A DNA stretch of 64,000 nt, from the NCBI GenBank assembly GCA_039029455.1, contig JBCCGE010000002.1:38066-102065 (forward strand), in the 5' to 3' direction. Numbering within the stretch: position 1 is the first letter of the stretch; each line of letters starts with the position of its first letter. Below are positions 1-64,000 of the stretch, one piece after another. This stretch comes from Pseudomonadota bacterium (GTDB lineage Bacteria; Pseudomonadota; Gammaproteobacteria; Arenicellales; Poriferihabitantaceae). The notes under the pieces were generated by a model. The model made no database searches. It saw only the letters and a program-made list of their open reading frames with translations, and had not been told where the DNA came from. Made by a program: the position numbers and the translations under genes.

Positions 1-612
1 AGTCCCTGGACACTGGCGACCTACATGGTCGAAGGTGGAAGTAGTAAGGACTTTAAGTATGTTAAGGGAATGATGCACGGAGAACCGGATACGGCTCACG
101 CTCTACTTCAGAAAATTACGGCAGCCGTTATCGATTATCTACATTCGCAGGTAGAGGCAGGCGTTCAGTCTCTGATGATTTTTGATACCTGGGGAGGTGT
201 TTTGAGCACACCTGATTATCAGAACTTCTCTCTGCAGTACATGGCGGAGATCGTGTCCAGACTTAAAGCAGATTCCCGAACTGCGGACATTCCAGTTACT
301 CTGTTTACCAAAGGGGGAGGTCAGTGGCTGGAAATGATCGCCGCCACGGGCTGTGACTGCATTGGTGTGGACTGGACCACTCCGTTGCATTCAGCCCGCG
401 AGCGAGTCGGTCATCTGGTTGCGCTGCAGGGAAATATGGATCCCACCGTGCTATACGCCGGGCGCGAGAAGGTGATCAGCGAAGTTAGACGGGTGAAAGC
501 CGACTTTGGTGACGGACCGGGCCACATTTTCAATCTCGGTCACGGCATCCATCCGGGGATCCAGCCAGACAGAATGAACGATATGGTGGAAGCGGTGCAC
601 AGGCAATTTTGA
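1..612 (+). CDS. hemE: Uroporphyrinogen decarboxylase (5'-truncated by window edge)
   Basis: Frame is open from base 1 (SPWTLATYMVEGG); motifs IFDTWGG, LQGNMDP and HIFNLGHGI. Confidence 0.95.
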   Translation, partial: SPWTLATYMVEGGSSKDFKYVKGMMHGEPDTAHALLQKITAAVIDYLHSQVEAGVQSLMIFDTWGGVLSTPDYQNFSLQYMAEIVSRLKADSRTADIPVTLFTKGGGQWLEMIAATGCDCIGVDWTTPLHSARERVGHLVALQGNMDPTVLYAGREKVISEVRRVKADFGDGPGHIFNLGHGIHPGIQPDRMNDMVEAVHRQF

Positions 613-646
613 GTTTATCAAGTTCGGGGACTTATCCGCCTGGCAC

Positions 647-949
647 TCATTCAGTTGCCATTTTTTGTGCGAACTCGAGCTTCTCAAGCTGCTCATCCGT
701 TGCCTTTTCCTGGTAAGTCTCTTTGTAGTCGGAGTACGGCATTCCGTAAATGATGTCTCTGGCCTGATCATAATTCAGGTCGAGACCGCGTTCGTCTGCG
801 GCACTTCGATACCATTTTGAGAGGCAGTTTCGGCAAAAGTAACTCAGATTCATCAAATCAATGTTTTGTACGTCCGGGTGCTTTTGCAGATGGGCGATCA
901 GCTTCCTGAATACGGCTGCCTCGACTTCAATTCGCTTTTGGTCTTGCAT
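647..949 (-). CDS. DUF1244 family protein
   Basis: EAAVFRKLIAHL..DVQNIDLMNL..FCRNCLSKWY..IYGMPY; probable ATG at 949. Confidence 0.85.
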   Translation of the reverse strand: MQDQKRIEVEAAVFRKLIAHLQKHPDVQNIDLMNLSYFCRNCLSKWYRSAADERGLDLNYDQARDIIYGMPYSDYKETYQEKATDEQLEKLEFAQKMATE

Positions 950-953
950 GTTT

Positions 954-1742
954 TTAGCCCTTTCGTTGAATCTGTGATTTTCGCTGCACCATAAGGTTTT
1001 TCGCGTACCGTGTCTGCACAATATCGACAAGCACGACGACTACTATGACGAAATAAAATGTGGCCTTGCTCATAGGTTCCACGGCATAGCCAAAAATCTT
1101 CAGATGAGCCAGATGGCCACCTTCTCCGATAAGCAGGATACCGACGATGAATAGAATAAAAAGCCCGACTACTTCGTACATTCGGTTCTTTTCCAAAAAT
1201 TCCGCAACTCGGTCGGAGAGCCATATCATCAAAAATCCACCGATCAGAATGGCCGTAGCCATTATGGGAAACACATCGGTTAATGCGATAGCGCTCAGTA
1301 TGGAGTCAAATGAAAATACCAGGTTCATAGCGACGATCAGGGTCAGAGCCTTTACGTAAGAGCTGCTGGCTTTGCCTGATTCACCCAACTCTTCAAGAAT
1401 CAACATGTGCATGATTTCCTTGATTGCCGTGTACAAAATGAAGATTCCTCCCAGTAGAACAACAATACTGTGTAGATTGAACTCAGCTTCGAGTAGTCCG
1501 GTCGCAGTGGCGGAAAAAAGCGTGTCTTGAAACAGTCCCAGAACTTTTATGACCACAAAAAGAAGGATTATTCGAAGCAACATTGCCAGTCCAATACCCA
1601 CCCGCCGGAGTTGGGCCTGACGCGAGGGTTCAACTCTTTTGGATTCGAGAGTGATGTAAAGAAGGTTGTCAAATCCCAACACTGCCTGCAGCAAAATAAG
1701 CATGAACAGCGTGAAAAGGTTTTCCAGCGAAAGTAGCTCCAT
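954..1742 (-). CDS. TerC family integral membrane protein
   Basis: LQAVLGFDNLLYI and VFSFDSIL motifs; multiple TM helices. Confidence 0.85.
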   Translation of the reverse strand: MELLSLENLFTLFMLILLQAVLGFDNLLYITLESKRVEPSRQAQLRRVGIGLAMLLRIILLFVVIKVLGLFQDTLFSATATGLLEAEFNLHSIVVLLGGIFILYTAIKEIMHMLILEELGESGKASSSYVKALTLIVAMNLVFSFDSILSAIALTDVFPIMATAILIGGFLMIWLSDRVAEFLEKNRMYEVVGLFILFIVGILLIGEGGHLAHLKIFGYAVEPMSKATFYFVIVVVVLVDIVQTRYAKNLMVQRKSQIQRKG

Positions 1743-1871
1743 GGTTTATCAATCGTGTGAATTAAACTATTGTAATTTTACACGTAGAATCTGAAGTCTG
1801 AGTTCTTTGTCCGCAGGGATTGGACATCTATTTGCTATACTCGGCGGCCTTGTCGATCGACGTTCCCCTGC

Positions 1872-2879
1872 ATGTCTGAGCCGCTGACCATTCTGAAACC
1901 TGATAGCCTGGAGCAGGCGCGACGGGTTTTTGAGATTGAGGCCGAAGCCATCAGGGCCTTGACCGAAAAGCTTGATGAGTCGTTCAGTTCAGCCTGCCAA
2001 AAGGTTCTGAAGTGCAGTGGGCGAGTTGTCGTCACCGGGATGGGCAAGTCGGGACATATTGCAGGGAAAATTGCGGCAACTCTGGCCAGTACCGGAACAC
2101 CATCGTTCTTTGTTCACCCGGGCGAAGCGAGCCACGGTGATCTGGGCATGATCACACCTGATGACATATTGCTTGCGTTGTCGAATTCCGGAGAAACCCC
2201 CGAGTTGTTGACGATTCTGCCAATCGTCAAAAGACTGGGTTGTACATTGATTACGCTGACCGGAAAACCGGGCTCAACGCTTGCCGTTCAGGCGGATATC
2301 AGTCTCGATTGTGGCGTCGAACGAGAGGCGTGTCTGCACAATCTGGCGCCCACCTCGAGCACCACGGCAAGTCTGGTCATGGGCGATGCACTGGCCGTGT
2401 CCGTACAGCAATTGAGGGGTTTTTCTGCGCAGGATTTTGCGAAAACCCACCCGGGTGGAACCCTGGGCCGTCGACTGCTTTTATATGCATCTGATCTTAT
2501 GCACCATGGAGACGCGCTTCCAGTTGTCGGTGCGAATGCTGACTTCCGGGAACTGATTCTGGAAATGTCCTCAAAGTCCCTCGGTATGGCAGGCGTTATT
2601 GACGATCAGGGCAGACTATTGGGGATGTTCACTGACGGTGATTTGCGCCGCTGCCTTGAGACTGAAACCGATGTGTATGCATCCAAAGCGCTGGATGTAG
2701 TCACCCGAGAACCGTTCACCATCCAACCGGATATGCTGGCAGCGGAAGTTGTGAAAATAATGCGAGATTTCGCTCAACACGGCCCTCATGCGGTAAATTG
2801 CGTCTTCGTGGTTGATAGTGAGCAAAAAGTCGTTGGCGCACTGAACACCCATGACCTACTTAAAGCCGGCGTGATCTGA
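1872..2879 (+). CDS. kdsD: Arabinose-5-phosphate isomerase (KpsF/GutQ; SIS + CBS domains)
   Basis: TGMGKSGHI, HGDLG, APTSST, HPGGTLG; lies upstream of lptC. Confidence 0.93.
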   Translation: MSEPLTILKPDSLEQARRVFEIEAEAIRALTEKLDESFSSACQKVLKCSGRVVVTGMGKSGHIAGKIAATLASTGTPSFFVHPGEASHGDLGMITPDDILLALSNSGETPELLTILPIVKRLGCTLITLTGKPGSTLAVQADISLDCGVEREACLHNLAPTSSTTASLVMGDALAVSVQQLRGFSAQDFAKTHPGGTLGRRLLLYASDLMHHGDALPVVGANADFRELILEMSSKSLGMAGVIDDQGRLLGMFTDGDLRRCLETETDVYASKALDVVTREPFTIQPDMLAAEVVKIMRDFAQHGPHAVNCVFVVDSEQKVVGALNTHDLLKAGVI

Positions 2880-2880
2880 T

Positions 2881-3321
2881 ATGTCCGAGAAGCAACAAAT
2901 ATTCGTGCTGGCATCGATCTTTGTGTTGCTGATTGGCGTTTCGGTCTGGCTGCAGTTTGGTTTGCTGGAAGACCCGCGTACAGAGCTGACAGAGGCTGAC
3001 AAGAAGGATTACGACTACTATGTGTTGAACTTCACCTCGACAGGCATGGACCGCTTTGGTAAAAAATACAACATAAAGGCCGACAGACTTGCGCATTTCC
3101 CTTACGGCGACCGCGCGTTACTTGATAATCCGCATATCGTGCAGTTCGAGATCGACAAGACTCCGCGTCATATCTATGCTGACTCTGGATGGTTATATAA
3201 TGACAGTTCCAAAGTTCTATTGACCGGCAATGTTCGCGTTATCCAGAGTCATACCGCTCAGGCTGGTGGAATTGCGACGGCCCGCAAGATGGTCATAAAT
3301 TTAAATGAAGACAGAGGTTAA
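2881..3321 (+). CDS. lptC: LPS export protein LptC
   Basis: Single N-terminal TM helix, beta-rich body (LLTGNVRVIQ), position before lptA. Confidence 0.8.
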   Translation: MSEKQQIFVLASIFVLLIGVSVWLQFGLLEDPRTELTEADKKDYDYYVLNFTSTGMDRFGKKYNIKADRLAHFPYGDRALLDNPHIVQFEIDKTPRHIYADSGWLYNDSSKVLLTGNVRVIQSHTAQAGGIATARKMVINLNEDRG

Positions 3322-3324
3322 CTA

Positions 3325-3915
3325 ATGTTTCGCCGTTTTGTGCTCTCGTTTCTAATGGCCACAGTGTTCACAACGTCCTTTGCACTTGAATCAGACACCA
3401 GTCAACCTGCCACGCTGGATGCAGATGACTTTGAGTTGGATCTGAAAACAGGCGTCAGGATTTATCGAGGAAATGTTGTGTATCGTCAGGGCAGCATTCG
3501 TCTGGATTGTGATGAGCTAACAACTTATTTCAACGATGACGGTGAACTCGATAAGGGTGTTTGTACGGGCCGGCCCGGCAAGTTTAAACAGAGACCGGAA
3601 GGCGCTGAAAATGATGTAATTGGCAAGGCCCGAACTATTACCATTGATCAGATTGAGCAGGTTATGGTGCTAAAAAGTCGTGCGCAGGTTGAGCAGGCGG
3701 GAACCAAGATGGAAGGCAATCTGATTACCTACGATCTGACAACTGAAAAGGTCCGGGTCAAAGGTGGAAGTCAGGGTGCAACTCAAACTGCGAGCCAGCA
3801 ATCGACTGACTCCGGTGCCTCGGGTCAGACCGACACCTCCAGTCAGGCGAATGATGGCGGTGGCAGCTCCCGGCCAAGTCTTATTATTCAGCCCCGTAAG
3901 AAAAAGAAAAACTAG
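3325..3915 (+). CDS. lptA: LPS transport periplasmic protein LptA
   Basis: Signal peptide, GNVVYRQGSIRL, GNLITYD; S/Q/G-rich C-terminal extension. Confidence 0.88.
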   Translation: MFRRFVLSFLMATVFTTSFALESDTSQPATLDADDFELDLKTGVRIYRGNVVYRQGSIRLDCDELTTYFNDDGELDKGVCTGRPGKFKQRPEGAENDVIGKARTITIDQIEQVMVLKSRAQVEQAGTKMEGNLITYDLTTEKVRVKGGSQGATQTASQQSTDSGASGQTDTSSQANDGGGSSRPSLIIQPRKKKKN

Positions 3916-3926
3916 CGGTTTTCTGA

Positions 3927-4652
3927 ATGCAAGTTTTGTCGGCCCGCGGGCTTGTTAAAAAATACAAACATTCGGTCATTGTCAATGATGTTGACCTGAC
4001 GGTCTCGGATCATGAGGTTGTGGGTTTGCTGGGCGCGAACGGCGCAGGCAAGACAACCAGCTTCAATATGATTATTGGTTTGGTGAAACAGGATGCCGGA
4101 GAGATCTTTCTCGGTGACGAGAATATTACTAATTTGCCGATGCACGAAAGGGCGCGCAAAGGTATCGGTTATTTGCCGCAGGAGCATTCGGTTTTTCGTA
4201 AGCTAACAACAGAGCAGAATTTGCTTGCTGTGCTCGAAGCTTCATCCAGCTCTAGTGTTGAGGAGCGACACGAAATCAGCCGAAACCTGCTGGAGGAGTT
4301 TGGCATTTATCACTTGCGTGATAAACCGACAATCCAACTTTCAGGAGGTGAGCAGCGGCGAGTCGAGATTGCGCGAGCGCTTGCATTGGCGCCGGCATTC
4401 ATACTTCTGGATGAACCGTTTGCAGGTGTAGACCCCATCGCAGTTCGCGAAATCCAGCAGATTATAGGGCTATTGAAAGATCGCGGTATTGGAGTGCTTA
4501 TCACTGACCACAACGTCCGGGAGACTTTGGGAATCTGTGATCGTGCCTATATTCTGCACCGGGGAGAGGTTCTGATCTCAGGTCCGCCGAAAAAAATTAT
4601 GCGAGACAATAGAGCGAGGGAGGTTTATCTGGGGCGGGATTTCCAGATGTGA
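3927..4652 (+). CDS. lptB: LPS export ABC transporter ATPase LptB
   Basis: GANGAGKTT, YLPQE, LSGGEQRRVEIARAL, DEPFAGVDP, ITDHNVRETL. Confidence 0.96.
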   Translation: MQVLSARGLVKKYKHSVIVNDVDLTVSDHEVVGLLGANGAGKTTSFNMIIGLVKQDAGEIFLGDENITNLPMHERARKGIGYLPQEHSVFRKLTTEQNLLAVLEASSSSSVEERHEISRNLLEEFGIYHLRDKPTIQLSGGEQRRVEIARALALAPAFILLDEPFAGVDPIAVREIQQIIGLLKDRGIGVLITDHNVRETLGICDRAYILHRGEVLISGPPKKIMRDNRAREVYLGRDFQM

Positions 4653-4776
4653 ACAGCTAATCGATCAGTATAGCACTCAGTTCGCCTTTTTAATCGATTA
4701 GAAGAAGACAATCTAATTTTAATTTACCCCCCGGTCTGGGCTAGAATGATCATCTGATGTTGTTTCATTTTGTTAT

Positions 4777-6276
4777 ATGAAGCAGGCGCTGAATCTCAGG
4801 CAAACACAGCGCCTTGTTATGACGCCGCAACTGCAGCAGTCAATTCGATTGTTGCAGATGAGCACGACTGAACTCAGACAAGAAGCACTGAGTGCGCAGG
4901 AGACAAATCCTGTACTTGAAATTGACGACGGCAGCAGGGATTCTGAATTAGTCGCCGATATTTCCTCGCAAGAGTCCATCAACTCAACGGAGAATGAGAA
5001 CTCGAGTTTATCTTCAAAGGAGTCGGTTCAACCGGACTTGAGTTTTGAAGATCACTATAACTCGGAGCAGAACAACAGCGGGGTTGACGAACGATCCCCC
5101 GAACAGTGGAACGAAGTAAGACCGTCGTCCACGAATTCCACACTCTCAAATCTGCCAGAGTATCAGGAGTGGCATACTGCGGACTTGCCGCTTACGCTAA
5201 AGCAGTCATTGAGACAGCAACTCGACGAGTTTACGTTGTCATTTGAACAGTCGTTGATTGCCAGTCACATCGTTGACTATCTGGACGATCGTGGTTATCT
5301 GGAAATACCGCTCGCGGAAATTGGCTCACTTGTGTCTGAGGAAATACAAACATCCGACGACGAGATCGAGGCCACACTGAAAGTCGTTCAGAGTCTGGAC
5401 CCACCCGGAATCGCTGCGCGCTCACCGCAGGAATGCCTTCTGCTTCAGCTCGATTACAGAGAAACCTCCACAGCGCGGGATCGCGATGCAAGATTGATTG
5501 TCGAGAGATGTCTGGATGATCTGGCGAGAAACGATCATTCGAAAATAAGGCGTCGTACTGGTCTGTCGAACGATTCTATTCTGAAGGCAGTGCATGAAAT
5601 ACAGCAGCTGAACCCTCACCCCGGATTTGCATTCGATTCGCAACGTGTTGAATATGTGGTTCCGGATGTGCTGGTAAAAAAGCGTGAGAAGTTCTGGTAT
5701 GCGGACCTTAACGTTACGGCTTTGCCCAAGCTGATGGTGAATCCTGACTATCAGCGACTTATCGAGAGCCAGCCGCAAAATGATGAATACAAAAACATGC
5801 GACAACAGCTTGCTGATGCTCGTAACCTTGTTTCAAATTTCGATAAACGCTACAAAACTATACTGGCTGTAGCAAAGGAAATCGTTGAGCGACAACAGGA
5901 CTATTTTCATTACGGCGCAGAACGCCTGAAGCCAATGGTGCTCCGGGATATCGCCGATGCTTTGTCAGTTCATGAATCAACGGTTTCCAGGGCAACTGCC
6001 GGAAAATTTATGCTAACACCAAATGGTACGGTCGAACTAAAGTACTTTTTCTCAAGACAGCTCAATACAAAAGAGGGTGATTCAGCATCGTCAGTGGCGG
6101 TCCAGTCAATTATCAGACAGCTGATCAATCAGGAGTCTCCCGAAAAGCCAATTAGTGACAATGCATTGTGTCAGCTCTTGGAGGCAAGGGGTATCGAAAT
6201 CGCAAGACGGACCGTCGCAAAATATCGCGAACAAATGAAAATTCCTTCATCAGGAAAACGGAGGGTGCGTGCTTAG
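4777..6276 (+). CDS. rpoN: RNA polymerase sigma-54 factor
   Basis: MTPQLQQSIRLLQ, HESTVSR, RpoN box ARRTVAKYR. Confidence 0.97.
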   Translation: MKQALNLRQTQRLVMTPQLQQSIRLLQMSTTELRQEALSAQETNPVLEIDDGSRDSELVADISSQESINSTENENSSLSSKESVQPDLSFEDHYNSEQNNSGVDERSPEQWNEVRPSSTNSTLSNLPEYQEWHTADLPLTLKQSLRQQLDEFTLSFEQSLIASHIVDYLDDRGYLEIPLAEIGSLVSEEIQTSDDEIEATLKVVQSLDPPGIAARSPQECLLLQLDYRETSTARDRDARLIVERCLDDLARNDHSKIRRRTGLSNDSILKAVHEIQQLNPHPGFAFDSQRVEYVVPDVLVKKREKFWYADLNVTALPKLMVNPDYQRLIESQPQNDEYKNMRQQLADARNLVSNFDKRYKTILAVAKEIVERQQDYFHYGAERLKPMVLRDIADALSVHESTVSRATAGKFMLTPNGTVELKYFFSRQLNTKEGDSASSVAVQSIIRQLINQESPEKPISDNALCQLLEARGIEIARRTVAKYREQMKIPSSGKRRVRA

Positions 6277-6362
6277 CAGACGTAGCCCCGAAGCGAGTGA
6301 GTCCAGCGTGACTATAGAGTTTGTGGTCACGTAAATTTTTTATAACAACACAGGAGAATGAT

Positions 6363-6689
6363 ATGCAGATAGCAATCAGCGGCCAAAACATCGATGTGAC
6401 CGAGGCACTTTATGCCCATGTGTCTGAAAAAGTAGGAAAAATTGTTCGCCATTTCGATCATGTGACGAATACAAATGTCGTCTTGCAGGTCGAAAAAACC
6501 CGACATATGGCGGAGGCAACAATCAATACGAAGGGTGCTACACTCCACGCCTCAAGCACCACGGACAACATGTACACATCGATTGATTCGCTGATGAGCA
6601 AACTGGATAGACAGGTGCTTAAGCATAAGGAGAAAATTACAGATCACCATAAAAAAGAAGGCAGTTTGAACAGCTTGCCAGAAATCTAG
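6363..6689 (+). CDS. hpf: Ribosome hibernation promoting factor
   Basis: MQIAISGQNIDVTEAL..KLDRQVLKHKEK; RBS AGGAG upstream of ATG 6363. Confidence 0.93.
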   Translation: MQIAISGQNIDVTEALYAHVSEKVGKIVRHFDHVTNTNVVLQVEKTRHMAEATINTKGATLHASSTTDNMYTSIDSLMSKLDRQVLKHKEKITDHHKKEGSLNSLPEI

Positions 6690-6699
6690 ACCAGTATTT

Positions 6700-7200
6700 A
6701 TGTCCAGTTCCGAATCCGTGGCAGTGGAAAAATCACTGCCTTCCGAACAGCTATGTCTTACTGATTTTCTTTCGGAAGATCGAATCGAGGCGATGATTGA
6801 TGTTTCGAGTGCCAAGAAGCTGTTGCAAAAACTCTCTCAAATCGTTTCCGATGGATTTGAATCTCCAACACCGGAGAGTATTTTCAAAGTACTGACTGAA
6901 CGCGAGAGGCTTGGGAGTACGGGTATCGGTAATGGTGTCGCTGTTCCCCACGGTCGCATAGATGGACTCGAAAATCCAAGGTTGGCGGTCGTCACTCTGC
7001 AAAACGGTGTAGAGTTCGATGCCCCAGACGGTTACCCGGTTTGGCTCGGAGTCTGCCTGCTGGTGCCCGCAGACGCACCGGATACACACCTGAAGCTGCT
7101 GGGTCGTTTGGCTAACGGCTTTCGGCAATCAGGATTTCTTGAGACCGCCAGAACGATCTCAACATCAGAGAAATTACACAGTCATTTCATGACGATTTAG
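6700..7200 (+). CDS. ptsN: PTS IIA(Ntr)-like protein
   Basis: RERLGSTGIGNGVAVPHGR phospho-His motif; rpoN operon context. Confidence 0.9.
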   Translation: MSSSESVAVEKSLPSEQLCLTDFLSEDRIEAMIDVSSAKKLLQKLSQIVSDGFESPTPESIFKVLTERERLGSTGIGNGVAVPHGRIDGLENPRLAVVTLQNGVEFDAPDGYPVWLGVCLLVPADAPDTHLKLLGRLANGFRQSGFLETARTISTSEKLHSHFMTI

Positions 7201-7311
7201 CCAGAGGGGTTTTTGACGAGCGGTTGCGGCATTGATGGATTTTGATGCTGTATTTGTTTGACAGGGCAGGTGCAGGAGCGTACAAGATTCCCGGACCGGG
7301 GCCGCATTGTT

Positions 7312-8289
7312 ATGTCACTAGCTGAAAAATCAGAAAATAAACATCATCACCGATCAGGGACTTTGGATCCTGATGGAGTTCTTGGTTTGTTTCCAGAATC
7401 CCGAGTGGTGTGCGAACCTGTTCGTTCGGTGACTTCACACATTTCTCTGGCGTCAATTTTCGCTTTTATTAATCCACTGAGACCCAGTCAGATATGCATT
7501 GTTACCGAGCACGAGCTGGAATGGCTCTATGGTCTCGACGAATCTCAGCTCAATCATTCACCAACCTTTAGCAGTCCGGATACGGTCCTATTGGTGCTCT
7601 GTCAGGGTTGCCGCGCAAACCCGGCACTGCGAGAGGTCTGTCAGCAGCGATCAATAGGGCTTCTCGAGCTGACACAAGATGGAGAAAGTGTTTACACAGA
7701 ATTGCAGTCAAGACTACCTGAACTGCTGAGAGAAAGAAAAAGCGTCCACGGCGTTTTTCTGGCTGTAAAGAATACAGGCGTCCTGCTGACCGGCGGTAGT
7801 GGCATCGGAAAAAGTGAAGTGGCATTGGACCTCGTGCAGCGAGGGCATCAACTTATTGCGGACGATTCCGTGCAGATATACCGATCACCTGCAGGTGGGC
7901 TGGTGGGTGAATGTCCCTCACTTTTGTCTGGATACATCGAAATCAGGGGTTTGGGATTCATAAACATGGAGCGCATGTTTGGCCCATCGTCCGTATTAGA
8001 TCAGTATCCGTTGCAAATGGTAATTCGGTTCCGGGATGTGAGTGAACTTCCACCGGAATCTATTGATCGTATGAAAGCAGATCTGACTATAGAGGAAATG
8101 CTGGGTGTAGAAATTCCGTGCTTGACGATGATGGTGGCACCCGGGAGAAATCTGTCTGTCCTGGTTGAGGCTGCCGTAAGAGACCATTTGTTGAGAGCGT
8201 CCGGATTCGATGGCAGTATGGAGTTTGTAAACCTGCATAGCGAAATGATTGCTGACGATAGTAGACAGCGTGATAACCAGAAAAGCTGA
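7312..8289 (+). CDS. hprK: HPr(Ser) kinase/phosphorylase
   Basis: HGVF, GSGIGKSE, LIADD, IEIRGLG, PGRNL; start uncertain (7258 or 7312). Confidence 0.9.
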   Translation: MSLAEKSENKHHHRSGTLDPDGVLGLFPESRVVCEPVRSVTSHISLASIFAFINPLRPSQICIVTEHELEWLYGLDESQLNHSPTFSSPDTVLLVLCQGCRANPALREVCQQRSIGLLELTQDGESVYTELQSRLPELLRERKSVHGVFLAVKNTGVLLTGGSGIGKSEVALDLVQRGHQLIADDSVQIYRSPAGGLVGECPSLLSGYIEIRGLGFINMERMFGPSSVLDQYPLQMVIRFRDVSELPPESIDRMKADLTIEEMLGVEIPCLTMMVAPGRNLSVLVEAAVRDHLLRASGFDGSMEFVNLHSEMIADDSRQRDNQKS

Positions 8290-9209
8290 TGTCGGTGACA
8301 GAATACAACTACGACCTGATCATAATAAGCGGACTTTCAGGGTCCGGAAAAAGTGTTGCTTTGCAGTCGCTTGAAGACATCGGTTACTACTGCGTCGATA
8401 ACCTTCCGGCTGTGCTGTTGCTGGAATTTTGTAAAACGTTTCAGAATCGAAACAACGATTTATCGGATCATAACAAACAGACCATAACTGACAGTCATCA
8501 GTCCGGCGGTGCAGCAGTGAGTATTGATTCTCGGAATAAGGATTTTTTGACAAGTTTGCACGATACGCTGGAAACTCTTGAAAACGAGGGTGTTAATTAC
8601 CGGGTTTTCTATTTGGATGCAGACAACAACACGTTGCTGCAGCGTTACAGTGAGACAAGACGGAAGCATCCTTTGACCGGCATTGGTGTTTCGCTTTTGG
8701 AAGGCATTGAAGAGGAACGCAGACTTGTGAGACCTCTTTTGGATCGGGCAGAAAAAGTTGTTGACACTTCGACAACCACTCCTCATGAATTAAGAGGAAT
8801 GGTCCGGGATTTTGCTGGCGCCCGATCAACAAAACCGCTCTATTTGATTGAGTCGTTTGGTTTTAAGCACGGGTCTCCCAGAGAAGCTGATTTTGTTTTT
8901 GATGTGCGGTGTTTGCCGAATCCACACTGGGAGGCTGATTTGAAACCTCTTACGGGTCTTGATGAACCGGTGAAGGAGTTTTTTCGGGCAAAAGATTCGG
9001 TCGACAGCATGATCGACGAAGTCTTTCAGTTTCTGTATCGATGGTTACCTGATTTTGCCAGTGAAAATCGAAGCTACATCACTGTCGCAGTAGGATGCAC
9101 GGGTGGTCGGCACCGTTCAGTGTACATTTGTGAAAGTCTTCACGAGAAATTTCGCAGGGTGAACGTTGATGTTCAAATTCGGCATCGGGAATTGGTGCGT
9201 GAGCAATAA
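8289..9209 (+). CDS. rapZ: RNase adapter RapZ
   Basis: GLSGSGKS, DNLP, SFGFKHG, DVRCLPNPHW, GCTGGRHRSV. Confidence 0.95.
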   Translation: MSVTEYNYDLIIISGLSGSGKSVALQSLEDIGYYCVDNLPAVLLLEFCKTFQNRNNDLSDHNKQTITDSHQSGGAAVSIDSRNKDFLTSLHDTLETLENEGVNYRVFYLDADNNTLLQRYSETRRKHPLTGIGVSLLEGIEEERRLVRPLLDRAEKVVDTSTTTPHELRGMVRDFAGARSTKPLYLIESFGFKHGSPREADFVFDVRCLPNPHWEADLKPLTGLDEPVKEFFRAKDSVDSMIDEVFQFLYRWLPDFASENRSYITVAVGCTGGRHRSVYICESLHEKFRRVNVDVQIRHRELVREQ

Positions 9210-9217
9210 GGTATAAC

Positions 9218-9487
9218 GTGATAGAACAAACTGTTCTCGTCGTAAACAAGCTTGGACTGCACGCTCGCGCTGCGGCAAAGCTCGTTAAACTGACGGGTGG
9301 ATACAAAAGCAAAATTACGATCGATAAGAACGGTACGTCTGTTGATGCCAAAAGCATCATGGGAATAATGATGCTTGCGGCAGCACAGGGCTCTGAGTTG
9401 AAGCTAACAGCCGACGGTGAAGACGAGCTGGAAGCAATGGAAGCCGTGCAGCAACTGTTCAGTGACTACTTTGGAGAGGGAGAGTAG
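9218..9487 (+). CDS. HPr/NPr family phosphocarrier protein
   Basis: GLHARAA (His15 motif) and KSIMG (Ser46 motif). Confidence 0.93.
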   Translation: MIEQTVLVVNKLGLHARAAAKLVKLTGGYKSKITIDKNGTSVDAKSIMGIMMLAAAQGSELKLTADGEDELEAMEAVQQLFSDYFGEGE

Positions 9488-9491
9488 TTAA

Positions 9492-11222
9492 GTGTTCTCG
9501 CTTCACGCTACCGGTGTTGGTGATGGAATTGCAATAGGCAAGGCCCGGCTTATTCGAAGACAAGGCGCTGAAATACCAGAGTATGTAATCGAACCTGGAG
9601 AGACGCTGGATGAAATAGAGAGATTAAGGACAGCATGGATGAAAGCCAAGCTCGGTTTAAAGCGAACGCTTGACGGACTGCCTGAAGATGCACCTGACGA
9701 TATTGGCGCGTTCCTGGGTGTGCAGCTCATGATTCTGGATGATCCGTTACTGATGGAAGAACCGGTGGAGTTGATTCGCTCGCAACGCGTTAACGCGGAG
9801 TCTGCTTTGGCTGCCCACGCCAAGAAGCTGGAGTCGGTGTTCGAACAGGTGGACGACCCTTATCTGTCGGCAAAATCGGCCGATATAAACCAGGTAATTG
9901 AGCGAGTATTGGGCGAACTTACCGATGATCACGGCGATCTTCGCAATCAAGCTCCTGGCAAGTTTGATGGTGAGATCATCGTCGCTCATGACTTGACTCC
10001 ATCGGATGCGGTCGAGCTCAAAAACCACCAGATCGGGGCATTCATCACAAATCTGGGCGGTCCTATTTCTCATACCGCGATTCTGGCCCGGAGTATGGGT
10101 ATTCCAGCCATAGTGGGTCTACATGGAGGTGCGCGTTTCCTGCGGACCGGAGACACTCTGATTATCGATGGCAAAAGAGGTGTGGTGCTAGTCAATCCTG
10201 ACGAGCCCGCATTGGAGGCCTACCGTCGAAGACGAAGAAAAATACTGCGTCGTTCTGAAGCGCTGGAGTTTCTTCGCACCGCGGATTCAATCACGCTGGA
10301 TGGAGAAAAAGTAGAGCTTTTCACAAACATCGAAATTCCAGAAGAGTTGGAGTTGAGCCGCACTAACTACTATGCCGGGGTAGGTCTGTACCGAACCGAG
10401 TTTCTGTTTATGAATCGATCGGACTTCCCTGGAGAAGAAGAGCAGTTTGAAACCTATCGTCAGATTGTGGAAGATGCCGCACTACCGGTAACGATACGCA
10501 CACTCGATCTCGGTGCGGATAAACAGGTCGATGGCGGACGTAAGCACAGTGCGCTGACGACAAATCCCGCGCTGGGTAGACGAGCCATTAGACTTTGTCT
10601 ACACGATCTTTCACTGTTTAAGCCCCAGCTTCGGGCAATATATCGAGCTTCAGCGTACGGCAATGTGCGGATGATGGTGCCAATGTTTTCCAGCATGGAG
10701 GAGCTCAATCAACTGTTCTCCGTACTTGAAAACACCCGCAATGAACTGCAGGAACAGGGCGTCGAGTTCGATGCTGATTTGCCGATTGGCGGTATGATTG
10801 AAGTTCCGGCCGCGGCTGTGAGCGCTGATCTTTTTGCTCAGTATCTGGACTTTCTGTCTATTGGAACAAATGACTTGATCCAGTACACGCTCGCAATTGA
10901 TCGGGTCGATGATGAGGTTAATTATTTGTACGATCCTACTCACCCATCGGTTCTGCGACTTATTAAGATGACAATCGACGCAGGCAAATCCGCGGGGATT
11001 CCTGTATCGATGTGCGGTGAGATGGCGGGCGATCCGGCGTTCACTCGGGTGCTGCTTGGGATAGGTTTACGCCAGTTCAGCATGGATCCGACAACGTTGA
11101 CTCGAATAAAGCAGCAAATCAGATTGACCGATATCGCAAAAGTCAAAGAAAAAGCCGAATCTCTCCTTCATGTATCCGACCCTCAGACTAATCGAAAAAT
11201 TCTCAGTGAGATAAACGCCTGA
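9492..11222 (+). CDS. ptsI: PEP-protein phosphotransferase (enzyme I, no GAF domain)
   Basis: SHTAILARS, GLYRTEFL, RTLDLGADK, SIGTNDL, MCGEMAGD; 576 aa. Confidence 0.93.
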   Translation: MFSLHATGVGDGIAIGKARLIRRQGAEIPEYVIEPGETLDEIERLRTAWMKAKLGLKRTLDGLPEDAPDDIGAFLGVQLMILDDPLLMEEPVELIRSQRVNAESALAAHAKKLESVFEQVDDPYLSAKSADINQVIERVLGELTDDHGDLRNQAPGKFDGEIIVAHDLTPSDAVELKNHQIGAFITNLGGPISHTAILARSMGIPAIVGLHGGARFLRTGDTLIIDGKRGVVLVNPDEPALEAYRRRRRKILRRSEALEFLRTADSITLDGEKVELFTNIEIPEELELSRTNYYAGVGLYRTEFLFMNRSDFPGEEEQFETYRQIVEDAALPVTIRTLDLGADKQVDGGRKHSALTTNPALGRRAIRLCLHDLSLFKPQLRAIYRASAYGNVRMMVPMFSSMEELNQLFSVLENTRNELQEQGVEFDADLPIGGMIEVPAAAVSADLFAQYLDFLSIGTNDLIQYTLAIDRVDDEVNYLYDPTHPSVLRLIKMTIDAGKSAGIPVSMCGEMAGDPAFTRVLLGIGLRQFSMDPTTLTRIKQQIRLTDIAKVKEKAESLLHVSDPQTNRKILSEINA

Positions 11223-11224
11223 CA

Positions 11225-11599
11225 ATGAACAGTAAAGAACACAGTTGGAAAAACACCGGATTTCGGAGACTGTGGTTTGCCCTGCTGTATTCGTGCAAGG
11301 GGCTGTCTGCCGCATGGAAGAATGAGGCTGCTTTTCGTCAGGAACTACTAGCCCTGATCATTGTTGTCCCGATTGGATGGTCTGTTGGTGAAAACGGCGT
11401 TGAAAAAGCTCTTTTGATTGGTGTCGCGATTGTCGTGCCAATTGTGGAGCTGCTCAATTCAGCAATCGAAGCCGTGGTTGATCGATTTGGGCCGGAACAT
11501 CATGAACTGAGCGGCAGAGCCAAGGATATCGGGTCAGCGGCGGTGCTGGTCTCCATCGGCCTGGCGGTAGTGGTTTGGGTACTGGTACTTTTTGCCTGA
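11225..11599 (+). CDS. dgkA: Diacylglycerol kinase
   Basis: EAAFRQE, ELLNSAIEAVVD, GRAKDIGSAAV. Confidence 0.95.
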   Translation: MNSKEHSWKNTGFRRLWFALLYSCKGLSAAWKNEAAFRQELLALIIVVPIGWSVGENGVEKALLIGVAIVVPIVELLNSAIEAVVDRFGPEHHELSGRAKDIGSAAVLVSIGLAVVVWVLVLFA

Positions 11600-11622
11600 C
11601 TGTCGCAATACGGTTTTTTGTA

Positions 11623-12396
11623 TCAGGTGCGTATCCCGTAGCCTCGATACAGCAGGACCAGATTGATCCGAAACAGCGCGACGGTGAATGCAAGTATGAT
11701 GACATACGACCATCCCAGCTGAATATCCGAAACGCCGAGAAAACCATATCGGAACGCGTTAATCATGTACAGAATGGGATTGAAATGGGATACCAGCTGC
11801 CAGAAATCAGGCAGTAATTTGATCGAGTAAAAAATCCCGCCAAGATAAGTCAGGGGAGTCAGAATAAAAGTCGGAACGATTGCAATGTCGTCGAACTTTC
11901 TGGCAAACATTCCATTTAGAAAACCCGCAAGCGCAAACAAAACCGCGGTCAGAACGATCACAGTCATCATCACGGTCATGTTGTGGATCGTCAACTTGCT
12001 GAAAACCAGTGATACGCCGGTAACGATAAGTCCTACAAGAATGCCCCGGCAAACCCCGCCACTGACATATCCTGCCAAAATTACCCAATTTGGCGTTGGT
12101 GAAACCAGAAGTTCTTCGATGGACTTTTGAAATTTTGCGCTGAAAAACGAAGACGAGGTGTTAGCGTAAGAATTAGTGATAACGGACATCAATATCAGTC
12201 CCGGCACAATGAAATCCATGTACCGGTGTCCCTCCATCTGACCTATTCTCGGTCCGATGAGGTTCCCGAAAATTACAAAATAAAGAGAAGTTGTCACCAC
12301 GGGCGGTATAAGCGTCTGCTGCCAGATTCGCATGAATCGGGTAACTTCTTTGCGCAGGATTGTGTAGTAAGCAACCCACCATACAGAGAACGTCAT
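11623..12396 (-). CDS. ABC-2 transporter permease (YadH-like)
   Basis: RIWQQTLIPP, FIVPGLI, LTPLTYLGGIFYS; probable ATG at 12396. Confidence 0.88.
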   Translation of the reverse strand: MTFSVWWVAYYTILRKEVTRFMRIWQQTLIPPVVTTSLYFVIFGNLIGPRIGQMEGHRYMDFIVPGLILMSVITNSYANTSSSFFSAKFQKSIEELLVSPTPNWVILAGYVSGGVCRGILVGLIVTGVSLVFSKLTIHNMTVMMTVIVLTAVLFALAGFLNGMFARKFDDIAIVPTFILTPLTYLGGIFYSIKLLPDFWQLVSHFNPILYMINAFRYGFLGVSDIQLGWSYVIILAFTVALFRINLVLLYRGYGIRT

Positions 12397-12400
12397 GGTT

Positions 12401-13330
12401 TCACCTGATTTGCTGCTGACGCGAGTTCTCAACCAGCTCCAGGAAAAGTTGCTCCAGGCGATTGGATTTGTTTCTCATACTTTGCACTTCAATATTTGCT
12501 GACTCGAGTGTCTCAAAAAGCTTGCTGATGCCCACAGACTTGTCAATAGTGATCTCGGCTGTCATAGGGTCCAGAAGCAAGAATCCCGGGATTTCTTCCG
12601 GACGTACCTTTAACGGTGCTTTCAGTTCGAGAACATACGTTTCATGGGCGAGCTTTTTGAGCAGGCTTCGCATGCTCGTGTCTTCGATCAAAACACCTTC
12701 GTCGATAATGGCAATATTTCTGCACAGACTTTCCGCTTCTTCCAGATAATGAGTCGTTAATATGATCGTGGTGCCATCGTTGTTAATGTTTTTCAAAAAT
12801 TCCCACATTGACCTGCGAATTTCGATATCTACACCGGCCGTGGGCTCATCAAGAATCAGTAGTTTAGGTCTGTGCACCAGCGCCCGGGCGATCATCAGCC
12901 TTCGTTTCATGCCGCCTGACAGGTCACCCGAAACAACGTCCTTCTTGTCCCAAAGTTTAAGCTGAGTCAGATACTGCTCCGCTCGCTCCATCGCGGTTCT
13001 GCGTGGTATCCCGAAATAGCCGCCCTGATTGACGACAATCTGAAACGGCGTTTCGAATATGCTGAAGTTGATTTCCTGAGGGACAATGCCGAGACTGGAT
13101 TTTGCCTTGGCAAAATTTTCATCAATATTCTGACCGAAGAGTTTTACAGTGCCACCGGATTTGTTCACCAGCGAACTGACAATACCAATGACTGTGGACT
13201 TGCCGGCACCATTTTTTCCGAGTAAGGCAAAAAAGTCTCCCTGCCTGACTGTCAACGATATGCCGTCCAGTGCACGATGTCCTGACGCGTACGTTTTCTG
13301 TAAATTCTGGATTTCCAGGGCAGGTTGCAA
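12401..13330 (-). CDS. ABC transporter ATP-binding protein (YadG-like)
   Basis: GKNGAGKST, LSGGMKRR, DEPTAGVD, NRLEQLF. Confidence 0.9.
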   Translation of the reverse strand: MQPALEIQNLQKTYASGHRALDGISLTVRQGDFFALLGKNGAGKSTVIGIVSSLVNKSGGTVKLFGQNIDENFAKAKSSLGIVPQEINFSIFETPFQIVVNQGGYFGIPRRTAMERAEQYLTQLKLWDKKDVVSGDLSGGMKRRLMIARALVHRPKLLILDEPTAGVDIEIRRSMWEFLKNINNDGTTIILTTHYLEEAESLCRNIAIIDEGVLIEDTSMRSLLKKLAHETYVLELKAPLKVRPEEIPGFLLLDPMTAEITIDKSVGISKLFETLESANIEVQSMRNKSNRLEQLFLELVENSRQQQIR

Positions 13331-13391
13331 TTTTTTTTGTGGGCTTGGTGGTTTGTAGTATCTGGAAGGGAGATCGCAATCCTGAAATTTT

Positions 13392-13820
13392 TCAGTAAAG
13401 ATTTCTTGTCATGGTGATATGTTCTATCCCAGCATCCAAAAAGATTTCACCCTGCGGTACAAAACCTGACTTTTTGTAAAAATTTACAGCTGTCAGCTGG
13501 GAGTCCAGATAAATCGATTTGAGTTTGGAAGTTTTGGCCTGCTCGACGAGAGCGTCAAGAATTTTTCGACCGACACCCTGATTTCGATAATCGGACAGTA
13601 CCGCCATTCGACCAATCTTTCCTGAAGGCAACAGCCGACCTGTGCCTATAAGTGCTCCGCCTGAATCGAATGCCGCGGCGTGCTTGTAGTCAGAATCCAT
13701 ATCATCGACTTCAAGTTCAAGAGGCACGTCTTGCTCTTCAACAAAAACCTTAACACGAAGGCGACTCAGGTCTGCGCCATACGTCTCCCAATTGACAATC
13801 GAGATCGAAATCGACATCAC
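13392..13820 (-). CDS. GNAT N-acetyltransferase (ElaA/YjcF-like)
   Basis: LRVKVFVEEQ, IGRMAV..YRNQGVG, FY.K.GF, DAGIEH. Confidence 0.88.
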   Translation of the reverse strand: MMSISISIVNWETYGADLSRLRVKVFVEEQDVPLELEVDDMDSDYKHAAAFDSGGALIGTGRLLPSGKIGRMAVLSDYRNQGVGRKILDALVEQAKTSKLKSIYLDSQLTAVNFYKKSGFVPQGEIFLDAGIEHITMTRNLY

Positions 13821-13826
13821 ACTATA

Positions 13827-14549
13827 TCAGCGGGTCAGTTCCATCGTCGTGGTTCGGCCTTTGTTTACAACAACAATTCGGTGTGGCATTCGATGCCCCG
13901 TTGTCGCGATCCACATGGTTACCGTGGATTCCGGTCTGTCAACACGGAACCTCTCAATTCTCCATGCTTCAAGAGAACCATTTTTTGTGTCGATGGTATC
14001 GAGCTCGGGCTGTTTGTAGGTGTAACGCCTGGCACGCTTGCTGCTGACTTCCAGAATCGAGGTTTCCCCGATTTGCTGAATATCCGCAAACACAAGCTGA
14101 AGTGGAAACGCAGCCGCATGAGGCGGAAATCTGTCAGCGACCGGAATGCTCTCTCCGGTACCGTATACGAGGTGATGGTCGTCTGTGATGCGATAAGATC
14201 GGCCGCCGCTGCTCTTGCCAATAACACGCTCACTACCACTGATTAACGCCAGCGAATCATTCTGCAGCTCAAAAACGGTCTCGCTGGTGTACCCTTTCAG
14301 AAACAATGACGCCACGGCGCTGAGTTCGCTTACGGTGGTGACAGCGATGCGATCACCTTTCATTTCGACTGACACCTGCAGATGTCCGGCATCTGTTCCG
14401 GCATAGTTTACGGAGTAACGCGCCTCGGGCAGCCACTTTGCATCGGCGTTTGCCAAAACCGGTGTATTTGCAAAACAAAAGCACAAACATGTCATTGCGA
14501 TCAGATCGCAAAGCCGAACCTGGAGTCTGGGTATATGCATAGTGACCAT
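13827..14549 (-). CDS. Exported protein, probably DUF3108 family
   Basis: Signal-like N terminus, beta-rich, position after purN, TMWIA..HRMPHRI resembles DUF3108 C terminus. Confidence 0.55.
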   Translation of the reverse strand: MVTMHIPRLQVRLCDLIAMTCLCFCFANTPVLANADAKWLPEARYSVNYAGTDAGHLQVSVEMKGDRIAVTTVSELSAVASLFLKGYTSETVFELQNDSLALISGSERVIGKSSGGRSYRITDDHHLVYGTGESIPVADRFPPHAAAFPLQLVFADIQQIGETSILEVSSKRARRYTYKQPELDTIDTKNGSLEAWRIERFRVDRPESTVTMWIATTGHRMPHRIVVVNKGRTTTMELTR

Positions 14550-14560
14550 TTTGCGTATCT

Positions 14561-15211
14561 TTATGTGACCGTAACCTGAAAAGGTTTTCCATCAATGAGT
14601 ACCTTTCCTGATTTTAATGAAACCCGGTTTTCGGAGATCAGCTGTATGACTTCAGGTAACATGATGTGTTCCTGCTGAAGCACGCGAGATTGAAGTTCAT
14701 GTGCTGAATCTTCGGCCCTTACGTCGACAGCACGCTGCGCAATGATTGGCCCCGCATCAAGTTCGGCGGTAACAAAATGAACGGTGGCGCCGTGGATTTT
14801 CTCACCCGCGCTGATCGCGCGCTGATGGGTGTCAAGGCCCCGAAACTTTGGCAGCAGGGATGGGTGAATATTGATTATTTTTCCGTCGAAGGCATCGATT
14901 ACCGCTGAGTCCAGGATGCGCATGTACCCGGCCAGTACGACTAAATCCGGTTGAAACTTTGCAATCTCACGAACAAGTTGCGTGTTGAAATCATGCCTGG
15001 ACTCAGATTGTTTTGGCGAGATTACTCTGGTCGGAATATTGCTTTCCACGGCCCGCTGGAGTCCGCCTGCATTTTCCTGATCACTGATAACGCATCGCAG
15101 GGTGGCACTGAGAGAACCCTCTTTTATCCTGTCAATAATCGACTGCAGGTTACTGCCACCGCCAGAAATTAAAACGACGATTGCAAGCGATGATTGAGAG
15201 CATGCGTCCAC
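14561..15211 (-). CDS. purN: Phosphoribosylglycinamide formyltransferase
   Basis: ISGGGSNLQ, LAGYMRIL, INIHPSLLP, HFVTAELDAGP. Confidence 0.96.
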   Translation of the reverse strand: MDACSQSSLAIVVLISGGGSNLQSIIDRIKEGSLSATLRCVISDQENAGGLQRAVESNIPTRVISPKQSESRHDFNTQLVREIAKFQPDLVVLAGYMRILDSAVIDAFDGKIINIHPSLLPKFRGLDTHQRAISAGEKIHGATVHFVTAELDAGPIIAQRAVDVRAEDSAHELQSRVLQQEHIMLPEVIQLISENRVSLKSGKVLIDGKPFQVTVT

Positions 15212-15226
15212 GACTGTTTTGTGATT

Positions 15227-16270
15227 TTAATCGGTGTACCGGACGACCGCCGTTCCTGATCCATGCGTGATCTGGCCAATGACGGTTGCGATCTCACCTG
15301 ACTGATGCAAAATGTCCAGAGCACGTTGTGTTTCAGACTGCGATACGCAGACAATCATGCCAATACCGCAGTTGAACGTTCGCAACATTTCGTGTTGTTC
15401 CACATTGCCGTGATTCTGAATCCAGTCAAAAACCGGTGTTTGCTTCCAGCTACTCAAACTAACTTCGGCATCAACATTTTCGGGCAAAACGCGAGGAAGA
15501 TTTTCCGTGAGTCCTCCACCGGTAACATGACAAATCGTGGAAACTTCACACTGATCGATAAGGTGCAAAATCGACTTGACGTATATCTGTGTCGGGGCCA
15601 GTAACGCTTTGCCGAGCGTGGTGCTCTCAAACTCGTCGTCAAGATCTGCCTTCGAACGCGAAATAATCCGGCGTATCAGAGAATAGCCATTGGAATGAGG
15701 TCCGGATGACGAAATGCCGATGATGGCGTCTCCCGACTTTACGTTGAGAGGGTTGATTAGCCTGGATTTTTCAACAATGCCAACGGCAAAGCCGGCCAGA
15801 TCATAGTCTCCTGCAGTATACATACCGGGCATTTCGGCTGTTTCGCCTCCCGATAACGCACAACCTGCCAGTTCGCAGCCTGTGGCAATTCCGTCGATAA
15901 CTTCCAGAGCATTTTCGACGGAGAGTTTTCCGGTTGCGTAATAGTCGAGAAAAAACAACGGTTCAGCACCTGTAACGACGATATCGTTTACACACATCGC
16001 AACCAGATCAATTCCGATCGTATTGTGGATATTCAGCTCACCCGCAAGCTTGAGCTTTGTTCCGACTCCATCCGTTCCGGAGACAAGTACAGGATTTTTA
16101 TATTTTCCCAGGGGCAGTTCGAACAGTCCGCCAAAACCGCCGATTCCACCCATGACACCGGGTCGAAAAGTTCGCTTAACTATCGGTTTTATGCGGTCGA
16201 CGAGCGCGTTGCCAGCGTCGATGTCGACCCCGCTGTCCCTGTAGGTCAAAGAGTCTTCAGAATTGTCCAT
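15227..16270 (-). CDS. purM: Phosphoribosylaminoimidazole synthetase
   Basis: [33 protein letters not shown]; probable ATG at 16270. Confidence 0.96.
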
Positions 16271-16421
16271 AGCGGAGGGATTGGTCGGTAAAGTCTGGTG
16301 AAAACTTGATTTAGGGGTGGATTCTAAACGTTTTGCAGACAGATATCCCTGCAACAGTAGATGACGCTACCGGTGGTTCGGACGTAAAATCAGCCGGTGC
16401 CAAATTAAGGCTTTCGCTTGC

Positions 16422-16973
16422 ATGCTCGCCCAGGTTCCAAATATTCTGACTCTACTGCGAATCGCCGCCTGCCCTGTGCTGGTGATACTGCTCAATGGTC
16501 AAAACTATGGCGCGGCATTGCTGCTGTTTTTGGTGGCGGGAATAACGGACGGGCTGGATGGATATATTGCCAAGCGTTACAACTTTGTGTCAAAGCTGGG
16601 CGCCATACTTGATCCGATTGCGGATAAGTTGCTGATCGCAAGCACCTACATCATGCTCGCGATTCTGCAGGACATCCCGTTTTATCTGTTGATTGTTGTC
16701 ATGTTCCGGGATCTCGTCATCGTCGCCGGATATTTGATACTTGTGATGATGGGCGAAAATGTTCCAATGCGTCCACTGTACACAAGCAAAATCAATACTT
16801 TTCTGCAAATTACACTCATGATTGCCGTTTTGATGGCAAAGGCTCATTTGCTGGCATTTCCGATGCTTGTGGAGATTCTGATCGTTGGGGTGGTCATTAC
16901 CACTGTTGTCAGCGGAGTTCAGTACGTATGGTCATGGGGGATTCGTCGAGAATACGGCGAAGAAAGTGGATAG
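16422..16973 (+). CDS. CDP-alcohol phosphatidyltransferase
   Basis: PNILTLLRI, TDGLDGYIAK..LGAILDPIADK signature. Confidence 0.9.
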   Translation: MLAQVPNILTLLRIAACPVLVILLNGQNYGAALLLFLVAGITDGLDGYIAKRYNFVSKLGAILDPIADKLLIASTYIMLAILQDIPFYLLIVVMFRDLVIVAGYLILVMMGENVPMRPLYTSKINTFLQITLMIAVLMAKAHLLAFPMLVEILIVGVVITTVVSGVQYVWSWGIRREYGEESG

Positions 16974-16996
16974 CGAGTAAACCGGCAGTTGGCGCC

Positions 16997-17701
16997 ATGA
17001 CCCCATCTCGACAAACGATCATTCCAATGGTTGTAGCGGAAAGCAACGGATTCGACAGCTTTTTTAGTGAAGATAATGCCCAGCTTATTGATCAACTCAA
17101 AATACTTGCTTCAGGACAGCGATCTCGTCGTGTTCTTTACCTTTATGGCGCCAGTGGGAGTGGAAAGTCCCATCTTCTGCACACGTTTGGAGAAGTTGTA
17201 AAAGGTTGTGGAAAAAAGCATCTGCATTTGACCGTTAATCCGTTGGATAATCCATTTGACTCGCTCGCGGTTTCAGAGCGGGATGCCTACATCACGGTCG
17301 ACGGATTCGAGAGGATAGAAAGCCTGCCGGATTGTCAGCGATCGCTGTTGACACTGTTCGAACAGCTTACCAATCACTCGGGCGTGCTGCTGGTTGCTTC
17401 TGCGATCCCCTTGACTCAGTTCACATCACTGCTTCCGGATTTGTCGTCAAGACTCAGTCTGGGCGGAGTGTATTGTCTGCGACCGCTGGGTGAAAACGCC
17501 AAGCGCGAGGCATTGCAGGCAGCCGCTGAAAGACGTGGTTTCGAGCTGCCCGATTCTGTGGTGAATTTTATTTTGACACATTATGAGCGAGACTCGACCG
17601 CACTTTTTTCATTGCTGGACCGAATCGACAATTCGGCACTTGCCGAGCAGAGGTCCAGGATCACCATACCGTTTGTCAGAAAGCTGATCGGTTCTGACTG
17701 A
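16997..17701 (+). CDS. hda: DnaA regulatory inactivator Hda
   Basis: GASGSGKSHLL, LPDLSSRL, ITIPFVR; purM-divergent context; start uncertain. Confidence 0.82.
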   Translation: MTPSRQTIIPMVVAESNGFDSFFSEDNAQLIDQLKILASGQRSRRVLYLYGASGSGKSHLLHTFGEVVKGCGKKHLHLTVNPLDNPFDSLAVSERDAYITVDGFERIESLPDCQRSLLTLFEQLTNHSGVLLVASAIPLTQFTSLLPDLSSRLSLGGVYCLRPLGENAKREALQAAAERRGFELPDSVVNFILTHYERDSTALFSLLDRIDNSALAEQRSRITIPFVRKLIGSD

Positions 17702-17710
17702 GTAACCGCC

Positions 17711-18307
17711 CTAAAGGGAGCTGCCGCCAATTTGTATGGCGCAGTTGGCTACGCGACGTCCGAGCACGTGTGCAAATGCTTTTTCGCTTTCCGTCAGAGG
17801 TGACCCCTGTCCATCAATGTGACCGGCGCCATATGGGCTGCCGCCACCATCAGTTTGACCAAGCGTTGTTCCTGCAAATGGAATTCCGATCAAAACCATG
17901 CCGTGATGAATCAACGGCAGCATCATGCCGAGCAATGTGCTTTCCTGACCACCGTTGTGAGACGACGAAGATGTAAAGACAGCTGCCGCTTTGTCTTTGA
18001 GTGTTCCGTTTAGCCAGTCCGAAGTGTGTTGGTCAAAAAAGTACTTAAGGGGCGCAGCCATCGTTCCAAAACGGCAGGGGCTGCCGAGAATGAGACCACT
18101 GCAGGTTTGTAAATCCTCTGCAGACACATAAATGTCGCCGTGTTCTGGTATGCTGGGCTCGGTCGATTCGGCAACAGTGGAAACAGGGGGAACAGTTCTC
18201 AGAGTCGCCTCTGCACCTGCAACGCTCTCGACACCGACGGCGACTTCATGTGCCAAAGCGGACACACTGCCGTGTCGACTGTAGTAAAGAACAAGAATTT
18301 TTGACAT
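17711..18307 (-). CDS. wrbA: NAD(P)H:quinone oxidoreductase WrbA
   Basis: LYYSRHGS, GSPCRFG, GGQEST, HHGM, GSPYGA. Confidence 0.9.
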   Translation of the reverse strand: MSKILVLYYSRHGSVSALAHEVAVGVESVAGAEATLRTVPPVSTVAESTEPSIPEHGDIYVSAEDLQTCSGLILGSPCRFGTMAAPLKYFFDQHTSDWLNGTLKDKAAAVFTSSSSHNGGQESTLLGMMLPLIHHGMVLIGIPFAGTTLGQTDGGGSPYGAGHIDGQGSPLTESEKAFAHVLGRRVANCAIQIGGSSL

Positions 18308-18376
18308 CGTGAAGAAGTCCCAGTCCGAGGGTGATCGCAGTGTACCAAATCTCCCGGGACATACCGACGACCGGGT

Positions 18377-19255
18377 ATGAAGCAGGCTATCTACACTGAA
18401 ATTCGAAACAGTTACGGCGAGGGTTGTTTTCTCACCGCGTATTTTTCCGAGCGGACTCTTGAGTTTTTAAGAAACCCGGAGGTCTGGTTTGTTGAGAAGT
18501 ATGTTGTTGTCTGGTACAAAAACCACCGCAACAAGCTGGCTGAAGTACGGGTGCCTGATGATACCGACCGCACGGTGGTTTTGAAGAGCTACGGAGCCAG
18601 GTACTGGAGCGACAGGCTTAGGATTCGCGGGCGAACGTCGAAAGCAAAAAAACACTGGGAGAACGCCAAAATGCTGAGGGCGGCGGACATCAGTACACCA
18701 CGACCTTTGCTCATGCTTTTGGCTCACGATCCGCACAATCCAGACCTGCTCGCTGTCGAGCCGGCAGCGGCTCACAGACCGCTTCGTGAATTTATTGCGC
18801 CGTTGTTTCAGAGTGATGAATCCGTTGAACTGACGAGCGGTGATATTTCACCGGTCGATCTGGTACAGGCCTGTGGTCAGTACATCCGCAGTTTTCACGA
18901 TTCCGGTTTTGTTCACCGGGATATGTCCGGTGGCAATATTCTTGTGCTCGACACGTGGGATGGAACTGCCGCATCGAGCAAAAAAAACTTTGTGATTGTG
19001 GATATCAATCGTGTAAGGAAAATTGAGGGAGACATCGGGATCAATCTTCGTATTCAGGATCTCGAACGTCTTAACCTGCCTGAGCGCTACCTGCAGGAGT
19101 TTTATCGCGCCTATGCGGGTGAACGAATGGAACTGCAAAATGCGTGGCCAACATTTTTGAAGTATCGGACGGCCTATCGTAGAATCCGCAGCACTCGCAA
19201 CCCGGTATGGCGTCTGTTGTTAAAACTGACGACGTATTGGGTCAGAACCGGTTAG
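18377..19255 (+). CDS. LPS kinase (Kdo/WaaP/InaA family)
   Basis: VVLKSY, HRDMSGGNIL catalytic loop, IVDINR. Confidence 0.75.
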   Translation: MKQAIYTEIRNSYGEGCFLTAYFSERTLEFLRNPEVWFVEKYVVVWYKNHRNKLAEVRVPDDTDRTVVLKSYGARYWSDRLRIRGRTSKAKKHWENAKMLRAADISTPRPLLMLLAHDPHNPDLLAVEPAAAHRPLREFIAPLFQSDESVELTSGDISPVDLVQACGQYIRSFHDSGFVHRDMSGGNILVLDTWDGTAASSKKNFVIVDINRVRKIEGDIGINLRIQDLERLNLPERYLQEFYRAYAGERMELQNAWPTFLKYRTAYRRIRSTRNPVWRLLLKLTTYWVRTG

Positions 19256-19290
19256 CAGTTCTGCCTCGACTCATATTAATCATTCCGCCA

Positions 19291-19863
19291 TTGTTCGAAT
19301 ACGTCCACAAACTGTTCAATCACACGGGTATCCGCCGCACGCTGCTAAAGGTTCGGATTCCCGTTTTTATCGTGCTGGTTTTGATCTGGCCCTGGATCGT
19401 GGACCGAGAGATGCTTCTACCCGGGCTTACCGTCTCTCTGCTGGGTGTAGCGATTCAATGGTGGTGTTTTGCCTGTTTGGAGAAGGAAAAAGTACTGACA
19501 ATCCGAGGCCCGTACCAACTGTGTCGCAATCCGATGTACCTCGGACGATACCTGTTAATACTGGGTTTTATCATTGCTATTAATAATATCCCTGTGATTC
19601 TGGTGTTCACCGTAATCTACTGGTTCTACATGGTGAATAGAGTAAAACGAGAGGAGCCTGTGCTCGAGAACATTTTCGGGCAGCCGTATCGCGATTACTG
19701 CAGGGATGTGAACCGATTTCTTCCGGGATTTAGACGTGTGGATGGTAATTTCTTTTTTTTCGACTGGGAGATCATGCTCAGCAATAACGGTCACTGGAAC
19801 CTGTTGTCCGTAGTCGTTGGCTACGCCTATATCTATGCAATGATTGGGTTCGTCGTACAGTAG
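19291..19863 (+). CDS. Isoprenylcysteine carboxylmethyltransferase-family membrane methyltransferase
   Basis: LTIRGPY..RNPMYLG, REE..L...FG..Y..Y...V.RFLP; start uncertain (ORF opens at 19207, TTG 19291 likely). Confidence 0.8.
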   Translation: MFEYVHKLFNHTGIRRTLLKVRIPVFIVLVLIWPWIVDREMLLPGLTVSLLGVAIQWWCFACLEKEKVLTIRGPYQLCRNPMYLGRYLLILGFIIAINNIPVILVFTVIYWFYMVNRVKREEPVLENIFGQPYRDYCRDVNRFLPGFRRVDGNFFFFDWEIMLSNNGHWNLLSVVVGYAYIYAMIGFVVQ

Positions 19864-19876
19864 TCTTATTAGATCG

Positions 19877-20773
19877 CTAGGCGTTTAGCAGAAACTCCAT
19901 CAGCGCTTTTTGGGCGTGCAGTCGGTTCTCAGCTTCATCCCAGACAACGCTCTGTGGGCCGTCTATCACTGCCGCACTAACCTCACTTCCTCTGTAGGCA
20001 GGCAGGCAATGCATAAATATGGCCTCTCGGTCCGCTTTGGCCATCAGGGATTCGTTGACCTGATAGGGTTCGAAACATGCGCCCATGTCGCGCCTCTCCC
20101 GTTCTTGTCCCATGCTGATCCAGCAGTCTGTAACGACGACACTTGAATCGGCAACTGCATCATCGGGGTTGTCGCAGATAACGACATTTTGACCACATGC
20201 GGAAACCAGTGATTTTTCCGGGCCGTATCCGTCCGGGCTGGCGATGTAAAGCTGAAAATCGAGGAGTCTCGCAGCATTCATCCACGAGTGGCATACATTA
20301 TTGCCGTCTCCAATCCAGGCGATTTTGTTTCCGCGAATGTCGCCCAGATACTGAATACAGGTCTGAATATCCGCCAGCAACTGGCAGGGATGATTGAAGT
20401 CAGACAGCGCATTGATTACCGGAACTGTCGAGGCTTCGGCCATGCGCACCACGCGCTCATGAGCGCCGGTTCGCATAATGATCAGTTTGACCATTCGCGA
20501 CAGCACTCTCGCCGTATCTTCAAGAGGCTCTCCTCTTTGTAAATGGCTGTCGCCCGGAGCCAGAAAAATCGAGCTGCCACCCATCTGGGCTATTCCGGCT
20601 TCGAATGAAACCCGCGTTCTGGTAGAGGATTTTTCAAACACCATAGCCGCCGCCTGATGCCGCAGTACCTGACTGGCTTCGACACCCGCGCGAAGCTCTG
20701 CCGCTCTGGCAACAATTTGTCTGAATTCGTCCGCAGACAGATCCATCAAACTGAGAAAATGACGTGTCTTCAT
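19877..20773 (-). CDS. argF: Ornithine carbamoyltransferase
   Basis: SSTRTRVSF, HPCQLLAD, MHCLPAYRG, EAENRLH. Confidence 0.95.
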   Translation of the reverse strand: MKTRHFLSLMDLSADEFRQIVARAAELRAGVEASQVLRHQAAAMVFEKSSTRTRVSFEAGIAQMGGSSIFLAPGDSHLQRGEPLEDTARVLSRMVKLIIMRTGAHERVVRMAEASTVPVINALSDFNHPCQLLADIQTCIQYLGDIRGNKIAWIGDGNNVCHSWMNAARLLDFQLYIASPDGYGPEKSLVSACGQNVVICDNPDDAVADSSVVVTDCWISMGQERERRDMGACFEPYQVNESLMAKADREAIFMHCLPAYRGSEVSAAVIDGPQSVVWDEAENRLHAQKALMEFLLNA

Positions 20774-21025
20774 GACGGTATATTCGCCCGGTTACAGCTG
20801 GATAAATTGGCTGGAAGTGTGTGTTGTCGAAATTCAGCTCAATCGCTGTTCTTCATCCATTTTAAGGAATCCAGCGGTTTTAAAACTTTCCCGGTGACAG
20901 AACTTTATTGAGCACCCATAAACGCGAAAAGCGCCCGGATCAGGCGCTTCCGAAACGGGATTCTACCTAATGGATTGGAAATTTCAAATGATATACTCGC
21001 GCACCATTTTTTTCTGAAGACCGAT

Positions 21026-22243
21026 ATGTCTGAAATCAAGAAAGCCGTTTTGGCCTATTCCGGGGGCTTGGACACTTCGATAATTCTGAAGTGGCTTCAG
21101 GACCGATACGACTGTGAAGTCGTGACCTTCACTGCGGATATCGGGCAGGGCGAAGAGCTCGAACCCGCGCGTAAAAAAGCTGAGGCTTTTGGTATCAGGG
21201 AAATTTTCATCGAAAACCTGCAAGAGGAGTTTGCGACGGAGTATGTGTTTCCCATGTTCCGTGCCAATGCGATTTACGAGGGCGAGTATCTGCTTGGAAC
21301 ATCTATCGCGCGTCCTTTGATCGCTAAGTACCTGGTCAAAATAGCTGAACAGACCGGGGCCGATGCTATTTCACACGGCGCTACAGGAAAGGGCAATGAT
21401 CAGGTCCGGTTCGAACTGGCTTCCTACGCACTCAACCCCGGAATCAAAATTATCGCGCCGTGGCGAGAGTGGGACCTGACGTCGCGGGAACGACTAATGG
21501 CTTATGCGTCTGAACACAATATTTCGGTTGAGAAGAAAAAGGATGGCAGTTCGCCCTATTCTGTTGATGCCAATCTCTTGCATATCTCACACGAGGGAGA
21601 AGAACTCGAGGATCCATGGCAATCCCCCAAACCGGATATGTGGAGTTGGACTACAGATCCGGAAAAAGCGCCCGACGAACCGGAAGAACTCCTGTTGACC
21701 TATCGCAACGGCGATATTACTGCGGTCGACGAAGTTTCCATGACACCCGCTCAGGTTATGCATGCGCTCAACGAGGCGGGATCAAGGCATGGAGTTGGCC
21801 GTGCTGATCTGGTCGAGAACCGATACGTCGGTATGAAATCCAGGGGATGTTACGAAACACCCGCAGGCAGCATCATGCTCAAAGCACACCGTGCGATTGA
21901 GTCGATCACTCTCGACCGGGAGGTCGCGCATCTTAAAGATGAACTGATGCCACGCTATGCAAAACTCATCTACAACGGATACTGGTTTGCGCCCGAGAGA
22001 AAGATGATGCAGCAGATGATTGATGCATCTCAGGTCACGGTAAATGGTGATGTGCGGTTGAAGCTGTACAAAGGCAACGTGCAGATTCTGGGGCGTCGAT
22101 CAACGGAGTCACTGTTCGACGAGAAAATTGCAACGTTTGACGAAGATCAGGGCGCCTATGATCAGGGAGACGCAACCGGGTTTATTCGATTAAATGCTTT
22201 ACGTATGCGCATTGCCGCATTAAAAGGCAGGAAAAACGACTAG
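21026..22243 (+). CDS. argG: Argininosuccinate synthase
   Basis: [39 protein letters not shown]. Confidence 0.97.
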
Positions 22244-22250
22244 ACTCATC

Positions 22251-22958
22251 ATGCCGATGACGGTTTGCCTTGTTGTACCCCTGTACAACGAAGGGGAGGC
22301 TGTTTTTGATCTGATTGAGCATATCGACTCCATTTCCGGGATCCACAAGGCAGTGCTGGTTGACGCGAGCACCGACTTCGAATCGGTGCGAGCGTTTGAG
22401 CGTGCTCAAATATCCAAAAAGGGTCTGCAAAAATACTCCTTTGTGCGTCTTCAAACTGCGGGCAGGGCTGTGCAAATGAACGCAGGTGCCGAACTTTCCG
22501 CGGAGGACATATTGTTGTTCCTGCACTGCGATACCCGTTTGCCTGAGAGATCCTGTGAATTGATCAACGATCAGATTTCCGCGGGATATGAGTGGGGTCG
22601 GTTTGATGTGTGCATGGATGATTCTGGCTGGCCTTTCCGGCTAATCGCAGCCATGATCAATATACGTTCCCGAATGAGGCATCTGGCAACAGGTGATCAG
22701 GCGATTTTTATTCGACGAGAACTGTTTGCCGCAGCAGGCTGTTTTGAGGAAATACCATTGATGGAAGACATTGCTTTGAGCCGAAAGCTTCGTCACAGTC
22801 CTGCTGCGCTGATCAAGGTCCCTGTGCTGACGTCCGCCCGCAGGTGGCGGAAAAGAGGCATTGGCAGAACAATTGTCTTAATGTGGTTGATTCGCATGGC
22901 GTACTGGTTGGGAGTCGACCCCAATCGGCTGGCCAGGTGGTATGGCCATGCACGATAG
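22251..22958 (+). CDS. GT2-like glycosyltransferase, TIGR04283 type
   Basis: GRAVQMNAGA, LFLHCDT, TGDQAIF, LMEDIALS, TSARRW. Confidence 0.85.
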   Translation: MPMTVCLVVPLYNEGEAVFDLIEHIDSISGIHKAVLVDASTDFESVRAFERAQISKKGLQKYSFVRLQTAGRAVQMNAGAELSAEDILLFLHCDTRLPERSCELINDQISAGYEWGRFDVCMDDSGWPFRLIAAMINIRSRMRHLATGDQAIFIRRELFAAAGCFEEIPLMEDIALSRKLRHSPAALIKVPVLTSARRWRKRGIGRTIVLMWLIRMAYWLGVDPNRLARWYGHAR

Positions 22959-23586
22959 AATTCCGCTGTACCTGTTCGCCAAGGCACCGGTGCCTGGAAC
23001 GGTAAAAACAAGGATGCAACCGCATCTTTCGCCGTTTAAATGTGCAGAACTGGCCAAAATGATGCTGCGGGAATCGGCGAAGAAGGTATCCGAACACTGG
23101 CCGGGTCGTCTCGTACTGACGGTAGCGCCCGACGACACGCACTCAATATTTCGCGAGATTCAGCTTGAAACTGATTGCGCGCTTGTGGTGCAGCAGGACG
23201 GTGATCTGGGAATGCGAATGTCCGCCGTTATCTCAGATGGGCTGAAGCATTTTCCGGCAGCCGTTGTTATGGGGTGTGATGTGCCGCATCTTTCTGGTGA
23301 TGTTCTGGCAACGGCGCACGATGTACTAAAGGCCGGAAAAAACGTCATTGGGCCTGCCAGTGACGGCGGTTTTTACCTGCTTGGACTAAATACGTTCGAT
23401 CCCGGGATATTCGACAACATTAAATGGGGCGAAAGCGCTGTTTTCAAGGCCGTGAAGGAAGCGATATTCGCCAGAAAATGGCCCTTGATCGAATTGTCAG
23501 AAGTTTACGATATCGACACCTTTGTTGATCTGCAGCGGCTGGCAGCGGAGAATCCTGTATATCAACGAATTCTGGTGGAGAATTGA
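22942..23586 (+). CDS. Glycosyltransferase-like protein, TIGR04282/DUF2064 type
   Basis: AKAPVPGTVKTRM, QQDGDLGMRM, GCDVP, GPASDGGFYLLG, DIDT. Confidence 0.85.
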   Translation: MAMHDRIPLYLFAKAPVPGTVKTRMQPHLSPFKCAELAKMMLRESAKKVSEHWPGRLVLTVAPDDTHSIFREIQLETDCALVVQQDGDLGMRMSAVISDGLKHFPAAVVMGCDVPHLSGDVLATAHDVLKAGKNVIGPASDGGFYLLGLNTFDPGIFDNIKWGESAVFKAVKEAIFARKWPLIELSEVYDIDTFVDLQRLAAENPVYQRILVEN

Positions 23587-23608
23587 GGCCAGGGTTTAAA
23601 AAAACCAT

Positions 23609-24583
23609 ATGATAAGCAGCCCCTCGACGTTAAAACCAGAGTTTGAGCTGGAGTTTTTGCGGCCATCGTATTGGCCGAAATGGTGTTTGTATGGCTTTTT
23701 GTATGTTGTGTCTTTTTTGCCAAGGACCTGGGTGATGAAAATCGGGGAACAGGTCGGGCGCCAGTTCTACAAAACAAATCGAAAGCGGCGCGAGATCGCT
23801 CGAATCAATGTGGCATTGTGTTTCCCGGAAAAATCAACGTCCGAATGCGAGTTGCTGGTTGAGCAACACTTTCTTCACTACGGCCGGTCCCTTGTGGATA
23901 TGGGAATTGCGCTTTGGGGTAAAAGCAAACGAGTTAACAGAGTTGTTGATACCGAAGGCGTCGAACGGTTGCGCGATATTATTGCCGAGCGTCCGGTAAT
24001 ACTTATTACCTATCATCTAACCACTCTCGAAATGTTGGGGAGCGTCGTTGGTCAAATGGGACCGTGCGTCTGTATGATGAACCACAACAAGGATCGACTG
24101 CTCACCTGGCAGCAATACAAGGCACGCAAGCGATTTGGGGATATCAATATGGTAATGCGTGCGGAAGGATTACGGGGCATCATTAAAGGTATTCGCGAAC
24201 GCAGATACTGTGTTTATTTGCCGGATGAGGATTTCGGCGATGGCAAGCATGCAGAATTTGCACCATTTTTCGGTGTCAGCCGGGCAACCCTTAACACCAC
24301 TGCTCGCCTCGCCCGTTCCACCGGCAGCGCTGTAGTACCGGTTGTGTGCTACCTGGACCCGAAGAGCGGAAAGTATCGCTGCGTGTTTTCAGAACCTATC
24401 GAGAACTACCCGGGAGAGAATGAAACCGAAAATGCGGTTCGGCTGAACGCAGCGATGGAGGAACAGATCCGGGTGGCCCCTGAACACTATCTTTGGACCT
24501 TCAGGTGGTTCAGAACGCGCCCCGACGGACTGCCCGATCCGTATAAGTCAGTAGCGGCTTCTGCTGAGAAGCTGACGACGTGA
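23609..24583 (+). CDS. Lipid A late acyltransferase (LpxL/LpxM family)
   Basis: FLRPSYWPKW, IARINVALCFP, H-x4-E (HLTTLE), PFFG, PEHYLWTFRWFRTRP. Confidence 0.88.
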   Translation: MISSPSTLKPEFELEFLRPSYWPKWCLYGFLYVVSFLPRTWVMKIGEQVGRQFYKTNRKRREIARINVALCFPEKSTSECELLVEQHFLHYGRSLVDMGIALWGKSKRVNRVVDTEGVERLRDIIAERPVILITYHLTTLEMLGSVVGQMGPCVCMMNHNKDRLLTWQQYKARKRFGDINMVMRAEGLRGIIKGIRERRYCVYLPDEDFGDGKHAEFAPFFGVSRATLNTTARLARSTGSAVVPVVCYLDPKSGKYRCVFSEPIENYPGENETENAVRLNAAMEEQIRVAPEHYLWTFRWFRTRPDGLPDPYKSVAASAEKLTT

Positions 24584-25596
24584 AAATACTTGCAATAAAG
24601 CAGACTTCGCTTGGAGACGTGCTGCATGTGACCGGACATTTGCGTCGGATGAAGGAAGCATTTCCAGAGGCTGAACTGCATGTGATGACAGCAACATCTT
24701 CGGCGATGATTCTTGAAAATCATACTTCCATTGATAAGTTGATAGTCATCGATCGATACGGGTTTAAAAAGAACTGGTGGCGCAAACCCGTCTGGTCCTA
24801 TCGATTGATGAAGACTGCGATGCAGCAGATTCGACAGCATGAATATGATCTTGCAATCGATTTTCAGGGTTTGTCCAAATCTGTAATTTTTTTATATGGC
24901 GCCAGAGCCAGACGCAAATTTGTAAAGGGGAAGTGGCCCGGTCTGACCGGATTTCACAACCGTCAGTTGCATGCTGTGCGTGAAATGGATGCGGTCCTCG
25001 ATATGGCGGGAATAGACGCTGAGGACACCAGCATGGAGTTCCAGACTACCGTGGACGACGATAATCATGTGGACTCTCTGGTGAAACAACTTGCCCGGAA
25101 CGATCTACCGGTTCTTCTTTTCAGCTGCTTTTCAAGATGGCAAAGCAAGGATTGGCCGCTGGAGAAATACGTGGAACTTGCTCGCTATTACGCAGACGAC
25201 AACCTGATCCTATTTTCGGGTGCAGAAAACAGGCAGCCGGAAATTGAGCAGGCCGTCGCATTGCTCAAGCATCCAAACTGTCACTCTGTTGCAGGCAAAA
25301 TCACCCTTAGACAATTTGCCGCTCTGGCGGGTAAAGCAACCTTAATGGTGACCGGAGACAGTTTTCCGATGCACGTATCCGTTGCAAAAGGCACTCCGGT
25401 GGTTGCGATTTTTGGACCGACCAATCCGCACAAAGTCGGTCCGATTGGAAAATCCCACCGTGTCGTGCAGGCGCCAAATTGTCGACAATGTGAGAATTCG
25501 AGATGCCGACGGTTGTGTCTGCTGGACGTGCCGGTCGGATCAGTGCGTGATGCGGTTGATAACGCGCTGACAAAAATAGGATACCAAATCAGTTGA
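24580..25596 (+). CDS. GT9 heptosyltransferase (WaaC/WaaF-like)
   Basis: SLGDVL, DFQGLSKS, KDWP, TGDSFPMH, IFGPT. Confidence 0.88.
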   Translation: MKILAIKQTSLGDVLHVTGHLRRMKEAFPEAELHVMTATSSAMILENHTSIDKLIVIDRYGFKKNWWRKPVWSYRLMKTAMQQIRQHEYDLAIDFQGLSKSVIFLYGARARRKFVKGKWPGLTGFHNRQLHAVREMDAVLDMAGIDAEDTSMEFQTTVDDDNHVDSLVKQLARNDLPVLLFSCFSRWQSKDWPLEKYVELARYYADDNLILFSGAENRQPEIEQAVALLKHPNCHSVAGKITLRQFAALAGKATLMVTGDSFPMHVSVAKGTPVVAIFGPTNPHKVGPIGKSHRVVQAPNCRQCENSRCRRLCLLDVPVGSVRDAVDNALTKIGYQIS

Positions 25597-26539
25597 GTGC
25601 CGTTCGGGCATTTTCGAACATACGATCGAATTCTGCCTGCGAAGTGTCAGCCTCTTCGGTGATCCAACTGCGAAATGCGGCAATTTGCGGTTCTGACTCT
25701 CGTCCGGGAACGCAGATAAAATAATAGGAAACATTGGATCGCGAAACCACTTCAGGAAACAGCATGACCAGCCGCCCGGCGTTAATATCATCGAGTACGT
25801 GGGAGCTGCGAGCCAGAGCTATTCCCTGATCATCTATTGCCGCCTGCAGCGCAAGGCTTGTGAGCGGAAACTTGGTGCCGGGAGGCATTTTCTTGACTGC
25901 AACGCCTGCGTCCTTAAACCAGTCTCGCCATTTCGGCAGAATATCGATGATGCCACGACGAAGCAGTGGGTAGCGTAACAATTCCTCGGGGCTTTGCGGC
26001 GAGCCGTTTTTTTCCAGAAAACGAGGACTGCAGACGGGGAAGACATATTCATTGAGGATGCGTTGCTCGAACATATTCCCCCAGTTGCCGTATCCCAGTC
26101 GAATGCCGATATCTGCGTTTTCTGCGTTGAAATCCACCAATTGGTCGGACGTCGATATCCAGACATCAATGTCCGGGTAGTCCTGCTTGAAATGACCGAG
26201 CCGTGGCACCAGCCACTTGAAGGCGAAAGACTGCAACAGCGTAACCCGCAAAGCAGCCGGACCGTCGTTGCGTTCATTCAAATCCTCAAGTGTCGACGAA
26301 ATTCTCCGTATAAAGTCCCTGACGATAGGCACCAGAGCATGTCCCGCTTCGGTCAGAACAAGCCGTCGGCCACGGCGTTCAAACAGCTTGAACCCCCACA
26401 TTTCTTCTGCGTGTTTGATCTGGTGGCTTATAGCGCTTTGGGTGACAAACAATTCTTCGGCAGCCCGGGTGTAGCTTAAATGTCTGGCGGCTGCCTCGAG
26501 CGCCCGAAGCGCCGCAATAGGTGGAAATCGTACCGACAC
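25589..26539 (-). CDS. LysR-type regulator, GcvA subfamily
   Basis: PPIAALRALEAAARHLSYTRAAEELFVTQSAISHQIK HTH; WLVPRL. Confidence 0.9.
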   Translation of the reverse strand: MSVRFPPIAALRALEAAARHLSYTRAAEELFVTQSAISHQIKHAEEMWGFKLFERRGRRLVLTEAGHALVPIVRDFIRRISSTLEDLNERNDGPAALRVTLLQSFAFKWLVPRLGHFKQDYPDIDVWISTSDQLVDFNAENADIGIRLGYGNWGNMFEQRILNEYVFPVCSPRFLEKNGSPQSPEELLRYPLLRRGIIDILPKWRDWFKDAGVAVKKMPPGTKFPLTSLALQAAIDDQGIALARSSHVLDDINAGRLVMLFPEVVSRSNVSYYFICVPGRESEPQIAAFRSWITEEADTSQAEFDRMFENARTALN

Positions 26540-26553
26540 AGTTAAAGTTTATA

Positions 26554-26592
26554 CATGAACAAATACTCATGAATTAGATGAGAAACTTTCGT
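26554..26592. promoter_or_regulatory. Candidate LysR binding sites in divergent promoter
   Basis: Dyad CATGA-N8-TCATG (26554-26571) followed by ATGA-N7-TCGT (26578-26592), just upstream of the LysR start. Confidence 0.45.
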
Positions 26593-26691
26593 TTGTTCCA
26601 AACCGAAAACGCCCTTATATTCAGAGGCGTACCAACAGCGAAACGTTGCTTTTGGGTTTGCTAAGTTCTTGACTATTCGAGGTATTTTGAA

Positions 26692-26778
26692 ATGGCTAAT
26701 AATTTGATTATTCGTGTAGGTGCTGCTTATATCGGCGCTCTGTCGATACTGGCCTTGATAATGGCTGTCGTCAGTTAG
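26692..26778 (+). CDS. Small 28-aa single-TM peptide (not in ORF track)
   Basis: MANNLIIRVGAAYIGALSILALIMAVVS*; GAGGT RBS upstream; its TAG overlaps the AGGAG RBS of the next gene. Confidence 0.55.
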   Translation: MANNLIIRVGAAYIGALSILALIMAVVS

Positions 26779-26787
26779 GAGTTTATC

Positions 26788-27060
26788 ATGAGTATGACTA
26801 AAAATTTATCGTCTAACGTTATCGTTGGAGAATTCCGGACTTCACTGTTGTCGAGACTGTTCAGCCGATTCGTCGCCTGGCGTCGTCGACAGGTCGCAAT
26901 AGCACAGTTGCAGCAGATGCCGGATCGTTTACTGGCCGATATTGGGATCGAGCGCTACCAGATTAGCGATTTCGTGAATAAATCGGATGCGGCAGATGAG
27001 GTCACATTTCGTGCACCAGCACCGTACAACAAAGAGGTCGCACTGCCTCACGCCGCCTGA
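26788..27060 (+). CDS. DUF1127 (YjiS-like) small protein
   Basis: WRRRQ..IAQL..MPDRLLADIGIER motif; AGGAG RBS. Confidence 0.88.
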   Translation: MSMTKNLSSNVIVGEFRTSLLSRLFSRFVAWRRRQVAIAQLQQMPDRLLADIGIERYQISDFVNKSDAADEVTFRAPAPYNKEVALPHAA

Positions 27061-27090
27061 CAATCTTCATTCCTCCATTGGTGTTTATTA

Positions 27091-27118
27091 GGGCGACCGC
27101 CAGGTCGCCCATTTTTTT
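27091..27118 (+). terminator. Rho-independent terminator
   Basis: GGGCGACC-gcca-GGTCGCCC followed by ATTTTTTT. Confidence 0.85.
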
Positions 27119-27241
27119 GCCCACATGGACGTGGTCGGATGTTTCATTGCCCAATATTTGATGGCACGAATTCAATGTGGACATATCGATCCACAACAGA
27201 TTGAGCTAGAATCCGAGCGGTCGATTTTTACCCTTCCGGAT

Positions 27242-27658
27242 ATGTTTTTCGAGTTTTTAGCGCAACACTGGTATCTGTTTGCAATGCTGGCAATTATTTT
27301 GCTCTTGCTGGCATTTGGACCGAACACTGCGGCTGCGGGCGCCAAAAAAATATCGGCGTTACAGCTTCCCCAGTTGCAATCCCGACAGGGCGCTGCAATT
27401 GTAGATGTGAGCACGCAGGAAGAATTTGCTGCAGGTCACATTGAGCAGTCAAAAAATATTCCGTTGAAAACTCTCGAGGAAAACCTGGATCAGTTGAAAA
27501 AGTTCAAGGAAAAGCCCGTGATTCTTGTCTGTGCGGCGGGTACCAGAGCCCCGAAAGCTGCGGGTGTGTTGCGTAAAGGTGGGTTTTCCGACCTCTACTT
27601 ACTCGATGGCGGTCTGGCGGCATGGCGAAAGGAAAATCTGCCGTTGGCTAAAAATTGA
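27242..27658 (+). CDS. Rhodanese-like membrane protein (YibN-like)
   Basis: N-terminal TM, FAAGHI..SKNIP, LVCAAG, LDGGLAAW..ENLP; upstream of secB. Confidence 0.85.
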   Translation: MFFEFLAQHWYLFAMLAIILLLLAFGPNTAAAGAKKISALQLPQLQSRQGAAIVDVSTQEEFAAGHIEQSKNIPLKTLEENLDQLKKFKEKPVILVCAAGTRAPKAAGVLRKGGFSDLYLLDGGLAAWRKENLPLAKN

Positions 27659-27694
27659 TCTCCGACTTCTAACCTCTGTACACCATTTGTCGCT

Positions 27695-28168
27695 ATGGCC
27701 TCTCCCGTCACTAAACTGGAACCCAAAAAAATCTACCTGAAGGACTGTTCATTCGAATCACCTTCGAGTCCACATATTTTCGCTCGTGGAGAGGTTCAGC
27801 CGAAAATGGAAGTCCAAATGACTATCGCCCACACCCGTATCGAGGCAGATCACAATTTTTTTGAAGTCGTATTGAAGATTACGGTAACGGCGACTCATGA
27901 AGACACAAATCTTTTCCTCGCCGAAATTCAGCAGGCTGGGATATTCGGCGTGCAGAATCTTGCAGAGGACCGAATAGAGATGGTGCTTGAAGTCGCCTGT
28001 CCACACATGCTGCTGCCGTTTGCGCGGGAAGAGCTCGCGGGGCTGGTAGCCAAGGGCGGGTTCCCCCAACTTCTTTTGAATCCGGTCAATTTCGAAGCGA
28101 TATACCAGCAGAAAAAAGAAAAAGAAGCTCGGAGCGTGGAACCACCTGCTGACGCGCGGCCGAACTGA
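27695..28168 (+). CDS. secB: Protein-export chaperone SecB
   Basis: IYLKDCSFESP, QAGIF, CPHMLLPFARE, GGFPQLLLNPVNFEA. Confidence 0.95.
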   Translation: MASPVTKLEPKKIYLKDCSFESPSSPHIFARGEVQPKMEVQMTIAHTRIEADHNFFEVVLKITVTATHEDTNLFLAEIQQAGIFGVQNLAEDRIEMVLEVACPHMLLPFAREELAGLVAKGGFPQLLLNPVNFEAIYQQKKEKEARSVEPPADARPN

Positions 28169-28189
28169 TTCAAATCATCATCGCAGAGT

Positions 28190-29224
28190 TTGCATAACCA
28201 GGAGAATAATTCGGAAGTTGCTGTATTGGGAGCAGGGTCGTGGGGAACTGCGCTGGCATCTCTGGCGTGTAAAAATTTCTCCAGAGTTCGTCTCTGGTCT
28301 CATCGTTCGCAAATACTTGAAGACATTGCTGAAACCGGTGAGAACCGAAGTTATCTTCCGGGTATCGAGCTGCAATCCAACATTATTCCGTCACCTGATC
28401 TGGAAGACATTGTTGGTGGTGTAAGCCGTTTTATTGTCGTTGTCCCGAGCCACGCATTCAGACAAACCTGCGACCGGCTTCAGCGCATACGCAGCCGTGC
28501 AGGTTCGGATCTCGATCCCTTACAACTCGTATGGGGCACCAAAGGTTTCGAGCCGGACTCCGGGCTGTTGCTGAGTCAGGTCGCTGCTGAAATATTTCCC
28601 GAAGATGCAAATTTTGGCGTCGTCTCCGGACCCAGTTTTGCCAAAGAGACCACGCTTCAGATGCCGACTGCACTGACCGTAGCCTGCCGGTTCGAGGGTG
28701 AGGTTGAAAGCGTTTGCGAGTGGTTTCGAACGGCCACTACGAGAGTCTACGGCAGTGATGATTTAATCGGTGTGCAGCTGGGGGGCGCGATCAAAAATGT
28801 GATGGCGATCGCAGCAGGCATTGGCGATGGGCTCGGCTACGGTGCCAATGCAAGAGCCGCGCTGATTACTCGGGGGTTGGTTGAGTTGAATCGCCTGTGT
28901 AAAGCACTGGGAGGCAAGCCGGAGACAATAATGGGCTTAACCGGTGTCGGGGATCTGGTATTGACATGCACTGATAATCAATCGCGGAACCGTCGCTTTG
29001 GTATGGGACTGGGGGCGGGAAAGTCGATCCAGGCTATAAAAGAAGAAATCGGACAGGAAATCGAGGGCATAAATACCACTCAGGTTTTGTTTAATAAAAG
29101 TAAGGATCTGAATTTGACAATGCCAATAACTGAGCAGGTTTACCAGATTATATTTGAGGGTAAAAACCCGGCACATGCGGTCAACAGTCTGCTGCAGCGC
29201 ACAGCAAAGAGTGAGAACGAGTAA
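28190..29224 (+). CDS. gpsA: NAD(P)H-dependent glycerol-3-phosphate dehydrogenase
   Basis: GAGSWGTALA, SGPSFAKE, GGAIKNV, GDLVLTCTDNQSRNR. Confidence 0.96.
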   Translation: MHNQENNSEVAVLGAGSWGTALASLACKNFSRVRLWSHRSQILEDIAETGENRSYLPGIELQSNIIPSPDLEDIVGGVSRFIVVVPSHAFRQTCDRLQRIRSRAGSDLDPLQLVWGTKGFEPDSGLLLSQVAAEIFPEDANFGVVSGPSFAKETTLQMPTALTVACRFEGEVESVCEWFRTATTRVYGSDDLIGVQLGGAIKNVMAIAAGIGDGLGYGANARAALITRGLVELNRLCKALGGKPETIMGLTGVGDLVLTCTDNQSRNRRFGMGLGAGKSIQAIKEEIGQEIEGINTTQVLFNKSKDLNLTMPITEQVYQIIFEGKNPAHAVNSLLQRTAKSENE

Positions 29225-30206
29225 CCGATCTACGGATAGTTGTCTGTCTTTTCTGGCGCGAGCACTGAGCGTCATCAGGAATCTGAGTTTGGTCATTCTG
29301 ATTGTTGCGGCATGTTCAGCAAAAGCCGATTACTCTGTGGCTCGAACCCAACTAATTGGCATTGACTCTTTCGATTCTGATCCTGAGCATGACATTAGCG
29401 GCTTGTCCGGGTTGGCGTGGGATTACGATCAACAAATCCTGTGGGCGGTATCAGATCTTGGTTTTGTAGCATCGTTCGAGTTGTTGCCAAACCCGGCGGA
29501 CCCGGTGCGTATCAGATTGGTTGAAAAGTTTCCGCTGAATCTGAAAGACGAGCGCCTGACCGGAAAAAAATGGCTGGATGCAGAAGGTCTTGCCCTTGCC
29601 CGGCATGACAACGGCGTGGCTGGTGATACCGAGTTGATTGTCTCTTTTGAGAGGCGACCTCGGCTCGAGGGGTTCAATGCTCGCGGTGAGTGGACCCGGA
29701 AAATTGAAATTCCGGAGTTTTTTAAAGATGCAGAGAACTATCGGCACTCCAACAATGCGCTGGAATCAGTAACACATCATCCAAAGTTCGGATGGATTCT
29801 CGGTATCGAGTTTCCGTATCAGTCTGAAAACGAGAACCTGCACACTATTTTTACCGCAGATGGTGTGCGTTCGTGGCGTTTCGCGCGCTCCGAGTTGCCC
29901 GGTAGCGCTTTGACAGGGCTGCAGTGGATACAGAGCAGTCGTCTGATAACGCTTGAGAGGGCGTACGTAGATCCGTTACAGCCGTTTTACACAATTCTTC
30001 GAGTTCTGGATCTTGACCAATGTGGAGAGACAGTAACCTGTGAGCCCAAGCCACTGCTGCAATTAAACAGTCATCTTGATGGACCCTTGGACAATTTTGA
30101 GGGAATTGCGAAGATTGATGATTCAAATCTGATATTGGTTAGCGACAACAATGGCAGTGATGTTCAACAAACTTTGTTTATGAGAGTCCAGTTCGAACAC
30201 CGCTAA
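29154..30206 (+). CDS. Phytase-like / esterase-like beta-propeller protein (true start probably downstream)
   Basis: SGLSGLAWD, AVSD, DAEGLA, NNALES, DNFEGI, LVSDNN. Confidence 0.75.
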   Translation: MRVKTRHMRSTVCCSAQQRVRTSNRSTDSCLSFLARALSVIRNLSLVILIVAACSAKADYSVARTQLIGIDSFDSDPEHDISGLSGLAWDYDQQILWAVSDLGFVASFELLPNPADPVRIRLVEKFPLNLKDERLTGKKWLDAEGLALARHDNGVAGDTELIVSFERRPRLEGFNARGEWTRKIEIPEFFKDAENYRHSNNALESVTHHPKFGWILGIEFPYQSENENLHTIFTADGVRSWRFARSELPGSALTGLQWIQSSRLITLERAYVDPLQPFYTILRVLDLDQCGETVTCEPKPLLQLNSHLDGPLDNFEGIAKIDDSNLILVSDNNGSDVQQTLFMRVQFEHR

Positions 30207-30217
30207 ATCGTGAGTGA

Positions 30218-30706
30218 TCAGGCCGGCGGACCCGTTGCAGTAACGGAGGCGGTGCCTTCAAACCCGTGTTGCCTCCATGCTTCATAGACGACGACAGATA
30301 CAGCATTGGACAGATTCAGACTTCGGCTTTGAGGTGTCATTGGGAGATGCAGCCTATGTTGCTCGTGAATACAGGACCGGATTTTTTCGGGCAGCCCGCT
30401 GCCTTCTGAGCCGAATACCAGAGCGTCATTTTTAAGGAATCTGAATGCGCTATACGGGGTACTGTGTCGGGTGGAAAAACTCAGTATTCGACCGCTGAAA
30501 TGGTCTGTAAATTCGCTCCATGATTTCCATGATCGTATGTTGGCAAACTCACGGTAGTCCAGACCGGCCCTTCGGAGCGACTTTTCCTGCAGGGTGAACC
30601 CGAGAGGTTCGATAAGATGCAGCTGACAGCCGGTGTTTGCACACAGCCGGATTATGTTACCGGTGTTCGGCGGAATCTCTGGATGAACAAGGACAACAGA
30701 AAACAT
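30218..30706 (-). CDS. trmL: tRNA (cytidine(34)-2'-O)-methyltransferase
   Basis: [30 protein letters not shown]. Confidence 0.95.
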
Positions 30707-30721
30707 CGCATGAGTCCGAGT

Positions 30722-31135
30722 TCAGAATGGTTTTACAACCACAAGAATGACGATGCCTACCAACAAAAGCACGGGCGCTTCGTTCATCCAGCGATAGAAT
30801 ATATGGCTTCTGACATTGGCATCCCGTCTGAATCGCACCAGAGCAAAGTAACACCAGATGTGATAGACAATCAGCAGAAATACCAGCGCAAGCTTCCAAA
30901 CCAGCCACCGCCCTGAAAATCCGTAACCGATCCAAAGCCACATGCCGAGGACGACAGTAACGATCGCGCCGGGTGTCATGATTCCGAAAAAAAGCTTGCG
31001 TTCCATAACCTTAAATCGCTCCTTACTGATCTCATCTTCAGCCTGCGCATGGTACACGTAGAGTCTCGGCAAATAAAAAATCCCCGCCATCCAGGTGACC
31101 ATTGAGATGATGTGGAACGCCTTAATCCAGAGCAT
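30722..31135 (-). CDS. hemJ: Protoporphyrinogen oxidase HemJ
   Basis: WIKAFHII, YLPRLYVYHA, MERKL, NEAP, VVVKPF. Confidence 0.92.
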   Translation of the reverse strand: MLWIKAFHIISMVTWMAGIFYLPRLYVYHAQAEDEISKERFKVMERKLFFGIMTPGAIVTVVLGMWLWIGYGFSGRWLVWKLALVFLLIVYHIWCYFALVRFRRDANVRSHIFYRWMNEAPVLLLVGIVILVVVKPF

Positions 31136-31262
31136 TGGTTTGGAAATGTGCTTTTGTTCGTATTTTACGCCTATCACACTCGCCAGATCACAATGACTAT
31201 AGATGGTACATAGACCGCATGCGGGATGATGCCTTAGTATCGCGTCGTCTGGTATTCATTGT

Positions 31263-33371
31263 ATGGTCATCGAATTCTCGCAAGCAGAACTGGCGCGCGG
31301 ACTGCGCCTTATTCTCGGACCGGTTCTGTCCTCGGAGCGCGGGATCGATCATATCGCCACTTCCTGGGCGAATCTGAAGCGGAAAGACCAGGAATTCTGC
31401 ATTCGGTGGACCAACGCCATCGCCAAATCCAACTATGAACTCGGATTGCATTTTGCCGAATCCGCGTCCGACGCACTCGGCAAAATGGACGACGACACAG
31501 CACATCTGTGGGCGCAGTATATTCTGGCCCGATACGATGAGGCAGGAAGAACTGGCGGTACCCACGCGATTGACTGCAAGGGTGATTTTGTCACCGAGAT
31601 GCAGGCGCGGAAAGTCAGGGTATGTCTGAGCGAAATTCAGTCCGTTTTTGAAACCGTTTTGCAGGGGATGTCGGGTCGGGAGCTGACATTGCGACCAGGG
31701 GACAAAGCATGGACAGACTCAGTAAATATTTTTCTGCCAAAGGAAATTGAGCGATTTGGCAGCGCTGAACACAACTACAGCCTGTACAAAATCAGTGCGG
31801 TCATGGTGTGGGCACAGATTCGTTTTGGAACCTTTCGCAGGCGCGATATTGACGAACCGCATCTGGAAGATCGCCTGCGCAATATTTCAGCAACACAAAA
31901 TGCTCAGCAGTGGTTTGTGTGTGTCGAAAACTACCGGTTAAGACACCGGGTGCTTGAGGAATTTCCAGGTCTTGAGCGTGATATGAATTTGCTTGAGAAA
32001 CTCACTGACACGCATATCTGGACGCTACCGAAACAGATTAAGACACCGTCATCCGATGTGGAAGATACACTGGACGTGGTGCTTGAACATCTGGAACAGT
32101 CCGTTCCTGCAAGCCCACCCTATTTTGCTGACTTCGATCTGACTGCAACACGACAGCGGGCCGAGGAGCGTCTGGATGAAGAGAAGGAGCAACTTAAGGT
32201 TGCGCTGGGCGAGTTACTGGAGGCAGAAGTTTCAACGGCAGATAAAGAGGTCGATGTAGGTAAGCTGAATTTTGAAATTAAAAAATATGACCGGGACAAG
32301 GACCACAGTCCTGAGCTGCAGCTGGACGGTGAGACGATTCAGGCCAGCGAGAAAGTGGAGCAGCTACTTAAGTCGATGCTTTTGGATCTGGATAACCTGC
32401 CCTCTGACTGGCTCGATGCTGGCGGAAAGGGGGATTACGGCGACAGCGACCAGGACAATTCTCGCCAGGATGGGCACTGGCTGCCGCAAAGCGAGCGCGA
32501 CGGTGTGGCGCTGTATGACGAATGGGATTTTCGCCGCAAAGGCTTTAGACAAAATTGGTGCGCCGTTTTTGAACGGCCGGGACCCGAGGCAGACTCCGAT
32601 TTTGTCGACGATACTTTGGCCGAGTATTCTTCGTTGGTGAAAGATATTCGTCGCCAGTTTGAAGCCATTCGCGGGGCAAATACGAAACTCAAAGCCCAGG
32701 CGGATGGCGACGATGTGGATTTTGATGCGCTTGTAGACGCTTATGCCGATATGCGCCTGGGCAGTGAAATGAGTGAGCTACTGTTTACCCAGACTCAGAA
32801 TAAAGACAGAAGCCTCTCTGTTGCGTTTATGGTTGATGTCAGCGGATCGACGAAAGGATGGATCAATGACGCCGAACGGCAGAGTCTGGTTCTGCTCTGC
32901 GAGGCCTTGAATCGACTGGGTGATCAATACGCAATCTACGGGTTTTCCGGAATGACCAGAAACCGCTGTGATGTTTTCGAAGTCAAGAGATTTGACCAAC
33001 TCTACAACGAAACGGTCAGACGGCGGATCAGCGGCCTGTCACCGCAGGATTACACACGCATGGGTCCGGCGATTCGACATCTCTGCGACAAGCTCGTGAA
33101 TGAGGAAAGCAAAACCCGTCTTCTGATCACCCTTTCCGATGGAAAGCCGGATGACTACGATGGTTATCGGGGACAATATGGCATAGAGGACACCCGGCAC
33201 GCCTTACTTGAGGCACGTAGTATGGGTATTCACGCGTTCTGCATCACAATCGATAAGCAGGCTGGCGACTACCTGCCCTATATGTATGGACCGGCCAGTT
33301 TTGTGCTTGTCGATGATGTGCGCAAATTGCCTCATAAAGTGGTCGACGTGTACCGACGGCTGACGACCTGA
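31263..33371 (+). CDS. CbbO/NorD-type VWA-domain adaptor protein
   Basis: YDEWDF, DGDDVDFDA, MIDAS DVSGS, YTRMGPAIRH, LSDGKPDD..Y.G.YGIEDT, C-terminal YRRLTT. Confidence 0.85.
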   Translation: MVIEFSQAELARGLRLILGPVLSSERGIDHIATSWANLKRKDQEFCIRWTNAIAKSNYELGLHFAESASDALGKMDDDTAHLWAQYILARYDEAGRTGGTHAIDCKGDFVTEMQARKVRVCLSEIQSVFETVLQGMSGRELTLRPGDKAWTDSVNIFLPKEIERFGSAEHNYSLYKISAVMVWAQIRFGTFRRRDIDEPHLEDRLRNISATQNAQQWFVCVENYRLRHRVLEEFPGLERDMNLLEKLTDTHIWTLPKQIKTPSSDVEDTLDVVLEHLEQSVPASPPYFADFDLTATRQRAEERLDEEKEQLKVALGELLEAEVSTADKEVDVGKLNFEIKKYDRDKDHSPELQLDGETIQASEKVEQLLKSMLLDLDNLPSDWLDAGGKGDYGDSDQDNSRQDGHWLPQSERDGVALYDEWDFRRKGFRQNWCAVFERPGPEADSDFVDDTLAEYSSLVKDIRRQFEAIRGANTKLKAQADGDDVDFDALVDAYADMRLGSEMSELLFTQTQNKDRSLSVAFMVDVSGSTKGWINDAERQSLVLLCEALNRLGDQYAIYGFSGMTRNRCDVFEVKRFDQLYNETVRRRISGLSPQDYTRMGPAIRHLCDKLVNEESKTRLLITLSDGKPDDYDGYRGQYGIEDTRHALLEARSMGIHAFCITIDKQAGDYLPYMYGPASFVLVDDVRKLPHKVVDVYRRLTT

Positions 33372-33413
33372 CAAAGTGAACAGTCTGAATCGATACTATA
33401 ATCGCGGGAACGT

Positions 33414-34685
33414 TTGCTCACGGCGTACGCTATTAAGGTGTTTTTCAAATCTCCCCCTATCTTTGCATTGCTTTTGGTGTGCGGCGCTTCAGGTACGGTA
33501 TTCGCGAATGAACTGACTCGCTCAGAAGCCGAGCTGGACGCTCTCAAAGGGTCAATCAAAGCGCTAAACAAACAGCTTGACCAGGAGAGAAAGGAAGAGC
33601 AGTCGATCAGTGCTGATTTGGATCGAATTGAGATTGAAATGGCCTCATTGGCGAAAACAATTGTAAAGGGGGAGCGCACACTGGATTCACTGCAATCTGA
33701 ACAAAAACGGTTGAATGAAAGGAATGTGGAACTTCAGTCGAGTTCCCTGAAAGCGCGGCAGAGTCTTGCTGAGTTGATCAAATCGAGTTTTTTGCTTGGA
33801 CGGGAAGGTGGACTAAAGCTGGTTCTCAACCAGGGTAATCCGGCGGAGTCCGGACGCCAGCTGGCGATCTACCGATATCTTATGGAGGCCCGAGATGATC
33901 AACTGACAGATATTCAGGATGAACTATCAGCACTTAAACAACTGCACGCCGAACTCTCGGAAAACCGCAGTCGGATTCAAAATGAGAACAATTCACTGAA
34001 AGAGCAGCGGGAATCGCTGGCGGATCGGGAAAAATCGCGACAAAGAGCATTGTCGAAGGTTATCGAATCCATTGAGGAAGGCGAGTCCCAGGCGAAACTG
34101 TACGCCAGAAAGGAAAAAAATCTGGTCAAGCTTCTGCAAAAACTTAAGCGCAGAAAATCTGAGGCCGATCGAGCGGCCACTTCATTAACACAGATTCGTA
34201 GTGGGGACGAAAAGCAAACGGTTGCAGAAACTGGTTCACCGACCCCTGCGCCAAAAAAAGCGGTAAAAAATGAACCTGTCCTGCTGTCGGGGTTCAAAAA
34301 GAACAGAGGGCGCTTGCAGCTGCCGGTTCGCGGAAAAATCATTGCCAGATTTGGTCAAAAGAAGCCCGAGAGCGGACTGCGCTGGGAGGGCTTAATGTTC
34401 AGATCTGAGAGTAAGAGGCAGGTCGAGGCAATTTATCCGGGACAGGTTGTTTACGCGGACTGGTTTCATGGCTACGGTCAGCTTCTGGTGCTGGATCACG
34501 GGGAGGGTTATATGAGTCTGTACGGCCACAATGACCGGCTGCATACCGAGATTGGTGATGTGGTCGCGGCAGGACAGGTTGTTGCGCAGGCTGGCACCAG
34601 CGGCGGCTTGCGCAACCCGGGCCTGTATTTTGAAATCCGACGGAACGGTGAACCCGATGATCCGCTAGAATGGTGTCGAATCTGA
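33414..34685 (+). CDS. envC: Murein hydrolase activator EnvC
   Basis: Signal, long coiled coil, degenerate M23 domain (WEGL, SLYGHN, LYFEIR); upstream of ctpA. Confidence 0.88.
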   Translation: MLTAYAIKVFFKSPPIFALLLVCGASGTVFANELTRSEAELDALKGSIKALNKQLDQERKEEQSISADLDRIEIEMASLAKTIVKGERTLDSLQSEQKRLNERNVELQSSSLKARQSLAELIKSSFLLGREGGLKLVLNQGNPAESGRQLAIYRYLMEARDDQLTDIQDELSALKQLHAELSENRSRIQNENNSLKEQRESLADREKSRQRALSKVIESIEEGESQAKLYARKEKNLVKLLQKLKRRKSEADRAATSLTQIRSGDEKQTVAETGSPTPAPKKAVKNEPVLLSGFKKNRGRLQLPVRGKIIARFGQKKPESGLRWEGLMFRSESKRQVEAIYPGQVVYADWFHGYGQLLVLDHGEGYMSLYGHNDRLHTEIGDVVAAGQVVAQAGTSGGLRNPGLYFEIRRNGEPDDPLEWCRI

Positions 34686-34755
34686 CGTTTATTTCAACAG
34701 CCCCGATTAAAATTCCGAATAAGCCTGACAGTATTGAGATATTGCGTAAATTGGT

Positions 34756-36096
34756 ATGCGAGAAAATTTGAGAAAAAACATGAATCCGATTGTTGTATGG
34801 GCAGGCGTTGTGATCGTTCTGCTGGCATCGCATCCGGGGTATGTGGGTGCACAGTCGGAATCTGATTCCAGCCTTCCGCTGGAGGATCTGCAGGTATTCG
34901 CAGAAATTTTTGGCAAGATCAAGGAAGACTATGTGGATCCATCCGATGATTCGACCCTACTAAACGATGCGATACGCGGAATGCTTCAGGGTCTCGACCC
35001 GCACTCTGCATATCTGCGGCCTGATGCCTATTCCGACATCAGGGAATCAACAGAAGGGAAATTTGGAGGGCTCGGCATTGAGGTTACCACTGAGGACGGA
35101 TTCATCAAAGTTGTTGCGCCAATCGATGATACGCCCGCTTACGATGCCGGACTGAAGCCCAATGACATCATTGTGATGCTCGATGACAAGCCGGTTAGGG
35201 GAATCGGGTTGCGCGCGGCTGTGGAAAGTATGCGCGGGCCACCCGGAACGCCAATCAAGCTGACTATCGCCCGAGAGGGTATAGCAGAACCGTTTGAAGT
35301 GACCCTCGTGCGTGCGGTAATCCGGGTAACAAGCGTTCGCAGTGAAGAGTTCCCCGACGGTTTTGCCTACATCAGGATTTCCAGTTTTCAAAGCCGCACT
35401 GCGGCTAATCTGGAGAACCGGCTCGAAGAAATGCAGGAGAATATGCCTGATGGAATTCATGGCCTGGTCCTGGATCTCCGAAACAATCCCGGCGGTGTCC
35501 TCAGGGGTGCAGTCGAAGTAAGTGATCTGTTTCTGGCATCGGGTCCGATTGTATCGACGCGAGGGCGAAATGAAGACAATCAAAGCAGTTATCTCGCCAA
35601 GTCGGGCGATGTTCTCGACGATGCGCCGATTGTGGTTTTGGTCAATGGCGGTTCGGCTTCTGCTTCTGAAATTGTTGCGGGTGCGCTGCAGGATCACAAA
35701 CGCGCCATTATTCTGGGTACCAAGACTTTTGGAAAAGGCTCAGTGCAGACAGTCATTCCGATGAATAATGGAGCGGCCCTTAAAATGACAACGGCTCGCT
35801 ACTACACGCCGTCAAATCGTTCCATTCAGGCCACCGGAATTATTCCGGATATCGAAGTGGAACAGCTCGAGCTCCGCACTGATGACGGTTCCTCGCGGCA
35901 AGTACGCGAATCCGACCTCGCCGGGCATCTGGAAAATGACGCGGGCGATGACGACGATTCCGCCACTGATGTCAGCTCAGAGAGTAATCTGGAGAAGCGA
36001 TTGCAAAGCGATTTTCAGCTGCGGGAAGCCGTCAATCTGCTCAAAGGCATGAGCCTGGTTAAACGCAGAAGTGAATTCGAACCCGACGAAGGTTAG
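34756..36096 (+). CDS. ctpA: Carboxy-terminal processing protease (S41)
   Basis: LDPHS, GLGIEV (PDZ), DLRNNPGG, SASASEIVAGALQD, FGKGSVQ. Confidence 0.93.
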   Translation: MRENLRKNMNPIVVWAGVVIVLLASHPGYVGAQSESDSSLPLEDLQVFAEIFGKIKEDYVDPSDDSTLLNDAIRGMLQGLDPHSAYLRPDAYSDIRESTEGKFGGLGIEVTTEDGFIKVVAPIDDTPAYDAGLKPNDIIVMLDDKPVRGIGLRAAVESMRGPPGTPIKLTIAREGIAEPFEVTLVRAVIRVTSVRSEEFPDGFAYIRISSFQSRTAANLENRLEEMQENMPDGIHGLVLDLRNNPGGVLRGAVEVSDLFLASGPIVSTRGRNEDNQSSYLAKSGDVLDDAPIVVLVNGGSASASEIVAGALQDHKRAIILGTKTFGKGSVQTVIPMNNGAALKMTTARYYTPSNRSIQATGIIPDIEVEQLELRTDDGSSRQVRESDLAGHLENDAGDDDDSATDVSSESNLEKRLQSDFQLREAVNLLKGMSLVKRRSEFEPDEG

Positions 36097-36184
36097 ACAT
36101 TCATATTCAGCAGCCGTGGTTTCCATTAGCCGGATATCGCGGCCAGCACTATCGCACTGTAGCTAACGCCCGGCGGAATCCGCA

Positions 36185-36439
36185 TCAGCTGTTTCGGCTC
36201 TCTCTGTCACGCCACTTTCGAAACCAGACGATTAACGTCAGGTATCCACGTCTTGCCCATGGAAAGTCGATGGACAGAACCAGCAAACCAAGCGGCAGCA
36301 TCCAAAGGCCCAGTATTGGCAGGAACCACAGCAAGCCGCCAAGCAACAGCAGCACGCCCAGAATCTGACGGACAATAGGGGGCATCCGCCGGAGTTTGCC
36401 AGCGACGTCTTTGAGTCGTCGGTTCAATCGTTGAGTCAC
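36185..36439 (-). CDS. Small hydrophobic membrane protein, unknown function
   Basis: GVLLLLGGLLWFLPILGLWMLPLGLLVLS.DFPWARR helical hairpin with basic flanks. Confidence 0.65.
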   Translation of the reverse strand: MTQRLNRRLKDVAGKLRRMPPIVRQILGVLLLLGGLLWFLPILGLWMLPLGLLVLSIDFPWARRGYLTLIVWFRKWRDRESRNS

Positions 36440-36536
36440 GATTTCTTAGTCCGCAAATATTGTTGGAAGACAGCAATTCTGCTGTTCCGGTTCAAGTGTA
36501 TACTCACCGCCAATACGAATTTTCGTTGTTTTTCTC

Positions 36537-37382
36537 TTGATACTTCCTTTCACCAAAATGCAGTCCCTCGGCAACGATTTCGTTGTTATCGACGGCATCG
36601 GCAATCGTGTCCCGGTTGGCAAAGATTTTGCTGCCCGGATTGCGGATCGGAGATTCGGGATTGGCTGCGACCAGATTCTATTGGTTGAAGAAGGCGACCA
36701 CAATGCGGATTTTAAATTTCGTATTTTTAATCAGGACGGGTCAGAAGTCGGGCAATGCGGTAACGGTGCGAGGTGTTTCGCCAGGTACGTTGTTGATAAC
36801 AACCTGTGGCATCGCGATACGATGACCGCAAAGACGTTGACGACGTCGATCCGAATGGTGCTCGAAGACGACGGAACGGTGTCCGTGGATATGGGAGCAC
36901 CTGTATTTGATCCGGATTCAATTCCTTTGAATGCGGACAATGAACAAACCGGATATGATTTTGTATCGACTCAGGGGTCGGTTAAATTCGGTGCCGTCTC
37001 GATGGGAAATCCTCATGCGGTTATCGAGGTGGAAGACGTTGGCACCGCACCGGTGGGGAGGCTGGGCGCGGAACTTCAGCAGTCCTCGATATTCCCTGAA
37101 AGTGTCAATGTTGGGTTTATGGCGATGCAGTCCAGGAACTGCATAGATTTGCGAGTGTTTGAGCGTGGCGTGGGTGAAACCATGGGATGTGGCAGTGGGG
37201 CATGCGCTGCGGTGGTATACGGTATCTCAACTGGAAAGCTCTCGCCCTCGGTGACAGTGAATTTACCCGGTGGAGCGGCTGTGGTCAGCTGGGACGGGCG
37301 TGGCAGTGCGGTCACCCTCCGCGGATCTGCGGAAACCGTATTCGAGGGTGAAATCGATGTCTCTGAATTTGCGGCATCCTGA
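36537..37382 (+). CDS. dapF: Diaminopimelate epimerase
   Basis: KMQSLGNDF, CGNGARC, SMGNPHAV, ERGVGETMGCGSGAC. Confidence 0.96.
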   Translation: MILPFTKMQSLGNDFVVIDGIGNRVPVGKDFAARIADRRFGIGCDQILLVEEGDHNADFKFRIFNQDGSEVGQCGNGARCFARYVVDNNLWHRDTMTAKTLTTSIRMVLEDDGTVSVDMGAPVFDPDSIPLNADNEQTGYDFVSTQGSVKFGAVSMGNPHAVIEVEDVGTAPVGRLGAELQQSSIFPESVNVGFMAMQSRNCIDLRVFERGVGETMGCGSGACAAVVYGISTGKLSPSVTVNLPGGAAVVSWDGRGSAVTLRGSAETVFEGEIDVSEFAAS

Positions 37383-37445
37383 AACGGTATAATGCCAAAA
37401 CCCCAATAGCCTGCTTCATTGCATTTGCAGATTGATGAAATCGTC

Positions 37446-38093
37446 ATGACTAAAGCCGACGACGTTGAACGTTTTCTAAAATCGAATCCGGACTTTTTGA
37501 GTCAGCGTCCTGAGCTTATGGCGGCTTTGGATCTGGGGGAACTGCACTCTGACAACCTATTCGAGCAACGAAAAATTGACGTTATGCGTGCCCGCGAAGT
37601 CGTCCAGCAGCGTCGTGTTGAGGCCATGGTTGAAAACGTCGAGAGCAACCAGCAGCTCGAACGGATGCTCCACAGTCTCGCGGTAGAGCTGCTGTCTGCA
37701 GTTAGCAACCACTCTTCGTCTGCAGAGTCCGATCGACAGCTTGATGCTGAAGAAAAAGTGCGGCAGCAATTCGGTCTGCATCATGTTCGAATCCTGCTCC
37801 GAAAAGATGCGTCGTCGCTCGAACAGGGAATTGAATATCCACTCCTTGAAAAAAGAGTATCCCATTTGAGCAGTGTCTGTGACGACCGTGCTCCCAGTCG
37901 ACTTTTGAGGTCACTGTTTCTTGACTCAGGGGCCGACATCGGCTCCTGTGCATTTGTACCTCTGGTGGCATCTCACAAGCTCATTGGTGTGCTAGCCATT
38001 GGTGATCAATCGCCGGACCGATTTAAACCAGGTATGGGGAACATAATTCTCGATCGACTGGGCGAACTGATTGGTTCCTATTTCGGGCAGTAA
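37446..38093 (+). CDS. DUF484 (YigA) family protein
   Basis: FL..NPDF...PEL, GSCAFVPL, RFKPGMG; canonical dapF-yigA-xerC order. Confidence 0.8.
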   Translation: MTKADDVERFLKSNPDFLSQRPELMAALDLGELHSDNLFEQRKIDVMRAREVVQQRRVEAMVENVESNQQLERMLHSLAVELLSAVSNHSSSAESDRQLDAEEKVRQQFGLHHVRILLRKDASSLEQGIEYPLLEKRVSHLSSVCDDRAPSRLLRSLFLDSGADIGSCAFVPLVASHKLIGVLAIGDQSPDRFKPGMGNIILDRLGELIGSYFGQ

Positions 38094-38105
38094 GGGCCTG
38101 CGCGC

Positions 38106-39068
38106 ATGTCTGAATCAAATACGGCAGATCTCAAACTATGGCGGGTCCGCTTTAATGATCACCTTAGCCGTGAGCGACGTTGTTCGAAACATACCGCTCA
38201 GGCCTACATGAGAGACCTGCAGCAATTGCAGAAATTCGTCGAATCAAAAAACGTATTGAGTTGGAACGCTTTGACGGTACAACAGAGTCGACTGTTCGCC
38301 GCCTGGTTGCATCAGACCGGAAAGTCAGCCAAGTCAATTCAGCGCATGATGTCATCATGCAGGACGTTTTTCCGTTATCTTCAGCGAGAGGGCTGTGCAG
38401 AACTTAATCCATTCGAAGCGGTAACCGCGCCCAAAGCCGCTCAAAATCTGCCCAAGACCTTAAGTGTTGATGAGGCCTCACAGCTTTTTCAACGAGGTGA
38501 CAACAGTCCGGCGTCAGTTCGGGATCAGGCGATTCTGGAGCTACTGTATTCGTCCGGACTGCGTCTGTCCGAGCTCGCTGAGCTCAACGTTTCCAGCGTT
38601 GATCACCAGCTTCATCATGTGACCGTTCGGGGTAAAGGCGACAAAGAGCGTGTTGTGCCCGTTGGGCGCAAGGCGCTGGAGGCGCTGGTTGCGTGGGGCA
38701 TGCAACGACCAAAACTGGCCAACCCATCTGAGTCGGCACTGTTCGTAAACCAGAAAGGTAACCGTCTGAGCCCTCGGGGAATTCAGTACCGCATCAATGA
38801 ATGGTCCCGCCGAATAGGGTTGGGTCGGCGGTTGCATCCGCATATGCTCCGGCATTCGTTCGCCAGTCACGTTCTTCAGTCCAGCGGTGATCTCAGGGCT
38901 GTGCAGGAAATGCTTGGACACGCCGATGTGGCGACTACCCAAATTTACACTCATCTCGATTTTCAACACCTGGCAAAAGTCTACGACAAGGCTCATCCCC
39001 GGGCTCTGCAAACAACCGAAGATTCTCAATTGCCACCCGATCAGAATCAGGAAAAACTTGATCAATAG
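38106..39068 (+). CDS. xerC: Tyrosine recombinase XerC
   Basis: LYSSGLRLSEL, GKGDKER, HPHMLRHSFASH, QEMLGHA, TTQIYTHLDFQHL. Confidence 0.94.
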   Translation: MSESNTADLKLWRVRFNDHLSRERRCSKHTAQAYMRDLQQLQKFVESKNVLSWNALTVQQSRLFAAWLHQTGKSAKSIQRMMSSCRTFFRYLQREGCAELNPFEAVTAPKAAQNLPKTLSVDEASQLFQRGDNSPASVRDQAILELLYSSGLRLSELAELNVSSVDHQLHHVTVRGKGDKERVVPVGRKALEALVAWGMQRPKLANPSESALFVNQKGNRLSPRGIQYRINEWSRRIGLGRRLHPHMLRHSFASHVLQSSGDLRAVQEMLGHADVATTQIYTHLDFQHLAKVYDKAHPRALQTTEDSQLPPDQNQEKLDQ

Positions 39069-39080
39069 TCGAACGTAAAG

Positions 39081-39917
39081 ATGTCAGAAGTATCGCAATT
39101 CCCGAAATCCTTTCTTCCAGACTGTATTGTTTGCCCGGCGTGTAAGGGTGAGCTTGTGTTCAGCCCCACGTCTCTGGGCTGCGGCTGCTGTCAAACCAGC
39201 TATCGAGTCAGTGGTAATGTTCCTGTTTTTGCTGAACCGGAGACTGTTTCAGACGACGCATTGGGCAGCATCAATTTTCGCAAACGTTACGAGTGGCAGT
39301 ATCAGGACGCCTCCAGCGCCTCGGCCTACGATCAGTCTTTCCGCGCCAGCGCCAGAAAGCGTCAGCGAACCCGGAGAGAGCTTGCGATCGTTGAAACGTT
39401 GCTGGGGGATCAACAAAAGACCGGCAGACTGCTTGATATTCCATGCGGCGGTGGGCGTCTGAGCGACCCAATCTCCGATGCTTGCGATGAGCTGATTGAA
39501 GCTGACATTGCGCCGGCACAGCTGGCACTGGCGCTGAAGCGGCACGACCAGAGTGGCATATCAACCCGGGTTGAGGGCGTGGTGGCGTCCGCGTTGAATA
39601 TCCCTCTGGCGAACGAATCTGTTGACGGAGTCATATGTGCGCGTCTGTCGCATCATCTGCCGGATTCGACGGAACGGAGGGCGCTGCTTGCTGAATTGCT
39701 CAGAGTCGCGAGATTCTTTGTGATTTTCTCATTTACTGACTTGGCTTCAATTCAGTCGTTGTCGCGCAAACTCAGAGGAAAGTCACTGAATCCCAGCGCG
39801 ATGTCGCAGGACGAGATCGAGCGTATCGTCACATCCGAAGGCGCCCATATAAAGCAGTTCATGACGGTTTCCAACATCGGTCCTCGCCATCGGTTCGTGT
39901 TATTGGAAAAAGTATAG
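39081..39917 (+). CDS. Class I SAM methyltransferase with N-terminal Trm112-like Cys motif
   Basis: CPACKGEL..GCGCC..Y.V...VP; LLDIPCGGGRL; RLSHH. Confidence 0.8.
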   Translation: MSEVSQFPKSFLPDCIVCPACKGELVFSPTSLGCGCCQTSYRVSGNVPVFAEPETVSDDALGSINFRKRYEWQYQDASSASAYDQSFRASARKRQRTRRELAIVETLLGDQQKTGRLLDIPCGGGRLSDPISDACDELIEADIAPAQLALALKRHDQSGISTRVEGVVASALNIPLANESVDGVICARLSHHLPDSTERRALLAELLRVARFFVIFSFTDLASIQSLSRKLRGKSLNPSAMSQDEIERIVTSEGAHIKQFMTVSNIGPRHRFVLLEKV

Positions 39918-39926
39918 GCCACTGAC

Positions 39927-40775
39927 TTGTTCGGAAAGCAACGTTTTCGGCGCCGCATCTATAGTTTCAACGGTCAATATCGGTTCGTCGCGTCTGATTG
40001 GAAACAATCGCTGCAAAATTGTGAGCTTGCAGAAACGGGCCAGTGGTGCGACCTGAAACCGGCGGATGTGGTTCTCGAGACGGACACCACCCAGGTTTAC
40101 CGCGTTCCGACCGATTCGGGCGTGGTTTACTTCAAACGCTATTCGGTCGCTCCGGGTGGAAAAAACTACCTCATGCGACCCTCTCGTGGGGCGTGCGAAT
40201 GGGCCGGGCTGCATGCGCTGGACCGGGCGGGCCTGCCTGTACCAAAGCTCGTGGCGTTCGGAGAGGATCGGTCGCTGGGCAGGTTGACAGGCGCATACAT
40301 AGTTACCGCTGAGATAGAGGGTGCGGTTAATCTCGAGGAATACGCCATCCGTCACTGGTACGGATTGACTGCACAGCACAAGCGTCAGGTTTTTTACAAG
40401 ATACGCGACCAGGTGTTCAATCTGGTCAAAAAATCACACCAAAGCCATCTGTATCACAGAGATCTTTTTTGGCGAAATATTCTGATTCGTTGCAGTGGCG
40501 ATGACTACGAATTGTGGTTTATTGATTGTCCGAGATTGCTCAGAACGAGGCTCAGGGCCGGACATTCCAGAATGACTGATCTCTCCTGTCTGGCCCGGGC
40601 CTCTTTGAGTTTTATCAATCGTTCGGAGCGATTCCGGGCGCTGACGGATTTTTTCGATGGGGACGCCAAGCGTGCGAGAGCACTATTCCGGGAAATACAG
40701 TCCCATCACGACCGCTCTCGCCACCCGCCAAAGGTGTTCAATCCGGGCGATCTAGACCCTCAGACAGACCGATAA
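39927..40775 (+). CDS. LPS kinase (WaaP/InaA family)
   Basis: VYFKRY, EW..L, HRDLFWRNIL, FIDCPR. Confidence 0.8.
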   Translation: MFGKQRFRRRIYSFNGQYRFVASDWKQSLQNCELAETGQWCDLKPADVVLETDTTQVYRVPTDSGVVYFKRYSVAPGGKNYLMRPSRGACEWAGLHALDRAGLPVPKLVAFGEDRSLGRLTGAYIVTAEIEGAVNLEEYAIRHWYGLTAQHKRQVFYKIRDQVFNLVKKSHQSHLYHRDLFWRNILIRCSGDDYELWFIDCPRLLRTRLRAGHSRMTDLSCLARASLSFINRSERFRALTDFFDGDAKRARALFREIQSHHDRSRHPPKVFNPGDLDPQTDR

Positions 40776-40856
40776 AGTTGATAAAGACGGGTATCGACTG
40801 TATATTCCGGGCGCTTAATTTTTAGACCAGAATTCCTAATTTCGGAGCAATTCCAA

Positions 40857-42866
<2,010 letters not shown>

Positions 42867-42885
42867 TTCCTCTTCGAGTGATGCG

Positions 42886-42912
42886 AAAAACCCCGCCTCG
42901 GCGGGGTTTTTT
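42886..42912. terminator. Bidirectional rho-independent terminator
   Basis: AAAAA-CCCCGC-ctcg-GCGGGG-TTTTTT between convergent genes. Confidence 0.85.
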
Positions 42913-44189
42913 CATGGCTTTTCGGATGGGCTTGACGCGACCCCGGGCTGATTCAGGAGTGATCGGATGTGGGTCTCTTCACGTTGATTTCGACAATGTC
43001 CCAGAGCTGTGGTCAGGCTGTCTTCTGCGGCCTTGAAGTCTGACAGATCGAGCTGCAGTCGACCTTTGGTCAGATGGTATGGAAGATATTCATTGAGCGG
43101 ATCAGGATCAACGAATTTGCATAAATAGTCGTAGGCTTGTTCGGGCGAGTCCGCATAGCGTATTGCCACGCACAGATTCAAGTGAACGACCGGGGTGTCC
43201 GTGTGTCGCAGCAGCTCCAGATAGAGCATCTTGATCTGCTGCCAGTCGGTTTCCTCGAATGAGGGCGCATGGCAATGCAGAGCGCTGATCGCTGCCTGTA
43301 TCTGATAGGGTCCTGGTCTGCCGCGCATCAAAACGCCTCTCAGAACGCGGTCTGCAGTCGTTATTTTTGCCCGATCCCATGCCGATCGGTTTTGTGAATG
43401 CATTTCAATTGTGTGACCGTCGATGCTCTGGCGCGCAGATTCGCGCGCCTGATGGAAATACATCAGCGCCAACAGTCCTCTTGGCTCAGTCTCCAACGGC
43501 ATCAGTTGGCACAACATTCGGGCCAGAAATACGGCTTCTTCGCACAATGAGGTATCAATGAGCCTGTCTTCTGAGATTGAGTAATAGCCTTCGTTGAACA
43601 CGAAGTAAATCACCGCCAGAACGTCATCCAGACGGTTTAAAGGGATGGCACCGCTGTCGTCAGAAAATGAAATTCCCGATTTTCGAATTTTGCGCTTGGC
43701 GCGAACGATTCGCTGAGCCATTGTCGTTTCCTTTTGTAGAAATACCGCCGCAATCTGACGAGTGCTCAGACCGCAGAGCGATTTCAGTGTCAAAGCAACC
43801 CTCATTGATGACTCCAGCGCAGGGTGGCAGCACATAAAAATCAAGCCCAGCCGTTCGTCCTTAAACTCTGTTCGATCATCTCTTCCATCGACATTGTTGT
43901 CTGGACCGGGTATTTCATCGAATTCCAGCTGTCCTGAACTCCTGAAGTCTTTGCGAAGATGGTCGGTGATGCAATTCCGTGCCACCGTTATCAGCCAGCT
44001 GTTTTCATTGCGTGGTTTGCCACCCTTCGGCCATTTTTCAGCGGCACGGGTCATTGCTTCCTGCAGACCATCCTCAGCCAGATCAAAATCACCGCAAAAT
44101 TTGACCAGCGACGCCAGCAGTTTGCCGTAATTTTGTCGGGCAGCGCGATCCAGCGCTGCCCGATCCTGAGTTTGGTCGATGCCTGTCAA
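42912..44189 (-). CDS. ECF sigma factor with C-terminal TPR extension (ECF42-like)
   Basis: AED.LQEA, WLITVARN, LIFMCCHPAL, VIYFVFNEGY, GPYQIQAAISALH; preceded by DGPF genes. Confidence 0.88.
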   Translation of the reverse strand: MTGIDQTQDRAALDRAARQNYGKLLASLVKFCGDFDLAEDGLQEAMTRAAEKWPKGGKPRNENSWLITVARNCITDHLRKDFRSSGQLEFDEIPGPDNNVDGRDDRTEFKDERLGLIFMCCHPALESSMRVALTLKSLCGLSTRQIAAVFLQKETTMAQRIVRAKRKIRKSGISFSDDSGAIPLNRLDDVLAVIYFVFNEGYYSISEDRLIDTSLCEEAVFLARMLCQLMPLETEPRGLLALMYFHQARESARQSIDGHTIEMHSQNRSAWDRAKITTADRVLRGVLMRGRPGPYQIQAAISALHCHAPSFEETDWQQIKMLYLELLRHTDTPVVHLNLCVAIRYADSPEQAYDYLCKFVDPDPLNEYLPYHLTKGRLQLDLSDFKAAEDSLTTALGHCRNQREETHIRSLLNQPGVASSPSEKP

Positions 44190-44198
44190 GACGTGCGA

Positions 44199-44555
44199 CT
44201 ACTCTGCGGGCAGGGTCATAATGGGCCTGATCTCAACACTGCCGAAGCGGGCAGAGGGAATCTTGCAGGCCCATTCGATTGCTTCGTCGAGGTTTTGACA
44301 CTCCAGCAAATAGTATCCGCCCAAAACCTCTTTGGTCTCGGCGAACGGGCCGTCGGTGATATCCACTTTGCCCTCCCTGACGCGCACCGTTGTTGCCGTA
44401 TCGACGTCCTCAAGCGCATCGCCAGCGACAAAAGCCTGACGGTCCTGAGTCTCACGCGTAAAGGCGAAATATTCGCCCATAAACTCCGCGAAATCCTCAT
44501 CACCGGGCTGTGGTCCAGCGTTTTGTGCGCTGTAGATCATTAAAAGGTATTGCAT
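44199..44555 (-). CDS. YciI/DGPF family protein
   Basis: MQYLLMIY, TDGPFAETKEVLGGYY, VEIRPI. Confidence 0.9.
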   Translation of the reverse strand: MQYLLMIYSAQNAGPQPGDEDFAEFMGEYFAFTRETQDRQAFVAGDALEDVDTATTVRVREGKVDITDGPFAETKEVLGGYYLLECQNLDEAIEWACKIPSARFGSVEIRPIMTLPAE

Positions 44556-44872
44556 CAATCCATCTCCACAATCGGTGCAACTTCGATAGAGCCTCCCGAC
44601 TCTCGTATCGGGCAACCCTGAGCCATGTCCAGAGCGGCTTCGATGGTGTCGGCCTGCAGAAGACTGTATCCGCTTGCTGGATTCGCACCGCCATGATCGT
44701 CCACAGAGCCGTTGCTATTGACTGTTTTGGAGAGCCCTACGGGATTGCCACCATCGATCACGGCAGAGCCGAGTCCGTCAAACCAGCTGTGCCACTTTGC
44801 CATCATGAGAGCAGCTTCTTCTTCAGTTTCCGGCATTGAGCCGCCGTGGTATACAAAGATAAATTTTGTCAT
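44555..44872 (-). CDS. YciI family protein
   Basis: MTKFIFVYHGG, W..WF..LG, SGYSLL.A, GCPI..GGSIEV; TGATG coupling to next gene. Confidence 0.82.
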   Translation of the reverse strand: MTKFIFVYHGGSMPETEEEAALMMAKWHSWFDGLGSAVIDGGNPVGLSKTVNSNGSVDDHGGANPASGYSLLQADTIEAALDMAQGCPIRESGGSIEVAPIVEMD

Positions 44873-44964
44873 TTGGATCGTCCTCATAAGTTAATGTGTC
44901 GGCAGGATTTTCCTGCAGTCTGACTGCCAGCATCCACGACGGAATGAGCAATCATTATAGGGTA

Positions 44965-44991
44965 GACGTTACGAGGGGCGTATTTTCGACA
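44965..44991 (-). promoter_or_regulatory. Candidate ECF42 autoregulatory promoter
   Basis: Minus strand TGTCGA-N17-CGTC about 90 nt upstream of the yciI-yciI-sigma operon; matches the TGTCGA / CG(A/T)C motif I recall for ECF42. Confidence 0.6.
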
Positions 44992-45255
44992 GACTGTCGA
45001 AAAAAAATCATTGAAACTGATCTAATGCTGAAAATTCGGCGCTGCACCGGGTCTCAGAGCGACTCAACCGCCGCCCGAAATTGAGCCAAATACTATCCAA
45101 AGCGCTCGCGAGTCAGATAGCAAGGGCAAATCCTTATGCTGAGGGGCAGAGTGAGTTCGAAAGACCAGCCCGAAAGTTTTAGGAAGCTCCGGACTTGGAG
45201 GACGAACTCCCTGAGCGGGTGGTCACAACAGGCCCGCCTCCACGAAATATTCGAG

Positions 45256-46515
45256 CTAGAGTGCAAACTCATCTTTGAGTTTTTTCTTCACCGGAACATT
45301 TTTCAAAGTTATGTAGTCCGGCAATCCGTTGCGATAGGGTGGATAATCTTCCCCGTGCATCAGCGGTGCCAGATAGGTTCGACATGAATTTGTGATACTA
45401 AAGCCGTTCTTGCTGATAAACCGTTTTGGCATCATTTTTTCGACGTTGGCCACACGACTTAATTTCGCCACACCAATTTTCCATCGGTAAGGCTTGTTAC
45501 TGATGCGCACTATTGTTGGCATGATGGCGTTTTCGCCTTTGAGCGCAAGCTCGACGGCTGCCTTCCCCGTTGCATAGGCCTGGTCGACGTCAGTTTTTGA
45601 CGCAATATGGCGCGCTGCACGCTGCATATAATCGGCGACTCCCCAGTGAAATTTGTATCCCAGATCGTTTTTAATCATATTTGCAACTACGGGCGCAACG
45701 CCGCCGAGTTGCGCGTGACCGAAGGCGTCCACCAGTCCCTGATCAGAGAGAAACTTACCTCGGTGGTCGCGTACACCCTCTGAAACCACCACTGAAACGT
45801 AGCCGTATTGATTAACCTTGCGTTTGACTTCGGTCATAAATTTGCGTCGGTTAAATGCGATTTCCGGAAACAGCACGATAATCGGAATGTCATTTTTATC
45901 GTCTGCTGCCATCGCACCGGCCGCAGCGATCCAGCCGGCATGGCGCCCCATAACCTCCAGGACGAACACTTTGGTCGAAGTCTTAGCCATCGAAGCGACG
46001 TCAAAACTGGCTTCTCGCGTTGAAATAGCAATGTATTTTGCGACCGAACCAAAACCAGGACAGTTGTCTGTCACGGGTAGATCGTTGTCCACGGTTTTTG
46101 GAATATGAATTGCCTGAATTGGAAAGCCCATGGTTTTAGAGAGCTGGGATACCTTCAGGCAGGTGTCCGCGGAATCGCCACCGCCGTTGTAAAAAAAATA
46201 CCCGATATTGTGAGCTGCAAAGACGTCAATCAGGCGTTGGTATTCACGCTTGTTCTCTTCGAGTCCCTTTAATTTGTATCGACACGACCCGAAAGCACCC
46301 GACGGTGTGTGTCTCAATGCACGTATTGCCTTTGCGGTTTCTTTTGATGTATCGATCAGATCTTCTGTAAGGGCTCCGATTATCCCGTTTCGTCCGGCAT
46401 ATACCTTGCCAATTCGATCCCTGTGGGCACGGGCTGTTTCAATGACTCCGGCTGCGCTGGCATTGATTACGGCGGTTACCCCTCCGGACTGAGCGTAAAA
46501 AGCGTTCTTTTTCAT
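45256..46515 (-). CDS. pfp: 6-phosphofructokinase, PPi-dependent type
   Basis: QSGG, GGGDS (Asp at the G/D specificity site), PKTVDND, EVMGRHAGW. Confidence 0.88.
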   Translation of the reverse strand: MKKNAFYAQSGGVTAVINASAAGVIETARAHRDRIGKVYAGRNGIIGALTEDLIDTSKETAKAIRALRHTPSGAFGSCRYKLKGLEENKREYQRLIDVFAAHNIGYFFYNGGGDSADTCLKVSQLSKTMGFPIQAIHIPKTVDNDLPVTDNCPGFGSVAKYIAISTREASFDVASMAKTSTKVFVLEVMGRHAGWIAAAGAMAADDKNDIPIIVLFPEIAFNRRKFMTEVKRKVNQYGYVSVVVSEGVRDHRGKFLSDQGLVDAFGHAQLGGVAPVVANMIKNDLGYKFHWGVADYMQRAARHIASKTDVDQAYATGKAAVELALKGENAIMPTIVRISNKPYRWKIGVAKLSRVANVEKMMPKRFISKNGFSITNSCRTYLAPLMHGEDYPPYRNGLPDYITLKNVPVKKKLKDEFAL

Positions 46516-46563
46516 ATTGGTTTTGTCGAAATATTAATTGCCTGAACAGCGGGTGGACGCCGT

Positions 46564-46863
46564 TCAGGTAAGAGCCAGCATGTCGACAATGCATTCGTGC
46601 AGGGATACAAAGCCGTTATTTTGGTGTTCGAACTGTTCATGGGGTGTGTAAAAGAAGCGTCCTCGAAATCGACCGCTTGCTGTTTTTGTCACCATGAAAT
46701 TGGTCTCGGCCACGTGCCAGCTGATGGCCGTGGCGCTATTGCCAGGGGTTACCGGCCGTTTCCGATTCGCCAGATGAATTGCAATATCTCTGCCAAAATA
46801 TGATCGCAATGTGCTGCGGGCAGTGTCCAGTTCTTCATCGGTGAAATCAGCATTTAGCGGCAT
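46564..46863 (-). CDS. Hypothetical protein (99 aa)
   Basis: Fills gap upstream of pfp; protein-like composition (DFTDEEL..STL..YFG, W....NF...KT...RF...FFY). Confidence 0.55.
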   Translation of the reverse strand: MPLNADFTDEELDTARSTLRSYFGRDIAIHLANRKRPVTPGNSATAISWHVAETNFMVTKTASGRFRGRFFYTPHEQFEHQNNGFVSLHECIVDMLALT

Positions 46864-46986
46864 CTGTTGCCCATAAAACGGATCGGTCGCGGATTCTACA
46901 CGCCAATCGGGAACCTCGCCATTGACGCGGGGGCTGCCTGGTGGTTTGTTGCCCGGGCCCAGATCTATGGTAACGCACTGAAAATG

Positions 46987-47015
46987 TTGAAATTACCGCG
47001 TAAACAAGGTAGATT
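46987..47015 (+). promoter_or_regulatory. Candidate sigma70 promoter of rpmH operon
   Basis: TTGAAA-N17-TAGATT about 75 nt upstream of the rpmH ATG. Confidence 0.45.
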
Positions 47016-47089
47016 CCGCAACCCTTTTGGCTAGAGGTCAGGTGCGGACAGAGTCCGGTTATCTGGCGACATTTCGATCGGTAGCAACC

Positions 47090-47224
47090 ATGAAACGTAC
47101 ATTTCAACCCAGTGAATTGAAGCGCAAAAGAACGCACGGATTTCGCGCGCGAATGGCAACGCGTGGCGGTCGAGCGGTCATCAACGCTCGGCGTGCCAAA
47201 GGTCGAGCTCGACTGAGCGCCTGA
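47090..47224 (+). CDS. rpmH: 50S ribosomal protein L34
   Basis: [33 protein letters not shown]. Confidence 0.98.
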
Positions 47225-47333
47225 TTCGGCTGCACGCGCCCCAAGACAGCAGTCGGCCAGTGCACTGAGCGCTCGCTGTGCTTTTGTCTCGACCTTTGAC
47301 GGCAACTCTGATGAGGTCGCATGAATCAGTCTG

Positions 47334-47693
47334 ATGCCGCATCGATACAGCTTCCATCGCGACATGAGACTGCGGACATCCACGCAGTTCAAAAACGTAT
47401 TTGATCGCAGGTGCTCGATTCACGGAAAGTTTATCAGCGTGCACGGTGTGCAAAACCCTGACGGTTTGGTCCGTCTGGGATTGGCGGTATCACGCAAAGT
47501 CAGCAAACGGGCTGTCGACCGCAATCGCGTAAAACGCCTGATCCGCGAATCGTTCCGTCACTGCCGGAATAAGCTGAGCGCTACAGACTTTGTGGTCGTC
47601 GCAAAACCCTCAGCGTGCGCTGCGTTACCGATTGATGTTCGCGAGGAGCTGGATGGGCTTTGGCACGAGGTTCAACGGCGATGCGAACGTTAG
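47334..47693 (+). CDS. rnpA: Ribonuclease P protein component
   Basis: RLGLAVSRKV.KRAVDRNRVKRLIRESFR (RNR motif). Confidence 0.95.
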   Translation: MPHRYSFHRDMRLRTSTQFKNVFDRRCSIHGKFISVHGVQNPDGLVRLGLAVSRKVSKRAVDRNRVKRLIRESFRHCRNKLSATDFVVVAKPSACAALPIDVREELDGLWHEVQRRCER

Positions 47694-47917
47694 TTCTGTT
47701 ACTGCTTAAGGTCTATAAATTCGCCGTCAGCCCGTTTCTGGGAAGTCATTGTCGCTTCCAGCCAACCTGCTCGGAGTATGCGATGGAATCGATTGAGCGA
47801 TTTGGATTACGACATGGCACGGTTTTAACGGTAAAACGATTATTGAGGTGCCGGCCTGGGTGTAAACCCGGGTATGATCCGGTTCCGGAAAATGAGAACC
47901 CGAACCAAAGGGCGTAG
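47681..47917 (+). CDS. yidD: Membrane protein insertion efficiency factor
   Basis: SP..G..CRFQPTCSEYA, RLLRC.P..GYDPVP. Confidence 0.93.
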   Translation: MRTLVLLLLKVYKFAVSPFLGSHCRFQPTCSEYAMESIERFGLRHGTVLTVKRLLRCRPGCKPGYDPVPENENPNQRA

Positions 47918-47965
47918 ATAAGATCCTTCGGGTCACCAGATTACGACTAACAAATTTTATATTTT

Positions 47966-49660
47966 TTGATGGATATCCAACGATTGATTTTGCTCGGTGC
48001 ACTGGGTCTGGTGCTGATGATGATTTGGCAATCATGGATAGAGTTTCAGAGTGAGTATGCTGGAGGTGTCGGACAGGGCGGTAACACAATCAGCGCGACC
48101 TCTGATGTACCGCAGACATCCAACCTGACAGAAGACGTCCCGGATGCGCCATTGATTACTCAAGAGGCGACTGATGGGGTTCAGTCGATAGAGGATGACG
48201 TGGTGTCGAATACCGACGACACCGCTCTTATTGATGTAAAAACAGATTTGGTCAAACTGCAAATTGACCCTGAAGGCGGTGACATAGTCAGGGTTGAACT
48301 GGTGAAACATCCTGTCAGTGTGGATATGCCGGATGAGCCGTTTGTCCTGATGAGTCGAAACAACGTCGATTTGTTTGTAGCCCAAAGCGGCCTGATCGGA
48401 AGTGACAGGGAATATCCGAATCACAATACCAGCTATACAACCGAGGCCTTCAGTTATGAAATGGGCGGCGACGATCAGCTGATCGTTCCCCTGCGCTGGC
48501 GAGGGGTTGATGGGATTGAGTATCTCAAGGAGTTTCGTTTCTCGCGGGGAAGCTATCGAATCGACGTAAGTTACACCATTGTCAACAACAGTTCATCGCC
48601 ATGGAACGGGTTCTTTTACGGACAGCTAAAGCAGACAGAACGTGAGACACCCGGGTCTCAGGGTTTTTTGGGCCGATTGCCGAGTTACAACGGGGCGGCT
48701 GTTTATACCGCAGAAAACAAATACGACAAAGTTGATTATGATGAGATCAGTGATGAAGCCCTGAATGCGTCTACCAGCGACGGCTGGGTTGCGATGCTGC
48801 AACACTACTTTGTCGCAGCCTGGCTTCCCCAGGGATCGGCTGCGTATCAGCTTTACACCGGGGTCAGTCGAAATACGCCCAAGCCGCAATATCGCGTCGG
48901 CTATAAGAGTACTGTTCCGGTTGTGATTGAGCCTGGACAGACCGGACAGATCGATGCGGGTTTGTTTGTCGGGCCTAAAAACCAGAAGCAGCTCGACGCA
49001 CAAAATGTTGAAGGACTCAAACTGACCGTCGACTATGGTTGGCTGACTATTGTCGCTGATCCGTTGTTTTGGCTGTTGAATAAAATACAGGAGGTCGTGA
49101 AAAACTGGGGGTGGTCGATCATATTGCTGACGGTGTTGATCAAACTGATTTTCCTGCCTCTGTCGGCGGCCAGTTACAAGTCGATGGCCAAAATGAAAAA
49201 ACTGCAGCCCAGATTGCAGACGTTGAAGGACCGATACGGCGATGACAAGCAGAAGTTTCAACAGGAGATGATGAAGCTTTACAAAACGGAAAAAGTAAAT
49301 CCCGCTGGTGGTTGCCTGCCGATCTTGATTCAGATACCCGTATTCATCGCGTTGTATTGGGTTCTGCTTGAAAGTGTTGAACTGCGGCAGGCCAACTTTA
49401 TCGGTTGGTTGAATGATTTGTCTTCACCAGACCCCTATTTCATCCTTCCACTGCTAATGGGTGCGTCCATGCTGGCGCAGCAACTATTGAATCCAGCACC
49501 CATGGATCCATTGCAGAAAAAAATAATGACGGCTTTGCCCGTTGTGTTCACAGTCTTTTTTCTCTGGTTCCCTGCAGGCTTGGTCCTTTACTGGGTAGCC
49601 AATAACCTGCTTTCCATTGCACAACAGTACTACATCACCAAAAAGTATCAGAACGAGTGA
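47966..49660 (+). CDS. yidC: Membrane protein insertase YidC
   Basis: QHYF, VDYGW, NWGWSIILLT, NPAGGCLP, GLVLYW. Confidence 0.96.
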   Translation: MMDIQRLILLGALGLVLMMIWQSWIEFQSEYAGGVGQGGNTISATSDVPQTSNLTEDVPDAPLITQEATDGVQSIEDDVVSNTDDTALIDVKTDLVKLQIDPEGGDIVRVELVKHPVSVDMPDEPFVLMSRNNVDLFVAQSGLIGSDREYPNHNTSYTTEAFSYEMGGDDQLIVPLRWRGVDGIEYLKEFRFSRGSYRIDVSYTIVNNSSSPWNGFFYGQLKQTERETPGSQGFLGRLPSYNGAAVYTAENKYDKVDYDEISDEALNASTSDGWVAMLQHYFVAAWLPQGSAAYQLYTGVSRNTPKPQYRVGYKSTVPVVIEPGQTGQIDAGLFVGPKNQKQLDAQNVEGLKLTVDYGWLTIVADPLFWLLNKIQEVVKNWGWSIILLTVLIKLIFLPLSAASYKSMAKMKKLQPRLQTLKDRYGDDKQKFQQEMMKLYKTEKVNPAGGCLPILIQIPVFIALYWVLLESVELRQANFIGWLNDLSSPDPYFILPLLMGASMLAQQLLNPAPMDPLQKKIMTALPVVFTVFFLWFPAGLVLYWVANNLLSIAQQYYITKKYQNE

Positions 49661-50999
49661 ATCTCCGGGCGGCGGTTCAGATGTTGATACTATTGTCGCT
49701 GCAGCGACGCCGACGGGTCGAGGTGGTGTAAGCATCCTGCGCCTGTCAGGTAGTCTGGCTGGGGATATCTGTCGTCGTCTTACAGGCCGGTTGCCGTCTC
49801 CACGCGAAGCTCGGCTGTGCCGCTTTCTGGATTCCGATCAACAGGAACTCGATCGCGGACTTACGCTGTATTTTCCCGCGCCAAGCAGTTTTACCGGAGA
49901 GGATGTGGTCGAGCTGCACTGTCATGGAAGTCCTGTGGTGGTTGAACTGATGACCCGTCGATGTGTGTCTCTCGGGGCGCGAATCGCGCGGCCAGGTGAG
50001 TTCAGTGAGCGCGCCTTCCTCAACGATCGAATGGACCTTGCGCAGGCGGAAGCTGTTGCGGACTTAATTGAAGCCAGTACAGAAGCGGCCGCAAAGTCTG
50101 CAGTCAACTCGTTGAGGGGTGAATTTTCCAGACGTATAGAATCCCTCGTCACTCAGGTAACGAATTTGCGCATTTACGTCGAGGCGGCGATTGATTTTCC
50201 CGATGAGGAGGTCGATTTCCTGTCTGACGATTCAGTCAAACAACGTATTCAGGAGATAGACCTGGAGTTTTCAGGTATCGAATCGGCATCGCGACGAGGG
50301 AAGATTTTGCGGGAGGGCTATCGTGTGGTTCTGGCAGGTATGCCAAATGCGGGTAAATCGAGCTTGCTGAACCGTCTCAGTCGTGAGGACCGCGCAATCG
50401 TCAGTGATATCCCGGGGACTACGAGAGATACAGTTGAGCAACTGATTGATCTTGACGGACTGCCGGTGTTGCTGACCGATACGGCCGGCATCCGTGAAAG
50501 CTGTGATACTGTCGAAGAAGAGGGCGTGCGACGGGCACGATCGGCCATCGATGAAGCTGACCTGATCGTTCATGTTATCGATGGCAGCAATCCGCAAATG
50601 AATCTGTTGCCGGAGTTTGGCTCTAGGCGCGCTATCAGCGTGGTAAACAAAATCGATCTGGACAAGAGTCTGGCGCTGTCAGATGAGTCTGAATACATTG
50701 GGGTTTCAGCACTTACAGGAGAGGGCCTTGAGTGTCTTATAGGGGCCATCAAGCGGTGTGCGGATTTTCATCACGGTGATACAAGTTATGTAATTTCCAG
50801 GCAACGCCATGTACAGGCTATTGAAAAAGCCAGAGAGCATTTTAATGAAGGCGTGGAGCAGCTCTCCGAATGGCAGGCCGGAGAATTATTTGCAGAAGAG
50901 CTTTCGGCATGTCAGTCGTGTTTGGGGGAGATCACGGGTCAGATCACCAGTGATGACTTGCTTGGGCTTATTTTTGGCTCTTTTTGCATCGGCAAGTAA
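49617..50999 (+). CDS. mnmE: tRNA modification GTPase MnmE
   Basis: SFTGEDVVE, GEFSERAFLN, GMPNAGKSS, GTTRD, C-terminal FCIGK; start uncertain. Confidence 0.96.
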   Translation: MHNSTTSPKSIRTSESPGGGSDVDTIVAAATPTGRGGVSILRLSGSLAGDICRRLTGRLPSPREARLCRFLDSDQQELDRGLTLYFPAPSSFTGEDVVELHCHGSPVVVELMTRRCVSLGARIARPGEFSERAFLNDRMDLAQAEAVADLIEASTEAAAKSAVNSLRGEFSRRIESLVTQVTNLRIYVEAAIDFPDEEVDFLSDDSVKQRIQEIDLEFSGIESASRRGKILREGYRVVLAGMPNAGKSSLLNRLSREDRAIVSDIPGTTRDTVEQLIDLDGLPVLLTDTAGIRESCDTVEEEGVRRARSAIDEADLIVHVIDGSNPQMNLLPEFGSRRAISVVNKIDLDKSLALSDESEYIGVSALTGEGLECLIGAIKRCADFHHGDTSYVISRQRHVQAIEKAREHFNEGVEQLSEWQAGELFAEELSACQSCLGEITGQITSDDLLGLIFGSFCIGK

Positions 51000-51134
51000 C
51001 CTCTTTGCAGTGCGGTTGCTGTATCTCAGCTCCTGTTATTGATATGATTTTCGTCAAAAACGTCTGTTATCCAGGATGGAGTAAGGAGCGGAGAGTCAAC
51101 AGTCCGGTCTAATGCCATAAATACATTGCGTAAT

Positions 51135-52157
51135 ATGAAAGAAAATACAAACCAACAACACTATACCCGCCGAGTTCTGATTCAGATGTTGGTGGTTTTA
51201 ATTGTTCTTGTTGCGGTGATTGTCTGGCAATGGAATACATTGCACGACATATATATTGACAATCAGGTCAACAAGATTGGGTGGGCGATCAACGGATTGA
51301 TTAGCGTTTTGTTCATTTGTGGAATGATTGAGCTGGTCAGACGCTTTATCGAGTACCACAATCAGGAAAACTCCATACGACGTTTTCTCAAGAATGTCAG
51401 GCGCAACGAAGATCCAATCAATGGATTGCGAAAAACTGACATGGTGGTTGATCGTTATCTGACGCTTCGGGATTTGAACAGTCGGCGGGCGAGTATTAAC
51501 CAGAATGCGCTCGCCGCCACTCTTCTGGCCGCCGAGGCCAGTCGCAACAGTTTTTTAAAGTTCATACACAACACGCTGATTCTTACCGGCGTATTTGGCA
51601 CCATTATTTCGTTGTCAATTTCCCTTTTGGGGGCCTCTGACATGATTCAGGGGTCATTGCAAAACGAAGGTCAGAATTCTGGCCTGGGCACGATGATTTT
51701 CGGAATGTCCACCGCCTTGTCGACAACAATGACGGCGATCATCTTTTATCTTATTTTTGGGTATTTCTATATCAAACTTACGGACACGCAAACGTATCTG
51801 ATCAGTCGCGTCGAGGAAGTTACCGCAACGACACTGCTACCGCATCTGCAGCTGGACAAGGATGTGGTGATAAAGGATTTTTCAGAATCTATCCGCAGCG
51901 CGGCTGAATTGATTGAGAGATTCGATGCGACCCAATCCGAGTACGCGCGATCAGCGGATCAGCTACAGCAGAATACCGCTCAAATGGCGGCGAATGTTGA
52001 GTTGCAGACCCGGCAGTCAGATGCTGCAACCCAACAGCAGCTGCTGGAAAAACTCGATCAGTTGCTCGAATTACATTTGCAGGCTCAGCAGTCCAATCAG
52101 AAGTCGATGGAACAGATGATTAAGCTACTGCAAAAAGGTTTTCGCCTGAAATCCTGA
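51135..52157 (+). CDS. MotA/TolQ/ExbB (ZorA-like) ion-channel family membrane protein
   Basis: Four hydrophobic segments; LTGVFGTIISL and GMSTALSTT helices; ~125-aa helical Q-rich C-terminal tail. Confidence 0.72.
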   Translation: MKENTNQQHYTRRVLIQMLVVLIVLVAVIVWQWNTLHDIYIDNQVNKIGWAINGLISVLFICGMIELVRRFIEYHNQENSIRRFLKNVRRNEDPINGLRKTDMVVDRYLTLRDLNSRRASINQNALAATLLAAEASRNSFLKFIHNTLILTGVFGTIISLSISLLGASDMIQGSLQNEGQNSGLGTMIFGMSTALSTTMTAIIFYLIFGYFYIKLTDTQTYLISRVEEVTATTLLPHLQLDKDVVIKDFSESIRSAAELIERFDATQSEYARSADQLQQNTAQMAANVELQTRQSDAATQQQLLEKLDQLLELHLQAQQSNQKSMEQMIKLLQKGFRLKS

Positions 52158-52170
52158 AGGAGTTTTCGGT

Positions 52171-53529
52171 ATGAGTGAAAACGGCTTCATTGACCTGCGT
52201 CTTGATCATGCCTCTCAGGCGGTGGGTGACGACAGTGTATGGCCGTCGTTTACTGACATAATGACGGTCATCGTGATGATTTTCATGATGACTCTTGTGG
52301 TTATTATGCTGCGGAACACCGAGTTGAATCAGGCGCTGACCACCTCTCTGAAAGCCAAGGAGGAGACATTTCAACAGAATCAGGGACTGTCATTCGAGGT
52401 GAATACTCTGAAATCTCGAGTCGACGAGCTAAGTTCGAGTTTGAATCTGACTGCGGGTGAGCGAGATGCGTTGAACCGGCAGCTGCTGTTGGAGATTCAG
52501 CGGGTGGAAGCTCTGGCATCAGACAAGCTAAACCTGTCGACGAAACTTGAAGAAGAGGTTATACGGGCCCAGCAACTGGCCAATGACAAGGTTGGCCTCG
52601 AAGGCGAAATTGTTACGGTCAGATCCGAGGCAGAAGAACTTGCTGCCGAGAAAATAGTTTTGACCGAGCTTCGGGATCAGATTAGCGTCGAGCTTAGCAG
52701 TACCCGAGAGCAAAACCAGAAACTTGCAGAGGAAGTTGAGGTCTTGCTCCAGCAACGCGAGTCACTCCAGCTGGCCCAAACCCAAAGCAAAAATCAGATC
52801 GCGTTGCTAAAGGAGAAAGAAACAACACTGACACGTCAGATGGATGCCCTGAGTCAGCAGTTTCAGGCGCTGCAGATTGAGTCAGAGGAAAATGCCGCCA
52901 CACTGAGTGACGAGAATCAGACACTGAGTGAGAAAATTCAGAATGTAACCTCGCAACTGACGCAACTTAATGTAGTGCTGCAGGAAGAACAGCAACAAAA
53001 TATCGATTTGTCCGCATTGCTTGAGGCTGAGCAGGCGCGATACGCTGGGCTTGAAAAAAACCAGCAAAACATTGCAGACCGGATCATTGCAGCGGATAAA
53101 CAGATTCTGGTGCTGAATAGACAGATTCGCGAAAAAGAGCAGGAGAATGAGGAGCTGCAGGAACAGGCCCAGTTTAGAGGTCAGCAGTTGGTTTCACTCA
53201 GGGATGAATACGATTCGCTCGAAGAAAAGTATCGCGACCTGATCAGGCCGGCCCGCAGTTCGGCCGGCAAATACGTTGTGGAGGTTTGGGTTCAGAAAAC
53301 CAATGGAGTGCTTAACTATCGAATACGGGAGCCCGGAGGCGCGGAACCCCGTACGATTAATCGGGAAAATCTGGATGCCTTGCTGTCAAGCCTGAAAGAC
53401 AGCAAGGGAAGAACGCTGTATACCAAGGTCATAATTCCGGAGAACAGTCAGCTCTCGCACAATGAAGCCTGGCGGTTTACGCAGGAAATACTGACCCGTT
53501 ATGACTACTACTACCAGCCCGTAAACTAG
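52171..53529 (+). CDS. MotB/ZorB-like single-pass protein with long coiled coil and ExbD-like C-terminal domain
   Basis: [17 protein letters not shown] with Asp29; ~310-aa proline-free heptad region; ~95-aa alpha/beta tip; RBS AAGGAG. Confidence 0.68.
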
Positions 53530-53546
53530 TACCGCAGTCTGAAGCA

Positions 53547-55427
53547 ATGAAATACCCTGAAAGTTTTGATGTCATTGTCATCGGCGGAGGTCACGCCGGA
53601 GTCGAAGCTGCGCTGGCGTCTGCGAGAACGGGTGTGAAAACACTTTTGGTGACCCATAATATTGAAACTGTGGGTCAGATGTCCTGCAATCCGGCGATAG
53701 GTGGCATTGGCAAAGGACATATCGTCAAGGAAATAGACGCACTGGGTGGGATAATGGCCCGTGCGATTGATAAGTCCGGGATTCACTTCAGAATTCTCAA
53801 CTCACGTAAAGGCCCGGCCGTGCAGGCCACGCGTGCACAGGCAGATCGTGCTCTGTACAAAATGGCCATTCGAAATGCGGTAGAGCATCAGTCCAACCTG
53901 AGTCTGTTTCAACAGGGTGTCGATGACCTTATTGTTCGTAACGAGCGTGTTTCAGGCGTCGTCACCCAGCTGGGCGTTCAGTTTGAAGCGAACGCTGTTG
54001 TACTAACCACTGGAACATTCCTGAACGGCAAACTGCATGTCGGAATGGACAACTCCCGCGGTGGAAGAGCAGGAGATCCACCTTCGATTGCGTTAGCCGA
54101 ACGCCTGAGGGAGTTGCCGCTAAATGTCGATAGACTGAAAACCGGCACTCCGCCGCGATTAGATGGCAAAACAATCGATTACTCCGAACTGGAGTCTCAG
54201 CCTGGCGACTCCCCGGTTCCGGTCTTTTCCTTCATTGGTTCAGATTGTGAGCATCCGCGACAGATCGACTGTCATATCACGCATACCAATGAGCGCACCC
54301 ATGACGTTATCGCCAAGGCTCTGGACCGATCGCCCTTGTACGCAGGTGTCATCGAGGGCGTCGGTCCTCGTTACTGCCCTTCGATTGAGGACAAGATCGT
54401 TCGTTTTGCGGAGAAAAGCAGTCACCAGATATTTATTGAACCGGAAGGTCTGAACACTACTGAAATTTACCCGAACGGTATTTCGACCAGTTTGCCTTTT
54501 GATGTTCAGATTGATCTCGTGAGGAGTATCAAGGGGTTTGAGCATGCGCTTGTCACCCGTCCTGGTTACGCCATTGAATATGATTTTTTTGATCCACGCG
54601 GATTGAAGGCAAGTCTGGAAACGAAGTGCATCCAGGGATTGTTTTTTGCGGGTCAGATAAACGGTACTACGGGATATGAGGAAGCCGCGGGCCAGGGTTT
54701 GATTGCCGGATTGAATGCAGCCCGTCAGGTGAAACAACTCGAACCATGGTGTCCTGCCAGAAACGAGGCTTATATCGGCGTCATGATTGATGATCTGATA
54801 AGTCGAGGCACAACGGAGCCGTACCGGATGTTTACCTCCAGAGCAGAGTATCGACTGCAGTTGCGCGAAGATAATGCCGACCTGCGGCTCACTGAAACAG
54901 GACGTTCACTGGCGCTTGTTGATGACACGCGATTTGCGGCGTTCGAGAACAAGAAAGAGGCCATTGATCGGGAAAAAGCGCGTCTGAAACAGACCTGGAT
55001 TCGTCCGGACGCCGATACCAGCGATCGCGTAGAGTCGATCCTTGGTCAGCCATTGCAAAGAGAGACCAATTTGCTGGATCTGTTAAGACGTCCCGAAATT
55101 TCCTATCAGGATCTGGTGCGTCTCGGTCCATTGGACTCCGCACTAACAGACTTGCAGGCAATCAGACAGCTGGAGATTCAGGCGCGCTACAGCGGATATA
55201 TCGAGCGTCAGGTTGCTGAAATCGAGCGCTTAAAGAAGCACGAAGATACGCTCCTGCCTGACAATCTCAATTACGACAGAGTGCGGGGGTTATCGACTGA
55301 AGTTCGTCAGAAACTCAGCGAAACAAGACCGCAGTCGGTCGGGCAGGCTTCACGCATCCCGGGAGTCACCCCTGCCGCGATTTCATTACTGCTGGTCCAC
55401 CTGAAGAAGCAGCAACAAGCCGCCTGA
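53547..55427 (+). CDS. mnmG: tRNA uridine-5-carboxymethylaminomethyl modification enzyme
   Basis: [50 protein letters not shown]. Confidence 0.97.
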
Positions 55428-55436
55428 ACGCTCGGG

Positions 55437-56789
55437 TCACCGCAGGGTGACAAGCTCTTCAGCCGCGGTCGGGTGAATCGCTACGGTGCGGTCGAAATCA
55501 GCCTTGGTAGCCCCCATTTTTATGGCGACTGCAAAGCCCTGAAGCATTTCGTCAGCGGCGTCCCCGATTAGATGACAGCCGACAATTTCTTCACGGTCAC
55601 CCTGAGTGATCAGCTTTACCGTTGTCGGCAGTTTTTCCTCGCTGACCGCATACAGCATATTGATAAACCGGCTGGTATAAATTTTCAGGTTGTCGCGACC
55701 AAACTTTTCGACGGCCTCACCCTCAGTCATTCCAACTGTGCCTATTGGAGGATGACTGAATATTACGGTCGGAATGTTCTCGTAATCCATTTTTGAGGTT
55801 TGATCACCAAGAAACAGGCGTGTTGCGAGTTTGCGGCCCGCAGCGATTGCCACTGGGGTAAGTGGCGCGCTGGTGGTAGCATCGCCGAGTGCGTAGATAC
55901 CTTTCGCTGACGTATTTTGAGCGTCATCGACACTGATAAAGCCGCGAGAGTCTGTATTGACCCCAGCCTTTTCGAGATCGAGAGACCGGGTATTTGGATG
56001 TCGTCCAATTGCCCATAAAACACAGTCGTACGAACCCTCTTGCGGACCATCCATCGTTGCGTACGAAATTGTGCCGTCGTCGTTCCTGGTTAACTCAAGC
56101 GGCTGACTTTGGGTCTTGATGTCTACTCCGGCTTGTTGCATCTGCTCCATCAGAACATTGGATAGTGTTTGGTCAAAACTTCGCAAAACCTTGTCTTTAC
56201 GAAGAGCAAGGGTCACTTTACTGCCAAGCCCGTGCAACAGACCGGCAACTTCGACAGCAATGTATCCGGCGCCCACGATCAGGGGTTTTTCAGGCTGCTG
56301 ATTGAGTTCGAAAAAACCGTCGCTATCGATTCCAAGTTCTGCCCCGGGGACGTTTGGAACGGTAGGACGTCCGCCGGTCGCAACCAGGATGTGAGGTGCG
56401 GTTAATTTCTGACCGTTCACTGAAACGGTATTATCGTTTTCAAATTTTGCCAGGCCACGGATAAGACTGACGCCCGAGTTTTCGAGGTTTCTCTCGTAGA
56501 TGCCGTTCAGTCGGGAAACATAGGCATCCCGAGCGCCTTTAAGGCTCGGCCAGTTAAAACCTTTGACACTGATATCAAACCCATAACTCGGCGCAAGACT
56601 AAGCGTTTCAGCGACCTGGGACGCATTCCACATCACCTTTTTTGGGACGCAACCGACATTAACGCAGGTTCCACCCAGGGCACCGCTCTCGATAACTGCG
56701 ACATTGGCCCCATATTCAGCTGCACGGCGGGCGGAAGCTATACCACCGCTACCTCCGCCGATAACGATAAAATCGTACTGATCTGTCAT
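55437..56789 (-). CDS. gor: Glutathione-disulfide reductase
   Basis: [37 protein letters not shown]. Confidence 0.95.
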
Positions 56790-56821
56790 TTTTAAACCTT
56801 ATTGAACGGGTTAATTAGTTT

Positions 56822-58909
56822 ATGTCGCAAGAAAATCCACTTTTGGCCGTCGCCAATTCAAAAAATGAGTTTCCCCGATTTGATCTTATCGTGCCTGAGC
56901 ACGTTGAACCGGCACTCGACACGATATTGAGTCAAAATCGTGATCGGATCCAGCAGCTTATCCGTGATATTAGTGATCCCGACTGGGAGAACTTCATGGC
57001 GCCACTGGAAGACCTGGACGATCGTCTGGAAAAGATGTGGTCACCCGTGTCACATCTCAATAGCGTAGACGACAACGATTTATTGCGACAAGCCTACGAG
57101 GCATGTCTGCCAAAACTTTCGGAATATTCTTCCGAAATGGGACAAAACAAGGATTTGTTTGACAAAGTCAGCCAGTTGCGAAATTCAGGGACTTTTGATG
57201 AGCTCAATCAGGCGCAAAAAAAATCTATCGAGAACGATCTTAGAGCGTTCAGGTTGTCCGGAATCGATCTTTCAAAGAAGGATCAGGATCGATATCGCGA
57301 AATTTCGCGAAGGCTGTCGGAGCTGTCAAACCGATTCTCCCAAAACGTGCTCGATTCAACGGATGCCTGGCATCTCGACATTAGCGAACAATCGCAGCTT
57401 GAAGGAATTCCGGAAACCGCGATATCACTCGCCAAATCGGTTGCTGAGCGGGCACAGCAGGATGGTTGGAGGTTCACGCTGCAGGCACCTTCATATATCC
57501 CGTTTATGACATTTTGCGCCGATCGGGCTCTGCGTGAGGAAATGTATTGCGCCTACGTGACCCGGGCGAGTGAAGAGGGACCTAATGCCGGTAGCTTCGA
57601 CAATGGTCCCCTGATTGTCGAGATACTCCAGTTGCGCCGGGAAATATCGCAGATTCTCGGATTTGAAAATTTTGCCGCGTACTCTCTGGAAACAAAGATG
57701 GCGGATACACCTGAGCAGGTCGAGTCGTTTCTTCGTGATCTTGCAGCCAGGTCTCGACCTGCCGCTGAGAACGAATGGCGGCAATTGAACGAATTTGCTC
57801 AGCAGGAATGTGGCATTGACGAACTGAAAGCGTGGGATTTGGCCTGGGTCAGCGAAAAGCTGCAACAAAAACTATTCGACTTTTCTCCAGAGGAACTGCG
57901 TGCGTATTTTCCGCTTCCCCGTGTGTTGAGTGGAATGTTTGAAACCGTTTCCCGTTTGTTCTCTATTCGCATTGATGAAATCAAGCCCACCGAAGCCGAA
58001 CGGCCGGCAGTCTGGGATGACTCGGTTTCAATTTTTCGAATCTCCGATCCGGACGGTCAAATCAGAGGCTATTTTTATACCGACCTGTTCGCGCGCAGCA
58101 CAAAACGCGGTGGGGCGTGGATGGCTGACTGCGCCAGTCGTCGAAAGTCATCCAACGGTACTCAATTACCGGTGGCATTTTTAACATGTAATTTTACCTC
58201 TCCGGTAGACGACAAACCGGCACTACTGACCCACGATGAAGTGATGACCCTGTTCCATGAATTTGGACACAGTCTGCATCACATGCTGACAAAGATTGAT
58301 GTCTCCGGCGTGTCCGGCATTAATGGTGTGCCTTGGGATGCGGTTGAACTGCCGAGTCAGTTTCTGGAAAACTGGTGTTGGGAGAGGGGTACTCTGGACC
58401 TGATATCCGGTCATGTCGAAACCGGTGAGACATTGCCCGATCATTTGCTTGAAAGAATGCGGGCCGGAAAGAATTTTCAATCTGCGATGCAGATGATACG
58501 ACAAGTGGAATTCAGTCTTTTTGACTTGCTGCTGCATTCGCAGGATGCAGAAGAAGGCTTCGACAGCGTGCAGTCTTTGCTTGATAGCGTTCGCCGTCAG
58601 ATTGCGGTTTCGATTCCACCCGCCTTTAACCGGTTTCAAAACAGTTTCGGGCATATATTTGCAGGCGGCTACGCTGCGGGTTACTATAGCTATAAATGGG
58701 CCGAAGTACTGTCTGCGGATGCCTTCAGTCTGTTTGAAGAACGCGGGGTGTTCGATGAAAAAACGGGACACTCGTTTCTGACGAATATTCTCGAAGCTGG
58801 GGGGGCTGAAGAACCGATGACATTATTCAAGGCTTTTCGCGGTCGCGAACCCACAGTGGACGCACTGTTGCGACACTCTGGGCTCGATACGGCCAGTAGT
58901 TCATCATGA
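56822..58909 (+). CDS. prlC: Oligopeptidase A (M3)
   Basis: KRGGAWM, FHEFGH, WDAVELPSQ, HIFAGGYAAGYYSYKWAE. Confidence 0.94.
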   Translation: MSQENPLLAVANSKNEFPRFDLIVPEHVEPALDTILSQNRDRIQQLIRDISDPDWENFMAPLEDLDDRLEKMWSPVSHLNSVDDNDLLRQAYEACLPKLSEYSSEMGQNKDLFDKVSQLRNSGTFDELNQAQKKSIENDLRAFRLSGIDLSKKDQDRYREISRRLSELSNRFSQNVLDSTDAWHLDISEQSQLEGIPETAISLAKSVAERAQQDGWRFTLQAPSYIPFMTFCADRALREEMYCAYVTRASEEGPNAGSFDNGPLIVEILQLRREISQILGFENFAAYSLETKMADTPEQVESFLRDLAARSRPAAENEWRQLNEFAQQECGIDELKAWDLAWVSEKLQQKLFDFSPEELRAYFPLPRVLSGMFETVSRLFSIRIDEIKPTEAERPAVWDDSVSIFRISDPDGQIRGYFYTDLFARSTKRGGAWMADCASRRKSSNGTQLPVAFLTCNFTSPVDDKPALLTHDEVMTLFHEFGHSLHHMLTKIDVSGVSGINGVPWDAVELPSQFLENWCWERGTLDLISGHVETGETLPDHLLERMRAGKNFQSAMQMIRQVEFSLFDLLLHSQDAEEGFDSVQSLLDSVRRQIAVSIPPAFNRFQNSFGHIFAGGYAAGYYSYKWAEVLSADAFSLFEERGVFDEKTGHSFLTNILEAGGAEEPMTLFKAFRGREPTVDALLRHSGLDTASSSS

Positions 58910-59466
58910 AATATTTTCTGTATTTCAGTTCAGCTTTGTTTGTGCTGACGTGCTCTCTGCCTGCTTTGTCGGCGAATCTCTACAAATGGGTTGATGAAGA
59001 GGGAAACGTGACTTACCAGGACACACCGCCACCTGGAAATGTAGAGTTCGAGGCGCAAGAGTACACCGTGCCCGGAGAAGCCGAGACAGAGGTCGCCCCT
59101 GATAACGCGTTGGCAATGGAAGATGCGGCGCGCGAAAATCCGGTTTCTCTGTACACCGTGCCGGCCTGTGATGTCTGCGATCTTGTTCGACTTTTTCTGG
59201 AAAATCGAAGGATTCCGTTTGTTGAGAAAAACGTCCAGTCCAGTATTCCTCTGCAACAGGAGCTGCAGGTGAAAACAGGCGATCTCAGCGTGCCGACATT
59301 GATTGTTGGAGAGAGTTCTATCGATGGGTACAGTAAGACAGCCATAACTTCATTGCTGGAATCGAAAGGTTTTCCGCTGTCTGAATCGGATTCAGGGTCT
59401 GAATCCGAGTCGAATGATCGGACAGACACTGAATTGCCGGATGTCGGACTCGAAGAGAGCAGCTAG
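58906..59466 (+). CDS. Exported DUF4124 + glutaredoxin-like protein
   Basis: Signal peptide; LYKWVDEEGNVTYQDTPP; CDVC, VPTLIVG, GYS. Confidence 0.8.
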   Translation: MKYFLYFSSALFVLTCSLPALSANLYKWVDEEGNVTYQDTPPPGNVEFEAQEYTVPGEAETEVAPDNALAMEDAARENPVSLYTVPACDVCDLVRLFLENRRIPFVEKNVQSSIPLQQELQVKTGDLSVPTLIVGESSIDGYSKTAITSLLESKGFPLSESDSGSESESNDRTDTELPDVGLEESS

Positions 59467-59568
59467 CTCGAATCCCAAATCACGTTTCGAATTTCGTACA
59501 CCATTACAAAAACACGCGCGGTTACCCCAGATCGCAATCGACCAACCCAGATTCCCATGGGGTAAAAA

Positions 59569-60066
59569 ATGAAAATTCTGAATCCGAATATCAGATTCGC
59601 TCTGATGGTCCTGTTTTGCTCTGCATTTCTGATTGCATGTTCCGATAAAAGCGAGATTACCAGCGGCGGCGGAAATTCGTCTGTGAGTAGTGACGGAGGG
59701 GCCGGGTCTGCCGCCTTTGCCGGCACCTACACCGGCACTGTGACTGTTAATCTGTCCGGTGGCTCGATCTCTGATACGACCAAAACCCGCGAATTTACAA
59801 TGGTGATTCGAACCAATGGTACGGCATCGCTGACCATTGGCGGCGACACCATAGAGGGCAATGTTGATGGCAATCGATTTGGGTTTTCTATTGGTATTGT
59901 TGAAGAGGAAGACCTGGCGGAATGCAGGGGAACTGCGACTCTGGTTGGAACGATAAGCGGTAATAGCGCCAGTGGAGATATCAGCGGTCGCGGCGAGTGT
60001 GAGCTGCTGACTGCGAAAACCGGGGTCGATATCGATGGTAGCCTGACCGGAACCAAATCCGGTTAA
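59569..60066 (+). CDS. Hypothetical lipoprotein
   Basis: Lipobox LIA-C, G/S linker, beta-strand-rich domain with two further Cys. Confidence 0.7.
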   Translation: MKILNPNIRFALMVLFCSAFLIACSDKSEITSGGGNSSVSSDGGAGSAAFAGTYTGTVTVNLSGGSISDTTKTREFTMVIRTNGTASLTIGGDTIEGNVDGNRFGFSIGIVEEEDLAECRGTATLVGTISGNSASGDISGRGECELLTAKTGVDIDGSLTGTKSG

Positions 60067-60200
60067 ATCGCGATTTGCGGGTTCAAACCGGGCGTTTAAA
60101 GCTGATATAGTCTCCTCAGATAACACCGGTACAGTACGATTTTGAACCGATAGCGGTAACCACGCCGAACTGGTCGGCAGCAACGAGAGGTCAAATAATC

Positions 60201-60815
60201 ATGAAAAGTATTCTGGTTGTAAACGCAAAAGGTGGCTGCGGCAAAACCACTCTGGCGACCAATCTGGCGAGCTACTATGCGCTGTGGCAGGTTCCGGTGG
60301 CGCTCCTGGACTGTGATCCTCAGCAAAGCAGCATTGATTGGCTGGCTCAACGCCATCAGGGATTGAACCCTATTGTCGGCATTGATGGCAGTCACGGGAA
60401 AACAACTGCCCCGGATGACATCGAACGCATGGTGATCGATGCTCCGGCTCGCATCTCGCCTGCACAGTTGAAAAAACTTTTCGATGTCGCAGATGAAGTT
60501 TTATTGCCGGTTCTGCCATCCCCCATCGATATCAGAGCAGTCGGCCACTTCGTCGGGGAACTGATGATGGGAGATCTGTTGAAAAAGGCGCGGGTTGGAA
60601 TTGTTGCTAACCGGGTCCGGGAAAACACGCGGATTTTTCAGAATCTTGAAGCATTTCTAAAAACGCTCAAGCTCCCGGTGGTGACTCATCTGCGCGACAC
60701 CCAAAACTATATCAAGGCAGCGGAAGGTGGATTCGGGGTGTTTGAAATGGCGCCCTATCAAGTAGACAAAGACATGGATCAATGGCGACCGCTCATAAAA
60801 TGGGTTGAATCATAG
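60201..60815 (+). CDS. Short ParA-family ATPase
   Basis: NAKGGCGKTT deviant Walker A, DCDPQ, VIDAP, PVLPSPID; RBS GAGG. Confidence 0.88.
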   Translation: MKSILVVNAKGGCGKTTLATNLASYYALWQVPVALLDCDPQQSSIDWLAQRHQGLNPIVGIDGSHGKTTAPDDIERMVIDAPARISPAQLKKLFDVADEVLLPVLPSPIDIRAVGHFVGELMMGDLLKKARVGIVANRVRENTRIFQNLEAFLKTLKLPVVTHLRDTQNYIKAAEGGFGVFEMAPYQVDKDMDQWRPLIKWVES

Positions 60816-60919
60816 TCGATCCGCAATTACGCAGATCGCCAGATATTGTGAGTGCGTGACGGCGCCCGGGCGGGAGCTTCACTCGGCAACGGCAATTGAC
60901 GATTCCGGTCTGTACGAGT

Positions 60920-61399
60920 CTAGTCGTTTACCGGTCTGACAATTAGTTTGTAGGCGTTGGCACTGTCACTTGTCGGTGAACTGAATACGAGCTTGAGTTG
61001 ACCGCCCGCATGAACAATGAATGCACCCGACTGCAGGCAGCCCCGAACGCCTGATCTCACCGGGCTCGGATAGTGCTCGTTGAGCCTCACCCACCGAAAA
61101 CAGTGACTGTCAAAAATCAGCAGATCGAGGTCCACGGGTTCGGTCCGACTGCTAAACAGTTGATACTCCCATCGGCCTGCAGGAAAATCCTGGTCAAACA
61201 CGTGGCGGGCACCGGCCTCCAGAATCGCTTCAAACGAGAGTTGATCGCCCGCTTGGTTGGCGTTTTCGGAATCAGCAGCGCTCTTTCGGTCCGGAGATTG
61301 TGACACACCCTCGCTATGGTGAGTCGGATTGAGGCCATCAGATTCCCGCATGAGGCGAAGCTGGCGTTTTCCTCGGACTGACTTCTCAAAAGCGGGCAT
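60920..61399 (-). CDS. Hypothetical protein
   Basis: 159-aa ORF filling the gap between parA and kbp; no motif recognised. Confidence 0.4.
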   Translation of the reverse strand: MPAFEKSVRGKRQLRLMRESDGLNPTHHSEGVSQSPDRKSAADSENANQAGDQLSFEAILEAGARHVFDQDFPAGRWEYQLFSSRTEPVDLDLLIFDSHCFRWVRLNEHYPSPVRSGVRGCLQSGAFIVHAGGQLKLVFSSPTSDSANAYKLIVRPVND

Positions 61400-61567
61400 A
61401 CATTAAACAGAGTAGAACCGGTTGGTTGAACTTTGTCACAGCGAAGGCATTCGTGCAATTGTTTTATCTCCAAGACCCGTACAGAAACACTCATGACACA
61501 GCGCTTTGGCAGTGGTACATTCACGTCAATACCAACAACATTATTTATTCCAAACGAGGAAATTATT

Positions 61568-62008
61568 ATGGGTTTATTCGATTTTGCAGCCGATATTGGC
61601 AAAAAATTATTCGGATCGGATGACGACGATGCGGGTGAAAAGATTCGGGAACACATCGAGGAAGATAACCCGGGTGTTGAGGGTCTGAAAGTCGAGGTTG
61701 TAGATGGAGTGGCCAAAGTTTCCGGTGAAGCTGATGATCAGTCAGCCTATGAAAAGGCGATTCTAATGGCTGGAAATGTAATGGGCGTCACGGAAGTTGA
61801 GGCTTCCGAGCTCAAGGCGCCCGAGCCGGAAGCGAAAGTGGAGTATTACGAAATTGTCAAAGGCGACACGTTATGGGCTATATCGTCCAAGTTTCTTGGT
61901 AAGGGTAATCGCTACATGGAAATATTCGAAGCCAACAAGGAAGTCATAAAAGACCCGGACAAAATTTATGTGGGTCAAAAAATTCGTATACCTCTGGATT
62001 CCGAGTAG
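61568..62008 (+). CDS. kbp: BON-LysM protein (Kbp/YgaU)
   Basis: MGLFDFAADIGKKLF, AGNV.GV, KGDTLWAI, IFEANK..IKDPDKIY.GQ; RBS GAGGA. Confidence 0.88.
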   Translation: MGLFDFAADIGKKLFGSDDDDAGEKIREHIEEDNPGVEGLKVEVVDGVAKVSGEADDQSAYEKAILMAGNVMGVTEVEASELKAPEPEAKVEYYEIVKGDTLWAISSKFLGKGNRYMEIFEANKEVIKDPDKIYVGQKIRIPLDSE

Positions 62009-62052
62009 TCACCAGGTATCCGTTTCCAAAAATAACCAGCGAGAACGAACCA

Positions 62053-63168
62053 ATGGAATCAAGAGCAGCCGTGGCTTACCAGGCCGGTAAACCGCTTGAG
62101 ATCGAAACCGTAAATCTGGACGGACCACGTGAAGGCGAAGTCCTTGTGGAAATCAAGGCAACGGGCATCTGCCATACCGACGAGTTTACCCGGTCCGGTG
62201 CAGATCCTGAGGGGATTTTCCCCGCCATACTTGGGCACGAAGGAGCAGGTATTGTGGTGGATGTCGGTGCCGGCGTGACGAGCCTGAAAAAAGGTGATCA
62301 TGTCATCCCTCTGTACACACCCGAGTGTCGCCAGTGTGACTACTGCACCAGCGGTAAAACCAATCTTTGTCAGGCGATCAGAACGACACAGGGGCAGGGT
62401 CTGATGCCGGACGGGACCAGTCGATTCTCAATTGGCGACGATGCTATTCATCACTACATGGGAACCTCTACATTTTCCAACTTTACGGTGTTACCGGAAA
62501 TTGCCGTCGCAAAAATTCGGGAGGATGCGCCCTTTGACAAGGTTTGCTATATCGGTTGTGGGGTCACCACCGGAATTGGCGCGGTGATCAATACGGCAAA
62601 TGTACAACCCGGAGATAATGTGGTCGTGTTCGGCCTTGGAGGCATTGGATTGAATGTTATTCAGGGCGCTCGAATTGCCGGAGCGGACAAAATTGTTGGT
62701 GTCGATATAAACCCGGCCCGTCAGCCGCTTGCTGAGAAATTCGGCATGACTCATTTTGTCAACCCCAAGGAAGTCGAGGAAGATCTGGTTGCCTATCTGG
62801 TGGATCTGACCGATGGTGGTGCCGACTACAGTTTCGAATGCGTAGGTAATACTGATCTGATGAGACAGGCGCTCGAATGCTGCCACAAAGGCTGGGGTGA
62901 AAGCGTAATTATTGGTGTTGCTGGAGCTGGACAGGAAATAAATACGCGTCCGTTTCAGCTGGTTACCGGACGTGTGTGGAGAGGTACCGCATTTGGTGGT
63001 GCCAGGGGTCGAACCGATGTACCGAAAATTGTTGATTGGTATATGGATGGAAAGATTAACATCGACGATTTGATTACCCACACGATGCCGCTGAGTGAAA
63101 TCAACAATGCGTTTGATTTGATGCATTCCGGTGAGTCAATTCGAAGCGTCGTTCTGTTCGACGCCTGA
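62053..63168 (+). CDS. frmA: S-(hydroxymethyl)glutathione dehydrogenase / class III ADH
   Basis: GICHTD, GHEGAG, CHKGWGES, TRPFQLVTGRVW. Confidence 0.96.
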   Translation: MESRAAVAYQAGKPLEIETVNLDGPREGEVLVEIKATGICHTDEFTRSGADPEGIFPAILGHEGAGIVVDVGAGVTSLKKGDHVIPLYTPECRQCDYCTSGKTNLCQAIRTTQGQGLMPDGTSRFSIGDDAIHHYMGTSTFSNFTVLPEIAVAKIREDAPFDKVCYIGCGVTTGIGAVINTANVQPGDNVVVFGLGGIGLNVIQGARIAGADKIVGVDINPARQPLAEKFGMTHFVNPKEVEEDLVAYLVDLTDGGADYSFECVGNTDLMRQALECCHKGWGESVIIGVAGAGQEINTRPFQLVTGRVWRGTAFGGARGRTDVPKIVDWYMDGKINIDDLITHTMPLSEINNAFDLMHSGESIRSVVLFDA

Positions 63169-63174
63169 CTACCG

Positions 63175-64000
63175 ATGGAAGTCGTCAGTGAACAGCGCTG
63201 CTTCGGCGGCGTTCAGGGGGTTTATAGCCATCATTCAGATGCCACTGGGACGGATATGCGGTTTTCGGTTTTCGTGCCGGGCCAGGCGACGTCCGAAAAA
63301 GTTCCGGTACTGTGGTATCTCTCCGGACTAACCTGTACTGAGGAAAACGTCACGGTAAAGGCCGGCGCGCAGCAGTTTGCGGCTGAGCATGGTTTGATTT
63401 TTGTCGCTCCTGACACCAGTCCACGTGGCACGGGAATTGAAGGCGAAGATGACTCTTACGATTTTGGCAGCGGGGCCGGTTTCTATGTTGATGCAACGAA
63501 TCCACCCTGGTCAAAAAACTACAGGATGTACTCCTACATAACCCAGGAGTTGCCGCAGCTGTTGTTCGAAAACTTTCCGGGTGAATCGTCGCAACAAGGA
63601 ATTACCGGACATTCGATGGGCGGACACGGTGCTCTTACCATAGGTCTCAAACATTCTGATATTTATCGCTCGGTGTCTGCGTTTTCGCCTATCGTTGCAC
63701 CCACTCAGTGTCCATGGGGACAGAAAGCCCTGAGTGGTTATATGGGCGAAGATCGATCCAACTGGAGCCAATACGATGCGACCGAGCTGGTATTGGGCGG
63801 CTATTCGAGCGGTGAAATACTGATCGATCAGGGAGAGGCTGATGATTTTTTGACCGATCAGTTAAAGCCTCATCTTTTTGAAGAAGCCTGTCGAAAAATG
63901 GGGCAAAAGCTGTCTATGAGAATGCAGCCTGGCTACGATCACAGCTATTTCTTTATCGCGACATTCATGGCGGACCACATTGCGTTTCACGCCGACCGAT
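63175..64000 (+). CDS. frmB: S-formylglutathione hydrolase (runs off window end)
   Basis: Translated by hand from ATG 63175: LSGLTCTEEN, APDTSPRG, GHSMGGHGAL, GYDHSYFFI; no stop before 64000. Confidence 0.93.
   Translation, partial: MEVVSEQRCFGGVQGVYSHHSDATGTDMRFSVFVPGQATSEKVPVLWYLSGLTCTEENVTVKAGAQQFAAEHGLIFVAPDTSPRGTGIEGEDDSYDFGSGAGFYVDATNPPWSKNYRMYSYITQELPQLLFENFPGESSQQGITGHSMGGHGALTIGLKHSDIYRSVSAFSPIVAPTQCPWGQKALSGYMGEDRSNWSQYDATELVLGGYSSGEILIDQGEADDFLTDQLKPHLFEEACRKMGQKLSMRMQPGYDHSYFFIATFMADHIAFHADR

Follow-up and report, generated by a model that had tools for sequence, protein, structure and literature searches.

Two adjacent genes, here called A and B, were found on the forward strand of the window (the whole stretch of 64,000 nucleotides that was analysed), with rnpA-yidD-yidC-mnmE on one side of the pair and mnmG on the other. 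The reading frame of gene A was counted from an ATG, and an alternative TTG start lies at 51126. Gene B begins 13 nt after gene A and ends 17 nt before mnmG, and the sequence AGGAG precedes its ATG by 8-9 nt. Re-examination of the sequence bore out the open reading frames, coordinates, gaps and motifs that the initial annotation had described for the two genes. Since at least 1694 homologues of A and at least 573 homologues of B exist, A and B are not chance open reading frames. A promoter and terminator scan, which was otherwise uninformative, detected no terminator-like site between B and mnmG. No Rfam family matched at the locus, and neither flanking repeats nor signs of a mobile element were found around the pair. 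The features of both genes are listed in Table 1.

Table 1. Features of genes A and B, with nucleotide positions in the window and residue numbers in the respective protein.
Feature	Residues	Position (nt)	Strand	Basis or remark
Gene A		51135-52157	+	ORF, 340 aa counted from ATG; predicted membrane subunit of the MotA/ExbB superfamily
A, TM1 and TM2, joined by a short periplasmic loop	14-32, 50-72	51174-51350	+	Hydropathy; model helices 10-31, 47-89
A, predicted cytoplasmic domain between TM2 and TM3, three helices, basic	73-138	51351-51548	+	Model helices 47-89, 103-116, 123-137
A, TM3-TM4 channel core	139-213	51549-51773	+	Conservation and hhalign
A, GVFGT motif (within LTGVFGT)	152-156	51588-51602	+	Sequence
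A, GMSTALSTT motif	190-198	51702-51728	+	Sequence
A, predicted cytoplasmic helical hairpin tail	214-340	51774-52157	+	Model helices 180-294, 298-336
A, GFRL motif, end of tail	335-338	52137-52148	+	G335, F336, R337 invariant; L338 nearly invariant
Gene B		52171-53529	+	ORF, 452 aa; B-type (MotB/ZorB/TolR-like) subunit
B, transmembrane helix	24-47	52240-52311	+	Conservation, ZorB matches; Asp29 codon 52255-52257
B, coiled-coil stalk (311 aa, 0 proline)	48-358	52312-53244	+	Heptad periodicity
B, tip: RPAR linker and predicted TolR/ExbD-like alpha/beta domain, Y-D-Y-Y-Y end	359-452	53245-53526	+	AF2 model

Gene A showed four hydropathy peaks (residues 14-32, 50-72, 148-171 and 195-213), and the basic residues preceding TM1 suggest that its N-terminus faces inward. 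The helical tail that had been noted behind the last of these segments appears in the model as a hairpin ending in the conserved GFRL motif. The tail measures ~95-125 aa in 19 of 20 fetched homologues and ~440 aa in the remaining one (L049). In the alignment of homologues, R107 of the cytoplasmic domain between TM2 and TM3 was invariant and E134 and R137 were nearly invariant, and the channel core contained the invariant residues G152, V153, G155, T156, G190, M191, T193, A194, T197, and T198.

When the AF2 model of A (pLDDT 82) was searched against the PDB by Foldseek, all of the 26 rows listed were ExbB, TolQ, ZorA, PomA, or MotA chains, with ExbB and TolQ on top (best E 8.8e-4, prob 0.8-1.0, target-normalised TM 0.34-0.57). 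The model thus supports the earlier proposal that A has a MotA/ExbB-type fold. By hhalign, the core of A and that of 20 canonical TolQ/ExbB proteins (GLLGTV / ALxTT) were aligned with Prob 69% and E 4.4e-5, over 47 columns only. The comparison with PF01618 that had been suggested gave a divided result: 24 of 25 members of the A family matched at E<=0.1 (best 3.7e-6), whereas the window's own A scored 16.0 bits in hmmscan and 19.2 bits in the genome search, below the cut-off of 22.9. In the ESM Atlas clusters nearest to A, PF01618 was present in 21-31% of the members. The NCBIfam models of TolQ, ExbB, and MotA matched none of the 25 A-family members at E<=0.01, and a sequence-profile search of the PDB with A returned coiled-coil noise only. 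Nothing informative was obtained when the profiles of A and of the tip of B were compared by hhalign with single TolQ, ExbB, or TolR sequences.

Gene B showed a single hydropathy peak (residues 29-47), and its helix starts with W24-P-S-F-T-D29. The start of the MotB helix contains an Asp, and the motif of B resembles that start. W24, P25, S26, D29, V33, and F38 of the helix were invariant among the aligned homologues, and the conservation of Asp29 in 21/21 and 24/24 aligned B homologues confirms that B carries a MotB/ZorB-like helix with a conserved Asp, as had been proposed. Asp29 aligns with the Asp of TolR and ExbD, and full-length B matched a TolR/ExbD profile in the helix only, with E 0.0014. 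The ZorB models of PADLOC matched the window's B at residues 15-73 only (E 4.6e-6 to 5.7e-4). The best of these models matched 23 of 24 B-family members, all weakly (best E 7.1e-9), and the solved type I ZorB chain 8vvn_B matched the B profile with E 2.6e-6.

Between the helix and the tip, the heptad periodicity of residues 51-345 was matched by 2 of 500 shuffles. These residues include six Gly and no Pro, and no Pro occurs anywhere between P25 and P360. Proline is likewise absent from 106 of the 107 stalks in the B family. One heptad of the stalk is tandemly duplicated at 52900-52941. The charge distribution around the helix gives no positive-inside signal because the N-terminal tail has a net charge of -2.5 and the segment after the helix one of -0.4; the stalk is probably periplasmic, a topology taken from homology only. 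In the family, the stalk can be as short as 104 or as long as 723 residues, and its median length is 188 (~28 nm). The initial annotation had calculated a rod of ~45 nm, and this arithmetic is correct for the window's B and does not carry over to the family. Such variation argues against a fixed ruler and is hard to fit with a constant periplasmic span. It also weakens the earlier suggestion that the rod is a spacer for an expanded periplasm.

The AF2 model of the tip (pLDDT 81) was compared with 48,161 chains by VIA-align. The first rank was TolR (2jwk), superposed at an rmsd of 2.2 Å over 73 of 74 residues with Z 8.3, a value within the range that unrelated models can reach according to the tool. 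TolR 5by4 ranked second (Z 7.8) and ExbD 2pfu ninth (Z 4.7), and the best unrelated chain had Z 5.6. When an independent model was used to search the structures of the ESM Atlas, an ExbD cluster was the first neighbour outside the family (TM 0.55/0.48). Foldseek gave no clear match for the tip and did not recover TolR. At the sequence level, PF02472 matched one of 20 B tips (E 0.02), the hhalign comparison with 18 TolR/ExbD proteins was not significant (E 0.11), and a PDB sequence-profile search with the tip yielded nothing significant. OmpA and MotB_plug were absent from the Pfam matches shown for B, for its tip, and for the B family. On the structural matches of its model, the tip is predicted to have the TolR/ExbD periplasmic fold, with a sequence similarity that is not significant. 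The tip had been described as lacking an OmpA-type motif and as otherwise unrecognised; the former agrees with the Pfam searches, and the latter is superseded by the likeness to TolR/ExbD. The tip domain constitutes a compact family of 383 representative clusters, for which no curated model was found.

A and B were adjacent in 100 of 100 loci examined (20/20 and 80/80), and they overlapped by 1 or 4 nt in 10 of 20 loci. The pair was present in 27 of 30 close relatives, at a single locus in each genome, which one draft divides between two contig ends. The gene downstream of the pair is mnmG in 53 of 80 loci. The synteny rnpA-yidC-mnmE-A-B-mnmG is conserved, and the order mnmE-A-B-mnmG is inherited across the Arenicellales-like clade. 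A quick tree of A follows taxonomy. Since synteny is conserved, the pair is not the orphan insertion that it was first taken for: it belongs to the core of these genomes, and its position between mnmE and mnmG is inherited. The description of the pair as uncharacterised still applies, as no homologue of A or B among the matches listed bears a functional name. Automatic annotation has given the B homologues coiled-coil names such as 'chromosome segregation ATPase' and 'septal ring factor EnvC', and a literature search of main texts readable without subscription found no paper on the A-B family.

The genome also has canonical Tol and Ton systems of its own, with tolQ-tolR-tolA-like-tolB on contig C80, TonB, and two further ExbB/ExbD sets; A-B is a fourth system beside these Tol, TonB, and extra ExbBD sets. 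Because the tol genes are present on contig C80, a replacement of Tol-Pal by A-B was rejected. A flagellar stator was likewise rejected, because FliG was not found in the genome (91% complete) and B contains no OmpA domain. ZorC was not found, and the EH_Signature domain had no match in the genome, in a search that was silent in control genomes as well. Neither the window nor the 112 neighbour ORFs of 20 loci contained a TonB_C- or TolA-like gene, and no ZorC-, ZorD-, or ZorE-like gene or other defence gene adjoined the pair, either in the window or at 20 other loci. The searches of the window therefore agree with the earlier statement that it encodes no partner gene. A weak ExbD match elsewhere in the window (~27281-27535) falls on a membrane-anchored rhodanese and was rejected as a chance match.

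Ion-driven motors of 5:2 architecture energise flagella and gliding as well as nutrient import, the integrity of the envelope, and defence against phages. A-B resembles TolQ-TolR-TolA and ExbB-ExbD-TonB in the predicted fold of A, in the single N-terminal B helix with the essential Asp, and in the predicted fold of the tip, and all of them are likely to serve one purpose, namely to couple proton flow at the inner membrane to the outer envelope. However, A has four TM segments instead of the three of TolQ/ExbB as well as a hairpin tail, and its sequence similarity to these proteins is marginal. TolR and ExbD are small (~140 aa) and have their domain close to the helix, whereas B has 452 aa and a coiled coil of ~100-720 residues is placed between the two in its family. 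Moreover, no linked gene for an arm of the TolA or TonB type was found near A-B. With MotA-MotB and PomA-PomB, A-B shares the four TM segments of A and the cytoplasmic domain between TM2 and TM3, and a 5:2 architecture is expected. In contrast to MotA and PomA, the cytoplasmic domain of A is small, with three helices. The absence of an OmpA domain from B, of FliG among the genes found, and of any NCBIfam MotA match also sets the pair apart from these stators. B is unlike all characterised B subunits in that a proline-free coiled coil separates its membrane helix from a TolR/ExbD-like terminal domain.

In GldL-GldM and PorL-PorM, the long dimeric arm of the axle subunit crosses the periplasm and drives an outer-membrane machine. 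The GldM arm is composed of globular domains, not of a coiled coil. The likeness to A-B is a functional analogy only. The pair described here occurs in Pseudomonadota, and no type IX secretion genes are linked to it. GldL or GldM chains were not among the chains listed in the fold searches of A and the tip.

ZorA-ZorB (8vvn) is similar to A-B in that ZorB gave the best sequence match to the B helix and in the presence of long helical appendages. ZorA is weakly similar to A: the best ZorA model matched 12 of 25 A-family members weakly (best E 6.3e-5), and the window's A had no match to the PADLOC models at E<=1. In PMC11946911, ZorA is described as having three TM helices and a ~500-residue pentameric cytoplasmic tail, which is the output of ZorAB, and ZorB as having an OmpA-type peptidoglycan-binding domain fused directly to its helix. 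In contrast, there are four TM segments in A and its tail is 127 aa long, and B has a long rod and a TolR-like tip in place of an OmpA-type domain. The pair is also core rather than accessory, and ZorC/D/E were not found linked to it. The initial annotation regarded A-B as the reverse of Zorya. This is only half right: the long rod is indeed on B, but A also bears a conserved cytoplasmic tail, which is even of considerable length in L049. Another relevant system is the TPH-vWA proposal, which (PMC12204202) concerns B-type 'transpore helix' subunits with a conserved Asp and their own periplasmic load domain, proposed to pair with a TolQ-like pentamer with no separate TolR. Those subunits differ from B in having vWA domains and forming heterologous pairs, whereas a coiled coil and a TolR-like domain are combined here in a single gene.

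The observed folds, conserved residues, pairing, distribution, and genomic context make it probable that A-B represents a distinct, uncharacterised family of proton-driven motors of the 5:2 type whose periplasmic arm is built in and whose role in the envelope is a housekeeping one. We infer its stoichiometry, ion, B topology, rotation, and load as follows. By analogy with solved motors, a ring of A would surround two B helices, and protons would pass Asp29 of B and the conserved Thr/Ser residues of the last two helices of A. This passage might drive a relative rotation of A and B. Because the coiled coil lies between the helix and the tip, the B dimer itself would be the periplasmic arm, with a length similar to the distance from the inner to the outer membrane. 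Through this arm the motor may exert torque or tension on a target in the cell wall or the outer membrane, to which the TolR-like tip would bind. The pair would thereby act like TolQR-TolA or ExbBD-TonB with the arm inside B, or like GldLM, in a housekeeping envelope function that is neither defence nor motility. Bracing or regulation of the ring may fall to the hairpin tail of A, which ends in GFRL. A complex prediction with four copies of A (residues 8-232) and two copies of B (residues 16-58) gave a score of 0.05 (mark 0.32), which has no bearing on binding either way.

A more specific picture, which we put forward tentatively and regard as rather doubtful, is a third means by which the inner membrane could drive the outer envelope: a rotary motor powered by protons, in which a coiled-coil drive shaft or winch of 25-100 nm forms the axle and works without an adaptor of the TonB/TolA type. 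As parts of the same picture, the wound or swung B dimer would pull or move the wall or outer-membrane target via a TolR-like clamp, the pair would serve as a core machine of the envelope in Arenicellales-like sponge symbionts, SUP05-type bacteria, and Sedimenticola and Chromatiaceae relatives, and heptad duplication would tune the length of the stalk lineage by lineage.

The same motor may instead have the opposite output, which seems unlikely to us. In that case, the tip would do no more than fix the B dimer to peptidoglycan, a role proposed for TolR and MotB, and the A ring would work in the cytoplasm, where its hairpin and GFRL end would engage a partner encoded elsewhere in the manner of MotA or ZorA. 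The TolR-type fold predicted for the tip is consistent with this, as TolR is the peptidoglycan-binding stator of Tol-Pal according to the title of entry 5by4, and so is the invariance of G335, F336, and R337 at the end of the A tail. The long tail of A in L049 also recalls ZorA, whose tail is the output according to PMC11946911. However, an anchor needs no stalk of 100-700 residues: peptidoglycan in E. coli lies ~9 nm from the inner membrane, as given in PMC11946911, against a median stalk of ~28 nm. A long two-stranded coil would also be a poor torsional anchor, and the tail of A is merely ~95-125 aa long in nearly all of the fetched homologues. It is improbable that the pair is not a motor at all, with B serving mainly as a coiled-coil scaffold or tether that has a structural role in the periplasm, for example in envelope spacing or division, and A as a membrane partner that lost ion-coupled movement. 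The coiled-coil names of the B homologues and the highly variable stalk would suit such a role, but the strictest conservation is that of the motor residues (Asp29 of B and Gly/Thr/Ser on the last two helices of A), which a purely structural role would not keep at 25-40% overall identity.

An anti-phage envelope sensor, Zorya-like or other, in which ZorAB-related subunits detect damage and signal to distant effectors, is very improbable, even though the ZorB models were the best sequence match for the helix region of B, 8vvn_B matched the B profile, and nearly half of the A-family members were weakly matched by the best ZorA model. The architecture of both subunits differs from that of ZorA and ZorB as described above, and neighbours of the ZorC/D/E or defence type are absent from the window and the 20 other loci. 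The pair is near-universal in the order (27/30) with one locus per genome, its synteny is of the housekeeping type, and its tree follows taxonomy. Defence systems show the opposite distribution, being patchy and borne on islands.

For each family of 5:2 motors, the key question is which target is acted on and which part turns. In the housekeeping motor proposed here, the axle subunit would carry a rod that is long, simple, and variable in length, and the gene pair forms part of the conserved core in several marine lineages. Such a motor would also explain what two widespread 'hypothetical' proteins, encoded beside the rnpA-yidC-mnmE cluster, do. The cultured or isolate genomes in which homologues were found include those of Sedimenticola selenatireducens DSM 17993 and of one isolate each from the Chromatiaceae and the Arenicellales, and this makes the family amenable to the question of whether the B dimer can serve as a rotating shaft or a tension arm.

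The two open reading frames of the initial annotation, which lie between mnmE and mnmG, were confirmed in the sequence. rpmH, rnpA, yidD, yidC, and mnmE are located upstream of A. The A–B gap is 13 nt, an AGGAG motif lies 8–9 nt 5′ of the B start, and B is separated from mnmG by 17 nt. The GC content of the pair was not unusual, no flanking repeats were found around it, and no Rfam family matched at the locus.

Positions of the two genes in the window
Gene	Position	Strand	Product and start
A	51135-52157	+	340 aa from ATG; TTG three codons upstream
B	52171-53529	+	452 aa

Hydropathy peaks of A were found at residues 14–32, 50–72, 148–171, and 195–213. The Pfam MotA_ExbB model (PF01618) matched residues 132–227 with 16 bits, below its cut-off of 22.9, and A gave no match to PADLOC models and no meaningful match to NCBIfam. 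PF01618 weakly matched 24 of 25 A family members, none of which was matched by the NCBIfam TolQ, ExbB, and MotA models at E ≤ 0.01. An AF2 model of A, built from an alignment of 25 homologues (pLDDT 82; all structures here are predictions from alignments of 20–25 sequences), contained helices at residues 10–31, 47–89, 103–116, 123–137, and 139–173, a single long helix at 180–294, and a return helix at 298–336. When this model was compared with the PDB by Foldseek, all 26 matches listed were ExbB, TolQ, ZorA, PomA, or MotA chains, the best among them being 9ddo_B (E 8.8e-4). A profile of 20 canonical TolQ/ExbB proteins from the window's genome and 12 relatives was aligned with the A profile over 47 columns of the pore-lining core only (Prob 69%, E 4.4e-5), placing GVFGT opposite GLLGTV and GMSTALSTT opposite GIAEALITT. 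The Thr/Ser positions of A are conserved, and G152, V153, G155, T156, G190, M191, T193, A194, T197, T198, E227, and the C-terminal G335-F336-R337 are invariant. Since fold and motif matched and no curated family did, A is placed within the superfamily but outside every curated family.

B has a single hydropathy peak at residues 29–47, and the stretch W-P-S-F-T-D29-I-M comes directly after the first 23 residues. W24, P25, S26, D29, V33, F38, and N49 were invariant in 24 B sequences, and Asp29 was conserved in all 21 sequences of a second alignment. Residues 20–73 matched ZorB models (E 4.6e-6), which also matched 23 of 24 B family members, and the B profile matched the solved type I ZorB 8vvn_B (E 2.6e-6) and 8vvi_A. 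In a comparison with TolR/ExbD, the helix was aligned with Asp on Asp (E 0.0014). The colinear match to MotB/ZorB/TolR suggests that the N-terminus of B is inside and that the stalk and tip are periplasmic; the charge distribution did not help in deciding the topology.

The last 115 residues of B, modeled on their own (pLDDT 81), were predicted to form three strands, a helix, a strand, and a helix. Sequence searches with the tip gave no match, Foldseek gave no clear match, and neither OmpA nor MotB_plug was among the matches listed in Pfam searches of B, the tip, and the B family. Structural alignment of the tip against 48,161 chains ranked Haemophilus influenzae TolR 2jwk first (Z 8.3, rmsd 2.2 Å, 73 of 74 residues), E. 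coli TolR 5by4 second (Z 7.8), and ExbD 2pfu ninth (Z 4.7), with the best unrelated chain at Z 5.6, although Z of 7–8 may occur by chance. The first non-family neighbor of the ESM Atlas's own tip model was an ExbD cluster (TM 0.55/0.48, 80 residues). Because the top matches belong to the partner family of ExbB/TolQ and the Atlas neighbor is an ExbD cluster, the modeled tip is taken to be a TolR/ExbD-type domain. A tip profile matched 383, 352, and 234 of 1.84 billion 50%-identity representatives at E ≤ 0.001, 1e-10, and 1e-30, respectively, and the domain was C-terminal in 150 of 150 listed representatives. These counts and this placement, as judged from sequence, define a compact family that stays separate from the ExbD/TolR family.

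Prolines of B occur only at positions 25, 360, 388, 393, 423, and 450, which leaves 334 consecutive residues without proline. A 3.5-residue period was detected at residues 51–345 (power 0.48 versus 0.23 ± 0.07 for shuffled sequences; matched by 2 of 500 shuffles). The stalk of 311 residues corresponds to ~46 nm at 0.1485 nm per residue. In the 107 of 150 listed tip representatives that had both end motifs, the median stalk was 188 residues (~28 nm; quartiles 174–237, range 104–402), and 106 of the 107 stalks were proline-free. The stalk pattern was parsed in 53 of 80 B genes of the wider clade of the window; these genes encode 332–841 aa with spacings of 212–723 residues, and the longest stalks, including that of Ca. 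Thioglobus, have 653–688 proline-free residues. Four B homologues (loci L094, L096, L092, and L098) have 806–841 aa; one is in a SUP05-type Candidatus Thioglobus MAG, and L094 and L096, which are almost identical, are carried by two contigs of a single MAG. Repeated segments are visible by eye in the longest stalks. In the window, positions 52900–52941 contain a tandem 21-nt duplication (81% identical) of exactly one heptad (TLSDENQ/TLSEKIQ), a pattern that fits changes of stalk length in whole-heptad steps.

The usual distance between the inner and outer membranes is close to the common stalk length. The distance from the inner membrane to the peptidoglycan is ~9 nm in E. coli, according to the Zorya paper PMC11946911, and thus the tip probably acts farther out than the inner face of the wall. 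In a normal periplasm, rods reaching 100 nm are too long to stand perpendicular; in those lineages they must lie obliquely, along the wall, or folded back.

In a 90%-clustered database, at least 1694 homologues of A and at least 573 of B were found. Nearly all are named 'hypothetical'; a few A homologues carry the name 'MotA/TolQ/ExbB proton channel family protein', and coiled-coil misnomers occur among the B homologues. A was detected in 57 of 300 scored genomes of the class sample at E ≤ 1e-5 and in 41 at E ≤ 3.4e-31 (own genome included, G248 left out), and in 36 of 301 genomes of the phylum sample at E ≤ 1e-20, again with the own genome. G296, one of the 41, is flagged as unpublished, and nothing stated here rests on it. 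The other 35 phylum-sample matches belong to two families labeled outside the window's class (f259, 32; f281, 3), and their scores were as strong as those of close relatives. The pair is core among the closest relatives, being present in 28 of 31 genomes: the window's own, 17 of 18 others of the same family, and 10 of 12 others in the order, these sets being samples in which related genomes are not independent of one another. Each genome with the pair carries one locus, which in the draft G304 is split across two contig ends.

Of 598 candidate stretches in named genomes, 483 were confirmed, and the best 80 of the 483 comprised Candidatus Poriferihabitaceae, Ca. Spongiihabitans, Arenicellales, a SUP05-type Ca. 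Thioglobus, Acidiferrobacteraceae, Sedimenticola (including S. selenatireducens DSM 17993), and Chromatiaceae. Pairing is strict: A and B were adjacent in 20 of 20 class-sample and 80 of 80 named-genome loci, and overlapped by 1 or 4 nt in 10 of the former. Down to ~40% A identity, mnmG followed B in 53 and mnmE preceded A in 48 of the 80 loci; neither gene was found near the Sedimenticola and Chromatiaceae loci or the 20 class-sample loci. A quick maximum-likelihood tree of A, with SH-aLRT support only, contained a clade of 41 rows (support 98), in which the window grouped with a Poriferihabitaceae sequence, and a clade of 17 rows (support 100) that held Sedimenticolaceae and Chromatiaceae. 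Immediately beyond mnmG, positions 55437–58909 encode a pyridine-nucleotide disulphide reductase and an M3 oligopeptidase; these two genes directly adjoin the pair in the genome G076 (locus L042, 9283–12819), which hints at wider shared synteny.

The 112 neighbor ORFs of 20 loci contained no family in more than three loci (D-Tyr-tRNA deacylase in three) and no TonB-, TolA-, OmpA-, or Zorya-related gene. The context in the window is housekeeping: a Pfam scan of 59 ORFs gave mostly housekeeping families and none related to TonB, TolA, or Zorya, and 63 ORFs gave only generic ATPase, GTPase, and methyltransferase cross-matches with PADLOC. A sub-threshold ExbD match (18.3 bits) in the gene at 27125–27658 was dismissed as chance; this gene encodes a membrane-anchored rhodanese, and secB and gpsA come after it. 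A 702-aa ORF (31263–33371) directly 5′ of an M23 peptidase and an S41 (Ctp-type) protease had no Pfam match at E ≤ 1e-6 and no PADLOC match at E ≤ 1e-5.

The assembly (3.70 Mb, 90.9% complete) contains three more MotA_ExbB genes above threshold, each beside ExbD-type genes, on contigs C80, C30, and C161. In addition, C80 encodes TolB_N, with a TonB_C-type (TolA-like) gene lying between tolR and tolB; another TonB_C gene is on C141. One of the three canonical sets, on C161 (806–2050), consists of a 294-aa ExbB-like gene with two ExbD-type genes after it. FliG was not found in this 90.9%-complete genome. The pair is thus an additional system: replacement of Tol or Ton is rejected by the genome's own Tol and Ton genes, and a flagellar stator by the failure to find FliG. 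No EH_Signature (ZorC) domain was found in the genome, a search that was matchless in control genomes too.

By fold, TolQR and ExbBD are the closest relatives of the pair, and by sequence ZorB is closest to the B helix. By analogy with solved motors (PMC11946911 and what is known of MotAB, ExbBD, and TolQR), two B helices would sit inside a ring of five A subunits, protons would pass through Asp29, and A would turn relative to B. We favor, with moderate confidence, the reading in which the B dimer serves as an integral periplasmic arm, which the motor would twist or swing while the TolR-like tip holds a target at the wall or outer membrane. The main competing reading, in which the motor is kept, the tip is a wall anchor, and the A tail is the output, is rather unlikely. 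A purely structural role of the pair, with its conserved Asp29, is improbable. A defence role for the pair is slightly more improbable still.

In function, GldLM offers the closest analogy to the pair, together with the TPH-vWA subunits, whose pairing with TolQ-like genes was recently proposed (PMC12204202). The A–B family has not been previously described in the literature searched, in which no paper on it was found, supplements and subscription journals being outside the reach of the search. In a 2025 survey of MotAB relatives (PMC12505986), many non-flagellar pairs with diverse appendages and no known function are described as 'generic ion transporter' pairs; the word 'coiled' is absent from its text.

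Two A homologues have unusually long open frames. That at L038 (G090:C161, 8351–10702, minus strand) has an open frame of 783 aa in which the match starts at residue 483, which points either to a start placed too far upstream or to a fusion at the N-terminus. That at L049 (G070:C3, 7650–9659, minus strand) is 669 aa long, and its helical tail at the C-terminus spans ~440 residues versus the usual ~100, a ZorA-like elongation of the cytoplasmic tail within the family, and its B has 439 aa.
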